From UHGV virus genome UHGV-0392688: 12,430 nt of DNA. One strand, written 5' to 3'. Each line of letters opens with the position of its first letter. Positions within the stretch are counted from its first letter, which is position 1. The position numbers and the translations under genes were made by a program. Positions 1 through 12,430 of the stretch are shown one piece after another. The DNA comes from a virus. The notes beneath the pieces are model-generated. The model worked only from the letters and a program-made list of their open reading frames with translations. It ran no database searches and was not told the origin of the DNA.

Positions 1-166
1 GGTTTCTCTTTTGCATTTAAAATGCCAAGAGGGCAATTCTTTGTTGATGTTACGAAAACAGGGAAGGTAAAGGCTGGCGTAAATATTAGTGGTGAAAGCG
101 GAATTACTTATTCATCATGTAGAATAGATACTCATAATGTTGATTATGATCGTTAATTTTATTACC
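1..166 (+). CDS. 3' end of an upstream gene, 55 codons visible (...KTGKVKAGVNISGESGITYSSCRIDTHNVDYDR*), product unknown
   Basis: Frame 1 is open from the window edge to TAA at 164-166; the stretch looks much more AT-rich than the tail genes that follow; a terminator hairpin lies just downstream. Start is outside the window. Confidence 0.3.
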
Positions 167-170
167 TAAT

Positions 171-199
171 AAAAAACCGCGTTTACACGCGGTTTTTAT
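171..199 (+). terminator. Rho-independent terminator candidate
   Basis: A-run, stem CCGCG (177-181) / CGCGG (188-192) with loop TTTACA, then TTTTT (193-197). It sits between the upstream gene fragment and the first tail gene. Confidence 0.5.
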
Positions 200-212
200 T
201 TGAGGTGACGCC

Positions 213-1586
213 ATGGATTTTTCTCATATTTCTTCGTACCTATCCTCTGATTCTCGAAGTGGCTGGCGTGAAAAGCTACTTGAAGCATCATTTCGAGGTG
301 TGCCGTTTAAGGTTGAAGAAGAAAGTGCGGGAACCGGTCGCCGTGTGGAAACACATGAATACCCGAACCGCGACAAGCCCTATACCGAAGATCTGGGAAA
401 AGTCACTTTCCGCCCGTCCATCACAGCTTATGTGGTGGGAGATGACTGCTTTGACCAGCGCGATCGCCTGATTGAAGCGCTGAATAAACCCGGTCCCGGC
501 ACGCTTGTCCACCCGACATATGGTGAGCTGAAAGTCTGTGTTGACGGGGAAGTTCGGGTCAGCACATCGAAAAGTGAAGGGCGTATTGTCCGCTTTGACC
601 TGAAGTTTGTCGAAGCAGGAGAACTCTCTTACCCCACATCAGGTGCGGCGACGGCGCAGACGCTGATGTCATCCTGTTCTGCACTGGATGACTGCATCAG
701 TGACAGCTTCAGCGGTTTCAGTATCGATGGTGTGGCGGATTTCGTGCAGAACGACGTTATCGGTAATGCCAGCATAATGCTGGGGTATGTTTCTGATGCG
801 ATGAAAGTGGTGGATTCTGCCGTATCGGATGCCGCCAGGCTGTTGCAGGGGGATATCTCGGTACTTCTGCCGCCACCATCGTCAGGCAAAAATTTCGTTG
901 AGCAGGTGCAGAAAATGTGGCGTACCGGGAAACGCCTTTATGGTAACGCCAGCGACCTTGTCACCATGATCAAAACGCTTTCCGGTGTCAGCCTCGGCAG
1001 CGATCTGCAACCGCGCGGCGTCTGGAAAACGGACAGTAAAACCACCGCCACGGCGACGCAGCAGCGTAACGTGGTTGCCAGCACCCTTCGTACGACCGCA
1101 ATCAGCGAAGCGGCGTATGCCGTCACACGATTGCCTGCGCCCACAACTTCCGCGGTGATGCAGAATGCCACAGTGGGGCAGTCAACAACACCCGCGCAGA
1201 GCACCGGCTGGCCTTCTGTCACGCATCCGGCACTGAACAATGCACCGGCGGTGAAAAACACGGTTGACCTGCCAACGTGGGAAGAACTGACCGACATTCG
1301 CGACACACTGAATACGGCAATTGATAAGGAGTTGTCCCGTACAACCAGTGATGCGCTGTTTCTGGCGCTGCGCCGGGTGAAAGCAGATCTGAATGCGGAT
1401 ATCAACACGCGCCTTGAACAGTCTGCACGGATCATTCAGCGCACGCCGGATGAGGTTTTACCCGCGCTGGTGCTGGCGGCGACCTGGTTTGATAACGCGG
1501 CGCGTGACGTGGACATTATCCGGCGTAATGCCATTACGCATCCCGGCTTTGTGCCGGTGATCCCTCTGAAGGTGCCAGTGCAATGA
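213..1586 (+). CDS. Mu N-like tail protein (DNA circularisation protein family)
   Basis: 457-aa ORF; the N-terminal region resembles the Mu gpN / DNA_circ_N family by eye. GAGG at 202-205 lies 7 nt before the ATG. Its stop overlaps the next gene's start (ATGA at 1583-1586). First gene of a co-directional baseplate cluster. Confidence 0.55.
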   Translation: MDFSHISSYLSSDSRSGWREKLLEASFRGVPFKVEEESAGTGRRVETHEYPNRDKPYTEDLGKVTFRPSITAYVVGDDCFDQRDRLIEALNKPGPGTLVHPTYGELKVCVDGEVRVSTSKSEGRIVRFDLKFVEAGELSYPTSGAATAQTLMSSCSALDDCISDSFSGFSIDGVADFVQNDVIGNASIMLGYVSDAMKVVDSAVSDAARLLQGDISVLLPPPSSGKNFVEQVQKMWRTGKRLYGNASDLVTMIKTLSGVSLGSDLQPRGVWKTDSKTTATATQQRNVVASTLRTTAISEAAYAVTRLPAPTTSAVMQNATVGQSTTPAQSTGWPSVTHPALNNAPAVKNTVDLPTWEELTDIRDTLNTAIDKELSRTTSDALFLALRRVKADLNADINTRLEQSARIIQRTPDEVLPALVLAATWFDNAARDVDIIRRNAITHPGFVPVIPLKVPVQ

Positions 1587-2662
1587 ACGACAATGTCACG
1601 CTACGGGTAAATGGCCGGGAGTGGAATGGCTGGACATCGGTGCGCATCGGTGCCGGTATTGAACGGCTGGCGCGGGATTTCAGTGTGGAGATCACCCGCC
1701 AGTGGCCGGGAGATGAGGGTATCACCACGCTTCAGCCGCGCATTAAAAACGGTTCAAAAGTGGAAGTGCTGATTGGTGATGAGCTGGTGATCACCGGCTG
1801 GGTGGAGGCGACGCCCGTTCGTTACGATGCCCGTTCGGTCAGCACTGGTATTGCCGGACGCAGTCTAACCGCTGATCTGATTGACTGTGCAGCCGAACCG
1901 ACACAGTTTAACGGACGATCGCTGGTACAGATTGCGCAGGCGCTTGCTGCGCCCTTCGGCATTGAGGTGGTGAACAACGGTGCGCCGTCGGGTGTTATTC
2001 CTGACGTCCAGCCTGATCACGGTGAAACGGTGATTGAGGTAATCAACAAAATACTCGGTCAGCAGCAGGCACTGGCTTACGACGACCCGCACGGCAGGCT
2101 GGTGATTGGCGGTATTGGCTCAACGCGGGCACATACCGCGCTGGTACTTGGGGAAAACATCCTTTCCTGTGATACGGAGAAGAGTATCCGGGAGCGGTTT
2201 TCAGTTTACCAGGTGGCGGGGCAGCGTGCCGGAAACGACGATGATTTCGGTGAGGCCACCACCACCGCGCTGCGGGCCCGCACAGAGGACGCATTTATTG
2301 CCCGTTACCGTCCGATGTATATCAGGCAGACAGGGCAGGCCACGGGGGCAGGCTGTATTGCGCGTGCTGACTTTGAAGCCCGACAACGGGCGGCGCGGAC
2401 GGATGAAACCACCTATGTGGTGCAGGGCTGGCGACAGGGTAACGGTACGCTGTGGCAGCCCAACCAGCGGGTGATTGTCTTTGATCCGGTCTGTGGTTTC
2501 GACAATACCGAACTGCTTGTTTCGGAAGTCACGTTTACTCAGGACCAGAACGGCACCCTGACGGAAATCCGTGTCGGCCCGCCTGATGCTTATCTGCCTG
2601 AACCCGAAGATCCCGGCGCGCGGAAAAAGAAAAAAGCCAGAGTACAGGAGGACCCGTTCTGA
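1583..2662 (+). CDS. Baseplate hub / tail protein (Mu gpP/gp44-like, phage late control D family)
   Basis: 359-aa ORF in the Mu position after N. Coupled to both neighbours by ATGA overlaps at 1583-1586 and 2660-2664. Confidence 0.55.
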   Translation: MNDNVTLRVNGREWNGWTSVRIGAGIERLARDFSVEITRQWPGDEGITTLQPRIKNGSKVEVLIGDELVITGWVEATPVRYDARSVSTGIAGRSLTADLIDCAAEPTQFNGRSLVQIAQALAAPFGIEVVNNGAPSGVIPDVQPDHGETVIEVINKILGQQQALAYDDPHGRLVIGGIGSTRAHTALVLGENILSCDTEKSIRERFSVYQVAGQRAGNDDDFGEATTTALRARTEDAFIARYRPMYIRQTGQATGAGCIARADFEARQRAARTDETTYVVQGWRQGNGTLWQPNQRVIVFDPVCGFDNTELLVSEVTFTQDQNGTLTEIRVGPPDAYLPEPEDPGARKKKKARVQEDPF

Positions 2663-3210
2663 TGAGGGCGATTGAAACCATACAGCGACAACTCCTCGGG
2701 CTGATTGGGCGGGCCGTGGTGAAAAGCATCAGTGCCGCAACGAAATGTCAGACCGTGGATGTGTCCCTGATTGCCGGTGAACCCAAAGCCGGGGTTGAAC
2801 ATCTTGAACCTTACGGTTTTACCGCAAGGGCAAACAGCGGTGCGGAAGCGGTGGTGTTGTTTCCGGATGGCGACCGTTCTCATGCGGTGGTTGTTACGGT
2901 GTCGGATCGGCGTTACCGCCTGAAAGGGCTGCAGACGGGTGAGGTGGCTGTCTATGACGATCAGGGGCAGTCCGTGACGCTGACCCGGGAGGGGATCGTG
3001 GTGGACGGTGCAGGTAAAACGATCACGTTTCGCAATTCACCTAAAGCACGTTTTGAAATGGACCTGGAAGTGACAGGACAGGTGAAAGACCTGTGCGACT
3101 CCAGCGGTACCACCATGTCAGCGATGCGGCTTGCCTATAACGGGCATCGTCACAGAGAGAACGGTCAGGGCAGTAACACCGACAAACCTGATAAAGCGAT
3201 GGAGGCGTGA
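2662..3210 (+). CDS. Baseplate central spike / assembly protein V-like (Mu gp45-like)
   Basis: 182-aa ORF. The C-terminal YNGHRHRENG contains the HxH motif typical of spike apex domains. Position between hub and GP46-like gene matches Mu order. Confidence 0.6.
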   Translation: MRAIETIQRQLLGLIGRAVVKSISAATKCQTVDVSLIAGEPKAGVEHLEPYGFTARANSGAEAVVLFPDGDRSHAVVVTVSDRRYRLKGLQTGEVAVYDDQGQSVTLTREGIVVDGAGKTITFRNSPKARFEMDLEVTGQVKDLCDSSGTTMSAMRLAYNGHRHRENGQGSNTDKPDKAMEA

Positions 3211-3635
3211 TGGAACTGTGGCTGACGGTGAACGGTAAACGCACCTGCGCCAGCGCACCGCTGGATCCGCTGACCCGCGCCGTGGTGATTTCCCTGTTTA
3301 CCTGGCGGCGGGCGGAGCCTGATGACAACGCCGACGTCCCGATGGGATGGTGGGGGGATACCTGGCCTGCGGTACAGAATGACCGTTACGGCTCCCGACT
3401 GTGGCTGCTTCAGCGCAGCAAACTGACCAATCAGCTGGTGCAGACGGTAAGGGGGTATATCCGCGAATGCCTGCAATGGATGATTGATGATGGCGTGGTG
3501 TCCCGTATTGATCTGGATATCCGCCGCACCGGGATTAATGAACTGGGTAACAGTATCACTCTCTGGCGTCGTGACGGACCGGTAATGATTTCTTTTGATG
3601 ATCTGTGGAGTGCGATAACGCATGGCGGACAGTGA
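3210..3635 (+). CDS. Baseplate protein, GP46 family (Mu gp46-like)
   Basis: ORF track gives 3207-3635 starting at GTG; I prefer the ATG at 3210, which has GGAGG at 3201-3205 and overlaps the upstream stop as TGATG. About 141 aa, the size and position expected for Mu gp46. Confidence 0.55.
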   Translation: MELWLTVNGKRTCASAPLDPLTRAVVISLFTWRRAEPDDNADVPMGWWGDTWPAVQNDRYGSRLWLLQRSKLTNQLVQTVRGYIRECLQWMIDDGVVSRIDLDIRRTGINELGNSITLWRRDGPVMISFDDLWSAITHGGQ

Positions 3636-4680
3636 ATTTCAGCGCCCGACGCTGGCAGAAAATATCAGTATGCTCCGTAACGATTTATTCGCCAGGCTGG
3701 ACGTCAGCGACACGCTCCGGCGCATGGATGAAGACGTGCGGGCAAAGGTGTATGCGGCGGCGCTGCATACGGTTTACGGTTACATCGATTATCTGGCAAT
3801 GAACATGCTGCCTGATCTGTGCGATGAGTCCTGGCTGGCGCGACATGCTGCGATGAAACGGTGTCCGCGCAAGGGGGCCACGGCTGCCAGCGGGTATATG
3901 CGCTGGGAAGGTGTCAGCGATGGCCTGAAGGTGACCGCCGGGAGTGTTATTCAGCGCGATGACCTGGTTCAGTACACGGCAACTGCCGATGCAATCAGCA
4001 CTGGTGGTGTCCTGCGTGTGCCGATCACTTGCTCAACTACAGGCGCGGTCGGTAACGCTGACGACGGTACGGCATTAATCCTGGTCACGCCGGTGAATGG
4101 TCTGCCGTCTTCCGGTGTGGCTGACACCCTGACAGGCGGATTTGATACTGAAGAGCTGGAAACGTGGCGCGCCCGCGTCATTGAGCGGTATTACTGGACG
4201 CCTCAGGGCGGGGCTGACGGGGACTATGTCGTCTGGGCTAAAGAAGTGCCCGGCATTACCCGCGCATGGACATACCGACACTGGATGGGAACGGGGACTG
4301 TCGGTGTGATGATTGCCAGCAGTGACCTGATTAATCCCATTCCGGAAGAGTCAACGGAAACGGCGGCAAGACAACATATCGAGCCACTGGCCCCGGTGGC
4401 AGGCTCTGATTTGTATGTATTCAGGCCGGTGGCGCATAAAGTGGATTTTCATATCCGCGTGACGCCGGACACACCGGAAATACGGGCTGCCATCACCGCC
4501 GAGTTGCGTTCGTTCCTGCTGCGTGATGGTTATCCGCAGGGAGAACTGAAGGTGTCACGTATCAGTGAAGCGATTTCCGGTGCGAACGGGGAATACAGCC
4601 ATCAGTTGCTTGCCCCGGCGGACAATATCTCCATTGCAAAAAATGAGCTGGCGGTTCTGGGGACGATTTCATGGACGTGA
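3622..4680 (+). CDS. Baseplate J-like protein (Mu gp47-like)
   Basis: 352-aa ORF of the size and position of baseplate J family proteins; overlaps the upstream gene by 14 nt. Confidence 0.6.
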
Positions 4681-5255
4681 CAAACGATGATTATATCCGT
4701 CTGTTGTCGGCACTGTTGCCGCCCGGTCCGGCGTGGTCAGTCAGCGATCCGGCGATTGCCGGTGCGGCACCGTCATTAACCCGCGTTCATCAGCGTGCGG
4801 ATGCCCTGATGCGGGAGCTGGATCCGCGCACCACCACTGAACTGATAAACCGCTGGGAGCGTCTGTGCGGTCTGCCGGATGAATGTATTCCCGCAGGGAC
4901 ACAGACCCTTCGCCAGCGTCAGCAACGGCTGGATGCGAAGGTTAATCTGGCGGGCGGCATCAATGAGGATTTTTATCTTGCACAGCTTGCTGCCCTGGGC
5001 AGACCAGACGCCACTATCACGCGATACGATAAAAGCACGTTCACCTGCTCATCGGCCTGTACTGACGCAGTGAATGCGCCGGAATGGCGGTATTACTGGC
5101 AGGTCAACATGCCAGCCGCCACCAACACCACCTGGATGACATGTGGCGATCCCTGTGATTCCGCACTGCGTATCTGGGGCGACACCGTTGTCGAGTGCGT
5201 GCTTAACAAACTCTGCCCTTCGCATACCTACGTAATTTTTAAATATCCGGAGTAA
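4671..5255 (+). CDS. Tail protein, DUF2313 family (Mu gp48-like / YmfQ-like)
   Basis: 194-aa ORF directly after the baseplate J-like gene and before the tail fibre; size and context match the Mu gp48 / e14 YmfQ family. Confidence 0.55.
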
Positions 5256-5258
5256 TCC

Positions 5259-5906
5259 ATGCATCGTATAGACACGAAAACCGCGCAGAAGGATAAGTTC
5301 GGCGCGGGTAAGAACGGTTTTACCCGTGGTAACCCCCAGACCGGCACACCTGCCACCGATCTGGATGATGACTACTTTGACATGTTGCAGGAGGAGCTTT
5401 GCAGCGTTGTGGAGGCATCCGGTGCCAGCCTGGAGAAGGGGCGGCACGACCAGCTGCTTACCGCGCTTCGTGCGCTGCTGTTAAGCCGCAAGAATCCGTT
5501 TGGTGATATCAAATCGGATGGCACGGTGAAAACGGCTCTCGAAAACCTTGGTTTAGGAGAAGCGGCGAAAAGGGATGTGGGCACAGGAGATAATCAGATA
5601 CCGGATATGGGAGCATTCGCTTCTGGTTCGGGATGGTTCAGGCTACCAGGTGGATATATTGTTCAGTTTGGCACTTTTGCAGGAAACACGACCCGCTTTA
5701 TCAGTGGACACTTCCCTATACCATTCCCTAATCAGCCGATGGTTTCAGTCAGTGTTATGTCTGATGCCGTTCAGTCAGACCCGTCGAATCCTGCCCCGCA
5801 GGTTTTGTCTGTAAATTTTGAACATATCAGTAATTCAGCGTGGCGTGTGGCAACCAGTGATATCTCACAGCAATACAGATTCAGTTATATTTCGATAGGA
5901 CGGTAG
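5259..5906 (+). CDS. Short tail-fibre protein: constant N-terminal part (about residues 1-97) fused to a variable C-terminal part encoded inside the invertible segment
   Basis: 215-aa ORF. A 26-bp Hin/Gin-type crossover site lies inside the coding sequence at 5536-5561 (codons for ...ENLGLGE...). It is followed by a tail-fibre assembly gene. Resembles short e14-type tail fibres by eye. Confidence 0.6.
5536..5561. repeat. Left inversion crossover site (hix/gix/pix-like, 26 bp)
   Basis: CTCTCGAAAACC TT GGTTTAGGAGAA: two 12-bp half-sites around a 2-bp core, matching the AAAACC-NN-GGTTT pattern of Hin-family sites. The inner half-site is an 11/12 inverted repeat of the inner half-site at 7364-7375. 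Confidence 0.65.
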
Positions 5907-5908
5907 AA

Positions 5909-6349
5909 ATGCAGAAATATATTTTCAGTGCCGATAAAAATGCGTTTTTCCCTGTGGAGCTTAAAATCGCTTATCAGGAATCCGGCGAATGGCCCGGTGA
6001 TGGAATCGAAATTGACGACACTGTTGCCGCCGAATTTATGAAGGAAGCACCAGAAGGAAAATACAGAGGTGTCATCGACGGAATGCCTGCATGGATTGAT
6101 ATTCCACCGCCAACTCATGAGGAACAAATTGCCGCAGCCGAACTGGAAAAGCAGCAATTGATTAATCAGGTCAACGAATACATAAACAGTAAGCAATGGC
6201 CTGGTAAAGCGGCGATTGGTCGCCTGAAAGGTGAGGAACTGGCGCAATATAATTTGTGGCTGGATTATCTGGACGCACTGGAACTGGTCGATACTTCTGG
6301 TGCGCCAGATATTGAATGGCCTACGCCTCCGGCAGTTCAGGCCAGATGA
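5909..6349 (+). CDS. Tail fibre assembly protein (Tfa/U-like), partner of the currently expressed fibre variant
   Basis: 146-aa ORF directly after the fibre gene. Its C-terminal motif (TSGAPDIEWPTPP) is echoed in the convergent gene's C-terminus (TSTAPDVIWPELP), as expected for paralogous assembly proteins. Confidence 0.6.
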   Translation: MQKYIFSADKNAFFPVELKIAYQESGEWPGDGIEIDDTVAAEFMKEAPEGKYRGVIDGMPAWIDIPPPTHEEQIAAAELEKQQLINQVNEYINSKQWPGKAAIGRLKGEELAQYNLWLDYLDALELVDTSGAPDIEWPTPPAVQAR

Positions 6350-6923
6350 CATCCGGCGCGGTGCTGGTATCTGTTGCCGCCACCGCGTCAATGTAATCCA
6401 GCACAGCGTTAAGCCGGGTTGTTTCTGCCTGCGTCAGCTTCCGCCCGGCCCGTAATTTCAGCTGAATCAGACTGATGGAAGCCATTGCAGCATCAATCAG
6501 CGACTGGCGCTTTGCTTCTGCCGCTTCTACTGCGGCACTATGTTGTGCCTCGGTATCCGTCACCCATTTCTCACCATCCCATTTATCATATGGCGTTAAC
6601 GGGGCGATAGTGGTTGTATTTTCAGGGTAATCACCCGGAGCTGTGATTTCTTTCGATTCTCCTGTTTCGGTGCTATAGATGATTTCACCGCGATGGTCTG
6701 GCACATATTCCCATGAGTTAAAATCTGCAGAACGGCAGATTGCATAACCAGCTTTATGTGTAACTGGTGCATCTAAACAAGAACATGCCGGTATACCGAC
6801 GCCAACCGCAAGATATTCAGTTGATGTGGAAATATATTCCCGCGTTTCACCATCATAATTATAAATGGTAATGTCTCCCGCTTTTATGGCAATGAGTTCG
6901 TTATTTAATACGGCTTTATTCAT
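6321..6923 (-). CDS. Tail fibre assembly protein (Tfa/U'-like), alternative orientation
   Basis: 200-aa ORF on the minus strand inside the invertible segment. It follows the alternative fibre C-terminal segment with a 1-nt stop/start overlap at 6923, and its 3' end overlaps the + strand assembly gene (6321-6349). Confidence 0.6.
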   Translation of the reverse strand: MNKAVLNNELIAIKAGDITIYNYDGETREYISTSTEYLAVGVGIPACSCLDAPVTHKAGYAICRSADFNSWEYVPDHRGEIIYSTETGESKEITAPGDYPENTTTIAPLTPYDKWDGEKWVTDTEAQHSAAVEAAEAKRQSLIDAAMASISLIQLKLRAGRKLTQAETTRLNAVLDYIDAVAATDTSTAPDVIWPELPEA

Positions 6924-7377
6924 CAGGCTGCCCTCACGATATAGTTAAATGCGACGTTGCGCGGCCGTGTCTCTGCACCAACGCGAGGCTGACCGCCTGC
7001 AAAATTGGTTGATGATACAGGACCAACCAAATCACCATCGCCAGTTCGTGTGTTCCCGCCATCGGGTAGCGCGCCGGAGCCACCGAATGCACCAATGTAC
7101 GATATGCGGATGTTACTGTGCCCGTGGTTTTGCAGCTGGTCTGTCTGTGATGAACCAAGATTTCTTGACGGGTCTACCCCGCGCCCATCATCCCATCCAC
7201 GAATAAATTCACCGCGTAAATCAGGCAATTTATTTGTCGGGTAAGCCTTTGCCAGTTCCGGGTATTCTTCAGCAGAAAAAGCCGCACCATTGCATTTCAA
7301 CCAGCCTGTTGGCGGAGTGGCTGAAGGCCACGGAACAGGCACCCCAACAGGTAATGCTGAGCCTTCTCCCAAACCAA
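6923..7377 (-). CDS. Promoterless alternative tail-fibre C-terminal segment (tail-collar-like), expressed only after inversion fuses it to the constant N-terminus
   Basis: The minus-strand frame is open from the crossover site (...KVGLGEGSALPVG...) with no ATG; the ORF track's start at 7372 is a TTG. It encodes the same LGLGE junction peptide as the left site. The region ...AAFSAEEYPELAKAYPTNKLPDLRGEFIRGWDDGRG... resembles phage tail-collar/fibre C-terminal domains. Confidence 0.55.
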
Positions 7378-7389
7378 CCTTTCAAATAT
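7364..7389. repeat. Right inversion crossover site (inverted copy)
   Basis: TTCTCCCAAACC AA CCTTTCAAATAT; its reverse complement ...TT GGTTTGGGAGAA matches the left site's core and inner half-site at 11/12 positions. Confidence 0.6.
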
Positions 7390-7416
7390 TTTTCTGAATC
7401 AGGTGATATTTCGCCT

Positions 7417-7443
7417 CTTCTCCTGTTTTTACAACAGGAGAAG
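7417..7443 (+). promoter_or_regulatory. Perfect 11-bp stem hairpin enclosing the invertase Shine-Dalgarno
   Basis: CTTCTCCTGTT (7417-7427), loop TTTAC, AACAGGAGAAG (7433-7443). The AGGAG at 7436-7440 is the only plausible RBS for the ATG at 7449. Confidence 0.45.
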
Positions 7444-7448
7444 CACTC

Positions 7449-8012
7449 ATGATTTACGGGTATGTTCGTGTATCAACAAATCATCAGGATACAGAGTTGC
7501 AACGTCTTGCACTTGAGTCAGCTGGCTGTGAGCGAATTTATGAAGAATATGCCAGTGGCAGAACAGCTAATCGCCCTGTGTTAAAGGAATTAATTACGGT
7601 GATGAAAAGTGGAGATGAGTTGATTGTCTGGAAGTTAGATCGGATAGGGAGAAATGTGCTGCATGCGCTATTGATGTTTCAAAATCTGCACGAAAAAGGT
7701 GTTAATTTTCGGAGTATTACAGATGGCGTAGACCTGAAAACAGCAAGTGGTCGCTATAATTTCCGTAATATTCTTTCTGCTGCGCAGTATGAATCTGATT
7801 TGAATAGCGAGCGAACTTTAGCTGGTTTGGCTATTGCCAGATCCAAAGGCCGGATTGGTGGGCGTAGACCGAAGTTTAGCGACGAGCAGTGGCAACAGAT
7901 GGGAGCGCTCATAGCGGCAGGGAAATCACGGCGTTATGTTGCACGTATCTATAACGTTGGGCTATCAACCCTATATAAACGATTTCCTGTTACTGGCATT
8001 CAAACGAAATAA
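7449..8012 (+). CDS. pin: Serine recombinase, DNA invertase (Hin/Gin/Pin family)
   Basis: 187 aa. N-terminal YVRVSTNHQ carries the catalytic serine; GRIGGRRPK and a C-terminal helix-turn-helix (LSTLYKRF) are typical of the family. Sits directly next to the invertible segment. Confidence 0.8.
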   Translation: MIYGYVRVSTNHQDTELQRLALESAGCERIYEEYASGRTANRPVLKELITVMKSGDELIVWKLDRIGRNVLHALLMFQNLHEKGVNFRSITDGVDLKTASGRYNFRNILSAAQYESDLNSERTLAGLAIARSKGRIGGRRPKFSDEQWQQMGALIAAGKSRRYVARIYNVGLSTLYKRFPVTGIQTK

Positions 8013-8052
8013 TTTAAAAGCAATTTAAAGAGTTATTTGTCTAATGTTGGAA

Positions 8053-8088
8053 GCCGCAGCCACGTCGTATGCAAGAACGTGCTGCGGC
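8053..8088. terminator. GC-rich hairpin between convergent invertase and dinI-like genes (terminator or recombination-site candidate)
   Basis: GCCGCAGCCACG ... CGTGCTGCGGC imperfect inverted repeat with a 13-nt loop. There is no clear U-tract on either side, so its role is uncertain. Confidence 0.3.
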
Positions 8089-8155
8089 TGGCTGGCGAAC
8101 TTTCGATAGTGCGAGTATTGAATGATTTCCAGCCGTTACCGATTTTACGTGTTAA

Positions 8156-8404
8156 TTAGTGAACAAACCACTCGTCAGCAGATTCCCAGGTATCTTTCAG
8201 AGTCTCCTGAACAAAAGTTTTTGCAGAATCCTTATCTGCGGTGCGTGTAACAGAAAGGCCATCGTTGCTGGTGGCTTTTACGATCACCTCTACATCGTCA
8301 TAACGTTTACTGATGCGTCGGGTTAATTCTTCCTTTAACGCATCCACAGCACCGGTTGGCATTTTAGTCATTTTTTCTTTGGCTATGCAGATTTCAATAC
8401 GCAT
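8156..8404 (-). CDS. dinI: DinI-family protein (SOS-inducible RecA modulator-like)
   Basis: 82 aa, [11 protein letters not shown]...[11 protein letters not shown], matching the DinI family pattern (MRIE...ETWESAD.WFV). GAGGG RBS 6 nt upstream. Two LexA boxes lie directly upstream. Confidence 0.75.
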
Positions 8405-8417
8405 AAAAGTCCCTCTA

Positions 8418-8437
8418 TACTGTGTTTGTATACAGTA
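8418..8437. promoter_or_regulatory. LexA (SOS) box 1
   Basis: TACTGTGTTTGTATACAGTA, i.e. CTGT-N8-ACAG with flanking TA/TA, close to the consensus TACTGTATATATATACAGTA. It is 14 bp upstream of the dinI-like start codon. Confidence 0.7.
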
Positions 8438-8445
8438 TTATTTTT

Positions 8446-8465
8446 AACTGTATAGATAAACAGTG
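8446..8465. promoter_or_regulatory. LexA (SOS) box 2
   Basis: AACTGTATAGATAAACAGTG, CTGT-N8-ACAG; it abuts the integrase stop codon (8466-8468). Confidence 0.6.
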
Positions 8466-9563
8466 TCAAGAGGCCTTATTTCTGCTCCTTTGGAGCTCTT
8501 CAAAACGATTATGTAAAGATTTCGGATACAGTTCGGTATATACCTGCCATAGCACGTTTAATGAACGATGCCCTGTAACCTGGGCGACTTCCTCAATACT
8601 AAAACCAGCCTCAAATAAGCGACTTGCCCCTTCTCTACGCAAATCATGGTATCGCAGATCTTTAATACCTAATTTGCTTCTTACCCTCTGGAATCCCGCA
8701 GTAACAGAAGTGCTGTTATATGGAAAAATGAATTCTGATTTTTTGGGTTGTCGTTGGACGATATCCCAGGCTTCCCCAAGCAAGGCTACTTTCATATGGT
8801 TGCCTTCCTTTTTACGTGGATCTTTCCTGTCTCTTACGAGTATGGATTTTTGTTCCTGATCGAGATCCTCCCATCGTAATCGGCATACTTCACCGATTCG
8901 CATACATGACCACACAGAAAATTTGAGGATATCAACGAACGGAATTTTTGAGCATTTATGTGTAGATCGTTGTTGAAGACCTTCAATGAGCATGTCCAGT
9001 TCATCAGATGCCGGTCTACGATTACGACGATTTGATTTACCAATTAAACCAAGTTTAAGTAGATATGGACGAGCGGCTTTTGCTGGGTTTGATGTGTAAT
9101 TAATTCCATATACAGGTTTGGCAGCATCCAGAACACTGCCAAGATAACTAACATCGTGGCTAACTGTAGCTGGACCTGCACCAGCGTTGTTTCTTAGCCT
9201 GCAATGTTCAATTACGTCATTTTCTGTCAGTTCAGATAGTTTGAGCGCGGAGACGTCACTATCCATAAGCAGTTCCAGCACATATCTTTTAGTACGGCCT
9301 GCTTTACCTCCGGCATTTGGGTCATTTAAATATTTGTGTAGTAAGTCACGGACTGTAAGTCCGTCAACTGCATTTGATGATGGAATGCCATATAGATCTA
9401 ATTCCATCACTTTCTGTGTGCCCCATGTTTTGGCATGAGCATGTTTAGGGAATGTTTTACTTTCCCTGTAAGTGATAACACCTTTTTCTTTGATAATCAC
9501 ATTACAGCGATAGCGTGGTGTGCCATCGGATTTTAGTCGTTTCTCTATGTTATAGTATGCCAT
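8466..9563 (-). CDS. int: Tyrosine site-specific recombinase (phage integrase)
   Basis: 365 aa. The C-terminal catalytic region has the R...HxxR...H...Y pattern (CMRIGEV..., RYHDLRREG, VTGHRSLNVLWQVYTEL). GAGG RBS 8 nt upstream of the ATG. Confidence 0.8.
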   Translation of the reverse strand: MAYYNIEKRLKSDGTPRYRCNVIIKEKGVITYRESKTFPKHAHAKTWGTQKVMELDLYGIPSSNAVDGLTVRDLLHKYLNDPNAGGKAGRTKRYVLELLMDSDVSALKLSELTENDVIEHCRLRNNAGAGPATVSHDVSYLGSVLDAAKPVYGINYTSNPAKAARPYLLKLGLIGKSNRRNRRPASDELDMLIEGLQQRSTHKCSKIPFVDILKFSVWSCMRIGEVCRLRWEDLDQEQKSILVRDRKDPRKKEGNHMKVALLGEAWDIVQRQPKKSEFIFPYNSTSVTAGFQRVRSKLGIKDLRYHDLRREGASRLFEAGFSIEEVAQVTGHRSLNVLWQVYTELYPKSLHNRFEELQRSRNKAS

Positions 9564-9583
9564 TACACGACCTCGTTATTTCG

Positions 9584-9606
9584 GGTTCCCATAAAACGTG
9601 GGAACC
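9584..9606. promoter_or_regulatory. Perfect palindrome GGTTCCCA-N7-TGGGAACC just upstream of the integrase start (operator or protein-binding site candidate)
   Basis: 8-bp arms with a 7-bp spacer, 21-43 bp upstream of the int ATG. Further GGGAACC copies at 9612-9618 and 9810-9816, with TGGGAACCTGT repeated at 9599-9609 and 9809-9819. Confidence 0.4.
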
Positions 9607-10009
9607 TGTGCGGGAACCTAACGCGAGAAAAATAGCCTGAAATGTTCAAAAATGCACGATAATCATGAAACACAAAAAATTAATCAAACCAGCGTGATGC
9701 CTGAAAAAACTGGTGTTTACTGGAATTCTCGGTTTAGCATTGCTCCTATGCTCGATAGGATGTACCGTTGTTGAAAAACAACTAGTTATACACTTTGTGG
9801 GAGCCTATTGGGAACCTGTTATTCTTAGAAAGCATCATTTGCTCATCACTTCAATTGACCATGATTAAAGCCAGCTATAAACTTGACAAACAAGGTAACT
9901 AGTTGCTTAGGCCTAAGTGGGCACACCATAAGAAGCGCATGTTGGTGATGAAGCAACCTATGAAGAATCAAGAATAATTACAAAGTTCACTATCTTTGAG
10001 GTTTCTTAT

Positions 10010-10582
10010 ATGTTTTGCGAAGAAAAAGTAGCTCAAATGGCTGCATACCTACTTCTTAAGCGAGGTGGGCGCATGGCATATCTGAAATTGATGAAGCTGC
10101 TCTATCTGTCTAACCGCAAGTCGATTTTGAAGCATGGCAGGATGATCGGCGAAGATAGCCTTTACTCTATGAAATTTGGTCCAGTCATGTCGAATACGCT
10201 GAACTTGATTCGTGGTAAGGCTGAAGGCATTGGTGACTACTGGTACAACTTGATAGAGACGAACGGGCATGATGTGTTGTTGCGTTCAGATCCGAGGGAA
10301 ATGGATGCAGACGAGGTCTTTGATGAGTTGAGCCGTGCAGATATCCGGATTTTAGATGAAATCTATTCTCTGTATGGGCATATGAACCGATTTGATCTCG
10401 CAAACATGACGCATTTAGAAAGCGTTTGTCCAGAGTGGCACAATCCTGGCAATTCTCGTAAGCCTATAGACCTGAAAGAAATGCTGATCAGTGAGGGTAA
10501 AAGCGAGGATGAGGCTAATCGTATAATTGGCAAAATGGAAGAATCTCAGAAACTTAAGGAATTTTCTTTGCAATTATCATGA
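10010..10582 (+). CDS. Panacea-domain (DUF4065, SocA/GepA-like) protein, candidate antitoxin or sensor of a two-gene module
   Basis: 190 aa. The N-terminal half (...AAYLLLKRGGRMAYLKLMKLLYLSNRKS...MKFGPV...) matches the DUF4065/Panacea pattern. GAGG RBS 9 nt upstream. Stop overlaps the next ATG (ATGA at 10579-10582). Confidence 0.6.
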   Translation: MFCEEKVAQMAAYLLLKRGGRMAYLKLMKLLYLSNRKSILKHGRMIGEDSLYSMKFGPVMSNTLNLIRGKAEGIGDYWYNLIETNGHDVLLRSDPREMDADEVFDELSRADIRILDEIYSLYGHMNRFDLANMTHLESVCPEWHNPGNSRKPIDLKEMLISEGKSEDEANRIIGKMEESQKLKEFSLQLS

Positions 10583-10995
10583 CGGATTATCAGCCATACA
10601 GGAAAGGAACTGTGCTTGCCCCAACTGGGCCATGCAATCATCTTCATGTGATTTGTAATGATCCTGTTTATTACCCCGTTAACGATTGTTATTGTGTTTT
10701 AGTTGTTAATATTTCTAGTATCAAGGATGGTGTCCCCCACGATCCGTCTTGCGTCTTGAATTCTGGTGATCATCGCTTTATCAAGCATCCAAGTTATGTT
10801 GTTTACGCTGAAGCTATAATTTGGCGAGTGGATAACATGGTTAGAAAGCAGCGATCGGGTGAGATTTCTGTTCATGATGATATGCCAGAAGCTACATTCA
10901 ATAGAATTCTGGACGGTTTTGATATATCTGATGAAGTTACGCCAAAGAACCTTAAATTTAAAAATAAATATTGCGTATCATCTATTGATGATTAG
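10579..10995 (+). CDS. Hypothetical 138-aa protein, candidate toxin/effector partner of the Panacea-domain protein
   Basis: Coupled to the upstream gene by a 4-bp ATGA overlap. AT-rich coding sequence. His/Cys-rich N-terminal half (NHLHVICND..., CYCVLVV, HDPSCVL, DHRFIKH) and acidic C-terminus. I do not recognise any family. Confidence 0.5.
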   Translation: MTDYQPYRKGTVLAPTGPCNHLHVICNDPVYYPVNDCYCVLVVNISSIKDGVPHDPSCVLNSGDHRFIKHPSYVVYAEAIIWRVDNMVRKQRSGEISVHDDMPEATFNRILDGFDISDEVTPKNLKFKNKYCVSSIDD

Positions 10996-11037
10996 TAAAC
11001 AACAGGAATTTTTTCGGTATAGCTTCTGGAGTTTTCT

Positions 11038-11211
11038 ATGGAAGATCAAAAAGCAACCAAGCCACAGGTTAAGTTCGACACAATGAAAGCATTCGCAGGT
11101 ATGGGGGCTGCTGTTGAAGTTCTGATGAAGGCTGTTCCTAATGCGTTCACTCACGCTACTGTCTCTGGTAAAGAGCAGCAGGGTAAGCTTCGTCGTCGCA
11201 AAGCAGCATGA
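11038..11211 (+). CDS. Small 57-aa protein (MEDQKATKPQVKFDTMKAFAGMGAAVEVLMKAVPNAFTHATVSGKEQQGKLRRRKAA), unknown function
   Basis: Not in the ORF track. ATG at 11038 with GGAG at 11028-11031 (6-nt spacer), TGA at 11209-11211, and a strong terminator 20 bp downstream. Same strand as the Panacea pair. Confidence 0.4.
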   Translation: MEDQKATKPQVKFDTMKAFAGMGAAVEVLMKAVPNAFTHATVSGKEQQGKLRRRKAA

Positions 11212-11230
11212 TCATAGCTGGTGCTTTTTG

Positions 11231-11260
11231 AAAACCCGCCTTCAGGCGGGTTTTTTCTTT
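11231..11260. terminator. Bidirectional rho-independent terminator
   Basis: AAAA CCCGCC TTCA GGCGGG TTTTTTCTTT: a 6-bp GC stem with A-run and T-run flanks, between the convergent small ORF (+) and PrtN-like gene (-). Confidence 0.75.
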
Positions 11261-11540
11261 AGTGATGTTCTTTGCCCTTCTGTTTGACTGTTCTGACCTG
11301 TTCCCACTCGATACGTCCTTCTTCTCGCCTTTTGTCTATGTATTCCGCAAGATCCTGAATATTGATGCAACGTTTTGCTTTTTGTGATGTGCCGATGCGA
11401 TATGTTGGAACGGGCAACTTACAAGCGTTTGCTTTTGCTTCTGCCGTGGCTGGACTCATACCAAAGTACTTTTGGCTAACTGCTGAGAGTTCAATGTTTG
11501 GGGTATTGAATTCAGCCATCAGTAAAAACAAGGTGTTCAT
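11259..11540 (-). CDS. PrtN-family small DNA-binding protein (possible excisionase-like or transcriptional activator)
   Basis: The ORF track extends to 11567, but the ATG at 11540 (MNTLFLLMAEF...) has a GGAG RBS 8 nt upstream and gives a 93-aa product. The N-terminus resembles PrtN/pyocin-activator-type proteins by eye. Lies in the leftward operon toward int. Confidence 0.45.
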   Translation of the reverse strand: MNTLFLLMAEFNTPNIELSAVSQKYFGMSPATAEAKANACKLPVPTYRIGTSQKAKRCINIQDLAEYIDKRREEGRIEWEQVRTVKQKGKEHH

Positions 11541-11576
11541 AATTTTCTCCATCAAAACCGGCTGCACCCGGGAAAA

Positions 11577-12149
11577 TCATAATTCTGTGCTGGTGGCAGG
11601 AATTAATTTCTGCCAGATAGCGGAAACATATTTTGCCTGATGACGGGCATCAGCCAGGGCGTTGTGCCGTTCGCCATCGAAAGGCATGTCCATTTTGGGG
11701 TCGAATCCGATGGAACGCCCAAGCGTAACGATCGTGCGTACATCGTGGTCATTCCAGTACGCCCACGGGCAGATTTGTCCTGCTCGCTCGTAAGCTCCAC
11801 GTAAAATTACGTTGTCGAAGGTGGCCCCGTTACCCCAGACTTTTAAATATTTTGTATTGTCTGCATGCTGATTAATGAAATGGCTCAGTTCAGAGAGTGC
11901 ATCGCTGATCGACAAAGTATCATCAATACATATTGCAGCTCGTGCTTCAGAGCTCTGTTTCAACCACCACAGGATGGTATCGCCGTCAGGTGTAGCTCCT
12001 TGCTTCATAGCACTGTCCAAGCTGACAACCGTATAGAATTCTTGTCCGATGTCTCCTGTTTCTAGGGTGAAGAACACCGCGCCAATGGAAACGATCGGCG
12101 CGTCCTTATTTTTCCCCATCGTCTCAAGGTCGATCATTAAGTTGTTCAT
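11577..12149 (-). CDS. DnaQ-like 3'-5' exonuclease (DEDDh family), prophage exonuclease
   Basis: The ATG at 12149 has an AGGAGGT RBS; the track's 12152 start is a GTG. Motifs: IDLETMG (Exo I, D-x-E), GNGATFDNVIL (Exo II) and HNALADARH (Exo III, H-x4-D). Start overlaps the upstream stop by 1 nt (TGATG). Confidence 0.65.
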   Translation of the reverse strand: MNNLMIDLETMGKNKDAPIVSIGAVFFTLETGDIGQEFYTVVSLDSAMKQGATPDGDTILWWLKQSSEARAAICIDDTLSISDALSELSHFINQHADNTKYLKVWGNGATFDNVILRGAYERAGQICPWAYWNDHDVRTIVTLGRSIGFDPKMDMPFDGERHNALADARHQAKYVSAIWQKLIPATSTEL

Positions 12150-12430
12150 CACTTCACCTCCTGCGGCGGTTCCGGTAGCGGCATCCAGTGAGTTGCTTGC
12201 TCAATACCATTACCCGGCTTAATCGTTGCATCTCCGCGCCGAAAGGTGCTTCCGGTATAGCGTGCGGAGCATATTAGCGGTTCAACCAGAGAGCTATCGA
12301 AATTCACCGAAATAAGCACGTTCTGGCCCTTTTCAGGCATTCTATCACTACAGCTTATCCAACTATCCGGAGTTACCGGAGAGTTGCCCGATAGCTGGTT
12401 CAACTTGTAAGTTTGGCTTACAGGTTCGGC
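12149..12430 (-). CDS. DUF551-domain phage protein, 5' end probably outside the window
   Basis: The minus-strand frame is open to the window edge; the track's start at 12403 is a TTG. ...WISCSDRMPEKGQNVL... and the C-terminal HWMPLPEPP match the DUF551 pattern. Confidence 0.5.
   Translation of the reverse strand, partial: AEPVSQTYKLNQLSGNSPVTPDSWISCSDRMPEKGQNVLISVNFDSSLVEPLICSARYTGSTFRRGDATIKPGNGIEQATHWMPLPEPPQEVK

What the first reader, a model, noticed from the sequence alone, without database searches (positions are those of the whole stretch)
5536..7389. Intact invertible tail-fibre host-range switch with both crossover sites identifiable
Seen in sequence: two 26-bp sites in inverted orientation (5536-5561 and 7364-7389) share the core and inner half-site at 11/12 positions and have complementary cores (TT/AA). 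The left site lies inside the tail-fibre ORF at the LGLGE codons. The right site lies in an open minus-strand frame encoding the same LGLGE peptide, followed by a promoterless alternative C-terminus and its own assembly gene. Established knowledge: this matches the Mu G-segment, P1 C-segment and e14 P-region systems driven by Gin/Cin/Pin invertases. Inference: inversion swaps the fibre's receptor-binding C-terminus and its chaperone, and the window captures one of the two orientations.
Basis: partly seen in the sequence, partly recalled or inferred. Interest (0 to 1): 0.55.

Follow-up and report, generated by a model that had tools for sequence, protein, structure and literature searches.

The report
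Invertible phage tail-fibre switch, e14 type
This is an intact copy of a textbook phage device, a 1.8-kb DNA segment that a neighbouring enzyme flips to give the tail fibre a different tip, so the switch is ordinary, although its enzyme belongs to an unstudied branch of the family.

Summary
Two 26-bp Din-family crossover sites lie in inverted orientation at 5536-5561 and 7364-7389. The left site matches e14 pixL at 25/26 positions. The right site matches pixR at 14/14 over the inner half plus core.

The sites bound an 1830-bp segment (5548-7377). Flipping it in silico keeps the fibre in frame. The fibre changes from a 215-aa protein with a gp53-like tip and its chaperone to a 247-aa protein with a Collar/HxH tip and a second chaperone.

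The window is a dusA-integrating SfIV/SKA5-like temperate phage with a Mu-type baseplate. The switch is the orthologue of the e14 P segment: the constant fibre part is 100/101 identical to StfP.

Both predicted inverted junctions exist in public genomes, up to 99.7% identical, and homology breaks exactly at 5548 and 7377. The same phage backbone occurs in both orientations, so the switch flips in nature.

One feature is not textbook. The invertase is only 49-55% identical to Gin, Cin and PinE. It lacks several Fis/enhancer-contact and autoinhibition residues, lacks the classical pair of Fis sites, uses a clade-specific proximal half-site (CCTTT), and has a conserved hairpin over its ribosome-binding site.

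Verdict: new member of a known kind, low-to-moderate interest.

The parts
4671..5255 (+). Baseplate protein (Mu gp48 / YmfQ family). It is the last gene before the fibre and is given as context for the fibre operon.
   Evidence: Pfam Phage_Mu_Gp48, E=3e-26. Annotated as YmfQ in the relatives.
5259..5549 (+). Constant N-terminal part of the tail fibre (Sc, codons 1-97). It carries the only start codon for both fibre versions.
   Evidence: ORF 5259-5906. Residues 1-101 are 100/101 identical to e14 StfP. Homology to relatives on this strand ends at 5562.
5536..5561 (.). Left crossover site (pixL type). The core TT is at 5548-5549.
   Evidence: It is 25/26 identical to the published pixL. The family motif has 2 hits against 0.01 expected.
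5548..7377 (.). Invertible segment, 1830 bp (the e14 P segment is 1797 bp).
   Evidence: The homology blocks of relatives begin and end exactly at 5548 and 7377 and lie on the opposite strand relative to the flanks. The same block is found in P2-like phages at 94-98% identity.
5550..5906 (+). Sv: the currently expressed variable C-terminus of the fibre, of the gp53-like type.
   Evidence: Pfam Gp53-like_C, residues 128-215, E=1.2e-8. There is a weak match to a solved short tail fibre, 9zd7.
5909..6349 (+). Tail fibre assembly protein (146 aa) that goes with Sv.
   Evidence: Pfam Caudo_TAP, E=4.6e-34.
6321..6923 (-). Second tail fibre assembly protein (200 aa, TfaE type) that goes with the silent Sv'. 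Its 3' end overlaps the first assembly gene by 29 bp, as in e14.
   Evidence: Pfam Caudo_TAP, E=3.3e-32. The two Tfa proteins are 35% identical over their C-terminal 80 aa.
6923..7375 (-). Sv': the silent alternative fibre C-terminus (150 codons). It has no start codon or promoter of its own and is closed upstream by TGA at 7384-7382.
   Evidence: Pfam Collar, E=1.7e-15. It matches the receptor-binding parts of T4-type short and long tail fibres (9cuy at 7e-23, 2xgf at 2.5e-14, 1ocy) and contains an HxH motif (NHGHS). It is 58% identical to e14 StfE. After in-silico inversion it is in frame and gives a 247-aa fibre.
7364..7389 (.). Right crossover site. The core AA is at 7376-7377. The inner half is classical. 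The outer half, CCTTTCAAATAT, is specific to this invertase clade.
   Evidence: It matches pixR at 14/14 over the inner half plus core and at 6/12 over the outer half. The outer half is conserved as AAACC-AA-CCTTT upstream of related invertases in many loci from other enterobacterial genera. The exact 26-mer occurs in 22 IMG/VR contigs.
7401..7443 (+). Two conserved stem-loops in the invertase leader. The second (7417-7443) is an 11-bp stem with a 5-nt loop and buries the Shine-Dalgarno AGGAG (7436-7440). It is also a 25-bp palindrome of the form TTCTCC-N13-GGAGAA.
   Evidence: MFE is -24 kcal/mol with z=-4.9. It is conserved in 7 sequences from 6 genera, with one compensatory pair U-A to C-G.
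7449..8012 (+). Serine DNA invertase (187 aa) with catalytic Ser9. It belongs to a divergent clade of the Din family.
   Evidence: Pfam Resolvase plus HTH_7. The best solved relative is Gin (3uj3, E=1e-56). It is 49-55% identical to Gin, Cin and PinE, which are 74-95% identical to each other. It is 100% identical in E. coli GZ2408P and phage SKA5.

Best explanation
The window holds a working two-state tail-fibre switch of the e14 P-segment type. It sits in an apparently complete SfIV/SKA5-like temperate phage that integrates at dusA.

The fibre gene starts at 5259. Its first 97 codons are fixed. Everything after Leu-97 lies inside an 1830-bp segment (5548-7377) bounded by two inverted 26-bp sites.

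The serine invertase encoded next door (7449-8012) is proposed to act as follows. It binds both sites and cuts them at the central TT/AA dinucleotide. It then rotates one half of the complex by 180 degrees and rejoins the ends, which turns the segment around.

In the orientation captured here, the phage makes a 215-aa fibre with a gp53-like tip plus a 146-aa assembly protein. After inversion it would make a 247-aa fibre with a Collar/HxH tip related to the T4 gp12 and gp37 tips, plus a 200-aa assembly protein.

Shown here: the sites, the reading frames, the intact genes, and the existence of both orientations in nature with breakpoints at the core.

Inferred: the chemistry, taken from the Hin/Gin family, and the consequence that a lysate contains two particle types with different receptor specificity.
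For: - Sites and frames.
- Motif statistics: 2 hits against 0.01 expected.
- Only two sites in the window.
- Published pixL/pixR and the Din consensus (PMC3241671).
- Protein families of all six genes.
- Invertase most similar to Gin among solved structures.
- Orthology with e14: constant part 100/101 identical to StfP, Sv' 58% identical to StfE, same gene order.
- Experimental inversion of the e14 segment at the same repeat, TTGGTTTGGGAGAAGG (PMC12529663; PMC4272514).
- Population test. The in-silico inverted left junction is contiguous in 3 E. coli genomes at 96%, and its first ~600 bases (through the junction) in many more at up to 98.7%. The inverted right junction is contiguous in 12 genomes, best 99.7%. 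The present junctions are found in 19 and 17 genomes.
- Blast breakpoints fall exactly at 5548 and 7377, with the segment on the opposite strand.
- IMG/VR contigs with the same baseplate genes (96-98%) and the same invertase (98-100%) occur in both orientations. L036, L037 and L039 are like the window. L040, L041, L042, L044, L045, L046 and L048 are inverted.
Against: - No reads from the source sample were available, so inversion of this particular molecule was not observed.
- The mixture of orientations among relatives could partly reflect cassette exchange by homologous recombination, because cassettes are clearly mosaic.
- The right site's outer half matches the classical consensus poorly.
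- The invertase lacks residues that Hin needs for Fis-activated inversion.
- The receptor specificity of either tip is unknown.
Confidence: 0.88

Rival explanations
1. The switch is a frozen relic. The sites and the silent cassette are inherited, but the segment no longer inverts in this phage. On this view the opposite arrangements seen elsewhere arose by homologous recombination between mosaic phages, not by site-specific inversion.
For: - Cassettes are heavily mosaic. The same segment sits behind P2-type, lambdoid and Mu-type fibre stems.
- Some relatives have lost the invertase and half the segment and are locked (L003 and L004; L006).
- The right outer half-site matches the consensus poorly.
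Against: - The invertase ORF is intact and 100% identical in other genomes.
- The clade-specific half-site and the leader structure are conserved across genera.
- Homology breaks at the 2-bp core and not at variable points.
- Both orientations occur beside flanks that are 99-100% identical.
Confidence: 0.07
2. The segment does invert, but the main benefit is to the lysogen, not to phage host range. The model is the e14 case, where the inverted state produces a chimeric protein (StfE2) that blocks adsorption of phage T2.
For: PMC12529663 reports this for the orthologous e14 segment. The constant part and the site sequences are nearly the same here.
Against: - StfE2 of e14 begins at a start codon outside the segment on the invertase side. 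Here that frame is closed by TGA 7384-7382, two codons from the core (and my reading), so no equivalent chimera can start outside.
- Unlike e14, this element has a complete set of baseplate, fibre and assembly genes and matches a phage deposited as a complete genome (SKA5). A role in virion host range is therefore the simpler reading.
Confidence: 0.05

Closest known systems
P segment of cryptic prophage e14 of E. coli K-12 (stfP-tfaP / tfaE-stfE, pinE; pixL and pixR)
   Same: - Same gene order and same position behind ymfQ.
- Constant fibre part 100/101 identical.
- Left site 25/26 identical. Inner half and core of the right site identical.
- Same domain families in both tips, and TfaE-type and TfaP-type chaperones.
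- Similar segment length: 1830 against 1797 bp.
   Different: - e14 is a defective remnant. This element has the full baseplate and fibre module and matches a phage deposited as a complete genome.
- The distal tips diverge (55-58% overall).
- The invertase is not PinE (54.9% identity).
- The outer half of the right site is different.
- There is no outside start codon for an StfE2-like chimera.
G segment of phage Mu (Gin) and C segment of phage P1 (Cin)
   Same: - Same logic and layout: constant fibre stem, then Sv and U, then U' and Sv' on the other strand, then the invertase.
- 26-bp sites with a 2-bp core.
- Mu-type baseplate genes upstream.
   Different: - The segments are 3 and 4.2 kb with much larger, unrelated fibre tips.
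- Gin and Cin carry the classical Fis enhancer inside the first 90 nt of the gene (annotated in P1). They also carry the conserved Fis-contact residues, which are not conserved here.
Invertible fibre segments of P2-like prophages of E. coli, Salmonella and Klebsiella
   Same: They carry essentially the same 1.8-kb segment (94-98% identical over most of it), bounded by the same cores. Inversion in P2-like prophages of E. coli has been seen by sequencing (PMC4272514).
   Different: The segment is attached to a long P2 H-type fibre stem and driven by PinE/Cin-type invertases that are 84-88% identical to PinE.
Multi-site inversion clusters (Min of p15B; the three-site P2-like locus in EPEC)
   Same: Same recombinase family and the same kind of site.
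   Different: Those have three or more sites and several alternative tips. This window has only two sites and two tips.

Membership tests
Din-family (Hin/Gin/Cin/Pin) DNA inversion system | Small serine recombinase: N-terminal resolvase catalytic domain with the nucleophilic Ser at position 9/10, plus a C-terminal HTH | tested here: met
   Pfam Resolvase (E=3e-36) plus HTH_7 (E=7e-12). Ser9 lies in YVRVST. The best solved relative is Gin, 1-181 aligned, E=1e-56.
Din-family (Hin/Gin/Cin/Pin) DNA inversion system | Two 26-bp sites in inverted orientation, each made of two 12-bp half-sites around an identical 2-bp core | tested here: met
   Sites at 5536-5561 and 7364-7389 with cores TT/AA. [quoted passage not shown] Motif hits: 2 against 0.01 expected.
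Din-family (Hin/Gin/Cin/Pin) DNA inversion system | Recombinational enhancer with two Fis sites 48 bp apart inside the 5' end of the invertase gene | tested here: not met
   P1 annotates the enhancer at nt 19-90 of cin. I used a degenerate Fis consensus recalled from memory (KNNYRNNWNNYRNNM). It hits at nt 23 and 71 in PinE, Cin, Gin and two P2-type invertase genes. It hits at neither position in this gene or in 7 clade relatives. No 48-bp pair lies within 5000-8100. Third-codon positions over the distal-site region are not conserved. Fis sites are degenerate and enhancers act at a distance, so this does not rule out an enhancer elsewhere.
Din-family (Hin/Gin/Cin/Pin) DNA inversion system | Residues reported as uniquely conserved in Fis/enhancer-dependent invertases (Hin K47, K/R48, K/R51; Q151, R154, L155) | tested here: not met
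   The equivalent residues here are K46, E47, T50, Q150, A153 and L154, so three of six differ (definition from PMC3798978). Among 119 clade homologues these positions vary. Position 153 is R in only 38 and position 50 is basic in only 8.
Din-family (Hin/Gin/Cin/Pin) DNA inversion system | The segment is actually found in both orientations | tested here: met
   Shown at population level only. Inverted junctions occur in E. coli genomes. The same backbone occurs in both orientations in IMG/VR. Breakpoints are at the cores. Inversion within one clone could not be tested here.
e14 P-segment (Pin) system | StfP-type constant fibre stem behind ymfQ, with pixL inside it | tested here: met
   100/101 identity over the constant part. 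The site is 25/26 identical to pixL.
e14 P-segment (Pin) system | PinE-type invertase and pixR | tested here: not met
   The invertase is 54.9% identical to PinE, while PinE-type enzymes are 84-95% identical to each other. pixR matches at 20/26, and its outer half at only 6/12.
Multi-site shufflon-like inversion clusters (Min, EPEC P2-like) | Three or more crossover sites giving more than two arrangements | tested here: not met
   Only two sites score above background in the window.

The most novel reading that the evidence does not exclude
The invertase that drives this switch may represent a widespread but uncharacterised clade of enterobacterial Din-like invertases, controlled differently from the Hin/Gin/Cin/Pin paradigm.

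- All 119 close homologues examined carry Y-N-F-R..I..A..Y in helix E, where the classical enzymes have F-F-F-H..M..L..M. This includes Asn at the position of Hin Phe105. The F105N substitution in Hin gives Fis-independent activity.
- The Fis-contact residues are not conserved in the clade.
- The classical pair of Fis sites in the gene's 5' end is missing.
- The invertase-proximal half-site is CCTTT instead of GGTTT.
- A conserved hairpin, which is also a site-like palindrome, covers the ribosome-binding site.

Together these features suggest an enzyme that needs no Fis enhancer. It may instead be held in check by very low or autoregulated translation.
Probability: 0.3. Interest if true: 0.5.

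Novelty: new member of a known kind. Interest (0 to 1): 0.25.

Why it matters
As a tail-fibre switch this adds nothing conceptually. It confirms that the e14 P segment, known mainly from a dead prophage, is the remnant of a device still in use in apparently intact dusA-integrating phages.

It also shows that the same 1.8-kb cassette pair moves between Mu-type, P2-type and lambdoid fibre stems, with boundaries exactly at the crossover cores. That matters for predicting or engineering host range: one phage genome gives two adsorption specificities, and the orientation in an assembly is arbitrary.

The more interesting lead is the enzyme. A naturally Fis-independent small invertase that still acts on classical sites would be a useful comparison for how serine recombinases are gated. 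It could also be a simpler tool for synthetic inversion switches.

Tried and rejected
- Chance inverted repeat. Rejected: the motif is 200-fold enriched and matches published sites.
- Extra sites or a shufflon. None found.
- A 16-nt near-repeat (7409-7424 against 5555-5570) was considered as a relic third site. Its flank lacks the AAACC half-site, so it is not a crossover site. It coincides with the leader hairpins.
- Known RNA family for the leader hairpin. Rfam gave no match anywhere in the window.
- NCBIfam gives no specific family for the invertase or for either fibre tip.
- Intrinsic terminators or promoters that would explain the hairpin. The scan was at background level and found none at the hairpin.
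- Looking for an exact inverted twin of the whole window. The best full-length hits to the inverted left junction (L003, L004) turned out to be locked remnants without an invertase. Better same-backbone examples came from IMG/VR.
- An A/G difference in the inner half-sites was tried as a tracer of inversion. It travels with the gp53-type cassette in L010 but is swapped in L001 without inversion, so it is not a clean tracer.
- A review of DNA invertases could not be retrieved. The literature search on dusA phages gave nothing relevant.
Full report
**What is in the sequence**

The region reads as the first-stage reader described.
- The left site, 5536-5561, is CTCTCGAAAACC-TT-GGTTTAGGAGAA.
- The right site, 7364-7389, is TTCTCCCAAACC-AA-CCTTTCAAATAT.
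- Read on opposite strands, the inner halves agree at 11/12 positions and the central dinucleotides are complementary.

A short imperfect inverted repeat is not remarkable by itself in 12 kb. The family-specific motif is. TTCTCCNAAACCAA occurs exactly twice, at these two places on opposite strands, against 0.01 expected from shuffles. No third site comes close.

The left site lies in the 215-aa fibre ORF (5259-5906) at the codons ALENLGLGE. On the minus strand, the frame entering the right site is closed by a TGA two codons outside the core, then reads K-V-G-L-G-E-G-S-A and so on for 150 codons. Inverting 5548-7377 in silico joins C-TT of the constant part to this frame and gives an uninterrupted 247-aa fibre.

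**What the genes are**

Upstream lie Mu-type baseplate genes, ending in a gp48/YmfQ protein. Then, in order:
- the fibre, whose present C-terminus is a Gp53-like_C domain;
- a 146-aa Caudo_TAP assembly protein;
- on the other strand, a 200-aa Caudo_TAP protein and a Collar-domain fibre C-terminus;
- a 187-aa Resolvase + HTH_7 recombinase;
- a DinI-like gene and a tyrosine integrase.

The Collar cassette matches the receptor-binding ends of T4-type short and long tail fibres and carries an HxH motif.

The closest records are an E. coli prophage integrated next to dusA (99% identical) and phage SKA5 (98%). In the window the integrase is followed by phage early genes and not by dusA. The window therefore comes from a phage-form or circularly permuted sequence.

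**Relation to e14**

The layout is that of the e14 P region in E. coli K-12.
- The first 101 residues of the fibre are 100/101 identical to StfP, and the tips then diverge.
- The silent cassette is 58% identical to StfE.
- Compared with the published sites (PMC3241671), the left site is pixL at 25/26. The right site equals pixR over the inner half and core (14/14) but only 6/12 over the outer half.
- The e14 segment of 1797 bp inverts at the same repeat, shown experimentally (PMC12529663; PMC4272514).

**Does it flip?**

I could not see reads, so I asked whether the two predicted recombinant junctions exist in public data.

Left junction, in E. coli complete genomes:
- The in-silico inverted junction (constant part plus Collar cassette) is contiguous over 800 bases in 3 genomes at 96%. 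Its first ~600 bases (through the junction) are contiguous in many more, at up to 98.7%.
- The present junction is contiguous in 19 genomes.

Right junction, in E. coli complete genomes:
- The in-silico inverted junction (gp53-type cassette, then the unusual outer half-site, then this invertase) is contiguous in 12 genomes, best 99.7% over 600 bases.
- The present junction is contiguous in 17 genomes.

Local blast against fetched loci shows that homology on the flank strand stops at 5562 and restarts at 7363. The segment lies on the other strand, running exactly from 5548 to 7377.

Among 22 IMG/VR contigs that hold the exact right site, contigs with the same baseplate genes (96-98%) and the same invertase (98-100%) occur in both states.
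- L036, L037 and L039 are like the window.
- L040, L041, L042, L044, L045, L046 and L048 are inverted.

This is what an active switch predicts.

**Cassette traffic**

The same 1.8-kb block, bounded at the same cores, is found in several other settings:
- at 98-99% in another E. coli prophage (L006);
- at 94-98% in P2-like phages of Salmonella and Klebsiella, attached to a P2 H-type stem and in the opposite state;
- behind lambdoid side-fibre stems next to the very same invertase-DinI-integrase module at dusA.

The same Mu-type backbone also occurs with a PinE-type invertase instead of this one (L005). The crossover sites therefore also mark module boundaries. This agrees with earlier work on fibre mosaicism cited in PMC3241671.

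**The enzyme is not a classical Pin**

Gin, Cin, PinE and two P2-type invertases are 74-95% identical to each other. This protein is 49-55% identical to all of them. The differences fall on functionally mapped positions.
- Work on Hin names K47, K/R48 and K/R51 in helix B, and Q151, R154 and L155 in the DNA-binding domain, as uniquely conserved in Fis/enhancer-dependent invertases. R154A is nearly inactive (PMC3798978). Here the equivalents are K, E, T and Q, A, L.
- Hin Phe105 and Met109 hold the dimer inactive. F105N gives Fis-independent activity in vivo (PMC4513852). Here the helix reads Y-N-F-R-N-I where the classical enzymes have F-F-F-H-V-M.

A database search found a large clade of such proteins (77-99% identical) in Escherichia, Salmonella, Citrobacter, Klebsiella, Enterobacter, Serratia, Kluyvera and others, none with a specific name.
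- In 119 of them the helix-E signature is invariant.
- In the same 119 the Fis-contact positions drift.

The classical enhancer also seems absent.
- P1 annotates it at nt 19-90 of cin.
- A degenerate Fis consensus, recalled from memory and so a lead only, hits nt 23 and 71, exactly 48 bp apart, in all five classical genes.
- It hits neither position in this gene or in seven clade relatives. No such pair lies near the switch.
- Synonymous positions are somewhat conserved over codons 1-20 but not over the distal-site codons.

**Two further clade features**

First, the invertase-proximal site is conserved as AAACC-AA-CCTTT in many related loci from other enterobacterial genera. The odd outer half of the right site is therefore a conserved property and not decay.

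Second, the leader of the gene forms two hairpins. The second buries the Shine-Dalgarno sequence. It is conserved in seven sequences, with one compensatory pair. It is also a TTCTCC-N13-GGAGAA palindrome that resembles a crossover site lacking its centre. It could act as an RNA structure that limits translation, or as a binding site for the invertase. I cannot tell which.

**Verdict**

The system is an intact orthologue of the e14 P segment and works like the Mu G and P1 C segments. It is a new member of a known kind.

Host-range change is inferred from the family and was not tested. The one aspect worth a specialist's attention is that the driving invertase belongs to an unstudied clade that fails two defining tests of Fis/enhancer dependence. 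Whether it truly dispenses with Fis needs an experiment.

Noticed in passing
window 7401-7443: Two conserved hairpins lie in the invertase leader. The 11-bp stem at 7417-7443 sequesters the Shine-Dalgarno AGGAG (7436-7440). The same element is a 25-bp palindrome, TTCTCC-N13-GGAGAA, that resembles a crossover site without its AAACC-NN-GGTTT centre. It could limit translation or serve as an autoregulatory binding site.
   Followed up: partly
window 7449-8012: The invertase belongs to a large unnamed enterobacterial clade. The helix-E motif YNFRxIxxAxxY is invariant in the clade and the Fis-contact residues are not conserved. The pair of consensus Fis sites found at nt 23/71 of the classical invertase genes is absent.
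   Followed up: partly
window 7409-7424 versus 5555-5570: A 16-nt inverted near-repeat (15/16) links the sequence just inside the left site (AGGAGAAGCGGCGAAA, encoding GEAAK) with the invertase leader outside the right site. It may be a relic of an older cassette end, or it may be coincidence.
   Followed up: partly
window 5555 and 7370; L001 6537 and 8431; L010 8287: A single A/G difference lies in the inner half-sites. In the window the A is on the gp53-cassette side. In L010 it is still with that cassette but next to the invertase, as exchange at the core predicts. In L001 it is swapped to the other cassette without inversion. This is unexplained. Independent mutation or a short conversion tract are possible causes.
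   Followed up: partly
L010, L011, L013 (E. coli chromosomes at dusA): The same invertase-DinI-integrase module (98.6-99.9% identical) and the same cassettes sit behind lambdoid tail genes (gpJ, Lom, side tail fibre stem) instead of the Mu-type baseplate. Whole tail modules have been swapped at this locus.
   Followed up: partly
L012 (E. coli 19-5) 3910-5373: A shorter variant of the switch (about 1.1 kb between sites) occurs on the same backbone. It has two gp53-type tips and only one assembly gene.
   Followed up: no
window 8156-8404 and 8466-9563: A DinI-like gene and a tyrosine integrase follow the invertase on the minus strand. In the prophage relatives the next gene is dusA. In the window, phage early genes follow instead, so the window is in the phage (excised or permuted) configuration.
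   Followed up: partly
window 9663-9725: This is the only pair of degenerate Fis-consensus matches exactly 48 bp apart in the whole window. It lies just beyond the integrase gene, in the likely attP region. About 0.6 such pairs are expected by chance.
   Followed up: no

What the first reader, a model, noticed from the sequence alone, without database searches (positions are those of the whole stretch)
9564..11260. Opposite-strand, AT-richer cargo island inserted between int and the early-left operon
Seen in sequence: the integrase (-) and the PrtN-like/exonuclease/DUF551 genes (-) form a leftward unit, but about 1.7 kb between them holds three + strand genes with their own leader and a strong bidirectional terminator (11231-11260). 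By eye this stretch is distinctly more AT-rich than the baseplate genes; I did not compute GC content. Inference: this is a moron-type accessory insertion, the position where temperate phages commonly carry defence or lysogenic-conversion cargo.
Basis: partly seen in the sequence, partly recalled or inferred. Interest (0 to 1): 0.6.

Follow-up and report, generated by a model that had tools for sequence, protein, structure and literature searches.

The report
Toxin-antitoxin cargo beside phage attachment site
The stretch is the attachment site of a dusA-integrating E. coli temperate phage followed by a swappable cargo slot that here holds a PanA-PanT toxin-antitoxin pair; it is a real accessory cassette of an already described kind.

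Summary
9564-11260 holds + strand ORFs ending in a strong terminator, and it is AT-rich (GC 0.41 against 0.57 for the baseplate genes).

The "leader" (9564-9818) is the phage attachment site attP. It carries a surrogate 5' end of host dusA and an 8-bp crossover core (9748-9755). In lysogens the integrase and the cargo therefore lie at opposite prophage ends.

The low GC and the codon usage are shared with int, dinI and the invertase, so composition does not delimit an island.

The swappable cassette is 9819-11024. It encodes a Panacea-domain antitoxin (PanA, 10010-10582) and an overlapping 138-aa toxin (10579-10995). The toxin has a MazF/Kid-like predicted fold and appears to belong to cluster T6 of Kurata et al. 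2022, which has an experimentally validated member. A 57-aa ORF and the terminator (11025-11258) form a separate conserved module.

Among 5426 complete E. coli genomes, five alternative cassettes fill this slot:
- this one, in 205 genomes;
- two other PanA pairs, one of them experimentally validated;
- a YafO toxin pair;
- a 177-aa unknown protein.

The moron reading is supported, but the kind is known. A defence role is inferred, not shown.

The parts
8466..9563 (-). Tyrosine integrase of a dusA-integrating prophage
   Evidence: Pfam Phage_integrase 1.1e-20. In 728 of 5426 E. coli genomes int plus the P arm abuts dusA, and the match ends at window 9755.
9564..9818 (.). attP: P arm 9564-9747, core 9748-9755, P' arm 9756-9818. 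GGGAACCT-type repeats lie on both arms (9584-9591 inverted, 9600-9607, 9612-9619, 9799-9806 degenerate, 9810-9817); these are putative arm-type integrase sites.
   Evidence: The attP/attL/attR alignment and the attL alignment show host sequence replacing phage sequence on either side of the core. Their binding function is inferred.
9652..9774 (+). Surrogate 5' end of dusA. After integration it replaces the host gene's 5' end; in the phage form it is a 40-codon decoy ORF.
   Evidence: About 85% identical to the host dusA 5' end up to the core. In lysogen C311 the full-length annotated dusA starts in phage-derived sequence. The displaced host 5' fragment is annotated as a dusA pseudogene at attL. 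This matches the behaviour described for dusA-associated integrases (PMC4482086).
9748..9755 (.). Crossover core ATGCTCGA, shared by attP, attL and attR
   Evidence: this is the only block bounded by phage/host mismatches on both sides. attR-type matches end at 9755.
9819..10009 (+). Cassette leader with one promoter-like site (TTGACC-17-TAAACT, 9855-9883) and an SD GAGG at 9997-10000
   Evidence: Promoter scan: 9/12 match, and the number of such sites in the region is not above chance. The left homology breakpoint with other cassettes is at 9816-9818, or 9860 for one variant. GC 0.361.
10010..10582 (+). panA: Panacea (DUF4065/SocA-like) domain antitoxin, 190 aa
   Evidence: Pfam SocA_Panacea 1.8e-18, 67.9 bits against a cutoff of 25.7. 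RefSeq names it 'Panacea domain-containing protein'. A homolog lies directly upstream of the toxin homolog in 27 of 30 loci from other genera.
10579..10995 (+). panT: 138-aa toxin candidate with a MazF/Kid/CcdB-like predicted fold. Its start overlaps the panA stop (ATGA).
11038..11211 (+). orf57: conserved 57-aa ORF of unknown function, in a separate mini-module with the terminator (11025-11258)
   Evidence: phrog_2741 5.8e-35. Retained next to a different cassette in mEp460 and O157:H7, where homology resumes at 11025. Absent in Kosakonia/Pluralibacter and in the two cassette types fetched whose homology resumes only at 11289-11290. SD GGAG 6 nt upstream (read from sequence).
11230..11255 (+). 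Intrinsic terminator closing the + strand unit; a weaker hairpin for the convergent prtN
   Evidence: In some E. coli a CoiA-like gene is inserted at 11238-11247, inside this hairpin.
11259..11567 (-). PrtN-family small DNA-binding protein that forms the right border of the slot; annotated as excisionase in mEp460
   Evidence: Pfam PyocinActivator 4.2e-23. mEp460 RefSeq annotation 'excisionase'. The excisionase role was not tested here.

Best explanation
The stretch has three parts.

1. 9564-9818 is attP of a lambdoid, Mu-tailed (SKA5/SfIV-like) E. coli phage that integrates into the 5' end of dusA. It carries a replacement dusA 5' end and an 8-bp core at 9748-9755.

2. 9819-11024 is an exchangeable cassette encoding a type II PanA-PanT toxin-antitoxin pair. 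PanA is a Panacea-domain antitoxin that presumably binds and neutralises the toxin. PanT is a MazF-fold protein of Kurata's T6 cluster. By analogy with the validated Pseudomonas moraviensis member, it probably inhibits translation as an RNase.

3. 11025-11258 is a small conserved ORF plus an intrinsic terminator.

After integration the cassette sits at the extreme prophage end. It lies directly downstream of, and in the same orientation as, the truncated host dusA 5' fragment, and it is convergent with the prophage early-left genes. It can therefore be expressed in the lysogen independently of the lytic programme, from its own weak promoter-like site or by read-through from the host dusA promoter.

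Most likely role: a lysogen-expressed toxin-antitoxin module that gives abortive-infection-type protection against other phages, stabilises the prophage, or both.

Shown here: the attP anatomy, the domain and fold assignments, the conserved gene pairing and the slot polymorphism.

Inferred: toxicity, neutralisation, RNase activity, expression in the lysogen and the defence role.
For: attP and dusA:
- Lysogen attL has host dusA 5' sequence up to ATGCTCGA and is identical to the window after it.
- attR has int, the phage P arm and then full-length dusA.
- This matches the described dusA-associated integrase behaviour (PMC4482086).

PanA:
- Pfam SocA_Panacea 1.8e-18.

Pairing:
- The two genes overlap by 4 nt.
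- A PanA homolog lies immediately upstream of the toxin homolog in 27 of 30 loci across Gamma-, Alpha- and Betaproteobacteria.

Toxin fold:
- AF2 mean pLDDT 90.2.

Link to T6:
- Kurata Dataset S1 lists Pantoea septica LMG 5345 (gap -4) and Yersiniaceae 2016Iso4 (gap -1) as T6 PanAT pairs.
- The same strains were recovered as homolog loci with the same gaps.
- The T6 member from P. moraviensis was shown to be toxic, neutralised by PanA, complex-forming and translation-inhibiting (PMC8832971).

Slot variability, out of 5426 complete E. coli genomes:
- this cassette, 205;
- 177-aa gp23 type, 357;
- a second PanA pair, 46;
- 179-aa protein plus YafO toxin, 48;
- the validated E. coli STEC O31-type PanA (WP_000287252.1) with a toxin variant (WP_000019186.1), 79.
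Breakpoints lie at 9816-9818 or 9860, and at 11025 or 11289.

No + strand terminator was predicted between the host dusA fragment and panA in the lysogen.
Against: - No experiment on this pair exists, and none can be run here.
- The toxin has no sequence-level match to PemK/MazF Pfam models or to any PDB chain. The known MazF catalytic residues were not identified in it.
- The T6 assignment is indirect: it rests on strain names and intergenic distances, not on an alignment with the P. moraviensis protein.
- PADLOC has no model hit for any protein of this or the sister cassettes, so a defence role is not supported by a database.
- The promoter-like site is a 9/12 match in a region with no excess of such matches.
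- Composition does not set the cassette apart from int/dinI.
- In Kosakonia and Pluralibacter the cassette looks long-resident, which fits 'stable module of this prophage lineage' as well as 'mobile cargo'.
Confidence: 0.8

Rival explanations
1. One reading: a compositionally foreign, recently acquired island inserted into a contiguous leftward int/early-left transcription unit, with its own leader.
For: The genes are on the opposite strand, there is a strong terminator, and GC is lower than in the structural genes. Related phages carry different cargo.
Against: 9564-9818 is attP, so int and the early-left genes are separated by the recombination site, not by an insertion. GC and codon usage match int/dinI/invertase. 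The same cassette is collinear with attP and PrtN at about 72-78% identity in other genera, so it is not recent.
Confidence: 0.1
2. The PanAT pair acts mainly as an addiction or stabilisation module for the prophage, or is purely selfish, rather than as an anti-phage defence. Loss of the element would free the stable toxin and kill or arrest the segregant.
For: The pair has classical type II toxin-antitoxin architecture. It sits at the very end of the prophage next to the att site. No defence-database hit was found. In OHT76-1 the integrase query matched only the attL dusA fragment (11% of the query), which suggests a remnant that has lost int yet keeps the cassette.
Against: The slot is filled by alternative toxin-antitoxin or unknown cassettes in related prophages. 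That pattern is typical of diversifying defence hot spots. Many toxin-antitoxin pairs, including relatives in the NetFlax network, are linked to phage defence (PMC10440598). The two roles are not mutually exclusive.
Confidence: 0.3
3. The two ORFs are not a toxin-antitoxin pair. They are phage regulatory or replication-related proteins that happen to contain a Panacea-like domain and an SH3-like barrel.
Against: The Panacea domain scores well above Pfam's cutoff. The tight two-gene linkage is conserved in unrelated genomic contexts, including Serratia, Pantoea, Brenneria and alphaproteobacteria, where only the pair is shared. The cluster it appears to belong to has a validated toxic member. 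The slot holds other bona fide toxin-antitoxin pairs, one with a YafO toxin and one a validated PanAT.
Confidence: 0.07

Closest known systems
PanA-PanT (Panacea/DUF4065) type II toxin-antitoxin systems, toxin cluster T6 (Kurata et al. 2022, PMC8832971); validated member from Pseudomonas moraviensis
   Same: Panacea-domain antitoxin encoded first and toxin second, with a 4-nt overlap. The toxin has no CDD/Pfam hit but a MazF/PemK-like fold. Two strains listed under T6 (Pantoea septica LMG 5345 and Yersiniaceae 2016Iso4) yield homologs of the window toxin with the listed gene spacing. The PanA N-terminus (MFCEEKVAQ) resembles the corrected P. moraviensis start (MIFSEQKVAQ).
   Different: This E. 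coli phage pair has not been tested. No direct alignment to the validated protein was possible here. Residues H21, H65, S72 and Y76 are invariant across the family, and their role is unknown.
E. coli STEC O31 PanAT (PanA WP_000287252.1 with a membrane-depolarising toxin, cluster T3), validated in PMC8832971
   Same: It occupies exactly the same slot, between the dusA attL and the PrtN-family gene, in related E. coli prophages (AR434 locus; 79 genomes). It also has a PanA antitoxin.
   Different: The PanA is different (157 aa) and the toxin is unrelated: 182 aa, membrane type, not MazF-fold. The cassette also replaces orf57 and the terminator.
MazF/Kid/PemK endoribonuclease toxins
dusA-associated integrase elements (Farrugia et al. 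2015, PMC4482086)
   Same: Integration into the 5' end of dusA. The element supplies a new 5' end and a remnant host 5' fragment is left at the other junction.
   Different: Here the element is an E. coli lambdoid phage with a Mu-type tail. Whether this integrase falls in the published clade was not tested.
Morons and accessory hot spots at prophage ends (for example lambda bor/lom and rexAB, the gtrABC O-antigen genes next to attP in SfII/SfIV-type phages, and P2/P4 defence hot spots); comparison from general knowledge
   Same: A separately transcribed unit with its own terminator next to the att site, with alternative cargo in relatives.
   Different: The composition is not distinct from the adjacent recombination genes. 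The cargo is dominated by PanA-type toxin-antitoxin pairs: 3 of the 5 cassette types.

Membership tests
PanAT (Panacea-domain antitoxin) type II TA | Antitoxin carries the Panacea/DUF4065 (PF13274) domain | tested here: met
   Pfam SocA_Panacea E 1.8e-18, 67.9 bits against a cutoff of 25.7, residues 27-137
PanAT (Panacea-domain antitoxin) type II TA | Conserved bicistronic arrangement, antitoxin then toxin, with a small gap or overlap | tested here: met
   4-nt overlap ATGA at 10579-10582. A PanA homolog lies directly upstream in 27 of 30 loci from other taxa.
PanAT (Panacea-domain antitoxin) type II TA | Toxin arrests growth, the antitoxin neutralises it, and the two form a complex | not testable with these tools
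   Shown only for other pairs, including a T6 member (PMC8832971)
PanT cluster T6 of Kurata et al. | Sequence homology to listed T6 toxins | tested here: inconclusive
   Homolog loci were recovered from two strains listed as T6, with matching gene spacing of -4 and -1. The accessions themselves could not be aligned.
MazF/PemK endoribonucleases | Sequence match to the PemK/MazF family model | tested here: not met
   No Pfam hit at E<=0.01. No PDB sequence hit better than E 0.3.
MazF/PemK endoribonucleases | SH3-like barrel fold of MazF/Kid/CcdB | tested here: met
MazF/PemK endoribonucleases | Sequence-specific RNA cleavage | not testable with these tools
   Inferred only. The family-invariant residues H21, H65, S72 and Y76 are candidates.
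Moron (independently transcribed accessory unit in a prophage) | Own terminator and an orientation independent of neighbouring operons | tested here: met
   Terminator at 11230-11255, -19 kcal/mol. The + strand genes are convergent with the - strand early-left genes.
Moron (independently transcribed accessory unit in a prophage) | Own promoter | tested here: inconclusive
   One 9/12 sigma-70-like site at 9855-9883. The site count is not above the shuffled expectation.
Moron (independently transcribed accessory unit in a prophage) | Composition distinct from flanking phage genes | tested here: not met
   GC is 0.413 against 0.415 for dinI-int. Codon usage is not different from int/dinI/invertase (p 0.17). 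It differs only from the baseplate genes (z 4.55).
Moron (independently transcribed accessory unit in a prophage) | Present, absent or replaced among otherwise similar phages | tested here: met
   Five alternative cassettes with sharp breakpoints
dusA-associated integrase elements | [quoted passage not shown] | tested here: met
   attL, attR and attP alignments. The annotated dusA pseudogene remnant and the full-length dusA sit at the two junctions.
dusA-associated integrase elements | Integrase belongs to the published DAI clade | not tested
   Only a generic Phage_integrase Pfam hit was obtained

The most novel reading that the evidence does not exclude
The slot between the dusA attL and the PrtN-family gene could be a dedicated, PanA-centred hot spot. 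Integration places whichever toxin-antitoxin cassette is present directly behind the displaced host dusA promoter and 5' fragment. Cargo expression would then be wired to the integrated state. The T6 toxin would use a previously undescribed His-based active site (H21/H65) on a MazF scaffold.

No indexed paper contains both 'Panacea' and 'dusA'. The published dataset flags the validated E. coli pair as 'NotPhage', although in AR434 it sits in this prophage slot.
Probability: 0.2. Interest if true: 0.45.

Novelty: new member of a known kind. Interest (0 to 1): 0.27.

Why it matters
This gives a clean, quantified example of a prophage-end hot spot in E. coli. Five alternative cassettes, four of them toxin-antitoxin pairs and three built on the promiscuous Panacea antitoxin, compete for one position next to attP.

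It places an experimentally validated E. coli PanAT pair in a defined prophage context. It also nominates an untested MazF-fold PanT that is present in 205 complete E. coli genomes.

It corrects two annotation issues. The toxin start codon is placed too late in RefSeq, and the apparent 'leader' is attP carrying a dusA surrogate.

None of this changes current concepts. Its value is as annotation and as a convenient test set for asking whether PanAT cassettes provide phage defence.

Tried and rejected
- PADLOC, NCBIfam and Pfam gave nothing for the toxin, orf57, the 177-aa gp23-type protein, the 153-aa partner or the 179-aa YafO partner. PHROGs gave only families of unknown function.
- A profile search of the toxin family against PDB sequences gave only chance-level hits, E>=0.3.
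- Rfam at a permissive threshold gave only sub-threshold terminator-like hits.
- I first suspected a zinc site (H21, H23, C26, C58) from the enterobacterial alignment. The wider alignment shows that C26, C58 and H23 are not invariant, so I dropped the idea.
- I first placed the core at about 9753-9761 from the attL alignment alone. Adding attR moved it to 9748-9755.
- I considered that the window might be an integrated prophage. The contiguous int-attP-cargo order matches phage genome records. It also matches one chromosome, GPEC1352, where the arrangement probably reflects tandem prophages. This was not resolved and does not affect the conclusions.
- The genome scan did not recover a Pseudomonas moraviensis locus, so I could not align directly to the validated T6 toxin.
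- A literature search for 'Panacea' together with 'dusA' found no paper containing both.
Full report
**Observation**

- integrase, 8466-9563 (-);
- PrtN-family protein, 11259-11567 (-);
- Rv2179c-like 3'-5' exonuclease, 11577-12152 (-);
- DUF551 protein, 12149-12403 (-);
- three + strand ORFs between them, at 10010-10582, 10579-10995 and 11038-11211.

A canonical intrinsic terminator lies at 11230-11255. It has an 11-bp stem with 6 G-C pairs followed by TTCTTT and folds at -19 kcal/mol, z -3.9. On the - strand the hairpin also forms (-16.2 kcal/mol), but only four U follow it. 'Bidirectional' is therefore only half supported.

**Composition**

The stretch has GC 0.413 against 0.569 for the baseplate genes, so the eye estimate was right. 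The low-GC tract, however, runs from about 7400 to about 11570:
- invertase, 0.436;
- dinI-int, 0.415;
- prtN, 0.434.

A permutation test on synonymous codon fractions gave these results for the cargo:
- against baseplate genes: z 4.55, p<0.001;
- against int/dinI/invertase: p 0.17;
- against the tail-fibre genes: p 0.25;
- against the early-left genes: p 0.06.

Composition therefore separates the GC-rich Mu-type tail module from everything to its right. It does not delimit an island.

**The 'leader' is attP**

A search of 5426 complete E. coli genomes found the cargo in 742 of them. In nearly all, the match starts at window 9649 and lies under an annotated dusA pseudogene fragment.

In lysogen OHT76-1 the chromosomal order is lexA, dinF, yjbJ, zur, a DUF2713 gene, a truncated dusA 5' fragment, the Panacea gene, two hypothetical genes, then prtN (-). 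The other junction, in strain C311, reads tail fibre, dinI, int (-), then full-length dusA, pspG and qorA.

Aligning attP (window), attL and attR places the exchange inside the 8-bp block ATGCTCGA at 9748-9755. This block is the only segment bounded by phage/host mismatches on both sides. To its left the phage carries a copy of the dusA start that is about 85% identical to the host's (ORF 9652-9774). This copy becomes the new 5' end of dusA after integration. This is the behaviour described for dusA-associated integrases (PMC4482086).

GGGAACCT-type repeats sit on both arms: 9584-9591 (inverted), 9600, 9612, 9799 (degenerate) and 9810. They are plausible arm-type integrase sites, but that is inferred.

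It follows that int and the early-left genes are not a unit split by an insertion. They flank attP in the circular phage form and lie at opposite ends of the prophage. After integration the cargo is the outermost block of the prophage. It sits directly behind the displaced host dusA 5' fragment, in the same orientation. No + strand terminator is predicted between that fragment and the cargo.

**The slot is variable**

Pairwise BLAST against fetched relatives gives sharp breakpoints.
- On the left, homology ends at 9816-9818, just after the last GGGAACCT repeat. In one variant it ends at 9860.
- On the right, homology resumes at 11025 (keeping orf57 and the terminator) or at 11289 (replacing them and the last codons of prtN).

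The finding therefore contains two nested modules: the cassette 9819-11024, and orf57 plus terminator at 11025-11258.

Five cassettes fill the slot. Counts are out of 5426 complete E. coli genomes.

| Cassette | Genomes |
|---|---|
| This window's PanA plus 138-aa ORF | 205 |
| 177-aa protein of unknown function (mEp460 gp23, O157:H7) | 357 |
| Different PanA (193 aa) plus 153-aa ORF | 46 |
| 179-aa ORF plus YafO-family toxin | 48 |
| PanA WP_000287252.1 plus WP_000019186.1 | 79 |

- The fifth cassette's PanA has the accession of the E. coli STEC O31 antitoxin. Kurata et al. validated that pair with a membrane-depolarising toxin, WP_000019185.1 (PMC8832971 Table 1).
- The five counts sum to 735, which is close to the 742 genomes that carry this prophage end. 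No empty slot was seen.
- Some genomes carrying the window's cassette have an extra CoiA-like nuclease gene inserted inside the terminator.

There is a counterweight. In Kosakonia and Pluralibacter the same PanAT cassette is collinear with the attP core, the terminator and prtN at a uniform 72-78% identity, and orf57 is absent. The association of this cassette with this prophage lineage is therefore old, not a recent insertion.

**What the cargo is**

ORF 10010-10582 has a Panacea (SocA-like, DUF4065) domain: E 1.8e-18, 67.9 bits against a cutoff of 25.7.

ORF 10579-10995 overlaps its stop by ATGA. It has no Pfam, NCBIfam or PADLOC family and no PDB sequence relative. It has 62 unnamed homologs, mostly in Enterobacterales. 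Their conserved N-terminus, MTxYxPYRKGT, shows that the ATG at 10579 is the true start. The RefSeq models that start 33 nt later are too short.

A scan of one genome per species recovered 32 loci. In 27 of the 30 that could be evaluated, a homolog of the window's PanA lies immediately upstream. These loci span Gamma-, Alpha- and Betaproteobacteria, and in most of them only the gene pair is shared.

Two of the loci come from Pantoea septica LMG 5345 and strain 2016-Iso4. Both strains are listed in Kurata's Dataset S1 under toxin cluster T6, with intergenic distances of -4 and -1. My ORF calls reproduce those distances.

T6 contains the Pseudomonas moraviensis PanT. That protein had no CDD hit and was predicted MazF/PemK-like by HHpred. 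It was shown to be toxic, to be neutralised by and co-purify with its PanA, and to inhibit translation.

I therefore assign the pair to PanAT with a T6-type toxin. The caveat is that I could not align it directly to the validated protein.

Across the wide family, H21, H65, S72 and Y76 are invariant. An early idea of a Cys/His zinc site did not survive that alignment.

**orf57**

This 57-aa ORF matches phrog_2741 over its full length (E 5.8e-35) and has a good SD. It travels with the terminator independently of the cassette. Its function is unknown.

**Mechanism proposed**

- Shown: the attP anatomy, the domain and fold assignments, the conserved pairing and the slot polymorphism.
- Inferred: PanA binds and neutralises a MazF-fold RNase toxin.
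- Inferred: the unit is transcribed in the lysogen, either from its weak promoter-like site (9855-9883; a 9/12 match, with site counts not above chance) or by read-through from the host dusA promoter. Transcription would stop at 11255.
- Inferred: the unit serves abortive-infection-type defence, prophage stabilisation, or both.

PADLOC gives no support for a defence role. The argument rests on the hot-spot pattern and on the general link between toxin-antitoxin systems and phage defence (PMC10440598).

**Context**

The left part of the window is a Mu-type baseplate and tail-fibre module about 97-98% identical to phage SKA5 and to the Shigella phages SfIV, SfII and SfI. The right part matches Lys8385Vzw, SKA5 and mEp460.

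**Verdict**

This is a real accessory cassette of a known kind. Its anatomy (leader, 'insertion into an operon') and its compositional argument are not.

No indexed paper contains both 'Panacea' and 'dusA', so the hot-spot description may be new in detail. Every component belongs to a described class. Interest is modest.

Noticed in passing
window 5259-8012: This looks like an invertible tail-fibre segment. It has a forward fibre C-terminus plus tfa (5259-6349), an inverted alternative tfa and fibre C-terminus (6321-7372, - strand), and a Gin/Pin-type serine invertase (7449-8012; Pfam Resolvase plus HTH_7). A 16-nt inverted repeat, 94% complementary, lies at 5555-5570 and 7409-7424 and is a candidate pair of crossover sites.
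   Followed up: partly
window 8156-8404 (-): A DinI-family gene (Pfam 1.1e-19) sits between the invertase and int. It also lies next to int in mEp460, Lys8385Vzw and the E. coli lysogens. It may be a second accessory gene on the other side of attP.
   Followed up: no
window 10579-10612; L003 4964-5350: RefSeq/PGAP models of the toxin start 33 nt downstream (128 aa). Homologs conserve the N-terminal MTxYxPYRKGT, so the start that overlaps panA by ATGA is the real one.
   Followed up: yes
L002 (phage Lys8385Vzw) about 2850-2870, equivalent to window 9748-9755: The deposited Lys8385Vzw genome has the core ATGCTCGA duplicated in tandem within attP. This could be an assembly or circularisation artefact, or a real duplication.
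   Followed up: no
L004 2812-3846 (E. coli NR3736); insertion point window 11238-11247: A 344-aa CoiA-like nuclease-domain gene (Pfam CoiA_nuc 1.5e-08) is inserted inside the cargo terminator hairpin in some genomes. It looks like a further nested cargo layer.
   Followed up: partly
L009 2404-3448 (E. coli AR434): The PanA of the experimentally validated E. coli PanAT pair (WP_000287252.1) lies in this same dusA prophage slot, next to a toxin with the adjacent accession WP_000019186.1. The published dataset flags that pair as 'NotPhage'.
   Followed up: partly
window 9776-9788 / 9896-9908 and 9889-9861 (-): Two copies of the palindrome AACTAGTT lie 117 bp apart, at 9780-9787 and 9897-9904. One is in the P' arm and one is just after the promoter-like site. 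A - strand promoter-like site (TTGTCA-17-AATCAT) points across attP towards int. It could drive int only in the circular form. This is speculative.
   Followed up: no
L008 (E. coli GPEC1352 chromosome) 3727-6472: int, an attP-like junction and the cargo are contiguous in a chromosome, and there are three matching places in the record. This probably reflects tandem dusA prophages with a hybrid junction. That neighbour has a lambda-type tail fibre rather than the window's Mu-type tail.
   Followed up: no
NZ_CP135244.1 (E. coli OHT76-1): In this strain the integrase query matched only the attL dusA fragment (11% of the query), yet the strain keeps the cargo and early genes. It looks like a prophage remnant that has lost int and retained the PanAT cassette.
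   Followed up: no
L010, L011 (Kosakonia sp. S29; Pluralibacter MAG): The same attP core, PanAT cassette, terminator and PrtN (plus the exonuclease in L011) are collinear at 72-78% identity in other genera, without orf57.
   Followed up: partly

What the first reader, a model, noticed from the sequence alone, without database searches (positions are those of the whole stretch)
10010..10995. Panacea-domain (DUF4065) gene translationally coupled to an unassignable 138-aa ORF: candidate toxin-antitoxin or anti-phage module with a possibly new effector
Seen in sequence: two + strand ORFs overlap as ATGA (10579-10582). The first (190 aa) has the N-terminal signature I associate with the Panacea/DUF4065 domain (AAYLLLK...AYLKLMKLLYL...MKFGPV). 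The second is AT-rich, His/Cys-rich and acidic at its C-terminus, and I cannot match it to any toxin family. Established knowledge: Panacea-domain proteins (SocA in the SocAB system; PanA in PanAT pairs) neutralise many unrelated toxin domains, and such pairs are often carried on prophages. Inference: this is a two-gene toxin-antitoxin or abortive-infection cargo, and the partner may be an uncharacterised effector. Which gene is the toxin is not determinable from sequence.
Basis: partly seen in the sequence, partly recalled or inferred. Interest (0 to 1): 0.8.

Follow-up and report, generated by a model that had tools for sequence, protein, structure and literature searches.

The report
Prophage PanA antitoxin with MazF-fold toxin
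This is a two-gene toxin-antitoxin cassette carried as swappable cargo at the end of an E. coli prophage; its "unassignable" second gene belongs to an already published toxin family with a MazF-like fold, so it is a new copy of a known kind of system, not a new effector.

Summary
ORF1 (10010-10582, 190 aa) is a Panacea/DUF4065 protein (PF13274, 67.9 bits, E 1.8e-18). It overlaps ORF2 (10579-10995, 138 aa) by ATGA.

The pair is a PanA-PanT toxin-antitoxin module, but the partner is not a new effector.
- Its homologues sit immediately downstream of a Panacea gene in all 24 loci with upstream sequence (17 of 17 confirmed by Pfam), across Gamma-, Alpha- and Betaproteobacteria.
- Two of those loci are the genomes listed in toxin cluster T6 of Kurata et al. 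2022 (PMC8832971), with the same -4 and -1 overlaps. [quoted passage not shown] Its P. moraviensis member was shown there to be toxic, to inhibit translation, and to be bound and neutralised by PanA.

So the 138-aa gene is the toxin.

Open points: no sequence-level link to PF02452, no Pfam model, a conserved His/Asp/Cys/His set in place of MazF's Arg/Thr, and no test of a defence role. The cassette (9817-11024) fills a swappable slot beside attP in dusA-integrating prophages and occurs in 205 of 5,426 complete E. coli genomes.

Verdict: new member of a known kind, modest interest.

The parts
9652..9756 (+). Phage-borne copy of the 5' end of dusA, which is the attP identity segment. In lysogens the prophage junctions fall at about 9649 and about 9755.
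   Evidence: PGAP annotates a partial DusA CDS here in L001 (locus 6053-6157 equals window 9652-9756). Integrated prophages match from query position 250 or 340 onward at one end and up to 356 at the int end.
9817..11024 (+). Swappable cargo cassette: its own upstream region plus panA and panT.
   Evidence: The window is collinear with phage mEp460 at 8051-9816 and 11025-12388 (about 97% identity). The interval between them is replaced there by an unrelated 0.8-kb insert with a 177-aa ORF. O157:H7 prophages carry that other cargo.
9855..9883 (+). Candidate sigma-70 promoter (TTGACC-17-TAAACT) inside the cassette. Weak evidence only.
   Evidence: Consensus scan, 9 of 12 matches. The region has fewer such sites than shuffled sequence (3 against 5.1), so this is a position-based guess.
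9998..10001 (+). Shine-Dalgarno GAGG, 8 nt before the panA ATG.
   Evidence: Read directly from the sequence.
10010..10582 (+). panA: a 190-aa single-domain Panacea antitoxin with no N-terminal DNA-binding domain and a C-terminal helical extension (helices 155-161 and 166-189).
   Evidence: PF13274 at 67.9 bits. AF2 model has pLDDT 93.2. It is 43-46% identical to Pseudomonas PanAs that start IFSEQKVAQ. PanA dN/dS is about 0.02.
10579..10582 (+). ATGA stop/start overlap (translational coupling). No Shine-Dalgarno lies at a functional distance before this ATG.
   Evidence: Sequence. The -4 or -1 overlap is conserved in most Gammaproteobacterial loci and in the paper's T6 table.
10579..10995 (+). 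panT: a 138-aa toxin with a MazF/Kid/CcdB-like fold plus two extra C-terminal helices. Conserved core: H21 and D55 (invariant), with C58, H65, S72, Y76 and S117 at 90% or more.
11038..11211 (+). 57-aa basic ORF (phrog_2741). It is prophage backbone, not cargo, and may be co-transcribed because no terminator separates it from panT.
   Evidence: phrog_2741 E 5.8e-35. It is retained in mEp460 and O157 prophages whatever the cargo. No terminator was found between 10995 and 11038.
11230..11255 (+). Strong intrinsic terminator (11-bp stem followed by a T run) that ends the rightward transcript. It lies between the convergent ORF57 and the PrtN-like excisionase gene.
   Evidence: Terminator scan. Sub-threshold Rfam hits all fall on this hairpin.

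Best explanation
This is a type II PanA-PanT toxin-antitoxin module carried as a discrete cargo cassette at the att-proximal end of a dusA-integrating lambdoid prophage.

The downstream 138-aa gene is the toxin. It is a highly divergent protein of the MazF/Kid/CcdB fold and belongs to PanT cluster T6 of Kurata et al. 2022. By analogy with the validated Pseudomonas member, it most likely arrests growth by blocking translation, probably as an endoribonuclease.

The upstream 190-aa Panacea protein is the antitoxin. It binds the toxin directly and holds it inactive.

The ATGA overlap, with no Shine-Dalgarno of its own, makes toxin synthesis depend on antitoxin translation. That keeps the antitoxin in excess.

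When PanA is lost or displaced, free toxin stops translation. This could happen when the prophage is lost, when host transcription is shut off, or when PanA senses an infecting phage. The likely payoff is abortive-infection-type protection of the lysogen, retention of the prophage, or both.

Shown here: domain identity, fold, family membership, conserved pairing, purifying selection, cassette boundaries and genomic position.
Taken from the literature for a homologue: toxicity, translation inhibition, and complex formation with PanA.
Inferred: RNase chemistry, the catalytic role of the His/Asp/Cys/His set, the trigger, and the biological role.
For: - PanA identity: PF13274 at 67.9 bits.
- Conserved pairing: 24 of 24 loci with upstream sequence have a PanA-like ORF of about 185-195 aa immediately upstream, and 17 of 17 tested hit PF13274.
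- T6 membership: Pantoea septica LMG 5345 (L009, -4) and Chimaeribacter coloradensis 2016-Iso4 (L008, -1) are genomes listed in the paper's T6 table with the same overlaps. Proteus and Salinivibrio socompensis homologues also appear in both lists.
- Link to the Pseudomonas branch: a P. fluorescens PanA starts IFSEQKVAQ, the N-terminus restored for the validated P. moraviensis PanA. It is followed at -1 by a 133-aa protein 37% identical to ours, E 2e-30.
- Literature (PMC8832971): the P. moraviensis T6 PanT is toxic, is neutralised by PanA, pulls down with PanA, and specifically inhibits 35S-Met incorporation.
- Selection: synonymous sites saturated with dN about 0.09.
- Cargo status: cassette 9817-11024 is swapped against a different ORF in mEp460 and O157. 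It is present in 205 of 5,426 complete E. coli genomes.
- Recurrence in other phages: the pair occurs in temperate phages of Yersinia, Vibrio, Klebsiella, Helicobacter and Pseudomonas. In the P2-like phage Sirocco it sits in the cos-proximal gpA-gpQ defence hotspot.
Against: - There is no sequence-level link to MazF/PemK. PF02452 does not hit the protein or any of 48 diverse family members. A profile search of PDB sequences finds no MazF. hhalign against a 4-sequence MazF alignment gives probability 0.1-0.4. Foldseek E-values are only about 1e-3, with TM 0.5-0.67.
- This E. coli pair has never been tested. Other phage-borne PanA partners (cluster T1, from E. coli MOD1 and phage Emek) were not toxic in the same study.
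- No PADLOC model matches, and the literature I read reports no PanAT pair shown to defend against phage.
- The toxin is mildly acidic (pI 5.8).
Confidence: 0.78

Rival explanations
1. The same PanAT module works mainly as an addiction or stabilisation device for the prophage. It kills or arrests cells that lose or excise the element, and it is not an anti-phage defence.
For: The cassette sits directly inside the prophage end next to attP, int and xis. Classical type II TA logic (labile antitoxin, coupled translation) fits post-segregational killing. No defence-system model matches.
Against: An excised lambdoid prophage normally goes lytic, so there is little to stabilise. In the P2-like phage Sirocco the pair occupies a locus defined as an anti-phage hotspot. 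The slot is swappable, like known defence hotspots. The two roles are not mutually exclusive.
Confidence: 0.3
2. The 138-aa protein has the MazF/CcdB fold but is not an RNase. It may poison another target as CcdB poisons gyrase, or it may use its conserved His/Asp/Cys/His set for a different chemistry, such as metal-dependent or thiol-dependent modification of a translation component.
Against: The best structural matches are all MazF/Kid RNases, followed by the RNase toxins CptN, ToxN and AbiQ. The validated T6 homologue inhibits translation specifically, not replication. Strand register places H21 and S46/S47 roughly where MazF has R29 and T52; this is inference, not a superposition.
Confidence: 0.15
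3. The pair is not a working toxin-antitoxin system in E. coli. The partner is non-toxic in this host, as with the cluster T1 phage pairs, and PanA has another role, such as a phage-encoded neutraliser of host toxins.
For: Several predicted PanT candidates, including two phage-borne enterobacterial ones (E. coli MOD1 and phage Emek, cluster T1), were not toxic when tested. This E. coli pair itself is untested.
Against: T1 is a different family: phage Emek has no tblastn match to our protein. Our family is T6, whose tested member was toxic in E. coli. Strict co-occurrence with PanA and strong purifying selection on both genes argue for a working pair.
Confidence: 0.1
4. This is a SocAB-like type VI system. 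PanA would act as a proteolytic adaptor that delivers the toxin to ClpXP, not as a stoichiometric inhibitor.
For: Panacea is the domain of Caulobacter SocA, and some sources name close homologues 'SocA family protein'.
Against: The NCBIfam SocA equivalog scores 13.5 bits against a cut-off of 190. The partner has a MazF fold and gives no match to any SocB-type family. The source paper reports stable PanA-PanT complexes, including for the T6 pair, and concludes that PanATs are type II.
Confidence: 0.04

Closest known systems
PanAT pair of Pseudomonas moraviensis (PanA WP_083354365.1 / PanT WP_083201923.1), toxin cluster T6 of Kurata et al. 2022 (PMC8832971)
   Same: Single-domain Panacea antitoxin upstream ('noNTD'). 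A partner of about 133-138 aa overlaps it by 1-4 nt, has no CDD or Pfam hit, and is predicted to be MazF-like. The PanA N-terminus is the same (M[I]F.E[EQ]KVAQ). Enterobacterales members of T6 (Pantoea septica, Chimaeribacter) are 55-56% identical to our toxin. A close Pseudomonas relative of the validated pair is 37% (toxin) and 43% (antitoxin) identical to ours.
   Different: Ours is on an E. coli prophage at the dusA att site, whereas the validated one is marked 'NotPhage'. Ours keeps H23, C26 and H70, which the Pseudomonas branch has replaced. Ours is untested. I could not make a direct comparison with the validated protein's sequence.
MazF/PemK(Kid)/ChpBK endoribonuclease toxins (Pfam PF02452) with MazE/PemI antitoxins
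   Different: No detectable sequence similarity (9-17% identity in structural alignments, no PF02452 hit, hhalign not significant). No conserved Arg/Thr catalytic pair. About 25 extra C-terminal residues form two helices. The antitoxin is a Panacea protein, not an AbrB/SpoVT-type MazE/PemI.
CcdB (F plasmid gyrase poison, PF01845)
   Different: It scores lower than the MazF/Kid matches, there is no PF01845 hit, and the tested T6 homologue blocks translation, not replication.
SocAB (Caulobacter type VI TA)
   Same: The antitoxin carries the Panacea domain.
   Different: The SocA equivalog model is not met (13.5 against 190 bits). The toxin is unrelated to SocB. The neutralisation mode reported for PanATs is direct binding.
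Prophage and satellite defence hotspots (P2 gpA-gpQ locus, P4 cos-proximal locus; Rousset et al. 2022, PMC9122126)
   Same: A discrete cassette is exchanged between otherwise collinear prophages at a fixed slot. In the P2-like phage Sirocco the same gene pair sits in the gpA-gpQ hotspot itself.
   Different: The slot here is in a lambdoid dusA-integrating prophage, between attP and xis. I saw only two alternative cargoes, and neither has a demonstrated defence function.

Membership tests
PanAT (Panacea-antitoxin type II TA systems) | One gene encodes a Panacea/DUF4065 domain (PF13274) above the gathering threshold. | tested here: met
   67.9 bits against a cut-off of 25.7, E 1.8e-18, residues 27-137.
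PanAT (Panacea-antitoxin type II TA systems) | Conserved two-gene architecture with an adjacent small partner across unrelated genomes. | tested here: met
   24 of 24 loci with upstream sequence have the pair in A|T order. 17 of 17 upstream ORFs tested hit PF13274. The pair also occurs in 7 further phage records.
PanAT (Panacea-antitoxin type II TA systems) | The partner is toxic and co-expressed PanA neutralises it. | not testable with these tools
   Shown experimentally only for the P. moraviensis T6 homologue (PMC8832971).
PanAT (Panacea-antitoxin type II TA systems) | Direct PanA-PanT complex. | not testable with these tools
A pull-down is reported for the P. moraviensis pair.
PanT cluster T6 (Kurata et al. 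2022) | Homology to listed T6 members. | tested here: met
   55-56% identity to the PanA-adjacent genes of Pantoea septica LMG 5345 and Chimaeribacter 2016-Iso4, both listed in T6 with matching -4 and -1 overlaps. 37% identity (E 2e-30) to a P. fluorescens PanA partner. A direct comparison with WP_083201923.1 was not possible.
PanT cluster T6 (Kurata et al. 2022) | A|T gene order, antitoxin without an N-terminal domain, overlap or short gap. | tested here: met
   Order and ATGA overlap. The PanA model shows no separate N-terminal domain.
MazF/PemK toxins (PF02452) | Sequence match to the PemK_toxin profile. | tested here: not met
   No hit for the protein or for 48 diverse family members. hhalign against MazF, Kid, EndoA and ChpBK gives probability 0.1-0.4. 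hmmsearch of PDB finds no MazF.
MazF/PemK toxins (PF02452) | MazF/CcdB SH3-like barrel fold with a C-terminal helix. | tested here: met
MazF/PemK toxins (PF02452) | Conserved catalytic Arg and Thr/Ser (R29 and T52 in E. coli MazF). | tested here: inconclusive
   The family has no conserved Arg. H21 (invariant) and S46/S47 lie at roughly equivalent strand positions, judged by secondary-structure register only, because no coordinates were available for superposition.
MazF/PemK toxins (PF02452) | Sequence-specific endoribonuclease activity. | not testable with these tools
   Only translation inhibition is reported, for a homologue.
SocAB type VI TA | SocA equivalog (NF047745) and a SocB-type toxin. 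| tested here: not met
   13.5 bits against a cut-off of 190. The partner has a MazF fold.
Catalogued anti-phage defence systems (PADLOC-DB 2.0) | Match to any defence-system protein model. | tested here: not met
   No hits for either protein at E up to 1.

The most novel reading that the evidence does not exclude
The T6 PanT family (at least 2,687 clusters at 50% identity, with no Pfam model) may be a mechanistically distinct branch of the MazF/CcdB fold. It would have replaced the Arg/Thr RNase centre with a conserved His21/Asp55/Cys58/His65 centre. It would then either cleave RNA by a different, His-based mechanism or carry out a different reaction on the translation apparatus. In prophages the single-domain PanA would act as the sensor that releases the toxin on superinfection, which would make this cassette a true, uncatalogued abortive-infection system present in about 4% of E. 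coli genomes.
Probability: 0.2. Interest if true: 0.6.

Novelty: new member of a known kind. Interest (0 to 1): 0.3.

Why it matters
The finding was flagged because the partner looked like a possible new effector. It is not one. It is an untested E. coli prophage copy of a published PanT family whose representative is a validated translation-inhibiting toxin.

What remains useful:
- It corrects a systematic annotation gap. RefSeq calls the gene 'hypothetical' and starts it 11 codons late. One phage record does not annotate it at all. No Pfam, NCBIfam or PADLOC model exists, although the family is large.
- It points to a conserved His/Asp/Cys/His set that differs from MazF's catalytic residues, so the chemistry of this family is still open.
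- It defines a clean, swappable cargo slot next to attP in dusA-integrating prophages. That gives a natural E. coli system in which to test whether PanAT pairs defend against phage. Nobody has shown this for any PanAT pair.

Tried and rejected
- Sequence searches for the partner found nothing meaningful in Pfam, NCBIfam or PADLOC. Only the unannotated phrog_19071 matched. phmmer and hmmsearch against PDB sequences returned noise only.
- Profile-profile comparison of the family alignments (A1, A5) with a small MazF/Kid/EndoA/ChpBK alignment was not significant. The proposed register was topologically sensible, but I do not count it as evidence.
H23, C26 and H70 are replaced in Pseudomonas and in the wider family, so that six-residue site is rejected. 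A centre using H21, D55, C58 and H65 remains possible.
- I considered that the pair might belong to cluster T1, the phage-borne pairs found non-toxic. Phage Emek has no tblastn match to our protein, so this is rejected.
- PanA: no PDB sequence hit and no fold match in PDB.
- Rfam search of 9400-11400: only sub-threshold hits on the terminator hairpin, so no RNA antitoxin.
- Operator search upstream of panA: only short repeats of 8-9 nt, not convincing.
- The promoter scan is no better than chance.
- Cluster look-ups did not return the WP accessions needed to match T6 entries by name. I established membership through shared genomes instead.
- The inverted-repeat search around the invertase-associated tail-fibre segment found nothing of 16 nt or more.
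Full report
**Observation.** ORF1 runs 10010-10582 (190 aa) and ORF2 runs 10579-10995 (138 aa), and they share ATGA at 10579-10582. ORF1 scores 67.9 bits on PF13274 SocA_Panacea (cut-off 25.7, E 1.8e-18, residues 27-137). ORF2 has no hit in Pfam, NCBIfam or PADLOC. It matches only phrog_19071, which has no annotation. ORF2 is AT-rich (38.4% GC against 49.8% for the window), has 6 His and 6 Cys, and has a mildly acidic C-terminal third.

**Start codon.** RefSeq/PGAP starts ORF2 at GTG 10612 (WP_014640052.1, 128 aa). Phage annotators use the overlapping ATG. In a 40-sequence alignment of homologues, conservation begins at residues 5-11: P6, K9 and T11 are at 90% or more, and G10 is invariant. 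The predicted first strand starts at residue 11. The ATG at 10579 is therefore the real start. It has no Shine-Dalgarno at a functional distance, since AAGGA lies about 18 nt upstream. This fits termination-reinitiation coupling to panA. panA itself has GAGG 8 nt before its ATG.

**What the partner is.**
- A homology search found about 60 clusters at 90% identity in Enterobacterales, Vibrio and Shewanella, all unannotated. A profile search reached 197.
- An exhaustive profile search of 1.84 billion representatives found 2,687 proteins at E ≤ 1e-3 and 926 at ≤ 1e-10. Nearly all of the listed best hits are single-domain proteins of about 125-150 aa.
- An AlphaFold2 model built on the alignment is confident (pLDDT 93.2, pTM 0.86).
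- Foldseek's first 37 PDB hits are all MazF (probability 1.0, TM 0.5-0.67, best E 1.3e-3).
- The partner is therefore a divergent MazF/CcdB-fold protein with two extra C-terminal helices (104-116 and 122-131). It is not a new fold.

**Link to the literature.** Kurata et al. 2022 (PMC8832971) catalogued the partners of Panacea antitoxins.
- Their toxin cluster T6 has A|T gene order, an antitoxin with no N-terminal domain, and overlaps of -4 or -1. HHpred annotates it as 'EndoA/PemK/MazF-family RNAses'.
- The P. moraviensis member was validated: it is toxic, PanA neutralises it, it pulls down with PanA, and it specifically inhibits 35S-methionine incorporation.
- A scan of one genome per species found 26 loci that encode relatives of our protein.
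- Two of them are genomes in the T6 table, with exactly the tabulated overlaps: L009 (Pantoea septica LMG 5345, -4) and L008 (Chimaeribacter coloradensis 2016-Iso4, listed as 'Yersiniaceae bacterium 2016Iso4', -1).
- In all 24 loci with upstream sequence, a PanA-like ORF of about 185-195 aa lies immediately upstream. All 17 that I submitted to Pfam hit PF13274.
- A P. fluorescens PanA begins IFSEQKVAQ, the very N-terminus the authors restored for the P. moraviensis PanA. It is followed at -1 by a 133-aa protein that is 37% identical to ours over 125 residues (E 2e-30). The two PanAs are 43% identical.
- I conclude that ORF2 is a member of PanT cluster T6, so it is the toxin, and ORF1 is its antitoxin.
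- Cluster T1 contains an E. coli pair and a Salmonella phage Emek pair that were not toxic. It is a different family, because Emek has no tblastn match to our protein.

**Limits of the MazF assignment.**
- The relationship is visible only at the fold level.
- PF02452 hits neither the protein nor any of 48 diverse family members.
- A profile search of PDB sequences finds no MazF.
- hhalign against a small alignment of E. coli MazF, Kid, B. subtilis EndoA and ChpBK gives probability 0.1-0.4.
- The MazF catalytic Arg/Thr pair has no conserved equivalent.
- Across Alpha-, Beta- and Gammaproteobacterial members, the motif H21-L-H23-x-x-C26-x-D28-P29 and residues D55, C58, H65, H70, S72 and Y76 are conserved.
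- In the most diverse set only H21 and D55 are invariant, with C58, H65, S72, Y76 and S117 at 90% or more. H23, C26 and H70 are replaced in Pseudomonas.
- By strand register, H21 and S46/S47 lie roughly where MazF has R29 and T52. This is inference, because I had no coordinates to superpose.
- RNase activity is therefore the most likely mechanism, but it is not established for this family. The source paper also only predicted it.

**The antitoxin.** The PanA model is confident (pLDDT 93.2) and has no separate N-terminal DNA-binding domain. Beyond the Pfam match it has helices at 155-161 and 166-189. Ernits et al. 2023 (PMC10440598) show that standalone Panacea domains neutralise toxins directly, and that C-terminal helices do so in a Doc-paired PanA. 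Which element is used here cannot be decided without a complex model. No solved structure resembles PanA.

**Genomic setting.**
- The window is an E. coli temperate phage or prophage.
- From left to right it carries: baseplate and tail-fibre genes, a Gin-type invertase (7449-8012), DinI (8156-8404, - strand), a tyrosine integrase (8466-9563, - strand), a phage-borne 5' fragment of dusA (about 9652-9756), the module, a 57-aa ORF (11038-11211), a strong terminator (11230-11255), a PrtN-family excisionase (11259-11567, - strand) and an exonuclease.
- In integrated prophages the junctions fall at about 9649 and about 9755. The module is thus the first cargo inside the prophage end. It lies about 250 bp downstream of the displaced host dusA promoter and its first 35 codons, on the same strand.
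- The window is collinear with phage mEp460 up to 9816 and again from 11025. The 1.2 kb between those points is replaced in mEp460 and in O157:H7 prophages by an unrelated 177-aa ORF with no Pfam hit. The module is therefore a discrete, exchangeable cassette.
- It is present at 80% coverage or more in 205 of 5,426 complete E. coli genomes, and at 100% protein identity in phages SKA5 and Lys8385Vzw.
- Homologous pairs occur in temperate phages of Yersinia (next to int and DinI), Klebsiella, Vibrio, Helicobacter and Pseudomonas.
- In the P2-like phage Sirocco the pair lies just before portal and terminase at the genome end. This is the cos-proximal gpA-gpQ region that Rousset et al. 2022 (PMC9122126) defined as an anti-phage hotspot.

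**Selection.** Against the Kosakonia and Pluralibacter orthologues, dN is about 0.09 while synonymous sites are saturated. PanA dN/dS is about 0.02. Both genes are maintained by purifying selection.

**Mechanism and role.** The best-supported reading is a type II PanAT module.
- Coupled translation keeps PanA in excess, and PanA binds and silences the MazF-fold toxin.
- When PanA is lost or displaced, the toxin blocks translation.
- Toxicity, translation inhibition and complex formation rest on the published homologue. RNase chemistry, the trigger and the biological role are inferred.
- The position in exchangeable prophage slots, including a recognised defence hotspot, favours abortive-infection-type protection of the lysogen.
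- However, no PADLOC model matches, the NetFlax study validated defence only for a RosmerTA system, and an E. coli functional defence screen does not mention the domain.
- Prophage addiction is a live alternative, and the two roles are not exclusive.

**Verdict.** The 'possibly new effector' is a member of a published, experimentally anchored PanT family with a MazF-like fold. This makes the finding a new member of a known kind. Three points keep some interest: the unassigned chemistry of a large family that has no model, the systematic mis-annotation or non-annotation of the gene, and a convenient natural E. coli system for testing whether PanAT pairs defend against phage.

Noticed in passing
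window 10579-10995; L034 (Pseudomonas phage Sirocco OR683410) about 1501-1863: The toxin gene is systematically mis-annotated. RefSeq/PGAP starts it at GTG 10612 (WP_014640052.1, 128 aa), which removes conserved residues P6, K9, G10 and T11. In phage Sirocco it is not annotated at all, and only a 135-nt antisense CDS is called there.
   Followed up: yes
window 9817-11024 versus L003 3218-4020 (mEp460 gp23) and L030 2784-3317 (O157 AR-0427, WP_000956557.1): The same slot between the att site and ORF57/xis holds an unrelated 177-aa ORF with no Pfam hit in mEp460 and in O157:H7-type prophages. This is a second, uncharacterised cargo of a swappable prophage locus.
   Followed up: partly
window 11038-11211 (+): A 57-aa basic ORF (pI 10.2, phrog_2741, no Pfam hit) is conserved in the prophage backbone whatever the cargo. 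No terminator separates it from panT, so it may be co-transcribed with the cassette. Its function is unknown.
   Followed up: partly
L031 2504-2862 and L030 2533-2784 (integrated prophages); corresponds to window about 9652-10010: In lysogens the displaced host dusA promoter and the first 35 codons of dusA lie about 250 bp upstream of the cargo on the same strand. The cassette could therefore be expressed by read-through only when the phage is integrated.
   Followed up: no
window 1-8050, especially 5259-8012: The left two-thirds of the window (Mu/P2-like baseplate genes) is not shared with the lambdoid relatives L001-L003, so the phage is mosaic. A Gin/Cin-type invertase (7449-8012) sits next to oppositely oriented tail-fibre and assembly genes: 5259-6349 on the + strand and 6321-7372 on the - strand. 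This looks like an invertible host-range segment, but no inverted repeats of 16 nt or more were found.
   Followed up: partly
window 8466-10010; L001 4867-6411 (E. coli GPEC1352 chromosome): Integrase, the dusA' fragment and the cargo are contiguous, which is the unrecombined attP arrangement. This holds both in the window and inside a chromosomal record. It suggests a tandem or unintegrated copy, or an assembly of the excised form.
   Followed up: no
L032 3674-4552 (P. fluorescens CP025542.1) and L033 2033-2944: The Pseudomonas PanAT relative lies about 0.7 kb from a reverse-transcriptase (RVT_1) gene, with two small ORFs between them. This may be a small defence island (retron- or DRT-like).
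   Followed up: no
window 11259-11567 (-): The PrtN (pyocin activator) family protein at the classical xis position is annotated as excisionase in mEp460. PGAP names it only 'pyocin activator PrtN family protein'.
   Followed up: no

What the first reader, a model, noticed from the sequence alone, without database searches (positions are those of the whole stretch)
11038..11260. Unannotated 57-codon ORF with strong RBS and terminator, downstream of the Panacea pair
Seen in sequence: ATG at 11038 preceded by GGAG with a 6-nt spacer, open to TGA at 11211, then a textbook terminator hairpin. It falls below the ORF track's length cut-off. The product has a mildly hydrophobic centre and a basic tail (KLRRRKAA). 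Inference: either a third component of the cargo module or an independent small phage protein.
Basis: partly seen in the sequence, partly recalled or inferred. Interest (0 to 1): 0.5.

Follow-up and report, generated by a model that had tools for sequence, protein, structure and literature searches.

The report
Real small phage gene, orphaned partner
The 57-codon ORF is a genuine, conserved small phage gene, already listed in databases as a hypothetical protein; it is not part of the neighbouring Panacea toxin-antitoxin pair but the leftover half of a different two-gene cassette whose GNAT acetyltransferase-like half was swapped out in this phage.

Summary
In detail: SD GGAG (11028-11031), ATG 11038, TGA 11209-11211, strong hairpin plus T-run 11231-11256. 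The ORF is a real coding gene. All 91 first-round loci keep it intact, dN/dS is 0.06-0.25 at dS 0.4-0.67, and other frames score >1 or carry stops. It is not unannotated: it matches phrog_2741 full length and is a "hypothetical protein" in RefSeq and GenBank records, in about 10% of complete E. coli genomes.

It is not a Panacea component. Distant PanA-toxin pairs lack it, and relatives with other cargo keep it. In every other lineage, across more than ten genera and several genomic contexts, it follows a ~178-aa GNAT-fold gene (phrog_4350). That ~0.93 kb cassette reads GNAT, promoter-like box, 93-330 nt leader, small ORF, terminator. 136 of 136 GNAT loci have the small ORF, and none has the GNAT gene alone.

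In this window the slot 9817-11024 was replaced by promoter + PanA + toxin, leaving SD + ORF + terminator as an orphan last cistron. The terminator also abuts the convergent xis.

Function is inferred only. I favour a disordered, basic, probably ClpXP-labile binder or neutraliser of the GNAT partner (antitoxin-like). Orphan copies show hints of relaxed constraint. Interest is modest.

The parts
11028..11031 (+). Shine-Dalgarno GGAG, 6 nt before the ATG. Homology with GNAT-type relatives begins here, at about 11025.
   Evidence: Sequence. Every homologue has GGAG, GAGG or GGGG at the same distance. The blastn junction lies at 11025.
11038..11211 (+). Small-protein CDS, 57 aa, family phrog_2741. 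It carries a conserved FDT..AF.GMGAAVEVLMKAAP core, an E.QGK motif, and a basic tail ending in -AA.
   Evidence: phrog_2741 E = 5.8e-35. Intact in 91/91 loci. dN/dS 0.06-0.25, with the frame control.
11200..11229 (+). Hairpin spanning the stop codon (AAAGCAGC..GCUGGUGCUUU) plus the spacer CATAGCTGGTGCTTTTTG. The spacer is nearly invariant across four genera.
   Evidence: Fold. The spacer is conserved while synonymous sites in the ORF vary. Its function is unknown.
11231..11256 (.). Rho-independent terminator with an A-tract on one side and a T-tract on the other. It also forms a hairpin on the minus strand, 2 nt from the xis stop codon, and marks the right boundary of the cassette remnant.
   Evidence: Scan. 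Folds of both strands. Stem conserved and loop variable in other genera. Homology to other contexts ends just after the T-run.
9817..11024 (+). Context: the swapped cargo slot. It holds a promoter-like site (9855-9883), the Panacea-domain ORF (10010-10582) and its 138-aa partner (10579-10995). Relatives have the GNAT-like gene and the small ORF's own promoter and leader here instead.
   Evidence: promoter-like TTGACC-17-TAAACT. (PF13274, E = 1.8e-18). (mEp460 matches the window only at 8051-9816 and 11025-12388)..
11259..11567 (-). Context: PrtN-type excisionase, convergent with the small ORF.
   Evidence: PF11112 E = 4e-23. phrog_1300, excisionase. Annotations.
9652..9816 (+). Context: attP region of a dusA-targeting phage. 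It encodes a surrogate DusA N-terminus (..RFSIAPMLD..), with the prophage junction near 9739. In a lysogen the small ORF is therefore the third gene in from attL.

Best explanation
The ORF is a genuine, translated small-protein gene of family phrog_2741. It belongs to a compact mobile cassette of about 0.93 kb found in temperate phages and chromosomes of Enterobacterales. The cassette reads: GNAT-fold gene (phrog_4350, ~178 aa), sigma70-like promoter box directly after its stop codon, a 93-330 nt leader, the 53-61 aa basic protein, and an intrinsic terminator.

In this phage, a dusA-integrating mEp460-like phage, a cargo exchange replaced the GNAT gene and the small gene's promoter and leader (slot 9817-11024). 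The replacement is a self-contained promoter + PanA-antitoxin + toxin module. Only SD + small ORF + terminator (about 11025-11256) survived. The orphan is now most likely made as the last cistron of the Panacea operon. Its terminator closes that operon and shields the convergent xis.

Mechanism, inferred and not shown: the protein is largely disordered with one short amphipathic helix. It has a basic C-terminus ending in RRRKAA, which resembles ClpX C-terminal degrons. I propose it is a short-lived binding partner that neutralises or restrains the GNAT enzyme, as an antitoxin would, in a toxin-first arrangement with its own promoter. In this window it has no cognate partner. It is then either a relic under relaxing constraint or a stand-alone 'immunity' against related GNAT cassettes.

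My rough confidence in each step:
- real coding gene, about 0.95
- orphaned half of the GNAT cassette and not a Panacea component, about 0.9
- acts through the GNAT partner, about 0.65
- specifically an antitoxin-like labile neutraliser, about 0.4
For: Coding:
- The ORF is intact in 91/91 loci.
- dN/dS is 0.06-0.25 at dS 0.37-0.67.
- Only frame +1 is both stop-free and constrained.
- The SD is conserved.

Cassette:
- The GNAT-like ORF, leader and small ORF are aligned across mEp460 and five other-genus loci.
- Edwardsiella, Photorhabdus and Serratia GNAT-like genes are each followed by a 56-58 aa homologue, 55-65% identical.
- 136/136 loci with the GNAT-like gene have the small ORF on the same strand, and none has the GNAT gene alone. 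The 41 small-only loci are all Panacea-type E. coli.
- The most divergent relatives (53-61 aa) are also preceded by GNAT-like homologues, E 1e-31 to 1e-73.
- Cassette boundaries run from the GNAT start to the terminator end.
- Contexts differ: Q antiterminator to cassette to lysis genes, inside tail genes, chromosomal, and the attL end of dusA prophages.

GNAT fold:
- The AF2 model has pLDDT 83 and pTM 0.82.

Own promoter:
- TAGACG-N16-18-TA[GC]GAT lies right after the GNAT stop in 8 loci.
- The scan finds TGGACA-16-TAGAAT (10/12) and TTGATT-16-CATAAT in divergent cassettes.

Swap in the window:
- mEp460 matches the window only at 8051-9816 and 11025-12388.
- 205 E. coli genomes carry the Panacea type and about 357 the other type.

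Partner-binding and labile character:
- The AF2 model of the small protein has pLDDT 61 with a single helix at residues 23-32.
- Almost every family member ends in a basic run followed by [AV]A. Compare the ssrA ..ALAA (C-motif-1) and MuA ..NRRKKAI (C-motif-2) degrons (PMC12723719).

Asymmetry and relaxation:
- Only the small gene is ever found alone.
- Orphan copies show 3 synonymous to 6 nonsynonymous variants, and five of the six nonsynonymous ones hit conserved residues, including the window's A33V. GNAT-linked copies show 9 synonymous to 3 nonsynonymous. Fisher p = 0.087.

A TA module (PanAT) replaced the GNAT half, which looks like a like-for-like exchange of cargo.
Against: - Nothing here shows translation, toxicity, binding or degradation.
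- The small protein has no RHH, DUF1778 or any other Pfam or NCBIfam domain, no PDB relative and no PADLOC hit.
- The gene order and the long spacer are unlike the canonical GNAT-RHH TA systems.
- By eye, the acetyl-CoA motif A (R/Q-x-x-G-x-G/A) is degenerate in the family consensus (HPLKGRM).
- The degron resemblance is judged by eye.
- The relaxed-constraint signal is not significant (p = 0.087). No orphan copy is broken, so the orphan could still be functional on its own.
- The perfect linkage partly reflects shared descent. Only about 25 distinct alleles and a dozen or so independent contexts are sampled.
Confidence: 0.45

Rival explanations
1. The small protein is the substrate, or a specificity or targeting subunit, of the GNAT enzyme rather than its inhibitor. 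It might be acetylated at its N-terminus or lysines, or it might direct the enzyme to a host target. Orphaned in this window, it would be inert.
Confidence: 0.2
2. The small protein is an independent moron effector acting on a host or competing-phage target. It would be merely co-inherited with the GNAT gene, and in this window it still works on its own.
For: The gene has its own promoter-like element, SD and terminator in the ancestral cassette. It is retained intact in all 41 orphan loci and appears as an annotated CDS in the sampled rows of 205 E. coli genomes. The cargo swap preserved its SD exactly.
Against: Never once in 136 loci is the GNAT gene seen without it, and outside one recent E. 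coli lineage it is never seen without the GNAT gene. Orphan copies accumulate substitutions at otherwise conserved residues. The Panacea lineage is young (97-99% identical), so intactness says little.
Confidence: 0.15
3. The window copy is a functionless relic. What selection keeps here is the DNA around it, namely the strong terminator. That terminator ends the cargo operon and insulates the convergent xis and the prophage end, and it serves as a conserved flank for cargo exchange.
For: The terminator lies 2 nt from the xis stop and folds on both strands. Both cargo types share this flank. Orphans give pN/pS of about 0.59 against about 0.10 in linked copies (ratios computed from those counts with the site numbers). 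The window allele carries A33V at a position at least 90% conserved.
Against: There are no frameshifts or stops in any orphan copy. The swap junction retained the SD. The difference in constraint is not significant (p = 0.087). This reading overlaps with the best explanation instead of excluding it.
Confidence: 0.25
4. The ORF is a third component of the Panacea (PanA-toxin) module, for example a regulator or second antitoxin.
For: It sits 42 nt downstream of the toxin gene on the same strand with no terminator between them. In E. coli, this particular Panacea pair is always found with it at 85% nucleotide identity or more.
Against: That co-occurrence reflects a single recombinant lineage. Homologous PanA+toxin pairs in Yersinia, Klebsiella and Pseudomonas phages lack any relative of it. 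The ORF predates the pair at this locus and is conserved with a different partner across many genera. It has no Panacea domain.
Confidence: 0.03
5. The region acts mainly as RNA. It would be a 3'-end-derived small RNA, or a structured element built from the stop-spanning hairpin, the U-rich spacer and the terminator, with the ORF incidental.
For: The stop-to-terminator spacer is nearly invariant across four genera while synonymous sites in the ORF vary. The layout of two hairpins with a U-rich linker resembles Hfq-type sRNA 3' ends (the comparison is my own knowledge).
Against: There is strong frame-specific purifying selection on the protein. The protein is conserved in Edwardsiella, Serratia and Photorhabdus, where the 3' spacer is not. 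No Rfam family matches. At most this is a dual function.
Confidence: 0.05

Closest known systems
GNAT-RHH type II toxin-antitoxin systems (TacAT, AtaRT, KacAT, ItaRT)
   Same: A two-gene mobile module in which one gene encodes a ~175-aa GNAT-fold protein. AtaT, TacT3 and KacT are among the top structural matches of the partner. The other gene encodes a small, partly disordered protein. In the solved complexes among the Foldseek matches, a short C-terminal antitoxin segment is bound to the toxin (entry titles 6gtq and 7ak9). Both kinds of module sit in prophage and moron positions.
   Different: The small gene lies downstream, not upstream. It is separated by a 93-330 nt leader and has its own promoter-like site. 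It has no RHH/DUF1778 domain and no sequence similarity to known antitoxins. The GNAT family is a separate PHROG (4350) with no Pfam hit. Toxicity is untested. In the window itself the GNAT half is absent.
Toxin-first TA loci with a separately transcribed antitoxin (mqsRA, higBA, hicAB; from my own knowledge)
   Same: The gene order puts the enzyme or toxin first and the small neutraliser second. An extra promoter drives the second gene alone.
   Different: Those antitoxins carry HTH DNA-binding domains and overlap or abut the toxin gene. Here there is a long structured spacer and no DNA-binding domain.
PanAT (Panacea-domain antitoxin + toxin) modules
   Same: This is the immediate upstream neighbour in the window, probably on the same transcript. 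It occupies the same cargo slot as the GNAT gene in relatives.
   Different: The small ORF has no Panacea domain, is absent from homologous PanAT pairs elsewhere, and is older at this locus than the pair.
ClpXP substrates with C-terminal degrons (ssrA tag, C-motif-1; MuA, C-motif-2)
   Same: A C-terminal basic run followed by small aliphatic residues at the very end. RRRKAA, RSRKAVA and RRARKVAA compare with ..ALAA and ..RRKKAI.
   Different: This is only a resemblance by eye. No degradation data exist, and the basic tail could equally bind nucleic acid or an acidic surface.
Phage morons (autonomous promoter-gene-terminator units in lambdoid phages)
   Same: A discrete unit with its own promoter-like site and a strong terminator. 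It is inserted at classic moron sites: Q to lysis genes, the prophage end next to att, and within tail genes.
   Different: 'Moron' describes an architecture, not a function.

Membership tests
phrog_2741 (uncharacterised small phage protein family) | Full-length significant match to the family HMM | tested here: met
   E = 5.8e-35, residues 1-57 on profile positions 1-57 of 57.
PanAT module (as a third component) | Co-occurrence with homologous PanA+toxin pairs in other genomes | tested here: not met
   The YeP1, Klebsiella phi12.5 and Sirocco pairs have no small-ORF relative within 1.5 kb. All HMM E-values exceed 2.
PanAT module (as a third component) | Panacea (PF13274) domain, or a family shared with known PanAT toxins | tested here: not met
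   No Pfam, NCBIfam or PADLOC hit for the 57-aa protein.
GNAT-RHH type II TA (TacAT/AtaRT/KacAT), as the antitoxin | Adjacent GNAT-fold toxin gene | tested here: not met
   There is no GNAT gene in the window, because the slot holds the Panacea pair. In all other lineages the feature is met: a GNAT-fold partner lies immediately upstream.
GNAT-RHH type II TA (TacAT/AtaRT/KacAT), as the antitoxin | RHH / DUF1778 DNA-binding antitoxin domain | tested here: not met
   No Pfam family at E <= 0.1. No PDB sequence relative at E <= 10.
GNAT-RHH type II TA (TacAT/AtaRT/KacAT), as the antitoxin | Antitoxin gene upstream of, and overlapping or abutting, the toxin gene in one operon | tested here: not met
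   The small gene is downstream, 93-330 nt away, with a promoter-like site in between.
GNAT-RHH type II TA (TacAT/AtaRT/KacAT), as the antitoxin | Toxicity of the GNAT and its neutralisation by the small protein | not testable with these tools
   This needs expression assays. No multimer structure prediction was available.
ClpXP C-terminal degron substrates | C-terminal sequence of the ssrA (..LAA) or MuA (..RRKKAI) type | tested here: inconclusive
   Nearly all aligned family members end in a basic run followed by [AV]A. The comparison with the degrons quoted in PMC12723719 is by eye only.
ClpXP C-terminal degron substrates | ClpXP-dependent turnover | not testable with these tools
   This needs half-life measurements in wild-type and clpX/clpP backgrounds.
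Type I toxins / small hydrophobic membrane peptides | A transmembrane-length hydrophobic helix | tested here: not met
   The highest 15-residue Kyte-Doolittle mean is 1.47, with E27 and K31 inside the core. GRAVY is -0.5 and pI 10.2.
Intrinsic (rho-independent) terminator | G+C-rich hairpin followed by a T-run, conserved in relatives | tested here: met
   11 pairs, 6 of them G-C, then TTTTTT. Fold energy -24.2 kcal/mol, z = -3.4. The stem is conserved and the loop variable across genera.
Any Rfam RNA family | Covariance-model match at or near the gathering score | tested here: not met
   Nothing in the window at gathering threshold. For the homologous region of L006, only weak terminator-driven hits appear at E <= 5.

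The most novel reading that the evidence does not exclude
The GNAT-like gene (phrog_4350) plus the 57-aa protein (phrog_2741) form an undescribed toxin-first GNAT toxin-antitoxin or abortive-infection module. Its antitoxin would be a domain-less, ClpXP-labile 6-kDa protein made from its own promoter behind a structured leader. Orphan antitoxin copies such as this window's, present in about 4% of complete E. coli genomes, would be kept as 'anti-addiction' immunity. They would protect the lysogen against GNAT cassettes brought in by related phages.
Probability: 0.2. Interest if true: 0.55.

Novelty: new variant of a known kind. Interest (0 to 1): 0.3.

Why it matters
For this window, the result closes the question raised. 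The ORF is a real gene, it is already catalogued, and it should not be counted as part of the Panacea defence or TA module.

The wider point is modest. A previously uncharacterised two-gene cassette, GNAT-fold enzyme plus a tiny basic protein, is spread across Enterobacterales phages at classic moron sites. It behaves genetically like a toxin-antitoxin pair, because only the small gene survives alone.

If that is confirmed, it would add a non-canonical antitoxin type to the GNAT toxin family. It would also give an example of defence-cargo exchange that leaves an orphan antitoxin behind.

The locus also documents a precise cargo-swap slot (9817-11024) at the attL end of dusA-integrating prophages. 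About 10% of complete E. coli genomes carry one of the two slot variants (the slot's constant small ORF is found in 562 of 5426).

Tried and rejected
- **Family libraries.** Pfam, NCBIfam and PADLOC scans of the small protein gave no hits.
- **Solved structures.** A PDB profile search with alignment A1 found nothing at E <= 10.
- **Structure of the small protein.** The AF2 model has pLDDT 61 with a single helix. I judged it too poor for a fold search, so none was run.
- **Remote homology.** A profile search of 1.84 billion representatives found only 14 proteins. All are short except one spurious 939-aa hit, and none links to a named family.
- **RNA families.** The Rfam gathering scan of the window and four loci, and a permissive scan of the L006 cassette, gave no relevant family.
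- **Leader structure.** RNAalifold on the GNAT-to-small-ORF leader gave -8.3 kcal/mol with a positive covariation term. The hairpins are visible, but eight sequences do not prove a structure.
- **Literature.** Searches by accession number, by peptide string and by topic found nothing on this protein or cassette.
- **Link to excision control.** I considered this because of the constant adjacency to xis in E. coli and rejected it. In other genera the cassette sits between Q and the lysis genes, inside tail genes, or in the chromosome, with no xis nearby.
- **Transmembrane or type I toxin reading.** Rejected on hydropathy.
- **Antisense ORF 10978-11154 (-).** Rejected. None of the three minus-strand frames over the ORF is both stop-free and constrained (3, 11 and 19 stops in 7 sequences; dN/dS 1.11, 0.25 and 1.27).
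- **GNAT-like sequence search.** The PDB sequence and profile searches gave only spurious coiled-coil hits. The fold search was needed to show the GNAT fold.
Full report
**1. What is in the sequence**

- GGAG lies at 11028-11031, followed by a 6-nt spacer.
- ATG is at 11038 and TGA at 11209-11211, giving 57 codons.
- The hairpin AAAACCCGCC/TTCA/GGCGGGTTTT and its T-run occupy 11231-11256.
- The 3' region folds at -24.2 kcal/mol, z = -3.4. The same hairpin forms on the minus strand.
- The product is 6.2 kDa, pI 10.2, GRAVY -0.5. It has a mildly hydrophobic centre that is not of transmembrane grade, and the tail KLRRRKAA.

An ORF of this length is unremarkable by itself. The window has 106 ORFs of at least 40 aa, and terminator-like sites are not enriched (4 against 2.7 expected). 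The case for a gene therefore has to rest on comparison with relatives.

**2. Where the window comes from**

The window is a temperate E. coli phage of the mEp460 / Lys8385Vzw / SKA5 type. In order it carries:
- Mu-like baseplate and tail-fibre genes
- an invertible fibre segment with a serine invertase
- DinI
- a tyrosine integrase (8466-9563, minus strand)
- the cargo
- a PrtN-type excisionase (11259-11567, minus strand)
- an Rv2179c-like exonuclease and a DUF551 protein

In lysogens the chromosome reads zur, then a 5' fragment of dusA (a 105-nt stub is annotated in the O157:H7 record), then the cargo, small ORF and xis. The window ORF 9652-9774 encodes a surrogate DusA N-terminus (..RFSIAPMLD..), and homology to the APEC 102026 prophage starts at 9739. 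So attP lies at about 9650-9816. The window is the phage (circular) form, and in a lysogen the small ORF is the third gene in from attL.

**3. The ORF is a real, already catalogued gene**

It is annotated as a hypothetical protein in Lys8385Vzw, mEp460 (gp24) and RefSeq E. coli genomes. It is a full-length match to phrog_2741, function unknown.

The 267-bp unit is present in 562 of 5426 complete E. coli genomes. Forty-six 90%-identity protein clusters exist in Escherichia, Salmonella, Enterobacter, Atlantibacter, Cronobacter and Franconibacter.

All 91 loci from the first round of searches (public phage and E. coli records, one genome per species, IMG/VR) keep the ATG and the 174-nt length. 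Against five other-genus homologues:
- dS is 0.37-0.61 and dN/dS is 0.13-0.21. Over all pairs dN/dS is 0.06-0.25.
- Variable columns by codon position number 11, 11 and 28.
- Of the six frames only +1 is both constrained (0.16) and free of stops. The -2 frame scores 0.25 because it shares wobble positions, but it carries 11 stops.

**4. It is not a Panacea component**

mEp460 and about 357 E. coli genomes, including O157:H7 and O111, share the window's sequence up to 9816 and again from 11025. That is 3 nt before the SD. In between they hold different cargo. So the slot 9817-11024 is exchangeable. The window's version is a promoter-like site at 9855-9883, the PF13274 Panacea ORF, and a 138-aa partner. 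It occurs in 205 genomes.

Homologues of the 138-aa partner in Yersinia phage YeP1, Klebsiella phage ST13-OXA48phi12.5 and Pseudomonas phage Sirocco sit directly after a PanA-like gene in YeP1 and the Klebsiella phage (in Sirocco an upstream ORF of matching size and position was not typed). In the first two a convergent gene follows within 17-37 nt. There is no relative of the small ORF in any frame.

**5. What it really belongs to**

In every non-window lineage the small ORF is preceded, on the same strand, by a conserved ~178-aa ORF. This is mEp460 gp23, family phrog_4350, with no Pfam hit.

That family is wider, reaching Edwardsiella, Serratia, Photorhabdus, Brenneria, Plesiomonas, Citrobacter and others. 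In each case examined it is followed 93-197 nt downstream by a 56-58 aa homologue of the window protein, 55-65% identical.

A scan of IMG/VR with the gp23 profile, pooled with the earlier loci, gave three results:
- 136 of 136 loci with the gp23-like gene also have the small ORF.
- No locus has the gp23-like gene alone.
- All 41 small-only loci are the E. coli Panacea type.

Even the most remote relatives found by an exhaustive profile search (53-61 aa; only 14 representatives at 50% clustering) are preceded by gp23-like homologues, E 1e-31 to 1e-73.

Pairwise blastn between a chromosomal copy and a phage copy delimits the unit as gp23 start to terminator end, about 0.93 kb. The unit appears in four kinds of place:
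- between the Q antiterminator and the lysis genes
- inside a tail cluster
- among chromosomal genes next to a tRNA
- at the attL end of dusA prophages

A promoter-like box sits immediately after the GNAT stop codon. It reads TAGACG-N16-18-TA[GC]GAT in eight loci. In divergent cassettes it reads TGGACA-16-TAGAAT (10/12) and TTGATT-16-CATAAT. A hairpin-rich leader follows, then the SD. The small gene therefore looks separately transcribed in the ancestral cassette. The window has lost that promoter and leader.

**6. How it most likely works**

*Shown:* it is a constrained coding gene. It is the obligate downstream partner of a GNAT-fold gene everywhere except in one recent E. coli lineage. In this window the partner has been replaced. 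Its terminator abuts the convergent xis.

*Inferred:*
- The protein is mostly disordered, with one helix at residues 23-32 in a low-confidence model.
- The family keeps an F-D-T..AF..MGAAVEVLMKAAP core, an E.QGK motif, and a basic tail that almost always ends in [AV]A.
- That tail resembles the two C-terminal ClpX degron classes, ssrA ..ALAA and MuA ..NRRKKAI (PMC12723719).

Five features fit a toxin-first toxin-antitoxin logic. The partner is small, disordered and probably labile. It has its own promoter. Its neighbour is a GNAT enzyme. The module is compact and promiscuously mobile. Only the small gene ever occurs alone. In that logic the small protein restrains the GNAT. The replacement of the GNAT half by another TA pair (PanAT) also fits, as a like-for-like cargo exchange.

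Orphan copies hint at relaxed constraint. They show 3 synonymous to 6 nonsynonymous variants, five of the six at conserved residues, including the window's A33V. GNAT-linked E. coli copies show 9 to 3, all at variable positions. Fisher p = 0.087, which is not significant.

I put the antitoxin-like reading at about 0.4. A substrate or specificity-subunit reading gets about 0.2, favoured by the N-acetyltransferase top hits. An independent effector gets about 0.15.

**7. Comparison with known systems**

The closest known systems are the GNAT-RHH TA pairs (TacAT, AtaRT, KacAT). Membership fails on three defining features that I tested:
- no RHH/DUF1778 domain
- reversed gene order with a long spacer
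- no GNAT neighbour in the window itself

Toxicity could not be tested. The cassette may work like such a system, but it is not a member of that family. It is also neither a PanAT component, a type I toxin, nor an Rfam RNA (see the membership table).

**8. Verdict**

The 'unannotated' label and the 'third component' idea are not. The gene is an ordinary, already catalogued small phage gene of unknown function.

The added value of this analysis has three parts:
- the identification of its true partner
- the definition of the cargo-swap junctions (9817 and 11024/11025)
- a testable antitoxin-like hypothesis for an undescribed GNAT plus small-protein cassette

Interest is modest (0.3). The cassette would be a new variant of a known kind if the TA reading holds.

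Noticed in passing
window 9652-9816: This is the attP region of a dusA-targeting phage. ORF 9652-9774 encodes a surrogate DusA N-terminus (..RFSIAPMLD..), and the prophage junction is near 9739. The integrase (8466-9563) and excisionase (11259-11567) flank attP, so in the lysogen they lie at opposite ends of the prophage. The host dusA promoter and 5' stub point into the cargo and the small ORF.
   Followed up: partly
window 9817-11024: A discrete exchangeable cargo slot. 205 of 5426 complete E. coli genomes carry promoter + PanA + toxin here. About 357 carry the small-ORF unit without this cargo; in every such locus I inspected the slot holds the GNAT-like gene and leader. The junctions are identical, the right one 3 nt before the small ORF's SD. 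One genome (AR_0089) has an IS903B insertion in the cargo.
   Followed up: partly
L002 3838-4033; L006 5845-6000; L007, L010, L095, L180-L182 equivalents (not in the window): The 93-330 nt spacer between the GNAT-like gene and the small ORF carries a conserved promoter-like box directly after the GNAT stop. It also has several conserved hairpins, for example CCAATCG..CGATTGG, AAGGTTAGC..GCTACCTT, and GAGAC..GTCTC abutting the SD. No Rfam family matches, and covariation support from eight sequences is weak.
   Followed up: partly
window 11200-11229: A hairpin spans the stop codon, followed by the spacer CATAGCTGGTGCTTTTTG. The spacer is nearly invariant in Escherichia, Enterobacter, Pseudescherichia and Franconibacter, although synonymous sites inside the ORF vary. 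It is not conserved in Edwardsiella, Serratia or Photorhabdus. Its purpose is unknown; it could affect mRNA stability or be a 3'-derived RNA.
   Followed up: partly
window 11041-11043 (codon 2): All orphan (Panacea-type) copies begin MED.., while all GNAT-linked copies begin MK... This K2E change marks the orphan lineage. The window allele additionally carries A33V at a position at least 90% conserved.
   Followed up: partly
window 5259-8012: An invertible tail-fibre region. A fibre C-terminus (5259-5906) and a tail-fibre assembly gene (5909-6349) lie on the + strand. An alternative collar-domain fibre end (6923-7372) and assembly gene (6321-6923) lie on the - strand. A serine invertase follows at 7449-8012. 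Only weak inverted repeats were detected (5906-5927 / 6827-6848).
   Followed up: no
window 8156-8404 (-): A DinI-family gene sits between the invertase and the integrase, as in mEp460 and Lys8385Vzw. It is a typical moron at the other prophage end.
   Followed up: no
L182/L183 (NCBI assemblies GCA_031169815.1 and GCA_052593835.1) 1-2668: A divergent GNAT + small-ORF cassette again sits at a dusA-integrated element. Here it is on the integrase side: Dus (-), integrase (+), GNAT-like, small ORF. Its terminator stem (AAAACCCGCC..GGCGGGTTTT) is identical to the window's, although the proteins belong to different 50%-identity clusters (profile E 2.6e-06).
   Followed up: no
E. coli complete genomes: Four of the 567 places carrying the small-ORF unit are on plasmids rather than chromosomes. 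These may be phage-plasmids or a transfer of the cargo. I did not inspect them.
   Followed up: no
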